A stretch of DNA of 64,000 nt, taken from positions 32,001 through 96,000 of the IMG/VR virus record IMGVR_UViG_3300021185_001461, one strand, 5' to 3'. The translations under genes were made by a program, and so were the position numbers. The notes beneath the pieces were generated by a model. It was given only the letters and a program-made list of their open reading frames with translations. It searched no databases and had not been told where the DNA came from. How positions within the stretch are numbered: the first letter of the stretch is position 1; every line of letters starts with the position of its first letter. Shown here piece by piece: positions 1 to 64,000 of the stretch. The DNA comes from a virus.

Positions 1-1783
1 TGTTTGATGTTACTAATCCGTCTTCGCCATTTTCTGTAGCAGTAGTTCCTTGTTTCCAAGCAATTGCTTCAGTTTGGTTTAAACGGAATGGAGCGTCAAC
101 AATAACAAATGCTGTTTCATCTCTATCACTATTTAATGTTACCATTTCATCATACATTTCTGTATAACCTGGAGCTGCAATTAAACGGAACGCTACTGTA
201 TCTTCACGTAGTTCTGAACCACTTGCTGCTGCCTGCATTGCTGTTGTAACAACTTTACGCTGAGCTAATCTACCAAACGAACCTTTGCCGTTTGCTTGAT
301 TGCCTGCTTTGTTACGCCATTTCCATGTAGTTCCTAATGAACCATCATATTCTCTAACTGTGTTAGCTGAACGACACATGTTAATACCAGTCATTCCAGT
401 TGGGTGTACTAATGGATCTGGAGCACCTGCTAATAGAGTTGCTTCAAATGTATCTACAGTTGTATCGTTAGCAGTAATATCGCCAAATACAACACCACCA
501 CTTGTGCTTTGATCTGTACCATCTTTAACTACCCATGCAGTACCATTGTGTCTGTAAATTACAGGGTAACCGCTTGCGTCTGTATCAACCCAATAGTCAC
601 CGTCAGCTAGTGCGTTACCGCCTGTGTCTGATGTTGGTGCTGTTGTAGTGTATTGTACATCTGCTGCACGTTTCCATTTTTGTGTACCTGAGTCTGATAC
701 AACTTCGTAAACTGCTAATTCGTTTACATCTGGATCAAACCACATAGTACCAGTTACTGGATTACCAGTTGGTTGTGTAGTTGAAGCAGTCATAATAAAA
801 CCGCCTGTTCCTGCAGAACCGTCTGATGAGATTGAATCCCAATCGTTGCCTGAACTGTCATAGCGTTTAAGTTCAATTGATGATGTTGTATCATCAAAAT
901 CAAACCAAAGGTCGCCTTCGCCTAATGATCTAGCTACACCGCTACTACCGTCTTGTGGAATATCGCCTGTTGTTCCATCTGGAGCTGAATCATCTGCATA
1001 TGTAATTGCTTTACTTACAAATGAACCTGCTGTTGTTGTAAACAAACTAGGTGCAATATCTAAACCTGAACCTGGAGTTGTTGTTTTAATCCAAACATCA
1101 TCTGCTGATGGGCTTGATGGTGCTGAGTAATGTGGAGCAAATGTAGTATCTGCGTTTACTAATGCATCCCAACTACCACTTACACCTTTATAGTAATGTA
1201 ATTTAGTACTAGATGTACTGTTTACTATTTCAACTAAGTAGTTACCATTAACTACTGTGGCTGTTGCTGCGCCTGCCGTAGAAACTATTTCTACTGTAGG
1301 AGTTTGCTCAACCCATGCTGTTCCTGACCATTCAAAAATACCCATGCTTGCACCTGTTGGATTTAACCAATAAGTATTATTTGCTGGATCACCTGCTGGT
1401 GCTGATGAACTTGGTCTAAGTTCTGTTAGGTTAACATCAGCACGTACTATGTGTGCCGCTGACGCTTGTCCTAAAAATGAATATGCTGCCAAAAGCCCGT
1501 ATTCGTTAGTTTCGTCACCTTGTTGAACTGTACCAGCTACTTTATGGAAATCAACGTTTCCAAAGTATTGTGTAAGTTCTCTTTGTGAAGTAACTAGAAT
1601 AGGCTTTCCTGCGTTTGCAGACTTTGTATATTTTGCAATGCCATCTGATTCAGTAAGGGTAGGATCCGCCTTATCCTCACCAGTAGCAATGAATAACATA
1701 GGAACAGTGCCGGCTCCGGCTGGGCCGTATACTGATTCGTCTGTTACTGAAACCTGTACGCCAGGTGAAGTAAGATTTGCCAT
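1..1783 (-). CDS. Tail sheath protein (gp18-like), 3' end outside window
   Basis: Not in the ORF track because it runs off the edge. ATG at 1783 after AGGAG; translates MANLTSPGVQVSVTDESVY...ILVTSQRELTQYFG...ETNEYGLLAAYSFLG, a typical sheath N-terminus (SPGV motif). Later region reads IAAPGYTEM...ETAFVIVDAP. Confidence 0.9.
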   Translation of the reverse strand, partial: MANLTSPGVQVSVTDESVYGPAGAGTVPMLFIATGEDKADPTLTESDGIAKYTKSANAGKPILVTSQRELTQYFGNVDFHKVAGTVQQGDETNEYGLLAAYSFLGQASAAHIVRADVNLTELRPSSSAPAGDPANNTYWLNPTGASMGIFEWSGTAWVEQTPTVEIVSTAGAATATVVNGNYLVEIVNSTSSTKLHYYKGVSGSWDALVNADTTFAPHYSAPSSPSADDVWIKTTTPGSGLDIAPSLFTTTAGSFVSKAITYADDSAPDGTTGDIPQDGSSGVARSLGEGDLWFDFDDTTSSIELKRYDSSGNDWDSISSDGSAGTGGFIMTASTTQPTGNPVTGTMWFDPDVNELAVYEVVSDSGTQKWKRAADVQYTTTAPTSDTGGNALADGDYWVDTDASGYPVIYRHNGTAWVVKDGTDQSTSGGVVFGDITANDTTVDTFEATLLAGAPDPLVHPTGMTGINMCRSANTVREYDGSLGTTWKWRNKAGNQANGKGSFGRLAQRKVVTTAMQAAASGSELREDTVAFRLIAAPGYTEMYDEMVTLNSDRDETAFVIVDAPFRLNQTEAIAWKQGTTATENGEDGLVTSN

Positions 1784-1832
1784 GTTATAGCTCCTTTTCT
1801 ATTATAGGCTATTGCCTAAATTTACTATACAT

Positions 1833-1840
1833 GTATTTAT
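1833..1840 (-). promoter_or_regulatory. Late promoter (ATAAATAC)
   Basis: T4-late-like TAAATA box about 50 nt upstream of the sheath gene; the same motif recurs before most structural genes. Confidence 0.7.
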
Positions 1841-1876
1841 TTGTTTTTGCTTAAATCGGGGGTTTATAGAGTTAAC

Positions 1877-2674
1877 TTAGTTGTTATTTGAGGCTATATT
1901 TATCAAAAGGTCCTCAAAACTTTCACAAATGCACCTTTCAAATCCATCTGCCCACAGTCCATGAATAATCATATGGATTCTATTTTCTGTTCCTGTATGC
2001 AATACACTGTGATTCCTTCCAATATCAATAGCACGAGCCTCGCCTGGTTGCCATGGTATTAGTCCTGCTTCTTCTAGTGCAAACTCTACGCCTGGGGGAT
2101 TGCTAAGAGCTACATTAAATGCAGCCATTCGTCTTTCTTTAAAATCACTATGTGGCTGAATAAAACCCTCTGGCTCTAATAACATATATCTGACTCTATG
2201 ATATTCTTTAATTGGAAAAGTATTCTTTAACCATTCAACTGTAACTGGGCAATCTTTTGCAATTTCTGTCCAAGTATACGGTGCTATATTATCTTCAGAA
2301 TCAATTCCTTCTTCTACATAATAATTTGCAGGTTGTGTTCTTTCTGCTGACTGTCCGTGTACTGCAATACTGCTCCATCCTGGATTCCACCCACCTCTAT
2401 GTTTAACAAACCTATCAAGGAATTGTTCAGCTTCAGCAGTCATTTCTTTATAAGGTACTGGTATATTTAAAAGTAAACTAGGACAGTTACTATCTTGTAT
2501 AATCCATTTTGCATATTTATTTTCAACACGTTTATCATTTTTCCAATTATCAAATTCATTACCTGGTATTTTTAAACCATGATAATGGTTTGTAGTTTGT
2601 TTGCATTCAGTAATAAATTCTTTTACTTCTTTTAAATTATTAAAGTACTCACTGTCTTTTTTTATTTGTTCCAT
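1877..2674 (-). CDS. Aspartyl/asparaginyl beta-hydroxylase-like 2OG-Fe(II) oxygenase
   Basis: RVRYMLLEPEGFIQPHSD (HxD) ... HSVLHTGTENRIHMIIHG: facial triad and distal Arg typical of the AspH family. Confidence 0.8.
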   Translation of the reverse strand: MEQIKKDSEYFNNLKEVKEFITECKQTTNHYHGLKIPGNEFDNWKNDKRVENKYAKWIIQDSNCPSLLLNIPVPYKEMTAEAEQFLDRFVKHRGGWNPGWSSIAVHGQSAERTQPANYYVEEGIDSEDNIAPYTWTEIAKDCPVTVEWLKNTFPIKEYHRVRYMLLEPEGFIQPHSDFKERRMAAFNVALSNPPGVEFALEEAGLIPWQPGEARAIDIGRNHSVLHTGTENRIHMIIHGLWADGFERCICESFEDLLINIASNNN

Positions 2675-4086
2675 TTTAAAAGCCTAAATATATGTTGTTC
2701 TGATAATTCAGAAAAATCTGTACGAGCAATATGTTCATCTATCCAATTTATTCGTCGAAAATCACTGTTACAATCAGCATTGTATACTAGCATATTATTA
2801 TCTACGCTACGTTCATGTAATTTATGTAATAATTCTCTACCTAATTCATACCTTTGTTGTAGGCTATAATAAAACGAAGTAGGCATATAATGAAAAACAT
2901 TACTAAGATGAATGTATGTCATTTTATTTTCAATACGTCTTGTAAATCCTTTATATTGATGTACATCAAACAAATTAAGTTGTTCAGTTCTTATATTGAT
3001 TAAACCAAATTCTTCTTTTTTCCATTCAGCAAAACCTTCTTTGTTTAATTCGTCTATTAGTTCTTGAGCATTAATTAGTTGGTTTTGTCCCTTAAAGTTT
3101 ATTCCCTCTGCAGAGTCCATAATCTTTTTTGCAAATTCAATATAAGAAGTATTTGGATCATATTCATCAAATATCTTTAAGGTATATTTTATTGCACTAG
3201 GAGAAACATCATATATAAGAACAGTATCTCGGCGTTTTAGTCCTAATTTAAATGCAAAAATAAGTGCAGTTAATCCAGAAGCAGGACAGACTATTTGCTC
3301 AAATAAAGGCCATCGGTGTTTGGCAGTAGCTAATTCCATAAGTTCAAATGGAATTGTTTCAGTATTAGCAATAAAAAATGAGTTATTAAATTGAATCTCT
3401 TCTAGAAATTGTGACCTATGTCGAGGCCCATCTTCTTTTACTTCTGCATATGCATATTGCTTTGCTACTCTACATTCATGTGACCATGATAATATTTTTT
3501 CTCCAGATTCTATTAAAGACTTTACTATATTCCAACCTTCGCCTCGTTGTCCCTGATATGTTTTTAAATCTTTACCAGGAGCAATCCAATGTGGTGTATA
3601 TTGATCATGATGATTTTCTTTACTACGTATAGGTACTATTGTTTCAAGTGGTGAATCCCATGTTCTTTCTCCCCATTCAGGAAAGCCAGCTTCTGCCCAC
3701 CAATTGAGATCTATAAAAAATGCTTGTGGATGTACTTCGTAATAACCTTCTTGTCTGTCTAATACGTGACCAATAAACTTAGCATCTGGGTTTGCTTCAT
3801 GAAACTTTTTAAACTCTGGTAAAAAGCTATCTCCACGTAAAGTAGTTCCTTGTTTAAATACAATTATCTGTGAAAAACCGTCTTTGTGTGCTTGAGTTAA
3901 TAAATCAAATATAGTGTCGCCTGCAAACTGTTTATCAAAAAATATTCCAAATTCAACTGACCAATAATCGGTCATATTTTTTGTATAACCTTTTGCAAAA
4001 TCATCTTTAATATTGTTGTTATATAACCAACCAACTGTTATTTCTTTGTTTTGGCTTTTTGATTTCCACCATTCTTCATTAAACAT
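2662..4086 (-). CDS. Hypothetical two-domain protein (possible transferase N-terminus; SAM-binding-like C-terminus)
   Basis: 474-aa ORF with GGAG RBS. C-half has CPASGL..IYDVSPSA..LNLFD..IHLSNVFHY, reminiscent of class I SAM folds. Confidence 0.55.
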   Translation of the reverse strand: MFNEEWWKSKSQNKEITVGWLYNNNIKDDFAKGYTKNMTDYWSVEFGIFFDKQFAGDTIFDLLTQAHKDGFSQIIVFKQGTTLRGDSFLPEFKKFHEANPDAKFIGHVLDRQEGYYEVHPQAFFIDLNWWAEAGFPEWGERTWDSPLETIVPIRSKENHHDQYTPHWIAPGKDLKTYQGQRGEGWNIVKSLIESGEKILSWSHECRVAKQYAYAEVKEDGPRHRSQFLEEIQFNNSFFIANTETIPFELMELATAKHRWPLFEQIVCPASGLTALIFAFKLGLKRRDTVLIYDVSPSAIKYTLKIFDEYDPNTSYIEFAKKIMDSAEGINFKGQNQLINAQELIDELNKEGFAEWKKEEFGLINIRTEQLNLFDVHQYKGFTRRIENKMTYIHLSNVFHYMPTSFYYSLQQRYELGRELLHKLHERSVDNNMLVYNADCNSDFRRINWIDEHIARTDFSELSEQHIFRLLKWNK

Positions 4087-4109
4087 ATACTACACTCCTA
4101 TTATGTATA

Positions 4110-4117
4110 TATTTATA
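4110..4117 (-). promoter_or_regulatory. Late promoter, exact T4 consensus TATAAATA
   Basis: tatttata on the + strand, 24 nt upstream of the ATG at 4086. Confidence 0.7.
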
Positions 4118-4134
4118 CATAACGAGTTTGAGAT

Positions 4135-4776
4135 TTATGCTAACTTTTCTATAGTGTGAATTTTAAGATCTTCAATAGTAGATGTGTTCAGTAATTCAAC
4201 ATCAAAATCCCAACCTGCCCAGCTCCATTCACTTTTATGTACATTTGAATATTTGCCGGCCATTCCATCTACAAGATGTGTTCGTTTATTTGTTGCGGTA
4301 GCTATGTTCATTGTAGAAGCAATGTTCCACCAATCAGGTTTATCGTCTCTCCATACAACTGCTGTAGTTCCACCTAAGTTTTTGATTGCTTGTAATTCGT
4401 TAAAGAATCTACAATCACTTATTACTACATTTTTTTCTGAATTTATGATTTGTCTTTCGCAAGCCGCTACCCATATATCAGGATGCCAATGTGTTCTTAA
4501 TGCATCAGTTCCTATTTGTTGTAACGCAAGTCGCGGTGTGAAGTTTGGCATATCTAAACGGTCAGCCCACCATTCATCAACTGTTTCTCTCCATACTCTG
4601 CCTTCTGGAGTATTGCCTTCTAATAGTATTCTATCCCATCCAAATATATTAGCACATGCATCTTTTAATACACCTGCAAAACTAACCCTTTCAAATCCCT
4701 CTTCAATTAGGAATCCTGCGGCTGTATCTTTGCCGTGTCCGATAAGTCCACATATGCCAATTATTTTTTTCTTCAT
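4135..4776 (-). CDS. Deoxynucleoside monophosphate kinase (T4 gp1-like)
   Basis: IIGICGLIGHGKDT P-loop, SFAGVLKD, TPRLALQQIGTD, VVISDCRFFNE, HKSEWSW. Confidence 0.92.
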   Translation of the reverse strand: MKKKIIGICGLIGHGKDTAAGFLIEEGFERVSFAGVLKDACANIFGWDRILLEGNTPEGRVWRETVDEWWADRLDMPNFTPRLALQQIGTDALRTHWHPDIWVAACERQIINSEKNVVISDCRFFNELQAIKNLGGTTAVVWRDDKPDWWNIASTMNIATATNKRTHLVDGMAGKYSNVHKSEWSWAGWDFDVELLNTSTIEDLKIHTIEKLA

Positions 4777-4782
4777 GTTTAT

Positions 4783-4811
4783 ATTATACTAACTTTCTAT
4801 AAAAATGTCAA
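4783..4811 (-). promoter_or_regulatory. Sigma70-type early promoter
   Basis: TTGACA-17-TATAAT perfect consensus immediately upstream of dNMP kinase. Confidence 0.85.
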
Positions 4812-5086
4812 GTTCTTCTTTTACTTAAATCACGCATATGTTTTAATAATTGCTTCCAAGTAGGTGTTGGCTTTTTTTCTATTTTGGGTATGATGTATGT
4901 TTTTGGTTTAGTGGTTGTTGTACACTGATTACATCTGCAATGATCACAAATTTTAATTTGTCTATATTCTCCGCCGTCTATTGCATAGTCTTGTGCTTCT
5001 GCATATCTGGCTGTTCCACAATGTGAACCCCAACCGCAATTCTGACAAGAACCGCCGTTGTGATCGTGAATTGTGTTTAGATGCAT
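4808..5086 (-). CDS. Small Cys/His-rich hypothetical protein (possible Zn-binding)
   Basis: CQNC..HC..CDHCRCNQC; abuts the gp13 stop codon. Confidence 0.6.
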   Translation of the reverse strand: MHLNTIHDHNGGSCQNCGWGSHCGTARYAEAQDYAIDGGEYRQIKICDHCRCNQCTTTTKPKTYIIPKIEKKPTPTWKQLLKHMRDLSKRRT

Positions 5087-5824
5087 TTAACCAATAACAA
5101 ATCCAAGCCCAGTGCTTCCATCGTTATACAATGTAAGTTCTGTCTCTAGCTTATCAATTTCTGTCAAAGCGTCTGTACGTAATTGGTCTGCGTTCATTGT
5201 AGTACCACCTTGTGGTCCTGCTATCTGTGTAAATTTACCACGTGCTTCTGCAAGCATTAATCTTGCGTGTGCAAATGCGTAATCCTTTATCCAAGGACCA
5301 GCATATGTATCTTCTAGTAAACTTTCTGTAGGTCTGAAGTTATAACAATGCAGTACTGCATTGTCATCTGCTTTAATTTTTCTTTGTAGGATTAATTTTT
5401 TATCTTGTGGGCGCCAAGTAAACAATAGTTCTGCGCCAAATAGTCTACCCATTGTTTCTCTGTTTTGTTGTAGGAAATCAAAACTTGATAGTCCACCGTT
5501 TCTGCTACTACCTAACAAGTATGTGTTAAGGTAAGCCGCTTGGAATGGTTCTATGTCATTTCCTGTTCCACTGCTTACACCAGTTGTACGTCTGTAAATA
5601 TCACGTACTTCCATTACTTCTGATGGGAGTGTATATTCGCTTTGATCTTTTATCATTTCAAGAATGATAAAACTTTCTTCTACGGCATTTTCGGCACGTT
5701 GTCTATATTTTGCTAATGCCTTATCGGCGGCAAGTTCGTAGTGTTCTGGATCGAGTTCAACATCGACCATTCCACCGCCTAAGCGTAGTTCTATTTCTTT
5801 TTGAAGTTTGTTTATAGCTGCCAT
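5087..5824 (-). CDS. Neck protein (gp13-like)
   Basis: LRLGGGMVDVELDPEHY ... WIKDYAFA ... RGKFTQIAGPQGGTTMNA; GGAG RBS; late box at 5842-5850. Confidence 0.88.
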   Translation of the reverse strand: MAAINKLQKEIELRLGGGMVDVELDPEHYELAADKALAKYRQRAENAVEESFIILEMIKDQSEYTLPSEVMEVRDIYRRTTGVSSGTGNDIEPFQAAYLNTYLLGSSRNGGLSSFDFLQQNRETMGRLFGAELLFTWRPQDKKLILQRKIKADDNAVLHCYNFRPTESLLEDTYAGPWIKDYAFAHARLMLAEARGKFTQIAGPQGGTTMNADQLRTDALTEIDKLETELTLYNDGSTGLGFVIG

Positions 5825-5856
5825 TTAAATTCTCCTACTATGTATTTATCATAGTA

Positions 5857-7143
5857 TCACTTATTAAAGGCGGCTAATAAGATAGTCTCTCCATTAATAC
5901 GTCCATTTAACTTAGTTTCAGTTGTTTTTAATGTTTCAAACAATTTTTCTGTCTTTGCTCTAGTGGCTTTTTTAACTTCTGGTAAAAACTCTTGTGGTTT
6001 ACGTATTGTTCGTTGCAAGCTCTTTTCTTCGTCATAACCAGTTATAGTAGTTCCTTTAACACTTAGTCCACTGCCTTCACGTTTTAGTCCCATAGGGTCT
6101 ACGTTCTTAGCATAGTACATTCCAATCTTACGGTTTTTAGTGTTAAAAACCACCAGTATACGGGCGTAAACGATTTCTGCTGGCATTATGCTACCTAAAC
6201 CGTATTCGGTGTCTGTTTGCTTAAATTTGAGCTTCTTAACAATGTCTTCTGGGCTCTTTGTACGTGTCTTACGTGGCTTGCGATTTGCTTTGCTTTCTGC
6301 TTCAACAATATCACATGCATCAATAATTTTACGATATACTTCTAATGCACCTTTTTGTTGATCAGTGGACATGTGTTCATATCCTTCTTCCAACTGCAAA
6401 CGCATATCGTCTTTGTCTTCTTTTTTAACTTTCTTAGCAAGTTCTGTAAACTCTGCAAGATTGTCTTTGTATAAGTTGCGAATAATTCGTACATGTGCCT
6501 GTTTTGCAGTTGCTCTACGTAGCAATGTATCTGGTTTAAAATCTTTTATAAGTTTTGGGTCATACCCACTAACTACCCATTGCTCTAAAAATTCTTCTAT
6601 CTCATCAGTCATTTGCAATGCGGCTGCATGTAATAGTTGTTGAATTGAAGGCTTTGGTCTACTTGCCCTTTTTGCTTCTGCTTCTGCTAAACGCTCAGCT
6701 TCTTCTACGTGTTCTTTGCCATCTTCAATTGCTCGTTTAACTGTTTTATGAATAAACTCACTGATTGGAGTTGGAGTGCCACTTGTGCCTGCTAAACTTT
6801 CCCAATATGCATTCCAGGCCAAATGCTGATCTGGGCAACCCATTGTAAGCATACGGCAATAATATCCTGTAGTTGCATTAATGGCTCCGGCTTTAGCTGC
6901 CTTAACACATTTTATGTCTTTTTTAGTATACCCATTTGCAAGCATCCAATCCCATGCATAATCAATAAGAACAGAAGTCTTATAATTACGATAATAATAA
7001 TCAGTCGCGGCTTGTCGTGCCTGATGATACTCTTTGCCAGACCATCCGTCTGCACCTTCCCAACTAGGATCTTTTAATTGATTTGCTCTAATTCGTTCTG
7101 ATGGCCTGCGTGGTTGCTTACGCTTTGTCTTAGGTAGTGCCAT
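5857..7143 (-). CDS. Hypothetical basic phage protein
   Basis: Long ORF; start moved to the ATG at 7143 (GGAG 9 nt upstream). C-terminus GLSVKGTTI..SLQRTIRKP..LNGRIN. Confidence 0.75.
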   Translation of the reverse strand: MALPKTKRKQPRRPSERIRANQLKDPSWEGADGWSGKEYHQARQAATDYYYRNYKTSVLIDYAWDWMLANGYTKKDIKCVKAAKAGAINATTGYYCRMLTMGCPDQHLAWNAYWESLAGTSGTPTPISEFIHKTVKRAIEDGKEHVEEAERLAEAEAKRASRPKPSIQQLLHAAALQMTDEIEEFLEQWVVSGYDPKLIKDFKPDTLLRRATAKQAHVRIIRNLYKDNLAEFTELAKKVKKEDKDDMRLQLEEGYEHMSTDQQKGALEVYRKIIDACDIVEAESKANRKPRKTRTKSPEDIVKKLKFKQTDTEYGLGSIMPAEIVYARILVVFNTKNRKIGMYYAKNVDPMGLKREGSGLSVKGTTITGYDEEKSLQRTIRKPQEFLPEVKKATRAKTEKLFETLKTTETKLNGRINGETILLAAFNK

Positions 7144-7144
7144 T

Positions 7145-7306
7145 TTACTTTTCTCCGTTATAATCGTCAAACATTCGACGTTCCATGTCGTCGGCTATTT
7201 TTTGATACTTATCAATTACCGAAGAAATTCGTCGTTTAGCGGTTAAATCAGTGGTTTTAGAATATAATTCATTTAATTCGTCTATAAAAGATAAAATCTC
7301 TATCAT
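7145..7306 (-). CDS. 53-aa hypothetical protein (not in ORF track)
   Basis: GGAG RBS; MIEILSFIDELNELYSKTTDLTAKRRISSVIDKYQKIADDMERRMFDDYNGEK; fills the gap between neighbours. Confidence 0.65.
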   Translation of the reverse strand: MIEILSFIDELNELYSKTTDLTAKRRISSVIDKYQKIADDMERRMFDDYNGEK

Positions 7307-7343
7307 TGATTGTCACTCCAGGTTGGTATAATTTAAAACAAGT

Positions 7344-7712
7344 TTACGCTAAAACTTTTATTTCGTCAACCTTTTTAAATCCAAAATCTGCAACAACGTG
7401 TTTTACACCGTCTGTGCCTTCAACAATATCACCAACACTAAGACTGTGCATAGGTGCTAATCTTTCAATTAATTCTTCTGGACCCATGTTACCTACATGG
7501 AAAACACCTTCAAGATCTTCAGCAGTAATATTACTAACATGTGTATAATATCCTCTGTTGAATGCATCTGCAGAAATTTCATTTATATCATTTTTTCCAA
7601 AATTCATACTCAACCTTAGAGAATTTTTATGAACTGCGTCATGTCCTTCATCGTTAATAATATCGATTTCAGCATCTGTTAATCTAATTTGATATACTTT
7701 AAATTTTTCCAT
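7344..7712 (-). CDS. YodL-like domain protein
   Basis: KVYQI...YTHV...LEGVFHVGN...HSLSVGDIV matches the YodL-family pattern. Confidence 0.65.
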   Translation of the reverse strand: MEKFKVYQIRLTDAEIDIINDEGHDAVHKNSLRLSMNFGKNDINEISADAFNRGYYTHVSNITAEDLEGVFHVGNMGPEELIERLAPMHSLSVGDIVEGTDGVKHVVADFGFKKVDEIKVLA

Positions 7713-7714
7713 TG

Positions 7715-8215
7715 TTATACTCCTATGTTGTTAAATTCAGTTTTCATACTGTATGGTAATCCAAGACTATAACAAATATAGTCTGCATCTTTTTCATTGT
7801 CAAGTTCTTCTGCTTGCAATATCCAACGAATAGCGTCTTTACGAGTTTGACCCATATCCATGTATTTTTTAATTGAAGATTCAAACTTAGAAACTGCGTC
7901 TGCTTCCCATTTAGCTTCTTCTTCCATTTGTTCTTTAACTGCTACAGAAATTCTATCAGCTTCATTTTTAAGATCTTGTGTAGTCATTGCTTCAAAATTA
8001 TAATGACGACCTTTTGTACCATAAGCATCTTTATGACCTTCGTAAATATAAGTTGCTAACTCATCACGTTCAAGCTCTACGAGATTAGTAATACCACGTT
8101 CAATCCAATAAGCCTCATCTTCAGGATACATACCTGACCAACTACCTGGATTTGCTTCCATCCAAGCCTTAGCTTTGATATTACGTGATTTAATTTCTGC
8201 AATTAGTTCTTTCAT
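7715..8215 (-). CDS. Hypothetical protein
   Basis: ORF in early operon; the ATG at 8215 overlaps the upstream stop and follows GGAGAG. Confidence 0.7.
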   Translation of the reverse strand: MKELIAEIKSRNIKAKAWMEANPGSWSGMYPEDEAYWIERGITNLVELERDELATYIYEGHKDAYGTKGRHYNFEAMTTQDLKNEADRISVAVKEQMEEEAKWEADAVSKFESSIKKYMDMGQTRKDAIRWILQAEELDNEKDADYICYSLGLPYSMKTEFNNIGV

Positions 8216-8607
8216 TATGCCCACTCTCCTATACCTTCATGCATTGCATGAATACAAATTTTATAATTTTCTTGTGTAGGCTTCAAACCATTTTGTTTAC
8301 ACAATTTCTTTGCTTGAGGAGTCATAAAACCTTTTTCCTCTAACATACTTAAAGGTGACTTACCAGCTTTGTAACCTTCAGCAAATTCTTCAACTGTAAA
8401 GTTTTTAACTAGGAAGTTCTTAAAAGCACCTTGAAAGAACACATACTTAAACCTAGCAATAAAAAGTTCTACTGGCATACCAATACGTGAAGGATGAATT
8501 TTATCCTTACCATATACTTCTTCATATGTAGGTTGACCTTCATATGTACCATTATACATCAAATATCCACCGTGGTAACTAAATTTTGTTTTATCAAATT
8601 GTGTCAT
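8215..8607 (-). CDS. Hypothetical early protein
   Basis: AAGGAG RBS, first gene after a sigma70 promoter. Confidence 0.75.
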   Translation of the reverse strand: MTQFDKTKFSYHGGYLMYNGTYEGQPTYEEVYGKDKIHPSRIGMPVELFIARFKYVFFQGAFKNFLVKNFTVEEFAEGYKAGKSPLSMLEEKGFMTPQAKKLCKQNGLKPTQENYKICIHAMHEGIGEWA

Positions 8608-8639
8608 TTGTTGCTCCTTTTTTTATTAACTATACTTAT

Positions 8640-8668
8640 AGTATACGGTAAGATGTCTTACTTGTCAA
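8640..8668 (-). promoter_or_regulatory. Sigma70-type early promoter
   Basis: TTGACA-17-TATACT with an A-rich upstream region. Confidence 0.85.
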
Positions 8669-8681
8669 CCTTTTCAGTCAT

Positions 8682-8719
8682 AAAAAAACCCTGTAAAATC
8701 AAAGACTTACAGGGTTTTT
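8682..8719. terminator. Intrinsic terminator (bidirectional appearance)
   Basis: aaaaaccctgtaa-aatcaaagac-ttacagggttttt inverted repeat with A/T tails, downstream of the transporter gene. Confidence 0.8.
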
Positions 8720-8752
8720 ATTTTTTTTTTGGCTTTTATTTAATTTTTTTTG

Positions 8753-9724
8753 CTATTTTTCGTTAATTTGACGTTCAAATTCTCTTAAACGTTTGAATAC
8801 ACTCATTAACTCAATAAGTGTTGGCCACGCTCTGAAGAGATATTGCATACTGCCTTCTACTCTTCCAAATGCACGAATAATCTGTTGCATTACACCAAGT
8901 GTTACTACACCTGCTACAATAGCCGGTGCTAAGAACACATATGCACTTAGTACGTTTGCTTGTAAGTATGTAATACGTCCAACATTAAAATACAAGTAAC
9001 GCAAATAAGACTTAAAGTGAATACCACGAACATCTTGGAAAAGTTCGTTAATAGTTTTTGGTCTTACTGTTGCATCGTCTTCTGCAATAACAAGTATTTT
9101 TCTGTATGCCGCTTCTTTTTTCTGCAAATCATATTCAACACCAACTAAGCGTAATATCCAACCTAGTGCTATTAAGAATAATGTTCCGCCCACTGACCAA
9201 ACAATAGCACCTGTAACAAGTCCATATTGCCAATCACCAAAGAAGAAGATAGGAATACCTACTGATAGTCCTAATAGAATAGGAACGAACTGTACTAGAA
9301 CCATTATTGATTCAATAAAACTTGTACCTAATCCTTCCATAATACGACTAAACTTAATCGTATCTTCTTGTACCCTTTGTGCGGCACCTTCAATAGTTCT
9401 AGCTTTGTCATATACTGAATGATACCATTCTACCATTGCAGTACGCCATCTAAATAGATAGTGTGCAGTAAAGTAACTTACTACAACCGCAATACCTACA
9501 TATATAGCCGCTAGGTATAAGAAACTTGCTAAACTACTCCAATACTCACCTATAGTGATTGCATTAGGTGTTGCTAGGGCTTTCTGGATCATATCATAGA
9601 ATTGACCGAACCATTCGTTAATTTTAACATCAATTTCGACTTGTACCCAAAGTGATGATAAAATTATTGCGGAACCTACCCAGGACCACAAAAGCCATTT
9701 CTTTTCTGTAAAAAATCTAAACAT
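8753..9724 (-). CDS. sbmA: SbmA/BacA-family peptide transporter
   Basis: Multiple TM segments; INEWFGQFYDMIQKAL, FRWRTAM, IEGAAQRVQEDTIKFSR, QKKEAAYRKILV, AFGRVEGSMQYL..WPTLIELMSVFKRLREFE are SbmA/BacA signatures. ATG at 9724 follows AAGGA. Confidence 0.9.
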   Translation of the reverse strand: MFRFFTEKKWLLWSWVGSAIILSSLWVQVEIDVKINEWFGQFYDMIQKALATPNAITIGEYWSSLASFLYLAAIYVGIAVVVSYFTAHYLFRWRTAMVEWYHSVYDKARTIEGAAQRVQEDTIKFSRIMEGLGTSFIESIMVLVQFVPILLGLSVGIPIFFFGDWQYGLVTGAIVWSVGGTLFLIALGWILRLVGVEYDLQKKEAAYRKILVIAEDDATVRPKTINELFQDVRGIHFKSYLRYLYFNVGRITYLQANVLSAYVFLAPAIVAGVVTLGVMQQIIRAFGRVEGSMQYLFRAWPTLIELMSVFKRLREFERQINEK

Positions 9725-9807
9725 AGTGTTTATCCTTATATAAATGCAGAATATTAACTGCATACATAACTATTTAGCCTTTTCTACGATGGGTTATTAT
9801 AAAAATG

Positions 9808-9816
9808 GATAAATAC
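9808..9816 (+). promoter_or_regulatory. Late promoter GATAAATAC
   Basis: Upstream of the gp14-like gene; back-to-back with GCTAAATAG (9770-9778, minus strand). Confidence 0.7.
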
Positions 9817-9836
9817 AATATAACAAGGAAAACCAC

Positions 9837-10904
9837 ATGCCAAGACTCAGTTTATACAAACCCTATAAGGGAAACGATTACACTTTTATGGATCATGCGA
9901 TCCGTGAACAGTTTGATATAGGTGGAACAGGTATACATGTACACAAATACCTAGGACCAGATGTACAAAACAAAAGTAATGACCCAAGTGAGCCTAATTA
10001 TGGCAGTGGATTAGAGATTGATAACATAACAGGTGAAGAAATTAATCCTGATGGATTAATAGACGAAACTAATATACAAGACTTGTTGTTTATGGAAAAC
10101 AGAGATCGTAAGTACGATCCAGATGTTTATGAACTACGTGGTGTATATAATGTTAGTGATAATGACTTTGATTTAACACAATTTGGTTTGTTTTTAACAA
10201 ACGATACGTTGTTTATTAGTTTTCATATTAATGACATGGTAGAACGTATGGGGCGTAGACTTATGCCCGGTGATGTAATTGAATTACCTCATTTACGTGA
10301 TGAATTATTACTTACTAACGACAGAGATGCTATTAATAAGTTTTACGTTGTACAAGATGCTGCAAGAGGAAGTGAAGGATTTTCACAAACTTGGTATCCA
10401 CACATTTGGCGTGTTAAAGTAGCACCATTAACAGATACACAAGAATACGCAGATATACTTGGTACTGCTGATAATCCAGATAGTCTTAAAAATGATATTA
10501 GTTCTTACAAAACAGAACTTAACATTAGTAATGCTATTGTTAAAAGTGCTGAAGCAGCCAATCCAAATAACTTACCACTAGCTGATCATTTATTTGGTGT
10601 AGAAGATAATAGTACAACATATGAACATGGTGAAGTGTTACAACAAGGTGATCAATTTCCTGCTCAACCAAGCGAAGGTGAGTATTTTGTGAGAACAGAT
10701 TTTACGCCTAACAGACTTTTTGTTAGACGAGGAAGCAAATGGCACAGATTATACGATAATATTACTGAGCAAACATGGAGTGATAGAACTTATAATGCAA
10801 GTGGATTTATTAACAATGATACAACAACTATAGTTAATAATCAAGAAACTCCAGAGAAACAACCCCTGTCTCAGGTAATTAAACCAAAGAGTGATTTTGA
10901 ATAA
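9837..10904 (+). CDS. Neck/head-completion protein (gp14-like)
   Basis: IQDLLFMENRDRKYD, FDLTQFGLFL, GRRLMPGDVIELPH; lies before the gp15-like gene. Confidence 0.75.
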   Translation: MPRLSLYKPYKGNDYTFMDHAIREQFDIGGTGIHVHKYLGPDVQNKSNDPSEPNYGSGLEIDNITGEEINPDGLIDETNIQDLLFMENRDRKYDPDVYELRGVYNVSDNDFDLTQFGLFLTNDTLFISFHINDMVERMGRRLMPGDVIELPHLRDELLLTNDRDAINKFYVVQDAARGSEGFSQTWYPHIWRVKVAPLTDTQEYADILGTADNPDSLKNDISSYKTELNISNAIVKSAEAANPNNLPLADHLFGVEDNSTTYEHGEVLQQGDQFPAQPSEGEYFVRTDFTPNRLFVRRGSKWHRLYDNITEQTWSDRTYNASGFINNDTTTIVNNQETPEKQPLSQVIKPKSDFE

Positions 10905-12262
10905 TGGCACAACAATACTTTTACGATAAACAAATTAGAAGATACATTCAACAGTTTATAAGACTGTTTAGTGGATTCAATGTACAAATGGGAAAAAACG
11001 ATAACGACCTTCCTATATTTCAACAAGTACCTGTACGCTATGGTGACATTAATAGAATGGCTGCACACATAACAAGAGAGAATAGTGAGAACATTGTTAA
11101 CACTGTTCCGTTTATTAGTTGTTATGTAACATCATTAGATATGTTTGCTGAAAGACGTACATATCAAGATCACGTAGACAAAGTTCAAGTAAACGAAAAG
11201 AAATACAATCAAGCAACTGGAGAATATGTTAACGAATTAGGTAATCAATATACAGTTGAAAGACACGCACCTGTTCCTTATATGTTAGTAATGAACTGTG
11301 ATGTTTGGACTTCAAATACAGATCAAAAACTACAACTCATGGAACAAATACTAGTATTGTTTAACCCAACATTAGATATTAGAACCAATGATAGTCCAGT
11401 TGACTGGACTTCTTTAAGTCATGTTGAATTAACTAATACAACTTGGAGTACTAGAAGTGTGGGATCAAGTATTGACGATATTATTGATGTTGCCACACTA
11501 ACTTTTAATATTCCTATATATATTACTCCACCAGCAAAATTAAAACAACAAAAACTAATTCATACTATTATTAGTGAACTATATAGTTTAGATGACGATG
11601 ACTTGGATAACTTTAAAGAACAAAAAGTATTTGATAAAGACTCATTGAAGTATACTATTGTCACCTACAAAGATAGAAAAGTTAAATATGAAAATGGTAA
11701 TTTACAATTATTAAACGATAAGGGTGCAAATTTAGACGACGATGGATTAGTATTAGAATGGGACAAAGCATTATTACCATTTGGTACATTAAGATCTGGA
11801 ATAAGTCAATTAAGACTTAGAAAAGGAAGCGATATTAGTGATAAAGACAATGATATTATTGGTAGATTAGAAGAGCATCCAAGTGATCCTAACTTATTAA
11901 GTGTTACTATAGATAATTCTACATTGCCTACAAATACACTAACGGCTGTTGATGCTATAGTCGATCCAAGTAAAAATTATCCCGGAGACGGAAGTGTTCC
12001 TTCAGCAGTTACAGGACAACGTTACGTTGTATTAGAAAGTACTCCTATAAATGCATTATGGACTAATGTAGTTGCAAATAAAAATGACATTATAGAATAC
12101 AACGGTACCGCATGGACTGTTAGTTTTGATAGCTCTACTAATAATACAACTCAATACGTAACGAATGTTTCAAGTAACGATCAGCTTGAATGGAATGGAT
12201 CAGAGTGGATTAACAGTTATGAAGGAATTTATAATTCTGGATACTGGCGAATATATCTGTAA
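10904..12262 (+). CDS. Tail sheath stabiliser/terminator (gp15-like) with C-terminal extension
   Basis: YFYDKQIRRYIQQFIRLFS, VPVRYGD, PVPY, QKLQLMEQILVLFNP. Confidence 0.88.
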   Translation: MAQQYFYDKQIRRYIQQFIRLFSGFNVQMGKNDNDLPIFQQVPVRYGDINRMAAHITRENSENIVNTVPFISCYVTSLDMFAERRTYQDHVDKVQVNEKKYNQATGEYVNELGNQYTVERHAPVPYMLVMNCDVWTSNTDQKLQLMEQILVLFNPTLDIRTNDSPVDWTSLSHVELTNTTWSTRSVGSSIDDIIDVATLTFNIPIYITPPAKLKQQKLIHTIISELYSLDDDDLDNFKEQKVFDKDSLKYTIVTYKDRKVKYENGNLQLLNDKGANLDDDGLVLEWDKALLPFGTLRSGISQLRLRKGSDISDKDNDIIGRLEEHPSDPNLLSVTIDNSTLPTNTLTAVDAIVDPSKNYPGDGSVPSAVTGQRYVVLESTPINALWTNVVANKNDIIEYNGTAWTVSFDSSTNNTTQYVTNVSSNDQLEWNGSEWINSYEGIYNSGYWRIYL

Positions 12263-12307
12263 AATTGACGACCCGTGCGATGATTGTACTCACTGGATAG
12301 GACATAT

Positions 12308-12739
12308 ATGATAACAGCAAGCGGATGTATATTTTTAAGTATAGATACTGGCAGAGTAATGCTACAACAAAGAAGTGGCGAAGTTAATCATCCTAGAACA
12401 TGGGGCTTTTTTGGTGGTAAATCAGAAGGCAATGAGAGACCTATTGAAACTTTATATAGAGAAATAGAAGAAGAAGTAGGAATAGTTCCATCTATTGAAA
12501 AGGTTATTCCTTTAAACAAATTTACAAGTCCTAATAAGAAATTTATATATCACAGTTTTGTTGTTACAGTAGAAGATGAGTTCATTCCTGTACTAAACAA
12601 CGAAAGTGATGGATATTGTTGGGTTAAAATTGGGAATTGGCCTAGACCTGTTCATCCAGGAGCAAAGATACAATTTAATTCAAAACAGTTTATTAAGAAA
12701 CTTAGAACTGTACACACACATCAAACAAAACAAAAATAA
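12308..12739 (+). CDS. Nudix hydrolase
   Basis: Nudix box GGKSEGNERPIETLYREIEEEVG; ATG at 12308 follows AGGA. Confidence 0.9.
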   Translation: MITASGCIFLSIDTGRVMLQQRSGEVNHPRTWGFFGGKSEGNERPIETLYREIEEEVGIVPSIEKVIPLNKFTSPNKKFIYHSFVVTVEDEFIPVLNNESDGYCWVKIGNWPRPVHPGAKIQFNSKQFIKKLRTVHTHQTKQK

Positions 12740-12740
12740 C

Positions 12741-13823
12741 TTATCGTTTTTTCATACTAGCAACAAACTGTTCACGTAACCATTCAAAGTCATTAATTTT
12801 ATTTAATGCTTCTGTATTGTCTTTGTGTTCAAGTCCATATGCTTTGCCTTCGTTTGCACCTTTAAGACAATAGCGTCCAAAACGTCCACCGTTGTCTACA
12901 GTTGTCCAAGTTTCAAGTCTTGCATCTGTTTCTTCTTGTTTTTGATTAGGGTTTACAGAACTTGCTAGTTTAACACATTCACGGAATGCACTACGCCATG
13001 TTCTATATGGGTCTTTATTGAATCGTGTAATATTTGATATATCACTAATTGGTTGATAAAATGCTACGCCTGTTGTATAATCTGGCAATGTGTGTCCTAA
13101 TGATAGTAACTGTTCGCGTGGGAATAATTTAACACCACCATAACCGTATTCTAAATCATTAATTGGATTTCTTGCACTCCATACAAATGTTGTATTTTTT
13201 CTACTACTCATTGGTGGAATATAATCAAAACTAAAATGCCCTGTTATGTCTGCATCAGCATCAACAATATATACCATTTCTGATTTTGCTAATTCTCCTG
13301 CACGTTTATGTGCATTACCAATGCCTTCTACATTCTTTACGTGTTGTGCATCTTTGAATCTATCTCTTAATTTTTGGAAATTTTCATCTGCTTCTGCTTC
13401 GTGAAAACTAATCATGAATATATCAAACTCTGCTACATGATAGCTTGATACAAGTTTGTTTTGCAGTACTCCATGTGATACTCCATGTGTAGGAACTAAA
13501 TGAATATCACCCCAACTAACTGGTCTGCTAGTTCGTTTAACTACTCTAGGAAACGTATGGATAAAACTCTTTCCAATTTCTCCATCGGGTCTGTATTGCC
13601 ATGCAAAATTTGGATTTACTTCAATTTCATCAAATACTACCCAAACCATATCATGTGTATCTTTATATTTGGATGCTACTTCAAGTAATGCACCTTCGTC
13701 TGTTAATTTGATAGGTGTTTTAACTACTGGATATGAATCGAACATAAACCTTTTTAATCTATCCCAAGGTGTTACAACACTTTGCCCTTGGAATTCTTTG
13801 TTTCTATTAATTAAATTAATCAT
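12741..13823 (-). CDS. Putative glycosyltransferase-like protein (GT-A fold, duplicated domain)
   Basis: DIFMISFHE..GIGNAHK..YIVDAD (DxD)..YGYGGVKLFP..WRSAFRECVKL; degenerate N-terminal copy (MVWVVFDE). Confidence 0.65.
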   Translation of the reverse strand: MINLINRNKEFQGQSVVTPWDRLKRFMFDSYPVVKTPIKLTDEGALLEVASKYKDTHDMVWVVFDEIEVNPNFAWQYRPDGEIGKSFIHTFPRVVKRTSRPVSWGDIHLVPTHGVSHGVLQNKLVSSYHVAEFDIFMISFHEAEADENFQKLRDRFKDAQHVKNVEGIGNAHKRAGELAKSEMVYIVDADADITGHFSFDYIPPMSSRKNTTFVWSARNPINDLEYGYGGVKLFPREQLLSLGHTLPDYTTGVAFYQPISDISNITRFNKDPYRTWRSAFRECVKLASSVNPNQKQEETDARLETWTTVDNGGRFGRYCLKGANEGKAYGLEHKDNTEALNKINDFEWLREQFVASMKKR

Positions 13824-14466
13824 TGCAATCGCCCTTAATTGTATATGCACGTGTTCCTATATGTGCTATTCTGTCACTTACATCGTGACTAACATATACG
13901 CTATAACCATTGTCATGTGCTAGGTTACAAAAGTATATATCTTCTCCTACTAATTCAGTATAGCTTTCGTTATACTCAATCTTATAATGAGGTCGAGAAA
14001 TATTTTCGTATACTTCTCTTTTTACTAACATCATTCCGCTTCCAACTGCCCATACTTGTTCGTTTCCTTTTCCTGTAAAAACTCTACTATCTAAATTGTT
14101 TTTACTTTTAAAAGCAACCGGCCTGTGTGGCGGGACTCTTGTTGAGTAATTTCCAGCGACAATATCTTTGTCTGCTGCTAATAATATATTTAGCGTATCT
14201 ACTGGAAATTGCATATCTGCGTCAATCCACATAATGTGAGTGCAATCTGTTTCTAGTGCTTGATCTACTAACTGTTGTCTTTGCATTGCTACTTCACTGC
14301 CCATATTAAAATGCAATGAAGTTGCAAGTCCAGTCTCGCCACACTTTTTTTGAAGCATGGCTAAACTATAAGCAAAGACCGCCGTAGTTTGATTCTGCAC
14401 AGGAACACAAATGGCTACATTCGCGGAATTGTCTTTCTTGTAATAATGGTTAGTTACACTGACCAT
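13816..14466 (-). CDS. Glycosyltransferase family 2-like protein
   Basis: VAICVP, RQQLV, THIMWIDADM (DxD), GSGMMLVKREV, GEDIYFC, HIG. Confidence 0.85.
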   Translation of the reverse strand: MVSVTNHYYKKDNSANVAICVPVQNQTTAVFAYSLAMLQKKCGETGLATSLHFNMGSEVAMQRQQLVDQALETDCTHIMWIDADMQFPVDTLNILLAADKDIVAGNYSTRVPPHRPVAFKSKNNLDSRVFTGKGNEQVWAVGSGMMLVKREVYENISRPHYKIEYNESYTELVGEDIYFCNLAHDNGYSVYVSHDVSDRIAHIGTRAYTIKGDCND

Positions 14467-14469
14467 TAA

Positions 14470-14892
14470 TTACTTTTCAGAAGCTAGTTCTGACTGAAGT
14501 TCAGCTTCAATTTGCTGTACTTCAAAATTCAATTGTTTAGCAATTGAAGTTGTTTCTTTAACACATGCCGCAAAGGCTTCGTCTTCCAACGCTACCATAT
14601 AATTCATGTGTTCTGGTTGTACTTTACCAATTGTTAAAATATCAACCGCTGCCAATTTTGCTAAACGGTGTACCCAATATTCTTCTTCAGTATCATTGAT
14701 GTTAGACAGTAATGCATCTACATCATGCTCTGCACTAAAGTTTGCATAAACTTCTTCTAATACTTGAAGATCTGGGTGTTGTTGTTCTCTAGCCTGCATA
14801 AGTTCTTGTGTTAATGCATGTGCTTTTCTTGCCGGTGTTGGGTGTGCCCCAAGCACGAACGTTTCAATTTCAAAACGTGTTCTAATACTCAT
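14470..14892 (-). CDS. Hypothetical helical protein
   Basis: AGGAG RBS; first gene of the glycosyltransferase operon. Confidence 0.75.
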   Translation of the reverse strand: MSIRTRFEIETFVLGAHPTPARKAHALTQELMQAREQQHPDLQVLEEVYANFSAEHDVDALLSNINDTEEEYWVHRLAKLAAVDILTIGKVQPEHMNYMVALEDEAFAACVKETTSIAKQLNFEVQQIEAELQSELASEK

Positions 14893-14936
14893 TGTTTTCT
14901 CCTGTGTTGAGTTTACTTGTGTAATTCATCTAAGTT

Positions 14937-14965
14937 ATTTTACTATAAAATAATAACGTTGTCAA
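14937..14965 (-). promoter_or_regulatory. Sigma70-type promoter
   Basis: TTGACA-17-TAAAAT; the -35 box overlaps a 14-bp inverted repeat. Confidence 0.7.
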
Positions 14966-14986
14966 GTTAATAACAACGTTATTATT
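14949..14986. repeat. 14-bp perfect inverted repeat (terminator or operator)
   Basis: aataataacgttgt-caagttaata-acaacgttattatt. Confidence 0.8.
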
Positions 14987-15007
14987 AGTTTTATTTACCT
15001 ATTCAAA

Positions 15008-15193
15008 TTAAGCGTCTGCGCCAGTTGAATTTGGATTCTGCCATCCGCCAAACGTAGCTGAAAGCTGAATGTTTGATGTTACTGATGGTGAAATAGTATT
15101 TCCTAATGTAGACATAGCGATGTTTCCACTTAGTCCAAAATAGTTACGTACTTGTCCCATACTAATAATGGATCCGGTTGCTGGTAATGCCAT
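15008..15193 (-). CDS. Small tail-fibre-associated protein
   Basis: MALPATGSIISMGQVRNYFG; AAGGAG RBS; late box at 15248-15256. Confidence 0.7.
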   Translation of the reverse strand: MALPATGSIISMGQVRNYFGLSGNIAMSTLGNTISPSVTSNIQLSATFGGWQNPNSTGADA

Positions 15194-15285
15194 AGTGTGA
15201 CTCCTTGCTTGTAATTATCGATAATCGCAGGCTTATTGCTTGCAGTTGTATTTATCTAAAATATATAATTGCTTATATTAGTATA

Positions 15286-16629
15286 TTATTCTTTTGATGA
15301 TTGTATATCTGATATTTGCTTTTGTAAATTCTCAATAGTCTGTTGTTGCTCTTTAATTGCTTCAATTAATAAGCCTGCAATATTTCCATATGCTACAGAC
15401 TTCATTCCTTCAGCGTCAGTGTGAACTACTTCTGGTAAAAATTCTTCTACTTCTTGTGCAATAACACCAGTACTGTGTCTACCGTCTTTTTCAAAATTTA
15501 CACCTCTTAAACAGTTAACTAAATCAACTGCATTACTTATTGTTTCTACATTTCTTTTTAATCTTGCATCTGAGTATGCCGTAACATCTTGTGTTGCAAT
15601 AATATTTCCATCAACATTAAAATCTCCTGTGTATGAACCATCCATTGAAAATTCTGTTCCAACTAATTGTAAACCTTCTCCTGCTGTGTAAGTAGTATCA
15701 CCAGTGTTAGAATAGTTACTTGCATGAATTGTTCCTGCACTTGCTGACGTCCAATCAATATGTTCGTTTGCTACAAAATCTGCAAAACCATCGTGTGTTA
15801 ATGCCGCTATTTGATTTGTTATTGTTGTACTAAAGTTAGCATCATCGCCAAGTGCTGCGGCTAATTCGTTTAATGTGTCTAGTGTTGCTGGTGCAGTATC
15901 TACTAAGTTTGCGATTGCAGTATCTGTGTATGTATTTGCGTCTGTTTCTGCTGTGTCAACATATGTTTCTGTTGCATAAGTAGTACCGCCGCCTCCGGCT
16001 AATAATGCACTAACTCTTGCGTCTGTGTAATATAAGTTAGTACCTTCTGATAAATTTGTTGTTGACTTTGCACTAAATCCTGCGTCAACTCTAGCATCAG
16101 CTCTTGCATCTGTGTAATATAAGTTTGTACCTTCAGCAATATCGTCTGTATCTAATGCACCTGTTCCTGAAGTTATTGCACTGTCAACATATGATTTAGT
16201 TGCGGCGTGAAGAGCATTTGTTGGTGCTCCACTTAATGTTAATAGTCCTGTTAATACTCCACCGCTTAGTGGTAATACTGTTGCAATTTGCGTATCTGTA
16301 TATGTGTTTGCTGATATTTCAGCTGCATCTGTATATAAATTCGAAGTAGCGATTGCATCTGCTTCGGCTGTATCTGCATAAGTTTCTATTGCAGTTTGTC
16401 TAGCTGCTGTATAAAATAAATTTGTGGAACCTTCAGTAAGATTATCAGTATTAATTGAATCTTCAATTGCATCATTAATATCTACATTTTTTAATGTAAT
16501 TGTACTACCATCATGTGTTAGCACATCAGTTCCATTAATTTGTAATCTATCTAAATTACTACTAGTGGAAATACCTGCCGTTGCATCTGTATCTTCAATT
16601 ACTTTGTCTGTTCCTATATAAAAAGCCAT
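15286..16629 (-). CDS. Tail fibre protein with C-terminal intramolecular chaperone (peptidase S74)
   Basis: YSDARLKRNV..GVIAQEVEEFLPEVV..VAYGNIAGLLIEAIKE; EGxxNLYYT repeats. Confidence 0.85.
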   Translation of the reverse strand: MAFYIGTDKVIEDTDATAGISTSSNLDRLQINGTDVLTHDGSTITLKNVDINDAIEDSINTDNLTEGSTNLFYTAARQTAIETYADTAEADAIATSNLYTDAAEISANTYTDTQIATVLPLSGGVLTGLLTLSGAPTNALHAATKSYVDSAITSGTGALDTDDIAEGTNLYYTDARADARVDAGFSAKSTTNLSEGTNLYYTDARVSALLAGGGGTTYATETYVDTAETDANTYTDTAIANLVDTAPATLDTLNELAAALGDDANFSTTITNQIAALTHDGFADFVANEHIDWTSASAGTIHASNYSNTGDTTYTAGEGLQLVGTEFSMDGSYTGDFNVDGNIIATQDVTAYSDARLKRNVETISNAVDLVNCLRGVNFEKDGRHSTGVIAQEVEEFLPEVVHTDAEGMKSVAYGNIAGLLIEAIKEQQQTIENLQKQISDIQSSKE

Positions 16630-16657
16630 CGCTCTTTCTCCGTTCTATTTAATGTAT

Positions 16658-18058
16658 TTATGACTTATTAGCTTTTATAAGTTCATCAATTTGTTTCTGT
16701 TGTTCTTTAATTGCTTCAATTAATAAGCCAACAACATTACCATATGCAACAGAGTGTACTCCTTGTTCATCTGTGTGTACTGCTTCCGGAAGTACTTCTT
16801 TGAGTTCTTGTGCAATAACACCAGTAGACGTAGATCCATCTTCTATACGATCAAATGTTACTCCTCGTAGTTGTTCTACTTTACCTACTGCATTGTCAAT
16901 TACTTGTACATTTGTTTTTAAACTATCATCTGAGTAAGCAGTAATATCAGCAGTTGCTAATATACTTCCTACAACATGTAGCACTTCTGTTGGACTACTT
17001 GTACCTAATCCAAGTTTACCATCATTTGCCATGTGCATTTTTGTAGTACCATTTTTCAATACTTGAATTAATTCACCAACATGTCCACTTGTACTGTTTA
17101 CATACAATGCTGCTGAGCCTGTACTACCTCCGCCTAAATTAGCTAATGCAGCCAGTCCATTTACTGACAATTTTGCTCCTGGACTAGTTGTTCCAATACC
17201 AGTGTTGCCACCTGTTGCAATGTACATGCGTGTATCAGCATTCTCTTTTAAACTAATACTACCGTTGCCTGCTGCACCCAAAATTAAGTGATCATCATTG
17301 CCGCGAACATATACACTATTATCACTGTCACTATTTGCACCCGATCCACTAGTGCCTAACTGTATTCTTGCATCAACTCCTGCTGTTAAATAAACATTGG
17401 CTGATACTGACAAATCACCTGTAAGTGTACCACCAGCTAGTGGTAGTTTTGCGGCAATACTGTTTGTAACAGTTGTACTAAAGTTAGCGTCATCTCCAAG
17501 TGCTGCAGCCAACTCATCTAGTGTGTTTAATGCCGAAGGAGCAGCACCTACTAGTTCATCAAATTTTAATTGTGCTCTTGCATCTGCTCTAGCATTTGTG
17601 TAATATAGATTAGTTGAACCTTCGCTTAAATTGTCTGTATTTTTAGTTGCAATCCTAGTATCAAAATCTGCATCTGCTCGTGTTGTTGTGTAGTAAAGGT
17701 TACTTGAACCTTCCGTTAAACTGTTTGTGTTGAAATTACTAATATCACTTACTTGTCCTGTTACATCACCTATTAGATCACCTGTGACTGTGTCTACTAT
17801 AAGATCACCTTTTACTAAACTTAAATCTGTAGCATCAATACTGTTAACTGAGCTTGAAGCTAAATTAATTGATTTTATTAAAAGAAAATCTTCTGTAGTA
17901 CTATCTTTAACAAGTCCTGTATATGATGTAGATCCTATTTTACCTAAAAATCCAACATCAACTGCTGTTGACCCATCTTTATTCAATATGAGAAGTGGGT
18001 CTGTTATTCCAACTTCTGTGCTGATTATATTAGTTGATTGTATTCCTCTAAATGCCAT
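16658..18058 (-). CDS. Tail fibre protein with S74 chaperone domain
   Basis: YSDDSLKTNV..GVIAQELKEVLPEAV..; GIGTTSP repeats. Confidence 0.85.
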   Translation of the reverse strand: MAFRGIQSTNIISTEVGITDPLLILNKDGSTAVDVGFLGKIGSTSYTGLVKDSTTEDFLLIKSINLASSSVNSIDATDLSLVKGDLIVDTVTGDLIGDVTGQVSDISNFNTNSLTEGSSNLYYTTTRADADFDTRIATKNTDNLSEGSTNLYYTNARADARAQLKFDELVGAAPSALNTLDELAAALGDDANFSTTVTNSIAAKLPLAGGTLTGDLSVSANVYLTAGVDARIQLGTSGSGANSDSDNSVYVRGNDDHLILGAAGNGSISLKENADTRMYIATGGNTGIGTTSPGAKLSVNGLAALANLGGGSTGSAALYVNSTSGHVGELIQVLKNGTTKMHMANDGKLGLGTSSPTEVLHVVGSILATADITAYSDDSLKTNVQVIDNAVGKVEQLRGVTFDRIEDGSTSTGVIAQELKEVLPEAVHTDEQGVHSVAYGNVVGLLIEAIKEQQKQIDELIKANKS

Positions 18059-18127
18059 AATAGTAAATTCCTTTAATTATAGTAGTATTTATCAAATAAG
18101 AAGTTTTAACAGAAGTTTTAATCAGCC

Positions 18128-18158
18128 ATAAAAAAAGCAGGGCTTTCACCCTGCTTTT
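18128..18158 (-). terminator. Intrinsic terminator
   Basis: aaaagcaggg-tgaaag-ccctgctttt followed by a U-run on the minus strand. Confidence 0.85.
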
Positions 18159-18175
18159 AATGTTAGTAAAACTAA

Positions 18176-19192
18176 TTACTTTTTAAGTTCTGCTACTTGA
18201 GCCGATAATTCCTTAACCGCTTCAATTAATAGACCTGTAATGTTTCCGTATGCTACTGAATGTAGACCTTCTGCATCTGTATGTACTGCTTCAGGAAGTA
18301 CTTCTTTAAGTTCCTGGGCAATAACACCTGTTGATACTGAACCGTCTGCAATTCTTTCAAATGTAACACCGCGAATTGCTTCAACTTTACCTAATGCACC
18401 GTCGATAACTTGAACGTTAGTTTTTAAGCTATCATCTGAATAAGCAATAATATCACCAGTTGCTGTAAAGCTACCAGTATATGAACCACTCATTGTAAAT
18501 TCAGTGCCACTTAACGTCAAGCCGTTACCAGCTGAGTAAGTTGTGTTGGCATCGTTTGCATCTGCATAGTTTTGAGCTGCTGTTTGAGCTGCCGCAATTG
18601 CTGATGTAACTGATGCTGCATAGTTGGCATCGTCACCTAGTGCCGCCGCAAGTTCATTTAGTGTATCAAGTGAACCTGGAGCTGAATCAACTAAGTTAGC
18701 TACCGCAGTATCAGTATAACCATTTGCTGCTGTCTCTGCCGCATCTGCTTTAGAACTTGCGTCTGCTGATGCAGTTGCTATTGCGTCTGCTTCGGCTGTA
18801 TCTGCATATGATTCCATAGCAGTTTGTAGGGCTGTGTTTGCACCTGCCGCCGTTGCTTCTGCTGCCGCCTGGGCTGCGTTTGCTTTAGATGTTGCATCTG
18901 TAGCCGCAGTTGCTATTGCATCTGCTTCGGCTGTATCTGCATAAGTTTGCAATGATGTTTGCAATGCAGTATCGGCGTTTGTTGCAGCCGTTCCTGCATC
19001 TGTTACGGCTTGTGCTGCCACTGTGTCTGCATAAGTCTTATTAGCTGCATCTGTACCAACAGTTGGTGTCGCGACTTGAATAACCTTGTTATCATCCATG
19101 TCAATTGTACCACCCATAGTCAAGTTAGCTAATAGCTCAGAAGCATCATCAGTTTTAAATCCACCGTCAATTATAAATTTTCTTTGTGCCAT
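18176..19192 (-). CDS. Ala-rich tail fibre protein with S74 chaperone domain
   Basis: ADTAEADAIA repeats and C-terminal S74 motifs; ATG at 19192 follows AAGGAG. Confidence 0.85.
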   Translation of the reverse strand: MAQRKFIIDGGFKTDDASELLANLTMGGTIDMDDNKVIQVATPTVGTDAANKTYADTVAAQAVTDAGTAATNADTALQTSLQTYADTAEADAIATAATDATSKANAAQAAAEATAAGANTALQTAMESYADTAEADAIATASADASSKADAAETAANGYTDTAVANLVDSAPGSLDTLNELAAALGDDANYAASVTSAIAAAQTAAQNYADANDANTTYSAGNGLTLSGTEFTMSGSYTGSFTATGDIIAYSDDSLKTNVQVIDGALGKVEAIRGVTFERIADGSVSTGVIAQELKEVLPEAVHTDAEGLHSVAYGNITGLLIEAVKELSAQVAELKK

Positions 19193-19295
19193 TTTATGAC
19201 TCCTTTTTTGCAAAAAAGTTATCAATACATAGAGTATCGATATTTATTTCTTTTCTTTAACTGTAAACTGCTAATATTTGCAGTTTCCAATTAAT

Positions 19296-19319
19296 GGGAC
19301 GTTGCTTTCACAACGCCCC
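19296..19319 (-). terminator. GC-rich hairpin, probable terminator or processing site
   Basis: ggggcgttg-tgaaag-caacgtccc downstream of the 881-aa ORF; weak U-tail. Confidence 0.55.
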
Positions 19320-19334
19320 GAGTTTTTTTAGGTC

Positions 19335-21962
19335 TTAGACATCAATGTAAGTTGCAATAACTTTCACTGTGACTGAACCCGAAGTTGGTGTGTACTGAAG
19401 TAAAACATCGCTGCCCGACATAGTAACACTTGCATCACCCAATAAATCTGATCCGGTATAAACCATCGCATATTCAGTGATGTATGCATTTGTACCGTCG
19501 TGTACAACCAATGCTTCTCTTGTTTCGTAGTCGCCTGATCCATTATCTACTTGAATGATGTACTTAGCTGAACGGTATGTACCGCCTGCAAAAGTATCAA
19601 TAGTAGTTGAACCTGTTACAGATACATCTGAACCTTGTACATACGCTTTAACGCTTGCACCTAGTTTATCAGCTGTTACTGAAGCCGGTTGTAAGTATGG
19701 AACTGAAGCTACTGCTGGGTTAATTACAACTGCCTGTGTTCCTGATGGAATGTTTGACGTAAATGTAATTGATGAACCAGTAATAGTGTAGTGAGTTGTT
19801 GGATCCTGGATAACACCACCTACAAACACCATAGCATGACTCTGTGAGCCAGTAAAGCCTAGTGAGTAAGTTGCCGTACCCGCACCGTTTAATATTACAC
19901 GTTCTTGTGAACCCCATACAACTGTTGCTGGATCTTTAAGTTCCATAGCAGTTGAGCCAGTGTTAACTTGTAAAACATAACCTGCTTTACTTGTGTAATC
20001 GTTGTCTGTAACATCAGTTAATGTTAAGACTGTTGCTGCTGCATCACCAACGATCCATTTGCTGTTTACGGCATCATATTTCAGAACCTTATCAGCTGCT
20101 GCACCTGTTGTATCAACGTCTGAAAGATCGTCAATTGAAGCTGCTGCAATCTTTGTATCAAACATTGCTTCACCACGTGTTGATGTATAATATAAGTTAC
20201 TTGAACCTTCAGCAATATCATCAGTGTCTAACGCTGAGATTGTGCTGTTGATTGATGTAACTTCACCATCAACATAAGTTTTGTTAGTTGCATCGCCACC
20301 TGCTGCCGGAGCTGCAAGACCTGTAATTGAGTTTGAACCCATTGCGATGTCGCCAGTCATTGTTCCACCAGCTAGTGCTAACTTGCCTGCTAAAGATGTT
20401 GTCATTGTACCTGCGAAGTTGGCGTCATCACCTAGTGCTGCCGCTAATTCGTTCAATGTATCTAAAGCTGCTGGAGCTGAGTCAATAACTGCCTGTACTG
20501 CTGTATCAACATATGTTTCTGTTGCATATGAGTTACTAGAAAGGTAAGAGGCTACACGAGCATCTGTGAAGTATAAGTTACTTGAACCTTCAGATAGGTC
20601 GTCTGTATCAGCCGCCGCCATCTTAGTATCCCAATCTGCATCTTTATATGTTGTTACTGAGAATGCACCCGTAGTTGAGTTATATGATAAATCGCCAGAT
20701 GCACTTAAGGCACCTTTTGCTAAAGCTTCAACTTGTGAGTTAGTTCTTTGTGTGAATGACATAACACCAGTAGATGAGTTATATGATAAATCACCACCTG
20801 CACTTATGGCACCACGTGCTCTTGCATTCGTAAAGTACAGATTTCCTGCACCTTCTGAAATGTCATCTGAGTCAATTGCCGCAATCGCTGCCGCAAAGTC
20901 TGCCGAATCAAAGTGATCTGCAGTTGTAAATGTGTTGTTTGCACCATCCCAAACGATAGTATTACCGCCTGCGATTGATGAGATATCAACGTCTGCTAAG
21001 TCACCAACTGAAGCTGCTGCTATTCTGGCATCTGCTCTTGCGTTAGTGTAGTAAAGGTTACTTGAACCTTCTGACAGACCGTCTGTATCTGCTGCCGCGA
21101 ACTTAGTATCCCAAGCCGAGTTAGCTCTTGCGTCTGTGTAGTAAAGGTTAGTTGAACCTTCAGCTAAATCATCTGAATCAGATGCTGCCAACTGTGCGTC
21201 GAAACGTGCAGTTGTAAAGAAAAGGTTAGTTGAACCTTCAGCTAAGTCATCAGTGTCATGGTTAGCAATTGATGAAACTGTACCAGTTACATTACCAACT
21301 ACGTTACCAATTAATGAAGCTGCCGCAATATTTTCGCCGTCTGTTGACCAACGATCGTTTGTTTCGTCCCAGATAAACGACTTGTCGCCATCTGATCCAC
21401 GTACAACTTTAAGTCCAGCATCTACTGTACCTGATGTTGCGTCTTTGTTTAGTTCTAGAATGTTATCACCAATCTGAACTGTTGTTGAGTCAACTGATGT
21501 AGTTGTACCCTGAACTGTTAAGTTACCACCAACAATCATGTTGCCTGAAGCCGTTACTGTTGCTGCTGTAATGTCGTCTGTTGATAAAGTACCATCAACA
21601 GAAACGTTATTGAACGTTACGTTTGCTGTTGTGGCAACGTCCTGTCCAATAGAAATAGCACCAGATGATACTGTAACACCTGTTCCACCAGTAATATAAC
21701 CGTCTACTGCTGACTCAACACGTGCGTCAGTGTAGTATAAGTTACTTGAACCTTCTGAAATATCGTCAGTATCAAAGTTACCAATAAAGTTAGCAGAAGT
21801 GATCTTTTTCAAGGCACTGTTTGCTGAATCGTGAACTAGTAATTCGTCTGCACCGATAAGCGATGTAACCGCAGAGTGGCCTGAAACTGCTGTAACGTCT
21901 AGCTTGGCTGTGATAACTGCCTGATCTGCTAGAGCAGGAGTTTTAATTTGTCTAAAAGCCAT
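19335..21962 (-). CDS. Long repeat-rich tail fibre/virion structural protein
   Basis: Seven EGxxNL(Y/F)(Y/F)T repeats, LDTLNELAAALGDD motif, C-terminal YRSAKYIIQV domain; ATG at 21962 follows GGAG. Confidence 0.8.
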   Translation of the reverse strand: MAFRQIKTPALADQAVITAKLDVTAVSGHSAVTSLIGADELLVHDSANSALKKITSANFIGNFDTDDISEGSSNLYYTDARVESAVDGYITGGTGVTVSSGAISIGQDVATTANVTFNNVSVDGTLSTDDITAATVTASGNMIVGGNLTVQGTTTSVDSTTVQIGDNILELNKDATSGTVDAGLKVVRGSDGDKSFIWDETNDRWSTDGENIAAASLIGNVVGNVTGTVSSIANHDTDDLAEGSTNLFFTTARFDAQLAASDSDDLAEGSTNLYYTDARANSAWDTKFAAADTDGLSEGSSNLYYTNARADARIAAASVGDLADVDISSIAGGNTIVWDGANNTFTTADHFDSADFAAAIAAIDSDDISEGAGNLYFTNARARGAISAGGDLSYNSSTGVMSFTQRTNSQVEALAKGALSASGDLSYNSTTGAFSVTTYKDADWDTKMAAADTDDLSEGSSNLYFTDARVASYLSSNSYATETYVDTAVQAVIDSAPAALDTLNELAAALGDDANFAGTMTTSLAGKLALAGGTMTGDIAMGSNSITGLAAPAAGGDATNKTYVDGEVTSINSTISALDTDDIAEGSSNLYYTSTRGEAMFDTKIAAASIDDLSDVDTTGAAADKVLKYDAVNSKWIVGDAAATVLTLTDVTDNDYTSKAGYVLQVNTGSTAMELKDPATVVWGSQERVILNGAGTATYSLGFTGSQSHAMVFVGGVIQDPTTHYTITGSSITFTSNIPSGTQAVVINPAVASVPYLQPASVTADKLGASVKAYVQGSDVSVTGSTTIDTFAGGTYRSAKYIIQVDNGSGDYETREALVVHDGTNAYITEYAMVYTGSDLLGDASVTMSGSDVLLQYTPTSGSVTVKVIATYIDV

Positions 21963-22135
21963 ATAGATTTCTCCAATCAAATATATTTGATTTCCCTATA
22001 ATCTTTATAAGGAAAGGTCAACTGCGGTATATGAACTCCGCAATTAACACACAGGTAAGTACCCGTGCAATGTATTTAGCTTTATCTGACTGGAATTAAG
22101 TTATTTGTGAACTCTGATTTTAAAAAAATATTTCC

Positions 22136-23650
22136 TTAAATTGGGAAATATCTAAAGTCAACTGTTGAACTAGTTGACGGAGCAGTTGTAAATGTTAAAG
22201 TTGTACCACTAATACTATATTCAGTTGGTTGCAAAATTAATCCATCTACTATGGCTAATACGCTATCAACTGTGTGTCCAGTTGGAATAGTATATTGCGT
22301 TGTAGTATTGTCTCCTGTATACTGGTTACTAGTATATATCAAATCTAAGTGTTGGTTTTCTACAGAGTTATTCACTAAACTTACATTTGTTGCATTTGGA
22401 TATCTATACTTAACATAAATCTCATCATTATTAGCAGGAGTCTCATTGAATGATAATGTTGTTCCACTTAACGAGTATATACTAGGACGTTGCAAAACAT
22501 CATTTACATAAACGTCTATAGATTCTTCATCTGCTGGCGAGTCTGTTAATGTGTAATCAACTGTTGATCCATCTCCTGTAAATTCTTGAGAAGCAGGAAT
22601 TGAATTAGATGTAATACTATTATCTGTAAACGAGAAATTACCATTACCATCTGTTTGTAATACTTGACCAACTGTACCATCACTTATACCAAGGTCTAAT
22701 AAATCACTAATATCACTAGCAATTGTTATTCCTTTGGAACCAGTAGTAGTAACTGGAGTAAGTGTAATATTATTACCAGCACGTATATCAATTTCGTCAA
22801 CTGCACTTGCAACAATATCAGTTGGTGTTGTATCACTAACTGTATCGTAAACATGCCACGTTTTAAACGTTGACTCAAGTGTAATTGTAACTGTACCATC
22901 ACTGTTGTCTGTTAATGCAAAACCACCATCGACATCAAATTTTAGTCCTGTTACATCTGATACACTTACGTTTGATGTTGGATCATTTATTTCTTCAACT
23001 GATAATGACGGTAGATTATTTACAATTTCTGTAAACGAGTCTAATGCTGCTGGATCTGTGTTTGATATTATATTAGCTACATCTGTTTGTAATGCAGTAA
23101 TGTCAGCGGATACACTCGATGATGCAGTACCTTTAGTTCCAGAATATGTTGCACCAGATATATAAACACTCTTACCTGAGAAGTTTACACCATCCGGTAA
23201 GTTTGTGCCAATAAAGTTTAATACACCTGACTGATAATCAAAGAACCATTCGTCATTGTTACCACTACCAGTTGTAAAAACTTTGTTAGATAATGACTCA
23301 GCACCTGCGGCATCACCGCTGGTATGAATATAAACATTTACAAGATATGTTGCACCAAATTCAGTTGGAATCCAATCTGTTACTCCTGTTTTCCAAGTTC
23401 TATTAGTACTTGCAGTAATATCAGCAGTTGCTTCAACAGCCGTTTGTATTGTTACTGGGCTTGTTGTAGTACTGGGCTTAACTGAAGGAATACTACCAGA
23501 TTCTGCCCAAATTGTATCACCACGTATTAATAACGGACTTGGTAAACTTTCGTTGGCAGCAAGTTTGTTAGAATTAGTATCAGTTTTGGTTGCACCAAAA
23601 CCAACTTTCTTAAATAGATAGTCTAACTTTTGATTATCGGAAATTGCCAT
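22136..23650 (-). CDS. Virion structural protein (fibre/baseplate-associated)
   Basis: Thr/Ser-rich; C-terminal repeats FTGDGSTVDYTL..VYVNDVLQRP..YSLSGTTLSF. Confidence 0.7.
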   Translation of the reverse strand: MAISDNQKLDYLFKKVGFGATKTDTNSNKLAANESLPSPLLIRGDTIWAESGSIPSVKPSTTTSPVTIQTAVEATADITASTNRTWKTGVTDWIPTEFGATYLVNVYIHTSGDAAGAESLSNKVFTTGSGNNDEWFFDYQSGVLNFIGTNLPDGVNFSGKSVYISGATYSGTKGTASSSVSADITALQTDVANIISNTDPAALDSFTEIVNNLPSLSVEEINDPTSNVSVSDVTGLKFDVDGGFALTDNSDGTVTITLESTFKTWHVYDTVSDTTPTDIVASAVDEIDIRAGNNITLTPVTTTGSKGITIASDISDLLDLGISDGTVGQVLQTDGNGNFSFTDNSITSNSIPASQEFTGDGSTVDYTLTDSPADEESIDVYVNDVLQRPSIYSLSGTTLSFNETPANNDEIYVKYRYPNATNVSLVNNSVENQHLDLIYTSNQYTGDNTTTQYTIPTGHTVDSVLAIVDGLILQPTEYSISGTTLTFTTAPSTSSTVDFRYFPI

Positions 23651-26600
23651 TAACTAGTCTCCCCGATAGATATGCTTGTAATTTGCTTACCGCTTGCTAG
23701 TGCTACTCTAACTAACACAACATTGTTTGTTGCATTACTCATATTTTCACTACCTAGTGTCATTGTATAACTTGAATTAATACTTGAACCTGTTGGTACT
23801 GTGTCTGAACCTGTTAACGCACAACCATCACTTCCGTTACCTCCGTTTCCAGTATCACTACCTGGAACACCTGCACCAGCATATTGACTTGTACAGTCTA
23901 GCCAGCCATTTAATCCACTTGCAGTATCAACACCAGTACCTGGTGCTGCAATCCATAGTCCTGCAATACCCGTACTGTTTATACTGATATTAAAGTTAGC
24001 AACAACTTGTCTTCGGAAAGCAAAAGTAAAATACTGTGTTCCAGTATCTGAGCTTCTATCAGGACCTACTGGTAGATAGCCTGTACTATAATCAGTAGTA
24101 TCATGTTTTAGTACACCCCAACGTACAGTTGCTTCTTGTGTTCCACTTACACTAATTGCACCAGTGAATGGTGTAGAAATATAATTAGTAGAACTTGATA
24201 TTGCTGGAGTATCTGTAGTAGAAGATATAAAGTCAGCAACACGAATTCCGTCATCAGTAATTACACCGTTACCTAATCCACTTGCTACAGGTATATCGTC
24301 CTCTAAAACACCCGTAGGATTAGCAGTATGCACCTGTACAGCGGTGTTTGTTAGTTCTGCATAGTTTGAGCTACCATTTACATTATTCGCTTTAAATTTA
24401 AGCGTTTCGACTGCTTTAACACTACTTGTAGTAATGTTAATTGTTTGGTCTGCTAATGCATATGACGAACCAAATCCAGTATTAGCATTTGGTATACCTG
24501 ATGTTAAATAAGAAACTGCTTCTAGGTCTGCATATCCTTTATACTGTGTACTAATAGTAGCACCGCTTGTGCTTTCTGAATTATTACCGTTAGCAATTTC
24601 AAATACATTGTTTGTATCTCTATATGCTTGTCCAATCCAGTTAGAAAGTGATGCACCACTTAGTGTGAGTTGTGGGTTTCCTGTGTTGTAGTATGGAATT
24701 CCAGATATATATCTGTAACTACCTGCGGTGCTTTCTGTCAAAGTAGCACTTGCTAAGTCAATAGTAGGAACGCTAGTTAAGTCATCACAAATAACTGTCA
24801 CGTAGTTAGTATTGCCTGTTGCATTGTGCTCTATTCTTTGATCGTTAACACCTGTTGAATATTCAGCAAATGGTTTAGTAATTTTTGCATCGAATGTTTG
24901 ATAAAAACCTGTAGGATAAGTTGAAGAACTTATACTATCATTTGCATCTCTTTGATCACTAATTACCAAGCTGTCAAAAGTACCGTTTTCATTTAAGGAA
25001 GTAGTAAACGCTTTTGAACCATCTGCTGAACCGTTAACGATTGCAGTTGCAGTACCACTTAAACCATTATATACATTTTGTGCAATGCTGGTGTCAATAG
25101 TACCGTTAGTATATCGTCTTTCGGTATTTGTTTTTAAACTTGCTCCAGCCGAGACTGGTGATGTTGCACTATTATCAGTAAAGTTATTGGCTAGTTTAGG
25201 ATCAATACCCTGTGCGGAATCAGTAAGTGTAATTGTTTTTGTACTTAATCCGCCTGGTGCGTTTGGCACTGCATTAACTTGAAAAGTTAAGCTGGCCGAA
25301 TCTGTTTGAGCTGTTATATCTGGAGTACCTGTTGCAGTAAAATCTAATTGATAGTTACCAGGTGTTACTCCTGTAAAATCATGTTGGACACTGTTTAGTC
25401 CTGCTTCATTGTCATTAGCACTGCCATCGTTCCAATCGTATTCATGATTGTCACCATTTTCACTTGTGTTGTTTACAGTAACTAATGCTCTGTTTACGCC
25501 GTTATAATCTACGCCATCATAAACATCATATATGTTATCGCCGTTACGGTCTGAAACTGTATCAGCACTACCTGAGATGTTAGCTCTAACATCTGGTTCT
25601 ACATGAATTACAAAGTCTGTACTTTCAAAAGGACTGCTAGTGTGATTACTTACAACTTGTAAGTTACCTGTATAATCTGCTGGCGTACTATTATTTGAAA
25701 GTGTGTACTTGTGTGTTATTGTTCTTCCGGTATCACCGCTTTGATTACTTCCTGCGTTTACTGTTGTAATTGTTCCATCACCAAAATCCCATCTATAAGT
25801 TGTTCCATATGTACTGTAACTTCCTATAGTATTTTCAGTGTTGTTAGTAAATGTTACTGTTAATCCTGCATTTGATTCTTCATTAATACCTGTTGTAATA
25901 TTTGAAGTAGTATCAGGTGTATGGTCATCATATATTTTATACGAAGCATCATCATCAAGTGGGAGTATTGATGGCGTAGCTGTGCTATGACTGTCTAATG
26001 TTAGTGTAACGGTTCTTTGTACTTCTGCTTCTGTACTAAGAGCAAACGTGTGAGACAATCGTCCTCCGCCTACACCGCCTGCTACACTATCGCTATTAAT
26101 AACATCATCTGCGGAACCATCACCCCAATCCCATGTGTATTGAATTACTGCTCCTGATGTGTTAGTTGTTGTATTTTCGAAATAGACAGTATCGCCATCA
26201 TCCCAATATGTAATTGCGTTGCCACCAGTTGGTGCATCGTATACTACAAATGAAACTGCTGGATCGCCTGTAAAAATTGTTATATAATCTTCTCTTATTT
26301 TAGTAGAAGTTGAACCTGTTCCAGATCCATTATTATTAAAAGCCGTTACTGTTACATCAAACGGGCTTCCTGTGTTAGTTGAATAGGTATGAGTTGGAGT
26401 TGAATCTGTTGTTGCAGTTGTTGAGGAACCATCGCCCCAATTAATAGTATATCTGTTTGGATTTCCGTCAGCAGTAATAGTAAGAGTAGAAGTTAGACCT
26501 GCGCCGCCTGTAACAATGTTAGCAGTAAAATCAACGCCTTTAACAAATGTATTATTCTGTACGTTTAGAAGTGCTTCGTTAATATCATCAATAGCATCAC

Positions 26601-26868
26601 CTACTGTTGTAGTACTTAACCATCCTTCAATTGCACCGTCTGTCCAACTACTGTCTGAACTTACACCTAATGTTAAATCAATAGCATTACTACCACCACT
26701 ATTTGCTTCTAGGTATGCTTTTGTTACAAGATCTTGTTGATCTACTGGATCAGATGCGTTTTTAACAATCTTCGCTGAAACATCAATATTACTTGTGGAT
26801 CCTGCATCTAATATTAGGTCAGATTCTGATTTAATTTTATCTGCCTGATGATTTATGTTTATAGCCAA
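23650..26868 (-). CDS. PKD-domain virion structural protein
   Basis: Several PKD motifs (YTINWGDG, YTWDWGDG, YRWDFGDG, YDWNDG); TTG start after GAGGA. Confidence 0.8.
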   Translation of the reverse strand: MAININHQADKIKSESDLILDAGSTSNIDVSAKIVKNASDPVDQQDLVTKAYLEANSGGSNAIDLTLGVSSDSSWTDGAIEGWLSTTTVGDAIDDINEALLNVQNNTFVKGVDFTANIVTGGAGLTSTLTITADGNPNRYTINWGDGSSTTATTDSTPTHTYSTNTGSPFDVTVTAFNNNGSGTGSTSTKIREDYITIFTGDPAVSFVVYDAPTGGNAITYWDDGDTVYFENTTTNTSGAVIQYTWDWGDGSADDVINSDSVAGGVGGGRLSHTFALSTEAEVQRTVTLTLDSHSTATPSILPLDDDASYKIYDDHTPDTTSNITTGINEESNAGLTVTFTNNTENTIGSYSTYGTTYRWDFGDGTITTVNAGSNQSGDTGRTITHKYTLSNNSTPADYTGNLQVVSNHTSSPFESTDFVIHVEPDVRANISGSADTVSDRNGDNIYDVYDGVDYNGVNRALVTVNNTSENGDNHEYDWNDGSANDNEAGLNSVQHDFTGVTPGNYQLDFTATGTPDITAQTDSASLTFQVNAVPNAPGGLSTKTITLTDSAQGIDPKLANNFTDNSATSPVSAGASLKTNTERRYTNGTIDTSIAQNVYNGLSGTATAIVNGSADGSKAFTTSLNENGTFDSLVISDQRDANDSISSSTYPTGFYQTFDAKITKPFAEYSTGVNDQRIEHNATGNTNYVTVICDDLTSVPTIDLASATLTESTAGSYRYISGIPYYNTGNPQLTLSGASLSNWIGQAYRDTNNVFEIANGNNSESTSGATISTQYKGYADLEAVSYLTSGIPNANTGFGSSYALADQTINITTSSVKAVETLKFKANNVNGSSNYAELTNTAVQVHTANPTGVLEDDIPVASGLGNGVITDDGIRVADFISSTTDTPAISSSTNYISTPFTGAISVSGTQEATVRWGVLKHDTTDYSTGYLPVGPDRSSDTGTQYFTFAFRRQVVANFNISINSTGIAGLWIAAPGTGVDTASGLNGWLDCTSQYAGAGVPGSDTGNGGNGSDGCALTGSDTVPTGSSINSSYTMTLGSENMSNATNNVVLVRVALASGKQITSISIGETS

Positions 26869-26939
26869 CTTCTTCTATTCCTCACAATTTCGCTTCGCTC
26901 TTGCGTTTTTGTATTTATTTTGTTTTTTCTAGCTTTGCT

Positions 26940-27539
26940 TTATGCTATGCTAGAACCATAAACAGAAAGAATAGACCAACCAGAACTTGTATAAATTAAA
27001 TCTATACTTTGTCCTGCTGTTGTAAAAGATATTGTATTAAAACCATTTGCAGTATCCGGTGTTACAACTACTGTACCACTTGGTGCTGATATAACAACTA
27101 TTGTTTTTCTTTCACCTACTTCTCCATTTGCTAAACTTAATGCCAAATCAGTACTTACATCTATATACAACATTCCTGTTGTGCTAGAAGATGCTGAGTT
27201 TGTTACTGATTGCGGTATTGTTACTGCTTTTTGAGAATAAGATGTATTCCAAGGTTTTATAGTGCTACCTATGTTATATATGATCCCAGAGGCTGTGTTT
27301 GGAATAACATGGCTGCTTATATTGGCATTTATTGCCAATGAGCCTCCTCCATTGCCTAGTGATATAACATCTCCGTTTACTAAAAGAGTTCCACCTACAT
27401 ACATATTTCCTGATGTATAATGGCCTCCTTTAATATGAAGTGCTGCACCTACTGGATCAACAGGAGATACGCTAACGTCTAATGCATTAGTGCTTTCAAT
27501 TACTAGTGTTCCAGAATCTGGGTTAATGTGTGATGACAT
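26940..27539 (-). CDS. Hypothetical structural protein
   Basis: Beta-rich 199-aa ORF; late box at 27575-27583. Confidence 0.65.
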   Translation of the reverse strand: MSSHINPDSGTLVIESTNALDVSVSPVDPVGAALHIKGGHYTSGNMYVGGTLLVNGDVISLGNGGGSLAINANISSHVIPNTASGIIYNIGSTIKPWNTSYSQKAVTIPQSVTNSASSSTTGMLYIDVSTDLALSLANGEVGERKTIVVISAPSGTVVVTPDTANGFNTISFTTAGQSIDLIYTSSGWSILSVYGSSIA

Positions 27540-27611
27540 AATACTTTTTCCTACTACTTCCTATTATTATATATGTATTTATCAAAGACAGAGAGTTTTT
27601 GCTGCTCAAAG

Positions 27612-27636
27612 AAAAAGACGCTCTAAAGCGCCTTTT
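27612..27636 (-). terminator. Intrinsic terminator closing the candidate ncRNA unit
   Basis: aaaaggcgct-ttag-agcgtctttt then U-rich on the minus strand. Confidence 0.75.
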
Positions 27637-27642
27637 AAAAAA

Positions 27643-27856
27643 TAAGCAAAATAGGTAGGACTCGGTTATACCTACAAGCACGTACACAGAATACCATTCT
27701 ATCACGCACAACCTAGTTCCGCTCGGTAGAGCAATGTGATCCTTAGTCTCTCAACCTCGAACCTGGGTACCACCCCTAACTAGTCAAGTTCGACCCTTCT
27801 GGTAAAGGCCTCTTCCTTGCACTATAAACAAAAGTTAATTATTCTCTTGTTGCTAT
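27643..27856 (-). ncRNA. Candidate structured non-coding RNA (about 210 nt)
   Basis: No credible ORF, GC-enriched, several stems with G-U pairs on the minus strand, bracketed by a sigma70 promoter and a terminator. Confidence 0.6.
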
Positions 27857-27862
27857 GTACTT

Positions 27863-27891
27863 AATATACAACGTTTTTGCATAAAGGTCAA
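27863..27891 (-). promoter_or_regulatory. Sigma70-type promoter
   Basis: TTGACC-17-TATATT with an A-tract upstream; no ORF between it and the terminator. Confidence 0.8.
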
Positions 27892-27909
27892 CCTTTTTTT
27901 TAAAAAAAA

Positions 27910-28062
27910 TTAAATTTTTTGTAATCTAGGGTCTGATGCAAGAATATTCTTGTCAGCACGTGGTCTTGACAATGGTCTTTGCAGTTGTTTTTTGTGAATT
28001 GCTTTGTGTGATCGTTTAGTACGCTCTTTTTTACGAGCTATTTCGAAGTCTCTATGATTCAT
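27910..28062 (-). CDS. 50-aa basic peptide downstream of riboswitch-like motif (not in ORF track)
   Basis: AAGGA RBS; MNHRDFEIARKKERTKRSHKAIHKKQLQRPLSRPRADKNILASDPRLQKI. Confidence 0.75.
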   Translation of the reverse strand: MNHRDFEIARKKERTKRSHKAIHKKQLQRPLSRPRADKNILASDPRLQKI

Positions 28063-28085
28063 AACACTCTTCCTTTTAAAGTTAA

Positions 28086-28132
28086 GTGCGTTCCTTCGCT
28101 AGTGCTACTTCCGTCCTAATTTAGGATGAACG
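28086..28132 (-). ncRNA. Glutamine riboswitch-like element (glnA / Downstream-peptide family)
   Basis: CGUUCAUCCUAAAUUAGGACGGAAGUAGCACUAGCGAAGGAACGCAC: P1 CGUUC/GAACG, P2 UCCUA/UAGGA, GGAAGUA E-loop strand, short P3, GAAG. Confidence 0.75.
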
Positions 28133-28135
28133 TGA

Positions 28136-28168
28136 GAAAAAAATAGGCCCAATAAAGGGCCTATTTTC
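28136..28168 (-). terminator. Intrinsic terminator of major capsid gene
   Basis: aaaataggccc-tttatt-gggcctatttt plus U-run. Confidence 0.88.
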
Positions 28169-28195
28169 ATATTGAATATGTATTCTAGTAAAATA

Positions 28196-29359
28196 TTACT
28201 GGAATGACAAGTTACCTGAGTTAACATCAATTTTAGATAGGTAATCAGCTGCGTTACCAAGAGATGAAGCTTGGTTGTTTAGCTCAACATAACCATAACG
28301 TGTCATAAATGATACTGTTGGTTCGAATGTTGCCGGATCTAATACTGTGCCTGAGCTCATTAGTGGGATGTATGGGCAGTAAAATGCTGCTGCATCAATC
28401 TCACCGTCGCCTTTATAGCCAACTAGTACTGGAGCATTATCTGCCGCGTACTGGTCAACAAAAACACGCATAGTGCCGTTCAAAGTACCAACAAATTTAG
28501 TGTTAGTTGGAGCTTCGAATGGTCCTTCAGTTGTTCTTGCGAACGCTGAAGTTGTTGCACTTTGTAGTACAGTTAACATTGTTGGTGAAATAACAACGTA
28601 GTTACCTGCGCCTCTACGTGTACGTGCTGCGATTAAGTTAGCTGATCTGTTAATAAGAACTGCCAACGCCGCATGCTGGTCTCCAACAAACGTTGCTGTA
28701 CCAGAAACGTTACCCTGGTCATATGTGTCTGTTGCCGTACCCGCTAATGTGCGAAGTGAAGTTAAAACTTCTTGATCAATCTCAGCAGTAATTTCTTGTG
28801 CAAGTGCTTGCATAATTTCTGCTTCAACGTCTAGACCGTGCATTGAATTAGCATCTTGTGCCGCTTCAAAAGTCCAACGTGCTGATAATTTACGTGTTTT
28901 CGCTTCAACAGTTTGTTTCAATACTTGGATTGAAAGCTTCTTACCAGCTTCTGCCTCTAGTGCTGAAGTTGAAGTTGCTGTACCGTTTGATGCGTCACCT
29001 GAGTAACCTTTTGCAATTGCGAAAGGTGATAGTGCTTCATCACCAGCTGTTACGCCAGCTGCTGTTTGGCCATATCTTACTCTTAATGTGTGAATTTGTC
29101 CTACTGGACCTGTCATAGGTTGTACACCTACTAGTTCGTTTGCGATAACTGTTGGCATCACACGACGAATAACTGGAAGAATCACTTTGTTAAGTGATGC
29201 TACGTTACCTGCCATAGTTGTGCCAGCATTAGCTGATTCTGAAAGGTAGCCCTTAGTGTTTTCTAGGACTGATTCCATTACAACCTTTTTGTTACCTTCT
29301 AAGCCATCTGTAAGGGCGTCTTTTGTAACGTCCCAATTTTCAAATAGATTCTGTGTCAT
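28196..29359 (-). CDS. Major capsid protein (gp23-like)
   Basis: VIRRVMPTVIANELVGVQPMTGPVGQI, VEAKTRKLSARWTFEAAQD, FYCPYIPL, FMTRYG. Confidence 0.96.
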   Translation of the reverse strand: MTQNLFENWDVTKDALTDGLEGNKKVVMESVLENTKGYLSESANAGTTMAGNVASLNKVILPVIRRVMPTVIANELVGVQPMTGPVGQIHTLRVRYGQTAAGVTAGDEALSPFAIAKGYSGDASNGTATSTSALEAEAGKKLSIQVLKQTVEAKTRKLSARWTFEAAQDANSMHGLDVEAEIMQALAQEITAEIDQEVLTSLRTLAGTATDTYDQGNVSGTATFVGDQHAALAVLINRSANLIAARTRRGAGNYVVISPTMLTVLQSATTSAFARTTEGPFEAPTNTKFVGTLNGTMRVFVDQYAADNAPVLVGYKGDGEIDAAAFYCPYIPLMSSGTVLDPATFEPTVSFMTRYGYVELNNQASSLGNAADYLSKIDVNSGNLSFQ

Positions 29360-29371
29360 TTGGAATTCTCC

Positions 29372-30469
29372 TTAGTTGATTCCTGCTAACTTTTTAAGGT
29401 TAATAATTTCGGCTTTACTATCAGTTTCCTGAGTCGTGTCTGCCTTGTTACCGGTAATCTCAGTCTTCTGAGATTCTGTTAGTTTTTGTGACTTAACTGG
29501 GCTTGATTCGTTTAATACTGTTGGTAAGTATTTGTTGAATTGAGCTTTAAGTTTACTTGTGCTTACGCTTTCAAGTAAATTGTTCATTAATTCACGCTTA
29601 TCTTTAGATAGTGGAGACATAAGTTCAGTCATAACTGCCTCACGCTCACGGCTTTCATTGATCTTCGCAACTTGTTTTTCTGCTACATCAATCTTTGCCT
29701 CTCTATCTGCAATTTCTTTTTGTGATTCGTCAAGTTGACTTTTCACATCTGAAAGTTCTTTTGAAAGTTTTGAAATGTGTGTTCCTTCAGCTATATGAGA
29801 ACTCATAAACTCAGCTGCAAAAGTTTCGAACAATTTACGTCCGAACATATTTTCTTTTGCTTGCTTGATGTCTTCTTTCAACGTACCTAATTCTGTTGAC
29901 AATGTTGTATCAACAATACTAGCTAGTTTGCCAGAAGCTTTGTTTATAAAGTCTTCTTTTGCTTTAGTGATCATTTCTTTACCTTCCGCGACAAGTTTTA
30001 CCTTTTGTTCAATAAGGTCTTTCTTATCACTATGGAATTCATTAAGTTCTGAAGTAAGTTGTTCCATCACAAAATCTTCTAGCTTCTCAAAGTTGCCTTC
30101 TTGTAGCTTTCTGTCTTTGCGTAGTTCTGTAATTTCCTTGTTAAGCGTTTCCATAACAAACTTATCAAGTATTTCTGCATGTTGCGAAATTTGACGTTTA
30201 TACTCAACTTGAGCTTCTACTGCCGCTTTTTTGTCCGCTGCAAATTCTTTCAATTCGGTATTAATCGTATCTGATACCATGGCATCTAGTGCTTCCACCA
30301 TTGATGTCTTATCAGTTTCGTACCTGTTAGCGAATTCTTCACGTAATTCAGCAGTGATCTCTTCACGAGCTTCTGTTAAACGTTCTTCCCATGCTTCTGA
30401 AAGTGTTGAACGCACTTCCTCAGAAAGGACTTCGGAACTTAGGAGTTGTTCTATTGCATTATTAGCCAT
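29372..30469 (-). CDS. Prohead core scaffold protein (gp22-like)
   Basis: Glu/Lys-rich coiled coil between protease and MCP; FGRKLFETFAAEF. Confidence 0.85.
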   Translation of the reverse strand: MANNAIEQLLSSEVLSEEVRSTLSEAWEERLTEAREEITAELREEFANRYETDKTSMVEALDAMVSDTINTELKEFAADKKAAVEAQVEYKRQISQHAEILDKFVMETLNKEITELRKDRKLQEGNFEKLEDFVMEQLTSELNEFHSDKKDLIEQKVKLVAEGKEMITKAKEDFINKASGKLASIVDTTLSTELGTLKEDIKQAKENMFGRKLFETFAAEFMSSHIAEGTHISKLSKELSDVKSQLDESQKEIADREAKIDVAEKQVAKINESREREAVMTELMSPLSKDKRELMNNLLESVSTSKLKAQFNKYLPTVLNESSPVKSQKLTESQKTEITGNKADTTQETDSKAEIINLKKLAGIN

Positions 30470-31099
30470 CTAGCTTCTCCTAATGTTTAGTTTTTCAATG
30501 AACTTTAATACTTCCTTCTGGAGGTATGTTTCGGCTAAATTATCGTCTTTTGCCGCAGCAGCAACGTCAAGTAAGATGTTACCACGATGACCATTCATAA
30601 TTTGTTCATATAAAGGATCTGGGTAGGCATCTGGTGCACTTGGGTTAGCAACAATATCAACAGTTTGTATTTCAAAATCACTGACATTACCGCTTTCTGC
30701 TACATTACCACTACCTCTTGACGAAACGCCAAGTTTTACTCCATTCTCTAATAGGGTTTTACAAATATTTCCCATCGGAGTAGGTAGCAATTTTAAACGA
30801 CCATAACCGTCTTGACCGTCCATCCACATTTTTTCAATCATGTGAGATACACGGTCTAAATTAACTTGCAAATCATCTGGATGATCTGCTTCGCCTAATA
30901 CTGAATAACCAGTTTCAATTTTTTCTTGTATTGCCTTAACGGCTTTTGAAATTTCATTAACTGGATAAACTCTACTATTCTGATTACGCTTGTCACCTTG
31001 TACAAAGATACCTTGCATAAACAAGTTCTTACCTTCCTGATCTGACTCAGTAATGATTTTCGCTTGATCATAACTTAGATTCTCTTTAAGTGTAAGCAT
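30470..31099 (-). CDS. Prohead protease (gp21-like)
   Basis: GIFVQGDKRNQNSRVYP, LGEADHP, GVSSRGSG, DIVANPSAPDA. Confidence 0.95.
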   Translation of the reverse strand: MLTLKENLSYDQAKIITESDQEGKNLFMQGIFVQGDKRNQNSRVYPVNEISKAVKAIQEKIETGYSVLGEADHPDDLQVNLDRVSHMIEKMWMDGQDGYGRLKLLPTPMGNICKTLLENGVKLGVSSRGSGNVAESGNVSDFEIQTVDIVANPSAPDAYPDPLYEQIMNGHRGNILLDVAAAAKDDNLAETYLQKEVLKFIEKLNIRRS

Positions 31100-31101
31100 A
31101 A

Positions 31102-31956
31102 TTAGTTACTCTTGCCTTTTTTCTCAGCGCCGTGTCCTTTTGGTTCTGCTTTAAGATCGCCTGCCTCTTGTGGGCCAGTTACGTTCATATCTTTAGCATC
31201 GCCTGTTAGACCTTTTTTTGCACCTTCTGAAGATTTCTTAGACATGTCTACTGCTTTGCCGCCCATGTCGTTCTTACCTGCAACTGGTGACGCTTTACCG
31301 TCATCGCCTGCTGGCATACTTACTGGAGCTGCTTTTAGTTCTGCACCTTCTTCGATTTCTTCTGAGTCTTCATCAGTTTCAGCATCAGTTTCTTCAATTA
31401 CTGGAGATACTGCTTCTTCCATTTCTGGTTCCATTTCTGGTTCCATTTCTGGTTCCATTTCTGGCATAGCTTCTTCTTCTGAATCACCCATTACTTTGGC
31501 AAATTCTGCTTTAAGATCAGCTAGTGCGTCTTCGACGTTTACTAACTTATCTTCAATTTCTTCATGCTCTTCTTCGTGATCGTCTGTTTCACCGTCACTG
31601 TCGAAGTCCATGTCGCCATCTTCATCAGATAGTTCCATTTCAGCTTCTGGCTCTGTTAGCTCAGATTCAGGTGCGTCTTCGCCCTCTTCATCTTCGCCGT
31701 ACATTTCCTCGGCTTTAATTTCCTCATCGTCTTCTTCGATGTCGTCGATAAAGTCATCAGCTTTTTCTCCGCCGATCGCTTCATCTATTTCTTCTTCCGC
31801 TACTTCATCTTCAACAACTTCGTCAGCTTCGACTAGGTCATTCCAGATTTCACGTGCTTTTTCTACGAATGCTTCGTGTAATAAATCAGAAGCTTTTGCT
31901 TCTTCACCATTAACTAGGCTTTCTATCACTTTAATATAACGTTCGCGAGTACTCAT
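31102..31956 (-). CDS. Highly acidic prohead core protein
   Basis: Asp/Glu-rich; lies between portal and protease; ATG at 31956 follows AAGGAG; late box at 31990-31997. Confidence 0.7.
   Translation of the reverse strand: MSTRERYIKVIESLVNGEEAKASDLLHEAFVEKAREIWNDLVEADEVVEDEVAEEEIDEAIGGEKADDFIDDIEEDDEEIKAEEMYGEDEEGEDAPESELTEPEAEMELSDEDGDMDFDSDGETDDHEEEHEEIEDKLVNVEDALADLKAEFAKVMGDSEEEAMPEMEPEMEPEMEPEMEEAVSPVIEETDAETDEDSEEIEEGAELKAAPVSMPAGDDGKASPVAGKNDMGGKAVDMSKKSSEGAKKGLTGDAKDMNVTGPQEAGDLKAEPKGHGAEKKGKSN
31417..31464. repeat. 12-bp tandem repeat, 4 exact copies (PEME)
   Basis: ttccatttctgg x4, encoding PEMEPEMEPEMEPEME. Confidence 0.95.
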
Positions 31957-32027
31957 TTGACATTCTCCTTTATCGAGGTTATAACACATGTATTTAGTCT
32001 TACTGCTAGGCAAGATATCTTAAATAC

Positions 32028-32057
32028 AAAAAAAACCGCGGTTTTGATGCCACGGTT
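32028..32057 (-). terminator. Probable intrinsic terminator
   Basis: aaccgtgg-catcaaaa-ccgcggtt followed by a U-run. Confidence 0.65.
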
Positions 32058-32090
32058 AGGGTTTTATGCATTATAAGTGTATATTACTTA

Positions 32091-32285
32091 CTATGCTTCG
32101 GGGCTAGCGCCGTACTGTAGTTGCACATCTTCTATCTTATCTGCATGCTCACTACGAGTCATTTCGCGTCTATTACGCATTTTATTTAGATGTTTTAGCG
32201 TCAATTTAGGTCTACGAGTATCATCCTCGTCCCATTTATTGAAGTTATCATCTTGTTCGTTTTGTGCTAATTCATTAAATCGCAT
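32091..32285 (-). CDS. Small head-module protein
   Basis: MRFNELAQNE..DTRRPKLTLKHLNKMR..VQLQYG; overlaps the portal end. Confidence 0.7.
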   Translation of the reverse strand: MRFNELAQNEQDDNFNKWDEDDTRRPKLTLKHLNKMRNRREMTRSEHADKIEDVQLQYGASPEA

Positions 32286-33948
32286 CGTCTGGTACTCCTG
32301 TGTCTCCACCTAGATCGGCATCGCCACCGTCTGTTGGTAGATCATCTAATCCTTCGTCACCGGCATTCTCTGCTCCTACATCTGTAGGTTCAAAACTATC
32401 TACGTCTGAGCCTCTTAGACCCATTCCGCCTAAGTCACCTGTTGCCGATCCTGCTGGCTTGTTACCAGCTTGATTTTCTTCTTTCCACATTCTTTCATTC
32501 TCAACCATTTCTTCTTCGTTAAGTCCCAAGTATCTTTGAAGTATAAATCTCTTAGATAAGTATGGAACTGCTTCAATAGAACTGAATAGGTTTGCCTTTT
32601 GAGCATCAATTTCAATGTTTCTATATTGTGAGAAACTTTGTGGTTCAGTAAATGATAAATTAAATAAACTAGCACTAACATCTAGTCCTCTGTGCTTACA
32701 GAATAATTTAAACTCGTGGTCTAATGTTTGTTGTAGTGTTAGTTGTAATCTTTCACAATACTTTGCAAAACGGAATTCTTGGATCATTGCAGTACCAATA
32801 CGTCCGTCATTAAACGCCGCTATACCGTCTTCACTTCCAGTTGGAAGGTACGATGTTGGTACACGAAGTCCACGCATTAACTTGTTATTAAAGTACTTTA
32901 AATCATCAATCTCACCAAGGTTTTCACCGCCTGGTAATACTTCAACTTTAGATCCACGTCCTTCTGCTGTTTGGGCAAAGAAGTAATCTTCCATAATTGA
33001 TAATGGGTTATATGAAGCGTCAACAACTTTTGTACCACCACCACTCATATTTGGAATACGTGTTTGGTGTACTTCGTTTTTAACTCTTTCCACAAAGCCC
33101 ATTGCCTTGTGTGCTGGCATGTTACCAACATCAATATAAAATACTCTACGTTCTGGTGCACGTTGTACACGATAGATAATAATACTGTCTTCTAATAATT
33201 CTTTTTGTTTATATACTTTAAATACTGGTTCTAGTATACTGTCACCAAATGGCCAGTTACTGTTCATTCCATCACTTAAACTAACATGTACTATATGTTT
33301 TGAATCTACTGCAAACTCTGAATTTTGTCCGCCTGATGAATTTGGTGTTACAATTCCTGCATTTCCTTTGCCAACTGTATAACCTGTTGTTGGATTTACC
33401 GCAGTTGCATCAGAATGTTTTTTAGTATCAGTTGCAACCATGTCTTGTAAATTAAGTGCAATATTTTTAATAATGTACTGATCAATTTCTCTGCCTTCGC
33501 TTTCGTTAACAATAGCTTTGGCAACATCGCCTGGTTGAACAAATATAAGTTTATATGTTTCTGGATCTCTAATAAAAAACTGATCACCGTATTTGATACA
33601 TGATCTAAACATAGTAAATATTCTACGTTCGAGATTATTAATATTAACCCATTGTCTTAGTGTGGTTTCTAATGCAGTTACTTCCGAATCTGTTGGAGTT
33701 GTTTTATAGTTGATTTCAAAAGGCAAACTTGATTCTGGATCTACTTGTGTACTAAATTCTGCAATAGTATCTAATGCCGCATTAATTTCACTGTCTTGAT
33801 CCATTTGATCATACTGTGTATAACGCTCAATACGATTCGGTTGGCCCGAATATACTTCTGGTAACCAACTTTGCCAGCGGTTTGTTTTAGCATTACCACT
33901 GCTACTGCCAGATGGGTCGTATTTTGTAAAGTGTTTTTTCCAACTCAT
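32275..33948 (-). CDS. Portal protein (gp20-like)
   Basis: LLEDSIIIYRVQRAPERRVFYIDVGNMP, MEDYFF, GRGSKVEVLPGGENLGEIDD. Confidence 0.96.
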   Translation of the reverse strand: MSWKKHFTKYDPSGSSSGNAKTNRWQSWLPEVYSGQPNRIERYTQYDQMDQDSEINAALDTIAEFSTQVDPESSLPFEINYKTTPTDSEVTALETTLRQWVNINNLERRIFTMFRSCIKYGDQFFIRDPETYKLIFVQPGDVAKAIVNESEGREIDQYIIKNIALNLQDMVATDTKKHSDATAVNPTTGYTVGKGNAGIVTPNSSGGQNSEFAVDSKHIVHVSLSDGMNSNWPFGDSILEPVFKVYKQKELLEDSIIIYRVQRAPERRVFYIDVGNMPAHKAMGFVERVKNEVHQTRIPNMSGGGTKVVDASYNPLSIMEDYFFAQTAEGRGSKVEVLPGGENLGEIDDLKYFNNKLMRGLRVPTSYLPTGSEDGIAAFNDGRIGTAMIQEFRFAKYCERLQLTLQQTLDHEFKLFCKHRGLDVSASLFNLSFTEPQSFSQYRNIEIDAQKANLFSSIEAVPYLSKRFILQRYLGLNEEEMVENERMWKEENQAGNKPAGSATGDLGGMGLRGSDVDSFEPTDVGAENAGDEGLDDLPTDGGDADLGGDTGVPDDAI

Positions 33949-33986
33949 AATGTGTGCCTTTTATTGTATTTGTATTTATCCATCTC

Positions 33987-36134
33987 TTATTGATGTAATC
34001 CTGCCGCTAAGTTATATTGATCATTCATATCATTTCTATTTTCTATTAATGCTCTATCTTCATGTACTTTTATTTGTTTTTGAATTGCATCATATTCTAA
34101 TTGGCTATTCTTCATCATTGCAGAAATCAAATCAGGTCTACCTGCAGCCATTTTATTACTAATTGTACGCTCTTTCATAAGTTCTGTCAACCTATCTTTT
34201 AGTTCAGGTAACGTAAGTTCGGCTATTTCTGCTAATACTAATTGATTTGAGCCCGAATCTGGCGTTATTGTTTCAGTGGCACTTGCATTTTCTGGTGATA
34301 CAGATGAATTTTCTGCATCGTCATCATTTGTTTGATGATATTGTTTAGCCCAGCTATCAAGAAAGCTACGTGACATATCATTTGTATTTTCTTTATACTC
34401 GTCTGTGGTATTAATGTCGTTTATTTCAACTGATTGTGCAGAATTTTCTGCTGCGTCAATACTGCCTTCATTGGATGTTGTTTCTGGGTTTTCTTGTCTA
34501 TAGTCTTTAAATAGATCAGCAAAGAAACCTGCACCACTGGCTAGCATTTCTGTTGTAAGTTTTAATTTATCAGCTAGGGTCTGCATATCCAGTGTAATAA
34601 ACTCTTGTGCAGTTAAAAATGCTTTTGACATATTATTCATTGCAACTGTTGCCGTGCCTGATTCAGCATAGAGTTCTTTTAGTCTTGCTGATTCTTCTTC
34701 CAGTTCTACTCCGTCTAGTCCTGCCATATTTTTCATAATTAAAATAATAGTATCTTGAAAGTCTTGAGCTCCGCCTAATAATGTTCCAGTGGCTGCGGAT
34801 GCGGCCAACTTATCTAAGTCTGCTGATTTAAGAATATCAAAAATCATAGTAGCTGAAATTTCTCCATTAGATGCTTCTGCTTCTCTAACTGCGTTATTAA
34901 TATCATCTAGCATATTTGGTGCAATTGCTTCAATTAGTGCTATTGCGTTTTCATCAATACCTGCCAATACTTGTGTAATATTAAAATTACTCATATCTCC
35001 AGAAAACTGAGATGTTGCTCTAGCAAGTGCTAATTGTATATTGTCTACTAAATTTGAAGGACCAATACCTTGAAACAATGATAATTGTTTAGTTAAATCT
35101 CCTACAACGGCAGCTGTATCTTCCATTCCTCGGTCTTCTAACGTTGATAAACCTGCTGCTAAATTTACATCACTTAATGCAGATAGCATTTTATTCATAG
35201 CTTCACTTCTACTTAAGGCTGTTAGGTTTGCTACTGCGCCTGCTTCCATTACTAGATTTTGAAAACTAGATTCTAACTCTTCGCCACCGTTTGCTAGTTT
35301 TCTATCTAATGAACCAGTTAAACGTTGAACTTCTATATACCCTGCATATGTGTTTAATAATTCTTTATTTGTTAATCCCAAGTCTCCTAGCTCGTCTACG
35401 CTCAGTTCTACTCTCTTAAATAATTTCATCATTGTTTGAGAACCTTTTGATACATCTCCGCCTAGGCCTACCATTGTTCCGCCAAAGTTAGCAACTGTTT
35501 CTGAAAAGGTTTTATATGTTAGTCCTGATTGAAAAGCATCTGTATACAACTCATTAAATGCATCAGCAGTGTCAAAAACAACTGCACCACTGTCTATCAT
35601 ACTTTTTTGTACTTCTGCAAATTGTTCAAACTTGGCTGCATTCCAACCTGCCCATGCTAAACCAATATCCACTGCAACGTTGGCCATTTGCTTTCCTGTG
35701 GTCTTCATAAAGTGTTTAAATGGACCATCTAGTTCTGAAGCTGCTGCAGTTAATTTACCATCGGTTCCTTTTAATTTGTTTACTACTGTTTCTGTTACTT
35801 TTACTAAGCTGGTTAATGGCTTTTCTGAATCACCAAAAAATCCTGCGGTATCTCTTACTGCTTGAGCACCTTTTAATAATAAACTTGTTCTTGCTTTACC
35901 TTCTTTTTGATTTACGTCTGCATTGTTTATTCCAATTTGTGTATTTGTTTTAACTGCGTCAATTATCTCATCATCTAGATCTTTATTCTTTGTTACTGTG
36001 CTCATTAACTTGCCAGTAAGTTTTACAGCATTAGCTGACTGATTGGCTAATGCTGATAATGTGGATTCACTAGCCCAAGCAGGAATTTCAAGTGTATCTT
36101 CACCTACTGGTATATTATATTTTTTATCTGCCAT
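33987..36134 (-). CDS. Tape-measure-like helical protein B
   Basis: 715 aa, Ala/Leu/Gly-rich helical composition; paralogous to the adjacent gene. Confidence 0.55.
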   Translation of the reverse strand: MADKKYNIPVGEDTLEIPAWASESTLSALANQSANAVKLTGKLMSTVTKNKDLDDEIIDAVKTNTQIGINNADVNQKEGKARTSLLLKGAQAVRDTAGFFGDSEKPLTSLVKVTETVVNKLKGTDGKLTAAASELDGPFKHFMKTTGKQMANVAVDIGLAWAGWNAAKFEQFAEVQKSMIDSGAVVFDTADAFNELYTDAFQSGLTYKTFSETVANFGGTMVGLGGDVSKGSQTMMKLFKRVELSVDELGDLGLTNKELLNTYAGYIEVQRLTGSLDRKLANGGEELESSFQNLVMEAGAVANLTALSRSEAMNKMLSALSDVNLAAGLSTLEDRGMEDTAAVVGDLTKQLSLFQGIGPSNLVDNIQLALARATSQFSGDMSNFNITQVLAGIDENAIALIEAIAPNMLDDINNAVREAEASNGEISATMIFDILKSADLDKLAASAATGTLLGGAQDFQDTIILIMKNMAGLDGVELEEESARLKELYAESGTATVAMNNMSKAFLTAQEFITLDMQTLADKLKLTTEMLASGAGFFADLFKDYRQENPETTSNEGSIDAAENSAQSVEINDINTTDEYKENTNDMSRSFLDSWAKQYHQTNDDDAENSSVSPENASATETITPDSGSNQLVLAEIAELTLPELKDRLTELMKERTISNKMAAGRPDLISAMMKNSQLEYDAIQKQIKVHEDRALIENRNDMNDQYNLAAGLHQ

Positions 36135-38167
36135 TAAAATGCTCCTTCTGTTCGCCAGTTGCTAGTAAATGAATTACTACCGGGTGCTTGTGCTTTATAA
36201 TCATTATCTTTTTCTTGTAGTCTAATTAGATACTCCCTCGAGTCCCTTAATCTATCTTCTAACATCAGATACTGTGTTTCTATTGCTGATATTTGATCTT
36301 CAGTCATAAACTCTGTCTGTCCTTCAATTATTTCGCCTGCATCATTTTTCCAATTTGGATTTTCAAATTTGTCACGTCTAATAAATTCACCGTCTTCATT
36401 CTCAAGAAGGTTGCCTTCGTCGTCGATCTCATAAAGTAGACCTCTGTTGCCTTCGATTTCTGATGCTAAAGTATCTATGTGTTCGTTTACACGAGTTATT
36501 GCGTTAGTTATATTATATTCGTTGACTTCGGCTAATCGCTTTTGGATGTTTTCTTCCTTCATCTCTGCAACGCCTTCTTCCCATCGTTCTTCGTTTCCAA
36601 ATGCTCTACTAATTGCACTACCAAAATTCATAACACCATCTGACAGCACACTAAATCCATGTCCCATTGCAGAAAATCCAGGTGTTAATAATTCTTGTGC
36701 ATTTTGAAATGCAATTGCCATATTATTCATTACTTCAATGCTGGCATCTGATTGATCGGCATAATTAGCAAAGAAATCAGTACTTAATGTATCTAAGTCT
36801 GCTCTTAAAAATTCCGTACCACCTGCAGCAGTTTTGGCTGTAGAAATGAGATCATTGTATTTCTGAAGTTGAGGATCGTTTCCTGTTACTACCATCTCTG
36901 AATTTTTTAAAAGCCTAAATATTTCTCTGTACGCTTCAATTGTTTCTTGTTCGTTTTTAAATTGCCCTGTACCTAATTTTTCTACAAAGCTAATTATTTC
37001 TGCTGATGCTCCTGGAGTTGATTGTAAAGTCTTTATCCATTCTTCACTAATATTATTTGCTGCAGAATCGTCATATGAAATATCACCTACAAATCCTGCT
37101 ATCATTTCTTCCATAAACATTGCAAAGTCTGATCCCATAAGTGCTTCATTCATTACTCTAACAGTACCCACTGCGTCATTGATATTTGCCTCTGCAGCCT
37201 CGCCGTATGTTTCTTTAATATGTTCTGCATTTTGTATCATTGCTACTCTTATATCAACATTTTGTCTTGCTTCGTCTCTGAGTCTAAGTGCTTCTTCTCT
37301 TTGCATGCCAAATGCATTAGCAGTAAACAACGCAACATTGTTTGCTGTTCTATACGATTCAATTACTCGTTTTTTAGTCTTGTCATTCATAGCAGTAATC
37401 TCGCCCAACTCATACAACGTTTGTATTTCTTGTCCAATAAATCTTGTTTGGTCTTGTATACCCATTCCAAAATCTCTAAAAGTTTTATCAGAATCAATTT
37501 CTTTTGCAAATTCGGCCATCCTTAATGCACCTGCAAAAGCACTACCTTCGGCTTGTGTAATAAATGATTTTGTTTCAGACATTACATCTTCAAAATCTTT
37601 TAAGCCCATTCCTAAATCACGAGTTGCATATCTTAAATTACTCCAATGATCTATGTCAGAAACTACTGCACCAAATTCAATTAGTTTTCGTGCTTGCTTT
37701 TCTTGTTCTGTTAATAATTTTGCGAATGTTACACCAAGTCCTGTTGCAACTACAAGAGGAGTACCGGCATGCCTAGCTACTCCTTTTACTATTGCGGCAA
37801 ATTTACCCATACCAAAGCCCATATTAGATACACCAATACCTGCATTTGCTAATAATTTAGCTGCTTCGTGAGATATTTCTGCTACTGCATTGGCTGGGTT
37901 AGCATCTGCTATAATCCTTGTTAATGCTCCTTGCCCAATTACCAATGTTTTTAATGTCGCTGTTCCGGCTTTGCTGGCTTTTCTTTTACCTGTCTTAGTT
38001 TCGCGAGCCATTTCTTTTATAGCTGCTGCGTCTTTTTTACTTAAAACGGCCGCAACGGTACCCATATGAATATTTTGTTCTTGCATATTACCATTTACTT
38101 TTTGCATTGTATCCTCGGATGCCCAAGGGTACATGTTATAAATGGCGTTGATTATATCTTGATTCAT
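36134..38167 (-). CDS. Tape-measure-like helical protein A
   Basis: 677 aa, helical; divergent from the gp26-like gene; late box at 38223-38230. Confidence 0.55.
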   Translation of the reverse strand: MNQDIINAIYNMYPWASEDTMQKVNGNMQEQNIHMGTVAAVLSKKDAAAIKEMARETKTGKRKASKAGTATLKTLVIGQGALTRIIADANPANAVAEISHEAAKLLANAGIGVSNMGFGMGKFAAIVKGVARHAGTPLVVATGLGVTFAKLLTEQEKQARKLIEFGAVVSDIDHWSNLRYATRDLGMGLKDFEDVMSETKSFITQAEGSAFAGALRMAEFAKEIDSDKTFRDFGMGIQDQTRFIGQEIQTLYELGEITAMNDKTKKRVIESYRTANNVALFTANAFGMQREEALRLRDEARQNVDIRVAMIQNAEHIKETYGEAAEANINDAVGTVRVMNEALMGSDFAMFMEEMIAGFVGDISYDDSAANNISEEWIKTLQSTPGASAEIISFVEKLGTGQFKNEQETIEAYREIFRLLKNSEMVVTGNDPQLQKYNDLISTAKTAAGGTEFLRADLDTLSTDFFANYADQSDASIEVMNNMAIAFQNAQELLTPGFSAMGHGFSVLSDGVMNFGSAISRAFGNEERWEEGVAEMKEENIQKRLAEVNEYNITNAITRVNEHIDTLASEIEGNRGLLYEIDDEGNLLENEDGEFIRRDKFENPNWKNDAGEIIEGQTEFMTEDQISAIETQYLMLEDRLRDSREYLIRLQEKDNDYKAQAPGSNSFTSNWRTEGAF

Positions 38168-38269
38168 GCTATTCCTATTATATGGTATTTTAATTCAGAT
38201 AAATACTATTGTACATATACTACTATTTATGGAAATCATAATGTAAGTATATAATTGGAGACGTAAAAT

Positions 38270-39100
38270 ATGACAAACCCATTAATTCAAGCATATAGAA
38301 AACCTGCTTTGTACATTCCATTACCAAGTAAAGGTGAGTTTTATAAAACAAAACCTAAACTTAGTATAGATGGCGAGCTGGCAATATATGCCATGACAGC
38401 AAGGGATGAGCTTATAACTAAAACACCAGATGCTCTGTTTAACGGAGAAGCTACAATAAGTGTGATTAAAAGTTGTTGCCCTGACATTGATGAACCAAAA
38501 ACAATGCCAGTAAGCGATCTACTTGTAATCTTAGTAGGGATTAGACAAGCAAGCTATGGTAAAAATATTGACATGGATGTTAAATGTCCAAAATGTGATT
38601 TTGATAATCAACTATCACTGGACGCAAACATTATGTTAGCAAAGGCTAAACCAAACCCAGTCGAAAGAAGTGTTACATTGCCTAGTGAATTTAAAATTGT
38701 ATGTAATCCATACACGCTAGAAGATAGAACTATGCTCCAGATTCAACAAATTAAACAAAATAAAATGATACAAGGATTAGCAAGTGATAAACTTGATGAT
38801 ACTATGCGTCAAGAATTGTTTGGAAAAACATTTGTTGAAATTGCAGAACTTACAGTCAGTTTAATTACTAACAGTATTGTAAGTGTTCAGGGTAAAGAAA
38901 CAGATTTAATCGAAGACAAAGAAATGATTCGCGAGTGGTTACAAAGTATCACTAAGTCAGATTATGAAGCAATTAGAACTAAGGTAGAACAATTAAGTGA
39001 AAGCGGATTAGAAACCGAATTTACTGCTAACTGCCAAAGTTGTAGTCATAGTTGGAAAACTGGTGTAGACTTGGACATCGCAAATTTTTTCGGGGGCTGA
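38270..39100 (+). CDS. Baseplate hub assembly protein (gp26-like)
   Basis: NPL..YRKPALYIPLPSKG, MTARDE, IRQASYG, CPKC and CQSC, ends NFFGG; late box at 38198-38206. Confidence 0.85.
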   Translation: MTNPLIQAYRKPALYIPLPSKGEFYKTKPKLSIDGELAIYAMTARDELITKTPDALFNGEATISVIKSCCPDIDEPKTMPVSDLLVILVGIRQASYGKNIDMDVKCPKCDFDNQLSLDANIMLAKAKPNPVERSVTLPSEFKIVCNPYTLEDRTMLQIQQIKQNKMIQGLASDKLDDTMRQELFGKTFVEIAELTVSLITNSIVSVQGKETDLIEDKEMIREWLQSITKSDYEAIRTKVEQLSESGLETEFTANCQSCSHSWKTGVDLDIANFFGG

Positions 39101-39324
39101 TAGCTTCTCGTCAGCCCGAAGAAATCGTAGCATTAATAGAACGTTATAACAACAACCTAAAAGCTATAGAAGGAAGTTACCTTGACATAGTAATTCGTAG
39201 TGACGGTGCAGTCAGTTATCAAGACATTATGACTATGCCTGTTGATGCTATTAAGTTGTTAGTGGAACGTATGAATGCTAGGGTTGAGGATCTTAACAAA
39301 GCCAGAAAAGGCAGTAGACGTTAA
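39052..39324 (+). CDS. gp51-like ORF, probably reached by -1 frameshift from the gp26-like gene
   Basis: In the -1 frame relative to 38270..39100; no convincing RBS/ATG near its 5' end; GAVSYQDIMTMP motif. Confidence 0.6.
   Translation: MENWCRLGHRKFFRGLIASRQPEEIVALIERYNNNLKAIEGSYLDIVIRSDGAVSYQDIMTMPVDAIKLLVERMNARVEDLNKARKGSRR
39082..39118 (+). promoter_or_regulatory. Candidate -1 programmed ribosomal frameshift signal
   Basis: In-frame slippery heptamers A_AAT_TTT and T_TTT_TTC, followed by hairpin GGGCTGA-10nt-TCAGCCC. Confidence 0.65.
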
Positions 39325-39764
39325 TGACCCATTATTAGTTTGTAATACTCTTCGGGCCAACTATTATAATATTTAGTATTATCGTGTAAGTGTTTACGCT
39401 TTTCTAACAGATCATCTGCACGTTGAATAAAAACACAATCAGTAAAATTCTTAACAAAATGACCACTTTGTCTTGTACTAGTAAAGTATAATAAATGTGG
39501 ATTCTTTTTTCTATACTCCTCGCAAATTTTTTCTATAGGAGTAATATCATCAATATCACCTAACCAAACAATTCCCATTTGGAATGTTTTGTAATCAAAG
39601 TTATCCATTACTGTGATATCTGTTCTGCCATCGAGAAATTGTAATGCTCTTTTAATTCTGGCACTTTTTGCATATGGACATACAGGATATCCATCATCTT
39701 TTAGGGGTTCAACTTGCTGTTCAGCAAACTGTAAAAATTTAGTCTGAAATTCGTCCAACGTCAT
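39321..39764 (-). CDS. Hypothetical protein (CPYAK motif)
   Basis: 147-aa ORF; PVCPYAK..LLEKRKHL..YYNSW. Confidence 0.7.
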   Translation of the reverse strand: MTLDEFQTKFLQFAEQQVEPLKDDGYPVCPYAKSARIKRALQFLDGRTDITVMDNFDYKTFQMGIVWLGDIDDITPIEKICEEYRKKNPHLLYFTSTRQSGHFVKNFTDCVFIQRADDLLEKRKHLHDNTKYYNSWPEEYYKLIMGH

Positions 39765-39929
39765 AATATGGTTTATTTGCTTTCATGTAATTGATGTCTA
39801 CGACATCATCAGTTTCACAAAGCTAACGCTTTGTTCACTGTTTATGCTTACGCTTCTTAATGTTAGTTAATTGTAATTTAAAGTAAACATTATGTCTTAC
39901 TGCTATTTATGTGATTGTAAGATGGTTAC

Positions 39930-40400
39930 TTGGCAAGATATTTTATTCACACTTAGCCTACTACGGGCCAAGTGTAAAATGAGTTCTTGGCATAGAACAG
40001 CACCCACAACACCATAGTAAACCTAGTTTAACACCTAGGAAGGGCGGTTATGCTGTACCCTTATTACATACTGCTTTATTAACGCAGAAACATCCGGAGC
40101 CATGGTATCGACTTTTGGACTATCCTCAAGTTACGAGCGTTCGTAGAGCTTGATCATTTTGATTTGTCAAATCAGTGTATTGACATTTGTAGGCACACCA
40201 GTATCTAGTCACGTGAATGCGTAACCTCAAGGTGAGTCGACCATCGCCGACCAAACGGAGCCTTGTTGCCTTTATTAGTTTTTGTTAGCCTGAGTGTGTT
40301 TTAAACTTGCCGGTAATTGCTTGACTTTATGTCGATGTGAGTTTTTATATTAGTAATTATCTGATGCTTTAATTATTTGCTTCAAATAAAGTTAAAACGC
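39930..40400 (-). ncRNA. Candidate large structured non-coding RNA
   Basis: Part of a 670-bp ORF-free interval; GC-enriched core with many stems; own sigma70 promoter. Boundaries approximate. Confidence 0.5.
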
Positions 40401-40411
40401 TAATTCTTGTT

Positions 40412-40440
40412 ATAATAACAAAAAAGTTATACGTTGTCAA
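40412..40440 (-). promoter_or_regulatory. Sigma70-type promoter
   Basis: TTGACA-17-TATTAT; the -35 box overlaps the TGA stop of the GIY-YIG gene. Confidence 0.7.
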
Positions 40441-40889
40441 CCTTTTTTCAAATGTTCTGTAAGAATTTTTGAACTTCCTACTCTTACATTTATTATTCCG
40501 TTGTAGTACTCATCTGTTTCAAGTACTCTACGGTCAAATTGTTCTTTTGCTTCCATATAACTTAGTACACCTCTGCTAGGACAATAATGTAATATTTCTC
40601 TAGTAAAGTTTTCTGCACCAAATGTTAGTACATCTGCATTTAAATGATCTGAAGAACCCCAATAGTCTCTCCAGTCACTTTCTTTTGTGCCACGTCTTTT
40701 GTTTTTCTTTCCTTTAAGAGGTGGCTTTGTAGTTTTAAATTTTGCTAGTTTCTTACCAATATACTTTTTATTATTAGTAAGATTTGTAATTAGATAAACA
40801 AATCCTTCGCAGTCAGCAGGAAGCTCGTTTACAACTTCTTTGTTGTAAGTCCACGGGCATTTATCACTGCTCTTCTTTGATCCACTCAT
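40437..40889 (-). CDS. GIY-YIG family nuclease
   Basis: GFVYLITNLTNNKKYIGKK..YWGSS..FTREIL..E..YYN. Confidence 0.85.
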   Translation of the reverse strand: MSGSKKSSDKCPWTYNKEVVNELPADCEGFVYLITNLTNNKKYIGKKLAKFKTTKPPLKGKKNKRRGTKESDWRDYWGSSDHLNADVLTFGAENFTREILHYCPSRGVLSYMEAKEQFDRRVLETDEYYNGIINVRVGSSKILTEHLKKG

Positions 40890-41031
40890 GTACTGCTTTC
40901 CTAATTAACTCTATTGTATCTATACCTAACTCTTGTTCGTTTATTGTTTCTGGTGCATGCAATAATACAATACTTGCATCTACTATTTCTAGTTCGGGTT
41001 GAAATTCTTCTTTGGCTATATGGTTATGCAT
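40864..41031 (-). CDS. 55-aa hypothetical protein (not in ORF track)
   Basis: MHNHIAKEEFQPELEIVDASIVLLHAPETINEQELGIDTIELIRKAVHEWIKEEQ; overlaps both neighbours. Confidence 0.55.
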   Translation of the reverse strand: MHNHIAKEEFQPELEIVDASIVLLHAPETINEQELGIDTIELIRKAVHEWIKEEQ

Positions 41032-42799
41032 CAATAACTTCTATTTCGGTATTAAATGTAGTGAAGCCATTTTCTTTAGTGACTTGCAACACACTTTGTA
41101 CACGACCTACAAGTTCATCACGGTGTGAAATAAGTAAAATATTCTTTTCTCTGTCACGTTCCATTTTCTTTAATACGCCCAATGCACTTTCAACACCAAT
41201 TGTGTCCATACCACTATCAACTAATTCATCTATACAAACAAAGTTAATAGGATGATTCATACTTTCAAATACATCACGAAAACTCCAACTTAGTCCAAGT
41301 ATTAATCTATTACGTTCACCTCTTGACAAGTTATCAAAATCTAAGTCTTGTCCAAGTTGTGTAATTGTTACAGTTAAGTCACTTTGGAATTGTACTTCGT
41401 GTGGTAAGCCCAAACGTGTAATATAGTATTCTAATCTTTGATTTAAGAACTGTAAGTTTTGCTCAATAATCTTTTTACGAATAAAACTATCTTTGTTTGT
41501 AAGTAGTTTCAATAAAAAGTCTTGATGCTCTCTTAGTTCTTCTAATCTATTTACTTCTGCCCAATTTACTTCTTGTAGGCCAGTTTCTTTTAGACTGTCA
41601 ATTTGTTCTATGTATGGATTAGTTTCTTCTTTAGCATTGCTTAACGCAGTTTGTAACTTATCCATTTTGCTTTGATGTTTGTATGCTTCTTGTAATGTGT
41701 TATACTCTGTGCGTGGTGCAGTACCTAACTCTCCTAAGTCTGCAATTGCAGTATTGTATTCTGTAATCAATTGATTATCATCGTCAATGTGTTTTTGACT
41801 TTCATCTACAAGTTCTGTTTTTTGTATTACAATTTTATCGTGTTGTTCGTCGTGTATTTCTTGTCCACACGCATAACATTTGTGTTCTAATGTTGAATCT
41901 AGATCAGTTTGTGCTTTAGTTAAACGCTTGCTCTCACGCTCAACACTACTTGTTAGCCTGGCAATTTCAGCAGTTAATGTATCTATTTGATTCTTTTTTT
42001 CGTTAAATTTTGTAAATTCTTCGTGTGCTTGTATTTCAACATCAATGTCAATGTGTTCTAGTGCAGCCAGTTCGCTAGTGCTTTCTTGTATGCGTTCTTG
42101 TAATTGTGTAGTCCAAGTTTTTTGTCTACGCTCTAAATCTTTAATGCTATTGCCAATACGTTCGTTAGCATCTTCTATGCCTTTGATTCTAAATGTTTCT
42201 TCTGTAATTCTGTCTTTAGTACCTTTAAGTAATTCTTTTAGTATGTCTGCCTTCTCACTAAGTTTAGTAATACCCAACAACTGCTCAATCATTTCACGCT
42301 GATCATTTGCTCGCATACTTAAAAATGGATCAGTGTAAGTGTTTAATGCAACAATATGTTTAAACATTGTATGACTCATACCAAGTAGTTGTTCAATTAC
42401 ATGTTGACTTTGTCTACCTTCGCCTTGCATCTCATCTGTTATGCCTTCGTTGTTGTCTACATCGTTGATTAGATATTTAAATATATTAGGTTTACGTCCA
42501 CGCTCAATTCTATATGGTGTACCATTTACTTCAAAGTCAACAGTAACCATCATATTTTTATTATTAGTTTTGTTAACTAGATTATCTTTTTTAATATTAT
42601 AAAGTGCGGCACCATATAATGCATAACTGAGTGCGTTAACAATAGTAGTTTTACCTGTACCATTACGTGAGCCATCGCCACCCAAGTCCAAGTTGTTACC
42701 CAACACAAGTGTTAAGCCTGCGTTGTCAAAGTGAACTGCCTGTGTGACATTGCCCACACTCATAAAATTCTTTACGGTGATATTTTTAATTGTTAGCAT
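41024..42799 (-). CDS. Recombination endonuclease ATPase subunit (gp46/SbcC/Rad50-like)
   Basis: KNFMSVG, NGTGKTT Walker A, CYAC zinc hook, LSRGE signature, IDELVD Walker B, ISH. Confidence 0.95.
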   Translation of the reverse strand: MLTIKNITVKNFMSVGNVTQAVHFDNAGLTLVLGNNLDLGGDGSRNGTGKTTIVNALSYALYGAALYNIKKDNLVNKTNNKNMMVTVDFEVNGTPYRIERGRKPNIFKYLINDVDNNEGITDEMQGEGRQSQHVIEQLLGMSHTMFKHIVALNTYTDPFLSMRANDQREMIEQLLGITKLSEKADILKELLKGTKDRITEETFRIKGIEDANERIGNSIKDLERRQKTWTTQLQERIQESTSELAALEHIDIDVEIQAHEEFTKFNEKKNQIDTLTAEIARLTSSVERESKRLTKAQTDLDSTLEHKCYACGQEIHDEQHDKIVIQKTELVDESQKHIDDDNQLITEYNTAIADLGELGTAPRTEYNTLQEAYKHQSKMDKLQTALSNAKEETNPYIEQIDSLKETGLQEVNWAEVNRLEELREHQDFLLKLLTNKDSFIRKKIIEQNLQFLNQRLEYYITRLGLPHEVQFQSDLTVTITQLGQDLDFDNLSRGERNRLILGLSWSFRDVFESMNHPINFVCIDELVDSGMDTIGVESALGVLKKMERDREKNILLISHRDELVGRVQSVLQVTKENGFTTFNTEIEVIDA

Positions 42800-42801
42800 G
42801 T

Positions 42802-43824
42802 TTAAGTTGTTAGTCCTGTATAAATGTCTACTAGTATTTGTTTCTTAATAGTATCGCTTTGTACTGATTCAAGCTGCGATAATACAATAGTGTCTACATT
42901 TTCTACTTGAATGTCTACACCTTTATTCCAGTCTTGTGTGTGTTCTTCTTTTTTACTTGGCATAAGATTAATCTCACGCAAGTCATATTGTTTAGCAAAT
43001 GTTTCTTTAATAAAGTTTGCTTCTTCGTATGTAATACCAACATCCAAACTAACACGAGCATGTGTTTTATTACCCAAGTATTTGTCTGGATTATCAATTA
43101 GTTTACTTAATGTCAGTGTTCGATACTTTGGTGCATCTGGCCATGCCAAATATTCAATAGTACCATCCCAATCTAAAAATGTACAACCTCTGTCATCGTC
43201 CCATGCATCAGCATAGTTATGTGGGAAACAGTTTCCTGGGTAAATTACATTACCACGTTTTTGTCTTTTGTGAAAGTGTCCACTAAACACCATTTCGGGT
43301 TTTGCTAAGTCTTCTGCTTTTAATCCACCATGGTCTGGCATTTGTACAAGAGCATTCATATAAAATTGTGGTAACTCAAAGTGACCAAACATAAATTTAC
43401 ATTCAACTTCTTTTAGTTTCTTCCACTCGTCATCACATAGCCAAGGAATAAATGCAACACCATCTTCAATAAACATGTCTTTGTTTATCATACGCAATTT
43501 AGGAAAATCTTCAATCATTGATAAACTGTGTATCTCACGCTTTTCTCTATAATATAGATCGTGATTACCAGTAATCATAATAACTTCATCAAAGCTATCA
43601 TTTAGTCTGCGTAAATTACTTGTGGTATAGTTTAGGGTACTAACATTAATACTTGCACGATTGTGATGCCAATCACCTAAGAAGAAACATTTTTTAATGC
43701 CTCGCTTATGTGCTTCGTCAATCATCCATATAATAAAATCTTCACAATCCTGATTGTGATATCTACTGTTATTCTTCATGCCGAAGTGTATATCAGTAAA
43801 AATTACTGCCTTATCAAAAAACAT
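42802..43824 (-). CDS. Recombination endonuclease nuclease subunit (gp47/SbcD/Mre11-like)
   Basis: FTDIHFG, LGDWHH, GNHD, FGHFE, SGHFH. Confidence 0.95.
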   Translation of the reverse strand: MFFDKAVIFTDIHFGMKNNSRYHNQDCEDFIIWMIDEAHKRGIKKCFFLGDWHHNRASINVSTLNYTTSNLRRLNDSFDEVIMITGNHDLYYREKREIHSLSMIEDFPKLRMINKDMFIEDGVAFIPWLCDDEWKKLKEVECKFMFGHFELPQFYMNALVQMPDHGGLKAEDLAKPEMVFSGHFHKRQKRGNVIYPGNCFPHNYADAWDDDRGCTFLDWDGTIEYLAWPDAPKYRTLTLSKLIDNPDKYLGNKTHARVSLDVGITYEEANFIKETFAKQYDLREINLMPSKKEEHTQDWNKGVDIQVENVDTIVLSQLESVQSDTIKKQILVDIYTGLTT

Positions 43825-44742
43825 TTATTCTCCAGTTTCTTCAGTATCTAAATCTGATGTATCATAAGTCGTTACTTTTAATGTAGGGTTGTTTAATTTT
43901 TTCTGTGCTTCATTTCTAATATGAGCTTCCCACTCTGCATTAAATGTTCGTGTGCTACTTGGATTTAATCCTTCTTCTTCTAGTAAATCGTCTCTAATAT
44001 TTTGACTACGTTTTTCTAAATTTAAAACTCTTGTAAAACTATTGTTAATTGCCGCAGTATAATATGCAAATGGATTCTGTGATTTAAGTTCATTAAACTG
44101 TAATCCAATTTGTGCTAGTTGCAATAATGCTTGTCCACGCATCTCGTCTACATATGTGTAACCTCTCCAGTTACCACGCATGCTATAACGTTCGCATAGT
44201 TTAATATACATTTTTGCTAACATGTCCGTTGTTTGTCCATGATGAACATTAAAATGTCCATTATCTTTACCACCGTCCCAATGACTACGTGCTACTTCTG
44301 TCCAATCACCCTCAATTACAGCATAGTGCTTAAAAGGAGGAAAGTTACATTTGGAATGTAAGTCAGCTTCTGTTTTTGGTTTGTTTTTTCTATTTTCTTC
44401 TGGAATATGGTCAAATGTCATTACCCTTACTACAATGTCATCATCATTAATAGTTTCAACATCAACGGCAAAATCAGCAGCTCTTGGCTTAGTTTTTTTA
44501 CCTGTTAATCCTTGTTCCCATCGAGCTACTTCTGCCTGATGTGCTATTTTTTGTAGTCTTGTTGCACGGTTTTGTTTTGCCTCTGCAACTGCTTCAGGGG
44601 TAATCTCATCAAATCCAGTTACGATCAAATCGTAATGCGTATAGTTTTCGTCTCTACTCCAACAATACGTCATTTTACTGTTATGTATTTCTCTTAACAA
44701 ATCTTTGTTTGTTAAGTAAAAATTCTTCTTTGGTTTATTCAT
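43825..44742 (-). CDS. Late transcription sigma factor (gp55-like)
   Basis: YLTNKDLL, NWRGYTYVDEM, KSQNPFAYYT; adjacent to gp47/gp46 as in T4-like phages. Confidence 0.88.
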   Translation of the reverse strand: MNKPKKNFYLTNKDLLREIHNSKMTYCWSRDENYTHYDLIVTGFDEITPEAVAEAKQNRATRLQKIAHQAEVARWEQGLTGKKTKPRAADFAVDVETINDDDIVVRVMTFDHIPEENRKNKPKTEADLHSKCNFPPFKHYAVIEGDWTEVARSHWDGGKDNGHFNVHHGQTTDMLAKMYIKLCERYSMRGNWRGYTYVDEMRGQALLQLAQIGLQFNELKSQNPFAYYTAAINNSFTRVLNLEKRSQNIRDDLLEEEGLNPSSTRTFNAEWEAHIRNEAQKKLNNPTLKVTTYDTSDLDTEETGE

Positions 44743-44770
44743 ATTTGAGATTTTCCTTTATGTAGTTAGT

Positions 44771-44800
44771 ATTATACGGCATAAGTTGTGGTAGTGTCAA
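44771..44800 (-). promoter_or_regulatory. Sigma70-type promoter for gp55-gp47-gp46 operon
   Basis: TTGACA-18-TATAAT. Confidence 0.85.
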
Positions 44801-44816
44801 CCGGTTTTTTTAATTT

Positions 44817-44825
44817 GATAAATAC
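44817..44825 (+). promoter_or_regulatory. Late promoter GATAAATAC
   Basis: Heads the rightward baseplate operon. Confidence 0.7.
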
Positions 44826-44844
44826 TACGAACGGAGAAGTAATT

Positions 44845-45456
44845 ATGTTAATTGAACATGTTTTAAAAGAGGGAGTTGACAACATAGCTGTATTTTACGG
44901 CGGTCGTTTCCAACCTATGCACCAAGGACATCACGATGTTTATAAACATCTGGTTCAAAAGTTTGGTGCGGATAATGTATTTATCGCCACAACATTTAGT
45001 CAAAAAGCAGTCAAGGCCCATTCGCAGGGCGACTACAGTAGCGATCCTTTTACATTTGATGAAAAGGCAAGCATTATGAGTAAGATGTTTAATATACCAG
45101 GAGATAAAATTATCAAAACAAATCCATACAGACCAGATATGGATGCTGCTGGTAGAGACCCAAATACTACTGCACAAATACTTGTATACGGTGAAAAAGA
45201 TGCAAATAGACTTGCTACAGGTGGTGAAGGGTTCTTACATAAGTTACCAAATGATATGAATGAATTAATTCCAACTGCACAAGAAAGAGGTTACGTATAC
45301 GTAGCACCTCTTATGCAAGGTGGAATGAGTGCAAGCGACTTTCGTGCAACTATGTCAAGCGAAGGCGAAGAAGAAGCTAAAAAACAAGCATTTACTAAGT
45401 TTTTTGGCAAATACAATGAACAGATTTTTAAATTCATAGAAGAGAGGTTAACATAA
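44845..45456 (+). CDS. HxGH-family nucleotidyltransferase (cytidylyltransferase/NMNAT-like fold)
   Basis: YGGRFQPMHQGH, PFTFDEK, MSASDFR; ATG at 44845 follows GGAG. Confidence 0.85.
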   Translation: MLIEHVLKEGVDNIAVFYGGRFQPMHQGHHDVYKHLVQKFGADNVFIATTFSQKAVKAHSQGDYSSDPFTFDEKASIMSKMFNIPGDKIIKTNPYRPDMDAAGRDPNTTAQILVYGEKDANRLATGGEGFLHKLPNDMNELIPTAQERGYVYVAPLMQGGMSASDFRATMSSEGEEEAKKQAFTKFFGKYNEQIFKFIEERLT

Positions 45457-46073
45457 TGGCAGGCGTAACAAATAAAGCAAAATTAGTATTAAAAGAAAAA
45501 GGTAAACCTTTTTTTACATTTGGATTACTTAACCCCTTAACACAAGATGGTGGTGTAGTGTTTCCACTAACGCCAACTATTCAAATGTCTCACAGTGCAA
45601 ACTATGGAACATATGATGTAGCTGGTTCAATTTATCAACAGAATTACTACATGAATACACCAAACCCTCCAATGTCAGTAACTGCATTATTTCCTGCTAA
45701 CACAGAAGAAGAAGCAAGATACGCCGCTGCTGCTATACATTTTTTTAGAGTTTGTACAAAATCAGACTTTGGATCACAAGCAGGACCAACTGCAGGTACT
45801 CCACCACCAATACTAAAATTTAGTGCATATGGTAGTGTACATGCAACTAATATTCCAGTTGTGATTAGAAACTTTACATATACATTACCAGAAGACACAG
45901 ATTATGTGGAGTTTGAACAGAACGGCGAAATGCATTCAGTACCTACACTATCATTGTTATCGGTTGAATTAGTTCCACAACTTCCACCAAAAGCAGTTAA
46001 AGATAATTTTAACATACGAACTTTTGCAAGTGGAACTTTAATGAAGGGTGGCAACTCGGGAGGATTTATTTAA
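45456..46073 (+). CDS. Baseplate/tail-tube initiator-like protein
   Basis: GVVFPLTPTI, GTPPPILKFSAYG, PVVIRNFTYTLPEDTDY; precedes gp53. Confidence 0.6.
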   Translation: MAGVTNKAKLVLKEKGKPFFTFGLLNPLTQDGGVVFPLTPTIQMSHSANYGTYDVAGSIYQQNYYMNTPNPPMSVTALFPANTEEEARYAAAAIHFFRVCTKSDFGSQAGPTAGTPPPILKFSAYGSVHATNIPVVIRNFTYTLPEDTDYVEFEQNGEMHSVPTLSLLSVELVPQLPPKAVKDNFNIRTFASGTLMKGGNSGGFI

Positions 46074-46357
46074 TGGCAACATACAGAACAGATAGTTTAT
46101 ACAGAGATACAAAAATTACTAACAATCAATATTTAGATGAGCTTACTATTGATAATATTGATGTAAAAAATACAACAACTAAAACTATGACATTAAACGA
46201 AAAATATGATGAAAAACCTGATTTGTTAGCATATGATTTATATGGTAACGCAAAACTATGGTGGGTGTTTGCAATATTTAATCAAGACGAATTAGCTGAT
46301 CCAATTTTAGATTTTAAAGCAGGGTTAAAAATTAAAGTTCCTGCAAGGTTCTCATAA
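46073..46357 (+). CDS. Baseplate wedge protein (gp53-like, LysM-type)
   Basis: KPDLLAYDLYGNAKLWWVFAIFN..DF..G..IKVP. Confidence 0.88.
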   Translation: MATYRTDSLYRDTKITNNQYLDELTIDNIDVKNTTTKTMTLNEKYDEKPDLLAYDLYGNAKLWWVFAIFNQDELADPILDFKAGLKIKVPARFS

Positions 46358-46358
46358 C

Positions 46359-48767
46359 ATGTCAAGTAACGGCACACTTGCGGATAGAAACAACAATCCA
46401 GGAAACATTAGAACAAGCGGAGACAACTGGCAAGGCAGCAGTGGCGAGAATGGTGGCTTTGTTAATTTTACTCATGCCGAGTACGGTGTACGAGCAGTTG
46501 CAAAGAATTTATACACAAGTCAAGAAAAACATGGAAATAATTCAGTAGCAGCCATTATTAGTCGTTGGGCACCACCAGGTGAAAATCCCACAGATGCATA
46601 CATAAGCAAAGTAGCAAAAGATTTGGGTGTCGGTGCATATGATGACTTAGGCAGTTTACGAGATAATCCACAACTAACCGCAGACCTAATAACGTCAATG
46701 GCAGATATGGAAGGTGCTAGTACAGGACCTAATGGAAAATTCACCGACGAAGTTGTTGTACAAGGTGTTGCTATGGCAAATGGTACACCTGCATCAGAGA
46801 TTACATTTGCAGAACAGCCTACAGATTTTGATGACAGTCAATATGGATATGAGCAAGCATCGGGAGTTGACCAACTCTATGCAGAAAATGTAGAAGTAGC
46901 AGATGTTCAAAGAACAATAGACTTAGCCCAGTTAGATAGTACAGTTACACCAAATTGGTTAAGCACAGTAGATAGTCCAACATACAGATGGACATTATAT
47001 CTTGTAAACAATAAAATTTGGGATAATCCAAATTTAATTGGCAACGACGATGCCGCATTAAATAATTCCCAAGCATTTATTATTGCTAAACAAGGTGCTG
47101 AAAGTGAATTCAGTGTAGATAACTTTTTATCTCTTGCAAGAATCACGCCAGGTCAGCGACATGGTAATACTACACCGGGTGTAATTCAATTTGATTTATT
47201 TGAAAGTTTAGGATTTACATTCATGGATAAAGTGTTAACTGCTGGTAAGTCTCTCGGCAAGCCTGCTAATCTATACTCACAAAACTTTATATTAAAATTA
47301 GAATTTTTAGGAAGAGATCCAGTTACTTCCGGAAGTGTTCCTTTTCCTGGTGTATTTTTATACCCAGTTAAGTTTAATCAAATTAGAAGTCAAACTGGAC
47401 CAGAAGGAACAAGATATAATATTATTGCATGGTCAAATCTTAAACATGCACAAACAGAATCAGTTACACATACAGATGTAACCGTAGAAAATTTTACAAC
47501 AATACAAGAATATGCTTCGTCAGTAGAAACCTCAATTAACCAATCCGAAATTGATGCTATGTCTGCCGAAGCAAAACAAATGAGCTTAATACCACCAAGG
47601 CAAATTAAAATATTATTTGATCCTAACAGTGCATTAGCACAACCAAGAGACGATGATAGAAAAATAGACGGCAACCATTTGAGAAATTTTAACTTGGCTG
47701 TTAAAGCATGGGCAGGAACAACTGACACTGCAAGCAGTAATAGAACAGGAGCTAATCCACATGATGCTGATACAAATGTCATTACAATTGAACGAGAAAC
47801 TGGAATAGGACCAAAACTAGCACAAGACATAAAAAACAATTGCCCAGCATGGGATGAATGGGTATTAGAGGCAACAAAGTATGGATACACACCAAATATA
47901 GTAGTTGATCCTGTAATATCATATCCCGAGATAAAACAAAATCACCAATTGTATGGAAATGTAGAACCAGTATTAATTACATATATTATTAAAATTAATA
48001 TGAATAGAACAACCTTTCCTGGTAGTATTTCTGAAGGAAATGAAAATTTAGTTGATTCGGAATATCAAGTAAACAGATTTAAAACACTAGCAATTGAAAA
48101 AAGCTATTCTTATCTCTACACAGGAGTAAATACAGAAGTAATAAACTTTCAATTAGATGTACAAAATTTATTCTTTGTAATAGATCAACCAGGATCAGGA
48201 ACATTTGTAGCAGGCAGAACCTCAGAAGGTAAACAACAGTTTTCACCTGCTGAAATATCTGATTCATTATTTTTATCAGATATAAAACAATCATCAGTTG
48301 AACTAGGATATTTTAATCCAGTGCTTGGTGGTGTTGCAAAAGCAGACTCAGGACCAGAAGCACAGGTAAATGAATATACATACAATACAAATTCAGCAAT
48401 AGCACGTAGATTACAAGATATGGCTAAAAGAGAATATGACTCATTGAATTTTACTATGGAAATTAAAGGTGACCCGCATTGGATGGGTAACATGCAAGCA
48501 ACTATTTTAGGTAAGTTAGAAACACCAGATTATTCAGTACAAGATGGACTAATAACATTCTTACAGTTTAATCCCAATGCTGACAAATTATTACAAGAAC
48601 AAGTCAAGGGAGAAATAGACCCAATAAGTACAGGAGTATACAAATTAACCAGTGTAGAAAGTAGATTTCAAAATGGTCGATTTACACAACAATTAAATGG
48701 TATTAAAGATGTTAATTCAAATACAGCTTTACTACTTCCAAAAATAATAGAACTATCAGGAGAATAA
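46359..48767 (+). CDS. Baseplate hub protein (gp27-like) with N-terminal lysozyme-like domain
   Basis: RNNNPGNIR..F...EYGVRA..IISRWAPP N-domain; C-terminal EIKGDPHW, GVYKLTSVESRFQNGRFTQQL. Confidence 0.7.
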   Translation: MSSNGTLADRNNNPGNIRTSGDNWQGSSGENGGFVNFTHAEYGVRAVAKNLYTSQEKHGNNSVAAIISRWAPPGENPTDAYISKVAKDLGVGAYDDLGSLRDNPQLTADLITSMADMEGASTGPNGKFTDEVVVQGVAMANGTPASEITFAEQPTDFDDSQYGYEQASGVDQLYAENVEVADVQRTIDLAQLDSTVTPNWLSTVDSPTYRWTLYLVNNKIWDNPNLIGNDDAALNNSQAFIIAKQGAESEFSVDNFLSLARITPGQRHGNTTPGVIQFDLFESLGFTFMDKVLTAGKSLGKPANLYSQNFILKLEFLGRDPVTSGSVPFPGVFLYPVKFNQIRSQTGPEGTRYNIIAWSNLKHAQTESVTHTDVTVENFTTIQEYASSVETSINQSEIDAMSAEAKQMSLIPPRQIKILFDPNSALAQPRDDDRKIDGNHLRNFNLAVKAWAGTTDTASSNRTGANPHDADTNVITIERETGIGPKLAQDIKNNCPAWDEWVLEATKYGYTPNIVVDPVISYPEIKQNHQLYGNVEPVLITYIIKINMNRTTFPGSISEGNENLVDSEYQVNRFKTLAIEKSYSYLYTGVNTEVINFQLDVQNLFFVIDQPGSGTFVAGRTSEGKQQFSPAEISDSLFLSDIKQSSVELGYFNPVLGGVAKADSGPEAQVNEYTYNTNSAIARRLQDMAKREYDSLNFTMEIKGDPHWMGNMQATILGKLETPDYSVQDGLITFLQFNPNADKLLQEQVKGEIDPISTGVYKLTSVESRFQNGRFTQQLNGIKDVNSNTALLLPKIIELSGE

Positions 48768-48768
48768 T

Positions 48769-49974
48769 ATGGCATTAATGAAACACGACGGTGTACACGT
48801 TTCGAGACGAGGAACACAACATAACCAATCGAGTATTAACACACTCAGTGGAATATATGTTGGCGAAGTAATAGACAATACTGATAGTTTATACACAGGT
48901 AGAATAACTGTACGCATATCTGAATTTGGTTCAAAAGATTCAACAAGAGTATGTTTATTGGCTACACCATATGGTGGGCACACAAAAATACAAGACAGTG
49001 GAGATGATGAAACAAAAGAAGCACAAGCACCAACAAGTTATGGATTGTGGCCACAACCGCCAGAAGTAGGAACAAATGTTGTTATAGCATACACTGGTAG
49101 TATCGAACAAGGTATTGTAATGGGGTCGTTAATTGCAAAAGATAGAAATGCAATGATGGGTGGTAGAGCAAGTGGACAAGTATATACAGATGACGGCACT
49201 TCTTGTGGACCAGCAGTAGAAAAAAATGCAAAGGATACAAACGATGCTGATACTAAACCAGTAGATGAGTATTTTCAATCAGTGTTAAATCAGCAAGGTC
49301 TAAGTTTAGATTATGTTAGAGGACACAGTCAAAGTAGTGCTAGGAGAGAGTCGCCAAGTAAGGTATTTGGTATTACAACACGTCAAGGACATGTACTTAC
49401 ATTAGATGACGGCGATAGTAACAATTCTAGTAACAATATTAGATTGCGAACTAAAAGTGGTGCCCAACTTTTAATGGATGACAGTAATGGTTTTGTTTTT
49501 ATTACAAACCAGTCAGGCGATGCTTGGATCGAAATGGACTTTGCAGGTCACATAGATGTTTATAGTAAAGCAGGTATCAGTATGCACACTGAAGGTGATT
49601 ATAACGTACATGCCAAAGGCAGTATTAACATGCAAGCAGAAATAGGTGTAAACATAAAAAGCACAGGCGGTGATGGAATAAAATTAGAAACAACACAAGG
49701 TGCAATTGATGTATATAGTGCATTAGATATGAACTTGCAATCAGCTACTAATTATAATTTACTAGTAGAAGGTAATCAAGTTATTACTGGTACACAAATA
49801 GATATGAACCCATCAAAAGAAGCAGCGCCGGCAACAAAAACTCCAATACAAAATCAAATATCAAACACTAACATAAAAACAAGTACTGCAAGTAGAGTAC
49901 CAGAAAAACATCCGTGGCAAGGAGTAAGCGGCGTAGAAGAAACATTTACATCAGGTAAAGGAAATATTTTATAA
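48769..49974 (+). CDS. Baseplate central spike (gp5/VgrG-like)
   Basis: OB-fold GIYVGEVIDNTD..GRITVRI, PPEVGT, GHVLTLDD, RLRTKSG, beta-helix repeats. Confidence 0.88.
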   Translation: MALMKHDGVHVSRRGTQHNQSSINTLSGIYVGEVIDNTDSLYTGRITVRISEFGSKDSTRVCLLATPYGGHTKIQDSGDDETKEAQAPTSYGLWPQPPEVGTNVVIAYTGSIEQGIVMGSLIAKDRNAMMGGRASGQVYTDDGTSCGPAVEKNAKDTNDADTKPVDEYFQSVLNQQGLSLDYVRGHSQSSARRESPSKVFGITTRQGHVLTLDDGDSNNSSNNIRLRTKSGAQLLMDDSNGFVFITNQSGDAWIEMDFAGHIDVYSKAGISMHTEGDYNVHAKGSINMQAEIGVNIKSTGGDGIKLETTQGAIDVYSALDMNLQSATNYNLLVEGNQVITGTQIDMNPSKEAAPATKTPIQNQISNTNIKTSTASRVPEKHPWQGVSGVEETFTSGKGNIL

Positions 49975-50681
49975 TGCCAAGTTTTAATTTACAATCAACA
50001 GTTGATAGTAAAAATCTTATAGATTATAGTTTGTTTACTGTAATTGATAGCGATGCAGTGAATACTCTTATACCCTTGTCTGAACTTGAAGCAAGCGATA
50101 AATTAATTAATGCTAAAATAAGAAGCATTAAATGGCTTGGGTACAATAAAAATTCAGTTATTGGATATAAAAGAACTGTAGGATTAAACGGCAATGGCTT
50201 AACAGAAGCTGAAGCATATACAATTTGGATAGAAGAATTCAAAGACAAAGAAAGAGCGTTTAAAAAACAATTTCCATTAACTTCGTTAACACAAACACAA
50301 TATGATGCTATGTTAAGTTTGTATGCAGACACAGGAACATTTTCACGTGTAGGCAAAGCAACAAGACAATTTGAAATATTTGATTTTGTCACAGATAAAA
50401 AATGGGATTATGTAGCAACTGCATTAACACTAAGTGGTGCCGACAGACTTAACCGACAAGTAGATGCAAAAATATTAATGCTTGGAGATTACGGAACATA
50501 CAGAGATAGAAGTTACATTAAAGAAGATGGCATACAAGAACTTTTAAAAGAATACATTACTAACCAAATGAATGACGAACAAAGAAGTCAAGCAGAATAT
50601 GTTTATTATGCAGAAACAAAAAGATTCTTGCCAAACATGACTGAGAGTAGAAAAAGGCTTTTAGCAAAACAACTCAGTTAA
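49974..50681 (+). CDS. Lysozyme-like protein (GH24-related, possibly degenerate)
   Basis: IGY..GLTEAEA..LTQTQYDAMLSL..R..DA. Confidence 0.6.
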   Translation: MPSFNLQSTVDSKNLIDYSLFTVIDSDAVNTLIPLSELEASDKLINAKIRSIKWLGYNKNSVIGYKRTVGLNGNGLTEAEAYTIWIEEFKDKERAFKKQFPLTSLTQTQYDAMLSLYADTGTFSRVGKATRQFEIFDFVTDKKWDYVATALTLSGADRLNRQVDAKILMLGDYGTYRDRSYIKEDGIQELLKEYITNQMNDEQRSQAEYVYYAETKRFLPNMTESRKRLLAKQLS

Positions 50682-50729
50682 CTCATTACAAAATAATTTA
50701 AATACTATTATAATGCAAGGAAAATAAAC

Positions 50730-51284
50730 TTGAATAAAAGCGTTTTACTACTTAATGCTGATGGGCAACCATTATCACAAATGCCACTTAGCACAGTCAG
50801 TTGGCAAGATGCAATTAAGGCCATGTGGTCGGAAAAAGTACACGTAATTAAAAATTATGATGATGAGTTTCTCCGGTCACCAACAGTAACTATTCCATAC
50901 CCAAGCATTATTATGCTTAACACTTATCACAAGCAACCCTCCAAAGCAAAATTCACTCGTAGAAATTTATATGTCAGAGACAAATACTGTTGCCAATACT
51001 GTGGCGACAGGTTTGTTTACAATGACTTAACAATTGATCATGTTATTCCAAAGTCAAAAGGTGGAAGACTAACATGGGAAAACAGTGTTACTGCTTGTGG
51101 TCCATGCAATGTAAAGAAAGGCGATAGCTTATATCCTTTACCTATGCAACGACCAACACACCCTTCGTGGTACCAAATAAACTATGCTTACCAGCATCAT
51201 ACACTAATAATACCCGATGCAGCTTGGCAAAAGTACATACATTGGCAAGAAGATAAGCTAATTATAGAACCATTATCTACTTAG
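50730..51284 (+). CDS. HNH endonuclease (McrA-like)
   Basis: VLLLNAD, RRNLYVRDKYCCQYCG, LTIDHVIPKSKGG, WENSVTACGPCNVKKG. Confidence 0.92.
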   Translation: MNKSVLLLNADGQPLSQMPLSTVSWQDAIKAMWSEKVHVIKNYDDEFLRSPTVTIPYPSIIMLNTYHKQPSKAKFTRRNLYVRDKYCCQYCGDRFVYNDLTIDHVIPKSKGGRLTWENSVTACGPCNVKKGDSLYPLPMQRPTHPSWYQINYAYQHHTLIIPDAAWQKYIHWQEDKLIIEPLST

Positions 51285-51308
51285 TTAATCTTTTGCATAA
51301 ATAGTTGT

Positions 51309-51692
51309 ATGAGCAATATATTTGGATATACAACAATTAACGAATCTTACACAAGTAAAAATCTGAGTGGCTTAGAATTAGCCAAACAGGATCTAATAAA
51401 CCATTTTCATATACGTAAAGGAGAGAAATGGACAGACCCTACGTTTGGGTGTGACTTGCCTCTTTATATATTTGAACCACTAGATCAATCAACTCAAGAC
51501 GACATTAATCAAGAAGTTTATAGGGTAATAAGTTACGATCCTAGATTTCAAATAGTTGACACAAATATAAGAGTCGTGCAAGAAGCACACTCAGTAACAG
51601 TTAATGTAAAATTAAATTACTTACCAACAACAACTGCAACCGACTTGCAGATCAAATTCGATAGAGAATTTATAGAAAACGCAGAGTTTTAA
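51309..51692 (+). CDS. Baseplate wedge subunit (gp25-like)
   Basis: DLINHFHIRKGEK..PTFGC..FEP..YDPR. Confidence 0.9.
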   Translation: MSNIFGYTTINESYTSKNLSGLELAKQDLINHFHIRKGEKWTDPTFGCDLPLYIFEPLDQSTQDDINQEVYRVISYDPRFQIVDTNIRVVQEAHSVTVNVKLNYLPTTTATDLQIKFDREFIENAEF

Positions 51693-51694
51693 TT

Positions 51695-54600
51695 ATGGCA
51701 CAAAAATCAAGACAAAATAAACTTTTTGCGGCAGAAGACTTTACAGTAATCTACGAATCATATGTTAATGCAAACTTTCAAGCATTTGACTTTGATACTA
51801 TTAGAACTGCAATGGTTGACTATGTACGCAATAATTATCCAGAAAATTACAATGACTGGATAGAATCAGCTGAATTTGTATCACTACTAGATGTAGTTGC
51901 ACAGTTTGGACACAACTTAGCATATCGAGTAGATATGAATGCTAGGAATAATTTTTTAAGTACAGCACAAAAACAAGAGTCAATTTACAAGTTAGCAGAG
52001 TTTTTAGGATATCAGCCAAGACGCAATGTGCCAGCGTACGGTGAACTAAAAGTAGTAAGTGTTAAAACAAACGAAAATATTATTGGAAGTGATGGAACAA
52101 GTTTAGGCGGGCGAGATATTAAATATGAAATCTCAAACAATATTAATAACTTAGATGATTTCATTACAGTACTGAACTCTGTATTACAAAATAGTAATCG
52201 TTATGGTAGTCCAAAAAAGTCAGTAGTAATTAATAATATCAAAACAGATTTTTATGATCTTAATAATACACCCAATCAAATTAAATTTGATGCACAAGGA
52301 TCAGTATTAGGATCATCTGCACCCTTTAATATTATAAGCAGTAACTATGATAACGACACAAGAAACTTTACAGAAAAATATCCAGATCCAGTAGGAAGTT
52401 TTGGAATATATTATAAAGATGATGGAAAAGGAATAACCAGTGTTAATACTGGATTTTTCCTTGGCATTAAGCAAGGATCATTGCAGTTTCAAGACTTTAA
52501 TATAGATACTCCTATTGACAGTATGTCTTTGGATGTTAATGTTAAAAATATAAACAACTCAGACATATGGGTACAAAATGTTAATAGTACAGGTAATGTT
52601 GTTAAACAATGGACCAAAGTTAAAGATGTTAATAGTAATGTAATTTATAATAATTTAACAACAGGTGAACGTGACATATTCAGCGTTAAAACAAGAAAAG
52701 ATAATCAGATATCAGTTTTGTTTCCTGATAGTACATTTGGTAATGTTCCAAAAGATACTATTAGAATATGGTATAGAACAAGTGTAAACAATACATATAT
52801 TTTAAGACCAGACGATTTTCAATCTAAAAAAATACAAATAAACTATACTGGTACTGACGGTAATATTTATGTAGCATCATTTTTAGTGCAACTTAAACAA
52901 TCAATTTCTACTGCTAGTTCAAATGAAAGTTTAGACGAGATAAGAGAAAATGCTCCAAAGAATTATGCTAGTCAAGATAGAATGATTACTGCATCAGACT
53001 ACAACACAATGCTAGGAAACACAAATGGTGGAATATTAAAAATCAAAAGTGTCAATCGAACATTTAGTGGACACAGTAGATATTCTAAATTTATTGACCC
53101 AACCGGAACATACAGTAATTTATACTTAACAGGAAATGATGCGTCATTGCAATCAACTAATGACATACAACAAATGTCTGCAGCATCAACAGAAAATGCT
53201 AATCAAATATTTGAAAAATATTTAAAGAATATATTAGACAATGACGAATTTGTAAATTTATATTATACAAGATACAGAAAACATTTTGTAGCACTAGCAG
53301 TTGCAGCCGATCACTTTGATGGTGTAGTTAATTCGGGTAGTGGATTTTCTACAAACACAACTGAAACAGTACAATCTGCATCTACATACACTTGGAACAC
53401 AGATAGTACTACTGCAAGTAACATTTTAAATGGCTACTTCACAGATTCTACAAATACCAGAAAAAGAGTAGGTACTACTGTAAGTGATTATACACAATAC
53501 ATTACACCTGGTGCATTAATTAAATTTAAGCATGTAACAACAGATGATACTCCAGTAACTACATACAAATGGGCCAAAGTTATTAGTGTTGCAGGACATG
53601 GATTAGGCATAGAAGGTACAGGAAGTAATGCAGGACAACCAACTGGTAAGAAGGCAGATGGCACAGGCGCTATTGTATTAGACACTAACATAAAAGCTTC
53701 TAGTACTATTGAAATTATATATCCTGCTTTATCTAAAAAATTCTCTGTAAGAGAACAAGAACTAATTACAGATATGTTAGAAGCAAAAAGATCATTTAAT
53801 TTAAAATATATTCCAGAAAATAAATCATGGAGAGTTGATTTCCAATCCGAAGATATAAACTATGCTAATAGCACACCAGCTAATTATCCACCAGACTTTA
53901 ATACAAAAGATGCAAGTTGGGTTATTTGGGTAGAATATACAGACACAAATTATGATATATATTTGAGAACTCTAGGATTTAAATTTGCAAGCAACACAGT
54001 ACATTTGGGTAATATTAAAAACGAACTAGAAATAGGAACGTATACTAAAAAAGCAAAACGAGATATTATTACTATGCTAGGCGCTGATGGAACAAATATA
54101 ACTACTACTGGAACTTTTTATGTATATGGATATAATAATTATATAGATTCAGATGATTACAGATTAACATTAATTGATACTAATGCAGACAGTAGACCAG
54201 ATAATCCAGATACATTTAGAGATGTAGTAGGTGCCGGGAACACAGAACTACCTAATCCAGCAAACTTTCAATGGGAGCATATTGCTACAGATAACCAAGC
54301 AGTGGATCCAAGTTTTACAAATATTATTGATGTATTTGCATTATCAAAATCGTATGATACAGAATATAAAAATTATTTAAATGATATAACATTAAGCGAA
54401 CCAATTCCACCTTCTAGTTATCAATTAGGAACACAGTTTTCTAGTGTTCAAGATAAAAAAGCAATAAGTGATACAATAGTTTATAAGCCAGTTAAATATA
54501 AACCATTGTTTGGAACACACGCAGAACCACAACTTAGAGCAAGGTTTAGAATAATTAAATTGTTTGGCTCTAACATCACCGACAGTGATTTAAAAACAAA

Positions 54601-54871
54601 AACAGTATCAGCTATAAACAGTTTCTTTGATTCAAGTAATTGGGACTTTGGTGAAACATTTTATTTTACAGAGTTGGCTGCATATGTACACAAAGAACTA
54701 GCAGGCATTCTAAGTAGTTTTGTTATTGTACCACAAGGTGCAGGAAGTGTATTTGGAGATATGTTTGAATATACACCAAACACAGATGAACTTATTATAC
54801 CAGATGTGAATGTAGATGATATTGATATTATTGAAAACATTACAGACGCAAATATTAAAGCAGGAAGTTAA
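51695..54871 (+). CDS. Baseplate wedge subunit (gp6-like)
   Basis: DFDTIR, YNDWIESAE, LAEFLGYQP, ESLDEIRENAP, QDRMITASDY, WDFGETFY. Confidence 0.9.
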   Translation: MAQKSRQNKLFAAEDFTVIYESYVNANFQAFDFDTIRTAMVDYVRNNYPENYNDWIESAEFVSLLDVVAQFGHNLAYRVDMNARNNFLSTAQKQESIYKLAEFLGYQPRRNVPAYGELKVVSVKTNENIIGSDGTSLGGRDIKYEISNNINNLDDFITVLNSVLQNSNRYGSPKKSVVINNIKTDFYDLNNTPNQIKFDAQGSVLGSSAPFNIISSNYDNDTRNFTEKYPDPVGSFGIYYKDDGKGITSVNTGFFLGIKQGSLQFQDFNIDTPIDSMSLDVNVKNINNSDIWVQNVNSTGNVVKQWTKVKDVNSNVIYNNLTTGERDIFSVKTRKDNQISVLFPDSTFGNVPKDTIRIWYRTSVNNTYILRPDDFQSKKIQINYTGTDGNIYVASFLVQLKQSISTASSNESLDEIRENAPKNYASQDRMITASDYNTMLGNTNGGILKIKSVNRTFSGHSRYSKFIDPTGTYSNLYLTGNDASLQSTNDIQQMSAASTENANQIFEKYLKNILDNDEFVNLYYTRYRKHFVALAVAADHFDGVVNSGSGFSTNTTETVQSASTYTWNTDSTTASNILNGYFTDSTNTRKRVGTTVSDYTQYITPGALIKFKHVTTDDTPVTTYKWAKVISVAGHGLGIEGTGSNAGQPTGKKADGTGAIVLDTNIKASSTIEIIYPALSKKFSVREQELITDMLEAKRSFNLKYIPENKSWRVDFQSEDINYANSTPANYPPDFNTKDASWVIWVEYTDTNYDIYLRTLGFKFASNTVHLGNIKNELEIGTYTKKAKRDIITMLGADGTNITTTGTFYVYGYNNYIDSDDYRLTLIDTNADSRPDNPDTFRDVVGAGNTELPNPANFQWEHIATDNQAVDPSFTNIIDVFALSKSYDTEYKNYLNDITLSEPIPPSSYQLGTQFSSVQDKKAISDTIVYKPVKYKPLFGTHAEPQLRARFRIIKLFGSNITDSDLKTKTVSAINSFFDSSNWDFGETFYFTELAAYVHKELAGILSSFVIVPQGAGSVFGDMFEYTPNTDELIIPDVNVDDIDIIENITDANIKAGS

Positions 54872-54873
54872 TA

Positions 54874-57800
54874 ATGGCTAAGAAAAAAGCAGGACAACAA
54901 AAAGTCAACAATGTAAAATCTAGTAATTTTTTACCTAGTATTTTTCAAACAGAACTTAATAAAAGTTGGCTAGATAGTACACTAGATCAAATGGTTTCTA
55001 AAGGACCGCTTGATAATATAGATGGCTATATAGGTAGTAAGCACGGTAACATAGCAAAAGCCAATGATGTGTATATTGAGTCACAGGATTCTAAAACACA
55101 ATTAACTCCTGCACTTGTATCATATGATAAACAAAAACAATTAACTAATTCGATTGCGTTTGATGATATTGCTAATTCTATAAACACAAACTTTGCTACA
55201 TACAATTACAATTCAGCATATTCATCTGATAGATATACATTTAACCCACCAATTGATATTGACAAATTTGTTAACCATACCAACTATCGTTGGGTACCGG
55301 AGTTACCGGTATACGAAAGTATATGGACAGGTACTAGTAAAAACCCAATAACAGATATACAAACTAATGGCATCTCAACACTAACAGATGATAACAATAC
55401 ATTTACAGTTGAAAACCAAATGCTTATTAAGTTTACTGGGTCAGGTTGGGATGCAAGTGTTTTAAATAAAACATATATCGTAGCAGGCTCAGTAGGTGAA
55501 CACAAGTTGTATGAATATTTAGATGCAAGTGGAAACAGAGTATACAATAATACAGTAAGTCATTCAGAAGATGCAGATGGTGGATGGTGGAATGGAATAT
55601 TACACACTGTAGAATTAAACACTAGCTATAGTGGCTATCAAGCAAGTTCTGTTGAATCTCCACAACAACTAGTAGACCACTACAATGATGATCTTACTTC
55701 TTTAAAACTGCCGTATTTTAGTGGATTTACATTTCTTAACTACAAACCAGAATCTAACAACACACAACTTATTAAAAACACTCTTGTAAAATTTACAGGA
55801 AGTTGGACACATACAGGTATAACAAACAATACTGATATATTTTCGCTAACAATTGATGCTACTACAGGAGATGTATCCATTGCGGCTGCAACTGCTGACG
55901 AGATAGCATCAGCAAATACAACACTATCACCAGACAATAATTTAATGTACAACGAAGGATTTCCAGTAGATCCACAAAGAGATTATATTGTAATTGCAAA
56001 AGAAGATTCCGGACAAACTGCATGGAGTAGAGCCAACCATTGGGTTAACATCAGTACAATTAAAAAACTACAAGAACTGATACCTACATACGATTTTACA
56101 GAAGTTAAAAACATTAAAAGAAAAGCACAACGACCTATTATAGAATATAATGCAGAACTACACTTATGGGACACGCAAACAAAAACAAAAATTAATCAAT
56201 ATCCTTTGTATAAATTCTTTAACACAGAAGGTGAATCACTTGAAGGTGGATGTAATAAATCATTTACAGGTGAGAAGATTTTTGGTTATAAAGAAGGAAC
56301 AGGTACTAACGATACTGAACTAGGGTTTCCATTAAGTTATAAGGACACACCAAAGGGTGCTGAGTATGAATTTGAAAACTTTATTTTAACACACGAATAC
56401 TATACTAATCATTCTAATGCAGAATATTCAAAGGCAACGTATTCAAAGGAGCAACTAGGATACAACTTCTTTAAACAAAATAATGTGTTAAAAACTATTT
56501 ACACACCAGCTGGTATTCCAGCAGGTGCTTGGTCAACTGCACAATATAAAGTAGATACAACTGATGCCGCATTAGAAATTCCATATGGATCTGATAATTT
56601 TAAATTAAATGAAACATTCTTTTTACATAAAATAGATAATAACATTTCTATTAGTGTTGCATACAGCAACGGCACTACTAATACAATGCATACTGGTAAT
56701 GCGGAATTATATACAGTATGTGAAAGTGAAACAATTGAATTTAATAACTTAACTGATATAACATCAACAGAAATAAAAATAATTTCAAACGGAGTAGACA
56801 TTGAATCAACTTCTATACCCGAAATTACATTTACAAGAACTAGTGATAAAATAACTTTAGTAACAAGTGGGTCAAGTAATGGTAAGCAATTTAATGTAGT
56901 ACATGACGATGGTTCTACAGTAACAGTATTACAATCATTTATTATTGATACTGAATGCAATAAATCATTTTACAAAATTCAACTTAATGGTGCAAACATT
57001 GATCCATCAAAAGTAACTATTAACGCAACAACTATTTCAATAGACGAAAGCATACTTGCATTAGATGACTTAGTGGACTTTAGTTGGAGAAGCAATGATT
57101 TAACAAACGAAACAACTGATATAAGTTTACCTGATGTACATGTTCATAACTCAAGTAACTCAGTAATTAAAACATTTACAATGAGCGAAACAATTAATCA
57201 TTGGACAGATAAATTAAACTCTATGCCAGGATTTGATATTACCCTCGCTGATAATAATTATGCTAGTATACCTCATACTACACAGTATGGTGGAACAATC
57301 TTTGTACATGAGAATAATACTACAATGCATGACATTAATTATTCTAACAAAAAAGCAACAATTACTGGAGCATTAGTAGAACAAGGAAAAGAATTTAATG
57401 CATTTAGAACAAGAGTAAGTTCACAAGCAAGACGATTATTTACATTGGGTACTTCAAGTGTACAACAATTAACAGATGATGCAATTACTGAAATCATTAG
57501 AAACAAACAAAAAAATACATTGTATAATACATCTAATATGCTATACGGTGAGCTATCTAACAAACAACAATTTAGTTTAGAAGGCGCTATATCTACTTTG
57601 CCAAAAACATTTAAAACAAGATTTACATTTAACGGTGATACTAATATTAGAGATCATGTATATGTTTACTTAACAGAAAACAATGGAAGTGACAAACAAA
57701 TTAGAAGACTTCTTCTAAAAGATAGAGATTATAGATTCTTAAGTAACACAGTAGAAATACTTATTGACTATGCAGCCTTAGACAGTAATCTAACAGAACC

Positions 57801-60800
57801 TAAATTAGAAGTTTATCATATTAAAATGGACGAAGCAAGTTTTGTTCCGCCTAGTATGGTAAAACTTGGATTAGCATATGGTGTAGAACCACAAGTAAAC
57901 AACGGCATATTATATACACACGATGGTAAAGAAATTAGTGTTACTGATGAAACTAGTTTAATAGACTTAGACTCTACAACATTTGATCCTGTAAACGCAG
58001 TAGTATACGAAATGGAAAAACGTATATATGCAGGACTTGTTAAAGAAGATTATATGTATAGTGATGAGAAAAAAGGAAGAAATAAATTTAATTCTCCAGT
58101 TGAGTACTTGCCAACAGAACATGTAAACACGTGGTTTAAATTAAATGATTTAAATAACTATTTAGAAAAATATTATTACAAGTGGGCTAGACTCAACAAT
58201 ATTACAAGTCTAAACACAGATAACTATTATGATGCTGCAGATCCATTTACTTGGAACTACAGTACATTATCAATTGGTAGTGAATCAATGCCAGGACATT
58301 GGAAGGGTGCATACACACATATATTTGGTACAGCTACTCCTCACTTAACTCCTTGGCACATGCTAGGACATGCATTTAAACCAACATGGTGGGACACACA
58401 TTACAGTTGGACAGACGCAACTAAACGTACTGCATTAATTAACGCATTAACAAACGGTATAGTTTCAAATCCAAGCAGTAATACCATACAAGTTTTACGC
58501 AACGCAAGATACACATGGGACTGGAGAGATGTTCCAACAGGCAATTGTCCAGTTAAAACTGACGGTACACTAGAAGACCCAGATACAGTTTTAGGAACTC
58601 CATCAAACGTTGATAAAGAACAAGACTTTGTGTTTGGTGATTGGGGTCCTGTAGAAGCACAATGGAGATTTAGTGCAGAAGGACAAGCAGTATTATTAGA
58701 TGCAGTATTAAAATTAAATCCTGCAAAAGCATGGACAGACTTTTTCCAACCAGGTGCAATAGACAGTTATAAATCTGTTATTAAAAATATAAATCATTAT
58801 ACACAAGATTTAATTAATACTAAAGATTTTAAAATTCCAGGAAAAATATATGAGAGTAGTATTTACAGTTTAAAACTTAAAACAACTTCTCAATCTAATT
58901 TAGAAAAAGATGGATACTTTAATATTATAGATGATGATCAAAGTACGTTTGCTAGAGCAAGATATGTACTCAATGATATTAGTCTAGCATCCGGTTCAAC
59001 TGATAGTATTAGTTTAATTGAAAGAGGATTAAACTTTACCGGGTATCCGATTGTTTCATATGCTGGTTCTGATTCAGTAACAAATTCTATAAACGTTGAT
59101 ATTAAACTTAAACAAATTCCATTTACAGCAAATGGAATAGCACAAGCACAATATAATTATTTAATTAGAAATAGTATTGATGTTAACTTAGAAGATTTAT
59201 ATACAAAACTAGAAACAAAATTACAAGCAAAAGTTAACGGCTTCACTAATAAACATTTATTAAATTTATCATCAGAAACTAGTACAGTAGGAGACCTTAC
59301 ACTAGGAGCAGAAGACTTTAATGTTAGTATGTACGAAGGTTCATTAAATGAACTAGTTACTGCAAGTTCTGTGCTTGTAACAAAAACAGTTCTTGGATAT
59401 AAAGTTGAAGGGTTTAATAACAATACAAGAGAGTTTAAATTTTATGAACCAAACATAGATAACCCAACAGATTACATAACAAAAGATATTAATGGACAAG
59501 CACTAAGACGATATAATAAATTTGTAACAGTGCCTAGTATAGCAGAGTATGATACACAATTTAGCAAAACACAAGACATGTATAATTTTGTAAGAGGCTA
59601 CTGGAAGTGGATGGAAGTTCAAGGATATACTCCTCAAAATGACAGTGATGTTGCATCTACTGATTTTATTAATTGGGCAGTAACAGCAGAAGTAAATGAT
59701 TCTACTATTTTACATCTGGGACAATTAATACAATACAAACCAGCAACGGGTCATGTATATGAGTTTAATACATTAGAGTACAACAGTAATGATATTCTGT
59801 CAACAGATCATACTAGAATAGATAACAGCAAATTAGGTATCAAGCGTATCGATGGAATAGTTTCAATTGAAACAAAGGATAGCGAATTTATAGGAAGCAC
59901 TACTAGTGCTGTGTTAAACTACGAACATATTATTATATTAGAAAATAAAACAAAATTAGGAGTAACTATTTACGATGATATTAAATCTAATAGTTTACAA
60001 AGACTTGTACTAACTGGACAAAGAACACTAAACTGGACTGGAGAGAAAAAAGCACCTGGTTATTTAATAGTTAATGATAGTATTGTACAGAACTTTGATA
60101 GTGCAGTACAAAGTGTTGATAACATATACAGAACAGACGTAGATGAATTTAATTTATCTTTTTCTAAATCAAAAGATTTAACAATTGGAAATATAGAAGG
60201 ACAAATGCTAGATGGATTAGGCATTAATAAAAATGTACTTACAAATTATTATCAAGGTATGATAAAAGAAAAAGGCACAAAAGGTGCAATAGAACATGTA
60301 GGTAAAAGCAACATACTCCACAAAGCAGAAACAACAGTTTCAACATACGAACAATATATGTTTAGGCAAACATATTTAGGTAATAACGACTTTGAGGCAG
60401 CACTTGAAATAGAATTAAAATCAAGTGATATTAACTCATCGCCGCAAGTAATAACATTAGATTCAACTTCAACCGCATCTAATGTTATTAAAATAACTGA
60501 CGATAGAGTTGTTAATTCAACAGGAACATCTCCTCTCATTACATTTGAAGAAGTAGAATATGATGATGCAAATTTAGATATACTTACTGGTGGTGAAGCA
60601 CTTGTTACTGAAACAGATTATCAAGTATTAAGTTCAAACGAAATAAGTTCTGTATTTGACAGTACGGCCGATTATGCAACTATTCCAACTTGGAGTCCTA
60701 CTGTAAGTTACAAAAAAGGCGATCAAGTTCGATTCCGTGGACATCTGTGGAAATGTAAAGTTAACTTTACTGGATTAGATGTTGTATCACCTACTATAGA

Positions 60801-63800
60801 AGCAACTACTCCATTAGCAACAGACCAAAATATACTTACATATGGAACAGTGGCAAGCATTGACGGTACAGTAACTACTATTCAAAGAACTAGAGAAGTT
60901 TATAACGACATTGTTGCAACTGGCTCAAGTTTCACTCCATTCTTAGAAAGCGAAACACTTGAAATAGGATATCTAGCAAACATGACTCCTATTACATTTT
61001 CAAAACAAGAAAGTATACCAACAGTAGTTGGACCAGCAGCTATAAAAGGCGAAGCAGGCCCTATTAGTTTTAATGATGTTACTGGCAAAGCTATTACTAT
61101 TAATATTAGAAACACAGCTTCTAATGGAACAATTACAGACAACAATACAGTAGTTAACTTTGATACAACACCACTAAATGTAGTTGAAAACTTTACTGGC
61201 GATGGAATTGAAACACAATTTACTATAGCACAAATATTGTCTAGTAGTACTTACGCAGTAGATAGTATAACAATTAACGGTAACTTAGCAACTGCAATAA
61301 CTGACTATAATGTAGCTTCGCAAGTTATTACGTTTACATCTCCACCAGCAAATGCTTCTGCTATTATTGTAACATTAGTACACATTCCAAACCAAATGAG
61401 TGCGGAAGATATTAAAGACCATATTAATAATGCCGGTATAACAAACCTAACTGCATCGCTTGAAACAGCTGGTACTGTTGAAGTATTGCAATTAAGTTAT
61501 CAAGATACTGACATAGGAAATCAATTAGTATTAGAAGCAGGCTCAACTAATAATGATTTAGGATTTATAACAACCCCTACTCCAAATCAACAAATAGTTG
61601 CTTCTCAACTAATACAAGGTGTTATTACTCCAACTAACTTAACTGTTGAAGAAGTAAGAGATCAAATCAATGCTACGGCAAATCTTGCCGCACAAATAAC
61701 AGCATCTGTGTCTGGTGGTAACATTGTATTAACTGATACAGATGGTAGTGTTAACTTAGCAATATCAGGTACTGCTAGAACAAAATTAGGACTGGAAACA
61801 TCTTACTCAACTGGTACATCAACAGAGAATCGTTCAGCGACTTATGCCGAAGCAGTTGCAGATATACAAGCAACACTTACTGCTCAAAGCATATCAGGTG
61901 TTAATGTTGTACTTGTTGGTAACGCAATTAAATTTGAATCAACTAACTCAAGTTTAAACTTAGGCGATACTGATTTTAATTCTCAAACAGGATTACAAAC
62001 AGGTATTATATATGCTTCTGAAGGTGATGTTGATAACGATTGGGATACTGAACATTACGCATATTTTGATCCAATAGTAGATGACCCAGCATTATACAAT
62101 ATATTAATAGCAGATGACAGTGACTTTGAAATTGAAAGTTTTGGAGATGTGGTTACTAAATTCTGGGGATGGAATGTTCTTCAAGTAACACAAAGACGAA
62201 TATGGAAATATCCAGGGCAATGGGAAGATTCAAATTTATATAGTTTACCAAGTGCTAGTAAAAATGCAGCGACAGTGGCTGCAGGTGGCACGGCTACTAC
62301 ATGTGGCATATGTGCAGGACTATCAAGCAAAGATGGTAATGATGCTGAGATAACAACTAACCTACCACATCAGCTCAATGTAGGAGATTATGTGCAACTA
62401 TTAAACACAGACACTACTCCAACTATTGATGGTATACACAAAGTAACAAAAATTGATCCAAATGATGCTTACGTATTTTACATTGATGAATTTATTGAAA
62501 AGTGTGGTAATGCACAGTCTATTATGCCGCTAGTAACTACTAGATTTAAAAACAAAGATCAAAGAGGAGATACTGCATCAACTACAGTATTTGGTGCAGA
62601 AGATTCTAGGCGTTGGAATATTCCAGTAGGTGCTCTTACTTTTGTTAACAACGTCGATGGTGTAAGAGGAACATTTGTTGAGAAGAAAACAGCAACTAGC
62701 CCAACATATGAGTTTGTTAGAACTAACACTACAAGACCTACTAATAAAGACATAGACAGTGTAATAATTTACAATCAAAAAACTAACCAATCAAAAGTAC
62801 AATTAGAAGTATGGGACCCAATGAGAAAGATTATTCCTGGCATTGCACAAAGAAACTTAGACTATATTAATTTTTCTGATAATGCAATTTATAGTACTTC
62901 AACAGACGAAAGTCATTTAACAGATGAAGATAATGCATGGGGCTCAGAACAACTTGGTACTAGATGGTGGGATACAAGCAGAGCAAGATATTATGATTAC
63001 GATCAAGGTGGCTTAAGAGTAGCAGGGTCGTGGGGTTACTTATACCCAGGAGCCGAAATTGCAGTATGGGAATGGATTAAGTCAAATGTAGCACCAGATG
63101 ATTATGCTAAAGCAGTAACTGAATCAAAAGAAATGTTTGGCACAGTTGCAACCGGAGAAGCATATTTTATATATGACAGTGTTGCAAAAGAAAATGTTTA
63201 CTACTATACAACAGAAAAAGAATACAATAGTGACACAGGAAATTATAATGATGTATATTATTTCTGGGTTAAAAATAAAACAACCACAACTGATACAAGA
63301 ACATTATCAGCATTTGATGTAGCTAATATAATTGAAAATCCATCAGCAAATGGTATCAGTTGGTTTGCAGTAACAAATAACAATTCATTTATTGTTAGTA
63401 ACATTAATTATTATCTAGAAGATGAAAATACTGTATTACAAATTAACAAAGCAGGCAATAAATTTAACTCACACAACGAGTGGACAATGATTGCTAAAGA
63501 TAAAGATTTAATTCCAGAATATTATTTTAATTCAATGAAGCATAGCTTCTCTGGTGTAAATTCAGCAACAGGTGACGCTATTCCATATTCTACATTACAT
63601 AGATTTAATCGCTATGGCAATGATATGGATATTGGACAAACATGGTTTAATGATTTATCGGGTGCTAGAAGAAATGCAGTTGTAACACTTAATGAAATAT
63701 TTAAAAACATTAATCTAAATGATGTATATAAAAATACATGGGATAAAACATTTATAGCTAATAAATTTCCTACTCTATTATGGGAGTGGATAGACTATAA

Positions 63801-64000
63801 ATTAGAAACATACAACAGTACATATAATCATACAAAAACAATCACAGCCTATTCAGATTTAAATACCATAGACAGAGATTTTCATTCAGTGGTTAAATTA
63901 ATTATGTTTGACGAAGTAGACGAACTTGATAGAAGTGAGACGTATGCTTACAATAATGAAAACAAAGTTTGGGAGTTAGTACTTAAAAAGAACAACACAA
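54874..64000 (+). CDS. Giant baseplate/structural protein (>3040 codons), 3' end outside window
   Basis: Not in the ORF track (no stop). MAKKKAGQQKVNNVKSSNFLPSIFQTELNK..PPIDIDKFVNHTNYRW; still in frame and open at the window end (NKVWELVLKKNNT). Confidence 0.85.
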   Translation, partial: MAKKKAGQQKVNNVKSSNFLPSIFQTELNKSWLDSTLDQMVSKGPLDNIDGYIGSKHGNIAKANDVYIESQDSKTQLTPALVSYDKQKQLTNSIAFDDIANSINTNFATYNYNSAYSSDRYTFNPPIDIDKFVNHTNYRWVPELPVYESIWTGTSKNPITDIQTNGISTLTDDNNTFTVENQMLIKFTGSGWDASVLNKTYIVAGSVGEHKLYEYLDASGNRVYNNTVSHSEDADGGWWNGILHTVELNTSYSGYQASSVESPQQLVDHYNDDLTSLKLPYFSGFTFLNYKPESNNTQLIKNTLVKFTGSWTHTGITNNTDIFSLTIDATTGDVSIAAATADEIASANTTLSPDNNLMYNEGFPVDPQRDYIVIAKEDSGQTAWSRANHWVNISTIKKLQELIPTYDFTEVKNIKRKAQRPIIEYNAELHLWDTQTKTKINQYPLYKFFNTEGESLEGGCNKSFTGEKIFGYKEGTGTNDTELGFPLSYKDTPKGAEYEFENFILTHEYYTNHSNAEYSKATYSKEQLGYNFFKQNNVLKTIYTPAGIPAGAWSTAQYKVDTTDAALEIPYGSDNFKLNETFFLHKIDNNISISVAYSNGTTNTMHTGNAELYTVCESETIEFNNLTDITSTEIKIISNGVDIESTSIPEITFTRTSDKITLVTSGSSNGKQFNVVHDDGSTVTVLQSFIIDTECNKSFYKIQLNGANIDPSKVTINATTISIDESILALDDLVDFSWRSNDLTNETTDISLPDVHVHNSSNSVIKTFTMSETINHWTDKLNSMPGFDITLADNNYASIPHTTQYGGTIFVHENNTTMHDINYSNKKATITGALVEQGKEFNAFRTRVSSQARRLFTLGTSSVQQLTDDAITEIIRNKQKNTLYNTSNMLYGELSNKQQFSLEGAISTLPKTFKTRFTFNGDTNIRDHVYVYLTENNGSDKQIRRLLLKDRDYRFLSNTVEILIDYAALDSNLTEPKLEVYHIKMDEASFVPPSMVKLGLAYGVEPQVNNGILYTHDGKEISVTDETSLIDLDSTTFDPVNAVVYEMEKRIYAGLVKEDYMYSDEKKGRNKFNSPVEYLPTEHVNTWFKLNDLNNYLEKYYYKWARLNNITSLNTDNYYDAADPFTWNYSTLSIGSESMPGHWKGAYTHIFGTATPHLTPWHMLGHAFKPTWWDTHYSWTDATKRTALINALTNGIVSNPSSNTIQVLRNARYTWDWRDVPTGNCPVKTDGTLEDPDTVLGTPSNVDKEQDFVFGDWGPVEAQWRFSAEGQAVLLDAVLKLNPAKAWTDFFQPGAIDSYKSVIKNINHYTQDLINTKDFKIPGKIYESSIYSLKLKTTSQSNLEKDGYFNIIDDDQSTFARARYVLNDISLASGSTDSISLIERGLNFTGYPIVSYAGSDSVTNSINVDIKLKQIPFTANGIAQAQYNYLIRNSIDVNLEDLYTKLETKLQAKVNGFTNKHLLNLSSETSTVGDLTLGAEDFNVSMYEGSLNELVTASSVLVTKTVLGYKVEGFNNNTREFKFYEPNIDNPTDYITKDINGQALRRYNKFVTVPSIAEYDTQFSKTQDMYNFVRGYWKWMEVQGYTPQNDSDVASTDFINWAVTAEVNDSTILHLGQLIQYKPATGHVYEFNTLEYNSNDILSTDHTRIDNSKLGIKRIDGIVSIETKDSEFIGSTTSAVLNYEHIIILENKTKLGVTIYDDIKSNSLQRLVLTGQRTLNWTGEKKAPGYLIVNDSIVQNFDSAVQSVDNIYRTDVDEFNLSFSKSKDLTIGNIEGQMLDGLGINKNVLTNYYQGMIKEKGTKGAIEHVGKSNILHKAETTVSTYEQYMFRQTYLGNNDFEAALEIELKSSDINSSPQVITLDSTSTASNVIKITDDRVVNSTGTSPLITFEEVEYDDANLDILTGGEALVTETDYQVLSSNEISSVFDSTADYATIPTWSPTVSYKKGDQVRFRGHLWKCKVNFTGLDVVSPTIEATTPLATDQNILTYGTVASIDGTVTTIQRTREVYNDIVATGSSFTPFLESETLEIGYLANMTPITFSKQESIPTVVGPAAIKGEAGPISFNDVTGKAITINIRNTASNGTITDNNTVVNFDTTPLNVVENFTGDGIETQFTIAQILSSSTYAVDSITINGNLATAITDYNVASQVITFTSPPANASAIIVTLVHIPNQMSAEDIKDHINNAGITNLTASLETAGTVEVLQLSYQDTDIGNQLVLEAGSTNNDLGFITTPTPNQQIVASQLIQGVITPTNLTVEEVRDQINATANLAAQITASVSGGNIVLTDTDGSVNLAISGTARTKLGLETSYSTGTSTENRSATYAEAVADIQATLTAQSISGVNVVLVGNAIKFESTNSSLNLGDTDFNSQTGLQTGIIYASEGDVDNDWDTEHYAYFDPIVDDPALYNILIADDSDFEIESFGDVVTKFWGWNVLQVTQRRIWKYPGQWEDSNLYSLPSASKNAATVAAGGTATTCGICAGLSSKDGNDAEITTNLPHQLNVGDYVQLLNTDTTPTIDGIHKVTKIDPNDAYVFYIDEFIEKCGNAQSIMPLVTTRFKNKDQRGDTASTTVFGAEDSRRWNIPVGALTFVNNVDGVRGTFVEKKTATSPTYEFVRTNTTRPTNKDIDSVIIYNQKTNQSKVQLEVWDPMRKIIPGIAQRNLDYINFSDNAIYSTSTDESHLTDEDNAWGSEQLGTRWWDTSRARYYDYDQGGLRVAGSWGYLYPGAEIAVWEWIKSNVAPDDYAKAVTESKEMFGTVATGEAYFIYDSVAKENVYYYTTEKEYNSDTGNYNDVYYFWVKNKTTTTDTRTLSAFDVANIIENPSANGISWFAVTNNNSFIVSNINYYLEDENTVLQINKAGNKFNSHNEWTMIAKDKDLIPEYYFNSMKHSFSGVNSATGDAIPYSTLHRFNRYGNDMDIGQTWFNDLSGARRNAVVTLNEIFKNINLNDVYKNTWDKTFIANKFPTLLWEWIDYKLETYNSTYNHTKTITAYSDLNTIDRDFHSVVKLIMFDEVDELDRSETYAYNNENKVWELVLKKNNT

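Follow-up and report, generated by a model that had tools for sequence, protein, structure and literature searches.

A terminator-bounded manA RNA of a divergent subclass in a phage genome fragment: a candidate self-contained RNA gene

The minus strand of a viral window (by which we mean the whole stretch of 64,000 nucleotides that was analysed) carries, at positions 27645–27850, an RNA of the known manA family (Rfam RF01745) that belongs to a divergent subclass. The RNA lies between a sigma70-type promoter and an intrinsic terminator, and on balance we favour the reading that promoter, RNA and terminator together form a self-contained manA gene, the product of which would act in trans and self-assemble rather than serve as the leader of a downstream gene. 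The family itself is catalogued; what is added here is the promoter–RNA–terminator packaging in one abundant subclass. Since its description in 2010, manA has remained an orphan among riboswitch candidates, and the stand-alone architecture gives a concrete, testable setting for the observation that such RNAs can build a cage.

The first description of manA (Weinberg et al., 2010; PMC2864571) drew on marine metagenomes, T4-like cyanophages and two gamma-proteobacteria, and regarded the RNA as a probable riboswitch. Its discoverers rated it 'Y' (almost certain) as a cis-regulatory element and 'y' (probable) as a riboswitch, and placed it before mannose/fructose, nucleotide, ibpA and photosynthesis genes, in their 5' UTRs. 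Rfam gives the family the type 'Cis-reg'. The curated alignment of the family contains 48 significant pairs (Rfam 14 paper), and the report on cyanophage S-CREM1 counts manA among the cyanophage cis-regulatory RNAs, with its role still to be verified (PMC9964418). No ligand for manA is reported in the literature that we found.

The original prediction had described a structured non-coding RNA on the minus strand that it did not recognize. It had proposed a covariance search against Rfam, a search for homologues and a covariation analysis as checks, and had named a strong match to a described family as the outcome that would remove the novelty. This outcome was obtained. The region scored 59.8 bits against RF01745, above the curated gathering cut-off of 55.2, with an E-value of 9.7e-13 for the whole window and 1.4e-14 in a 901-nt local search, so that the RNA can no longer be called unrecognized. 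The match is full length and untruncated (model positions 1–192 of 192) with four non-canonical pairs flagged, and after small register adjustments the window sequence forms a standard pair at every one of the 58 pairs projected from Rfam. Searching the whole window against all Rfam families returned two gathering-level matches only, manA and a glutamine riboswitch; between 27400 and 28300 no other family came near its cut-off; RmaA, for instance, scored 22.9 against 57. That the prediction did not recognize the RNA as a tRNA or tmRNA agrees with ARAGORN, which found none in 26500–29000. The subclass stands at the edge of the Rfam model: the cut-off was reached by six of the 16 relatives scanned.

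The window derives from a 121-kb IMG/VR virus record with a CheckV completeness rating of 33%, in which the manA match is single; no second copy was found in the record. On the minus strand, a 370-nt stretch without a credible ORF separates a 50-aa ORF from a 199-aa ORF. As predicted, the stretch is non-coding in appearance, since its sole frame is a 62-aa TTG-started ORF (27523–27711) that runs across the terminator; the GC content of the RNA within it is raised (0.442 against a window mean of 0.354, within the top 3.8% of 206-nt windows). The features of the region are as follows, in the direction of minus-strand transcription.

28085–28134: glutamine riboswitch (RF01739), a gathering-level Rfam match that precedes the 50-aa ORF
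27910–28062, minus strand: 50-aa ORF downstream of the glutamine riboswitch, with its stop at 27910
27863–27891, minus strand: sigma70-type promoter, with −35 TTGACC (27891–27886), a 17-nt spacer and −10 TATATT (27868–27863), scoring 10/12
27645–27850, minus strand: manA RNA core of about 206 nt, matching RF01745, with covariation in 62 relatives
27828–27850, minus strand: 5' hairpin, the first model helix (helix 1; double changes in 6/7 pairs)
27792–27810, minus strand: stem GGCCUUU/AAGGGUC capped by loop ACCAG (helix 4; pairing in 98.5% of cells)
27713–27783, minus strand: long-range stem CUAGUU/AACUAG around three hairpins (helix 5; double changes in 5/6 pairs, 99.5% of cells pair)
27677–27710, minus strand: two-part hairpin GUGCGU...AGAA/UUCU...ACGUGC with loop UGGUA (helix 10; double changes in 6/6 pairs)
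27655–27675, minus strand: stem GUAGG/CCUAC capped by an 11-nt loop (helix 12; pairing in 100% of cells)
27608–27636, minus strand: intrinsic terminator, composed of an A-tract, stem GGCGCU/AGCGUC, loop UUAG and a U-run, with the hairpin at 27636–27613
27576–27582, minus strand: ATAAATA motif before the 199-aa gene, late-promoter-like
26940–27539, minus strand: 199-aa ORF downstream of the manA RNA, with its start codon at 27539
23650–26868, minus strand: 1072-aa protein with PKD domains, next after the 199-aa ORF

Relatives were retrieved with an exact 16-mer from the RNA core, which occurs in at least 119 viral contigs. Among 121 listed matches, 113 also contained a second manA motif and were kept; the eight without it were dropped as chance matches. 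The homologue search thus yielded at least 113 related manA copies in marine viral contigs. Of the isolate phages, Pelagibacter phage Mosig alone gave a blastn match to the RNA (73% identity). The whole RNA lay inside the fetched DNA in 100 of the 113 listed copies, and the 13 that were cut by the end of the DNA were left out; collapsing identical sequences gave 62 distinct ones for alignment. Because all relatives were found through one exact 16-mer, this alignment represents a single subclass.

The manA core consists of a 5' hairpin, a closing stem and hairpins with the loops UACCAG, GUGGUA, GAGA (a GNRA loop), CUACCG, UGGUA and UAUAACCGAGU. When the Rfam structure was projected onto the 62 distinct relatives, 91.9% of cells held standard pairs, against 35.5–52.6% in slid controls, in which pair partners were displaced by 1–3 alignment columns. 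Double changes occur in 37 of the 58 pairs, and none of 500 shuffles attained any of the five observed measures. RNAalifold, run on the same sequences without a prior structure, proposed 47 pairs, 28 of them with compensatory changes. The structure is real and it is the manA structure. Its assignment to the minus strand, one of the earlier claims, is borne out by folding, with an energy of −79.2 kcal/mol (z = −2.53 against shuffles) on that strand and of −46.2 kcal/mol (z = +0.53) on the plus strand. All four stems that the prediction had named are genuine and coincide with Rfam consensus helices, except that the position given for GGCCUUU/AAGGGUC was about 10 nt away from its true place at 27810–27792.

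The promoter draws its support from conservation in the relatives and not from its score in the window alone, where a scan found nine sites against 8.3 ± 3.0 in shuffled sequence, which is the level of chance. A site scoring at least 10/12 is present in 89 of the 98 listed loci that have at least 80 nt upstream, and in 78 of these 89 promoter-bearing loci the −10 hexamer ends 39–41 nt before the shared 16-mer. The RNA's own sigma70-type promoter, as claimed, is therefore not only present in the window but has an equivalent at a fixed distance elsewhere. The commonest −35 hexamers in the listed loci are TTGACA (40) and TTGACT (36), and the commonest −10 hexamers are TATATT (58) and TATAAT (18). 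Between the window and Mosig the hexamers are conserved, whereas the spacer differs. Transcription would start near 27856, about 7 nt past the −10 hexamer, and the promoter type suggests that the RNA may be expressed early.

The terminator that had been proposed was likewise found, as a hairpin followed by a T-run. The hairpin has a predicted energy of −8.1 kcal/mol; within the full transcript its pairs form with a mean probability of 0.95, and it is part of the minimum-free-energy fold. A terminator scan program omitted it, probably because the A-tract and T-tract lengthen the stem; a script with similar rules found it. Taking as a terminator a hairpin and T-run that begins no more than 45 nt from the closing stem, we counted equivalents in 64 of 94 listed loci, or 47 of 70 distinct downstream contexts. 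In a wider scan over 160 nt of the listed loci, the terminator stem starts 13–19 nt past the closing stem at 61 of 69 sites, a spacing that leaves the two stems without overlap. Across 44 distinct terminated transcripts, equilibrium prediction put the mean pair probability of the terminator stem at 0.875 or above in every case (median 0.965), and the terminator 5' arm paired upstream with a probability of at most 0.037 in every case. Mutually exclusive structures of the kind used by expression platforms were thus predicted in none of the 44, in folding that is by its nature blind to a kinetic or ligand-induced switch. Furthermore, 31 different terminator hairpins stand behind a nearly invariant manA 3' end, which makes a conserved anti-terminator impossible. 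To judge from these folding predictions, the terminator looks constitutive.

Downstream of the terminator, the ATAAATA motif resembles what we take to be the T4-type late promoter consensus, TATAAATA. It lies within 140 nt downstream in 54 of the 94 listed loci, against about 5% expected by chance from rough composition arithmetic, and it may act as the late promoter of the next gene. The RNA is accordingly not placed as a cis-regulatory 5' UTR would be, because both the terminator (27636–27608) and the late-promoter-like motif precede the start codon at 27539. Its own promoter together with its own Rho-independent terminator, the marks of an independent small-RNA gene, are present in the window and in relatives.

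The relatives fall into two classes by their 3' tails. Class A, with the tail ...UUUUGCUUAU, includes the window and has a terminator in 61 of 69 listed loci. Class B, with the tail ...UUUCGCAU, includes Mosig, and 22 of its 25 listed loci lack a terminator; most of these unterminated loci run through the TATAAATA motif into gp32. In Mosig itself, manA sits just before a rubrerythrin gene and gp32, with ordinary genes upstream. A set of canonical cyanophage-type copies was collected with a pattern from the Rfam consensus, from which 38 of 120 matches were dropped for want of the GGTGGT motif. Of 72 such loci, 66 carry the promoter, but a terminator begins no more than 45 nt away in only 11 of 72 distinct contexts. 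Many of the copies lead into a gene, gp32-like or other, and three have a tRNA-Asn gene directly behind them.

Downstream partners in the subclass are heterogeneous and include convergent genes and RNA genes, yet gp32 recurs in class B. By naive ORF picking, which takes the longest of the nearest ORFs, the nearest long ORF lies on the opposite strand in 10 of 70 distinct contexts. Ten ORFs picked in this way were checked by family search, four of them convergent. The convergent genes encode a tail fibre (locus L102, with its stop codon about 74 nt from manA), a class II aaRS-like protein (L101), a carbamoyltransferase (L030) and a baseplate hub (L047). Same-strand partners include a mannose-6-phosphate-isomerase/cytidylyltransferase as the next gene in L121, a TonB-dependent receptor in L100 and a radical-SAM/SPASM protein in L011.

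Other structured RNAs occur close by. Of 16 related loci scanned, seven have a glutamine riboswitch upstream of manA on the same strand and six have a freshwater-2 RNA (RF02980) downstream of it, so that the order glutamine riboswitch, manA, freshwater-2 is a frequent one and resembles an 'island' of structured RNAs.

The phage that carries the window copy has a gp23-type major capsid protein (Pfam Gp23), the nearest relatives of which are those of jumbo phages at 68–70% identity: Sinorhizobium phage Phosso, Vibrio phage 2.275.O and Pseudomonas phage PA5oct. Four capsid-related isolate records were searched for manA; one, the T4-like pelagiphage Mosig, gave a match, and Vibrio phage 2.275.O, Sinorhizobium phage Phosso and Methylophilales phage Melnitz-1 did not. 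Since Phosso and 2.275.O gave no manA match and Mosig did, the cassette appears to move between phage lineages, here between a jumbo-like capsid type and a T4-like pelagiphage. The presence of the same cassette in very different neighbourhoods, and even in different phage lineages, is a signature of a trans-acting RNA gene. The protein encoded next to it in the window, of 199 aa, found no family in PHROG and Pfam searches and no match in isolate phages by tblastn against 50,697 phage records; in the Atlas it retrieved viral hypothetical clusters only, with a weak T4 gp9/10 lead that concerns 11% of one neighbouring cluster.

Four metatranscriptome runs were examined as contigs, a form in which ends, strand and level are invisible, and RNA libraries can contain DNA. 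Run X7 contains contigs 90–95% alike over parts of manA, with word depths of 26–137 against about 6 for the flanking ORF. Run X2 has one exact contig of 232 nt (27440–27671), which bridges the terminator, and run X1 has one of 199 nt over 27428–27626; both are assembled contigs without ends or strand. Because the material consists of contigs and may include DNA, we draw from it no conclusion on transcription, read-through or habitat. In the literature, supplements aside, we found no marine T4-like phage transcript map in which manA is mentioned.

As a riboswitch or other cis-regulatory leader, manA would sense a ligand or a protein and set early read-through into the genes of the 199-aa and 1072-aa proteins. 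Riboswitches are often built as an aptamer with a terminator behind it, and this layout counts for the reading, as do the canonical copies, which have a promoter and usually no terminator before the next gene, the class B relatives that stand directly before gp32 or rubrerythrin, and the mannose-6-phosphate-isomerase domain encoded next to manA in L121. The discoverers' ratings and their 5' UTR placement also favour a leader (PMC2864571). In the terminated relatives, however, the terminator stem keeps clear of the closing stem, none of the 44 transcripts has a predicted alternative pairing, and the many terminator types change without a matching change in the conserved manA 3' end. Neighbourhood speaks in the same direction, through the opposite-strand ORFs (four of them checked by family), the tRNA-Asn gene that directly follows three canonical copies and the late-promoter-like motif that the next gene has of its own; the literature that we found, moreover, names no ligand. 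We consider a leader rather unlikely, and do not place it lower because canonical copies run into genes, equilibrium folding has the limit stated above, the metatranscriptome material consists of contigs and one of these bridges the terminator. For class A, a terminator predicted to be stable and unswitched, varied partners and a late-like motif downstream lead us instead to an independent RNA gene; with the terminator apparently constitutive, its RNA is most likely trans-acting. The anatomy argues for class A manA as an autonomous and probably early small-RNA gene.

Two further readings deny the RNA its independence or its reality. In the first it would be the tail of a longer transcript: read-through from the glutamine-riboswitch/50-aa unit would be its main source and would leave it as a structured 3' UTR or a processed product, with the promoter in a minor role. 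The interval from the peptide stop at 27910 to the promoter shows no hairpin terminator, and the same-strand glutamine riboswitch upstream in seven of 16 scanned loci would suit such a transcript; nevertheless, the promoter is kept in 89 of 98 listed loci, including loci without a threshold glutamine riboswitch (nine of the 16 scanned), and Mosig keeps it although ordinary genes lie upstream. We regard this reading as improbable. That the fold is a chance structure, or that the region is a small protein gene, is scarcely credible: the 62-codon ORF does overlap the 3' part of the RNA, but covariation preserves pairs and not codons, the Rfam E-value is 1e-14, and the ORF crosses a terminator that varies in sequence and length among relatives. 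This ORF was accordingly rejected as a gene candidate.

Under the favoured reading of a self-contained manA gene, host sigma70 RNA polymerase would start near 27856, transcribe the fold of about 206 nt and stop at the terminator at 27636–27608, releasing a discrete RNA of about 245 nt. This RNA would act in trans as a folded particle and would not control the next gene, which is late and structural and would be served by its own late-promoter-like motif.

What kind of particle this might be is suggested by work on other family members. According to a 2026 cryo-EM preprint, manA RNAs assemble on their own in vitro into RNA-only decamers and a 60-mer cage (bioRxiv 10.64898/2026.07.01.735769). 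The assemblies described there consist of pentamers joined by kissing loops (L5–L7', L8–L9' or L3–L8') and a GNRA loop–receptor contact; the preprint still terms manA a putative cis-regulatory element and gives no biological setting. The window RNA has, in hairpin order, the loops L3 UACCAG, L5 GUGGUA, L6 GAGA (GNRA), L7 CUACCG and L8 UGGUA, where we take our numbering to correspond to the L numbers of the preprint. It thus contains two GGUA-type loops, two complementary UACC-type loops and one GNRA loop. Among the 62 sequences, L3 and L8 share at least four complementary bases in 87%, against 18% of shuffles; L5 and L7 do so in 92% against 63%, barely above the control. Cross pairs also score (L3–L5, 84% against 36% of shuffles; L7–L8, 69% against 30%), and with L5–L7 near its control the kissing-loop partners are not assignable. 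By analogy with its relatives, the window RNA probably forms closed homo-oligomers through loop–loop contacts and its GNRA loop. A broader proposal is possible, although we hold it doubtful: manA of this subclass would be a non-riboswitch, autonomous early RNA that forms a pentamer-based oligomer or cage in the infected cell and acts in trans, by sequestering a host factor or metabolite or as a scaffold, and the gene-fused cyanophage copies would be derived or represent a second use.

The manA homo-oligomers belong to the same Rfam family as the window RNA, which likewise has mutually complementary loops and a GNRA loop; the cryo-EM constructs are other members of the family (bioRxiv 10.64898/2026.07.01.735769). 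The glutamine riboswitch (RF01739) and freshwater-2 (RF02980) are structured RNAs of the same marine phages, but their folds are unrelated to that of manA, and in the window the glutamine riboswitch precedes the 50-aa ORF while manA precedes a terminator. ROOL and GOLLD, associated with phages and prophages and often encoded near tRNAs, are stand-alone structured RNAs that likewise assemble into multimers made of RNA only; with lengths of several hundred nucleotides, they are unrelated to manA in sequence. With manA as described for RF01745, the window RNA has in common the fold, the conserved junction and loop nucleotides and the habitat in marine phage DNA (PMC2864571); the consensus closing stem GGGAG/CUCCC is, however, AUAG/CUAU in the window copy. 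Canonical cyanophage-type copies, such as that of S-CREM1 (PMC9964418), share the helix architecture and a sigma70-type promoter directly upstream, yet a terminator within 45 nt is found in 11 of 72 contexts there and in 47 of 70 listed contexts of the window subclass. From manA as first described, the window copy also differs in being bounded by a terminator and not fused to a gene, and in its phage, whose gp23-type capsid protein is closest to those of jumbo phages.

The manA RNA of the window lies downstream of a second structured RNA: the glutamine riboswitch is followed by an ORF for a 50-residue basic peptide, and this ORF directly precedes the manA promoter.

Window 27910-28134, minus strand: glutamine riboswitch (RF01739; 52.5 bits in Rfam) with the 50-aa basic ORF

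The order of glutamine riboswitch and then manA is common to seven of the 16 related loci scanned. On the other side of manA, the freshwater-2 RNA motif (RF02980) is found 3' and on the same strand in 6/16 of the loci scanned, at a distance of ~70-450 nt and with scores of 66-77 bits.

Freshwater-2 RNA motifs (RF02980) in related loci
L018 954-1040, manA strand
L025 5566-5649, manA strand
L109 2060-2148, manA strand
L039 10561-10644, manA strand
L037 5351-5433, manA strand
L041 3603-3685, manA strand

A late-promoter-like GATAAATAC precedes freshwater-2 in the loci whose sequence was inspected (L025, L037, L039 and L041). Together, glutamine riboswitch, manA and freshwater-2 make a three-RNA island; freshwater-2 is absent from the window itself.

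Other RNA genes also occur near manA. In one related locus, the glutamine riboswitch is directly preceded by a tRNA-Trp gene, with manA downstream and all three on a common strand.

L056 11054-11192, one strand: tRNA-Trp gene, glutamine riboswitch, then manA

Three canonical cyanophage-type loci carry a tRNA-Asn gene directly 3' of the manA RNA on the same strand.

L238 1729-1801, manA strand: tRNA-Asn
L129 344-417, manA strand: tRNA-Asn
L160 2877-2951, manA strand: tRNA-Asn

In many canonical loci (L123-L242, 60 nt upstream, by eye), a G+C-rich hairpin with a T-run behind it contains the -35 hexamer TTGACA, and thus the manA promoter there overlaps what looks like the terminator of the unit before it.

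tmRNA features come up in two isolate phages.

L003 (Methylophilales phage Melnitz-1) 2586-3074: glutamine-riboswitch-like stretch and tmRNA 'SsrA' annotation
L001 (Pelagibacter phage Mosig) 586-889: permuted tmRNA (RF04321; 93.6 bits)

In Melnitz-1, 75 nt are 85.5% alike to the glutamine-riboswitch region of the window, and this riboswitch-like stretch overlaps the 3' end of the annotated tmRNA 'SsrA' (2586-3038). Either the tmRNA has been annotated too long or the two RNAs lie end to end; both are possible readings. The permuted tmRNA of Mosig lies ~3 kb upstream of its manA copy.

The closest relatives of the gp23-type major capsid protein of the window are from jumbo phages (285-470 kb; 68-70% identity).

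Window 28196-29359: gp23-type major capsid protein

Since the 121-kb record is rated 33% complete by CheckV, the genome of this virus may be jumbo-sized.

In class B, the mostly unterminated related loci, TATAAATA comes after manA, then a leader of ~70 nt rich in A/U, and then gp32; Mosig has rubrerythrin between manA and gp32.

L117 1291-2202: class B example, with ~20 loci alike (gp32, PF08804, E 1e-44)
L001 4253-5650: manA, rubrerythrin, then gp32 (Mosig)

The translational operator of T4 gene 32 consists of a structured element and an unstructured leader; class B manA with its A/U-rich leader before gp32 may resemble this arrangement.
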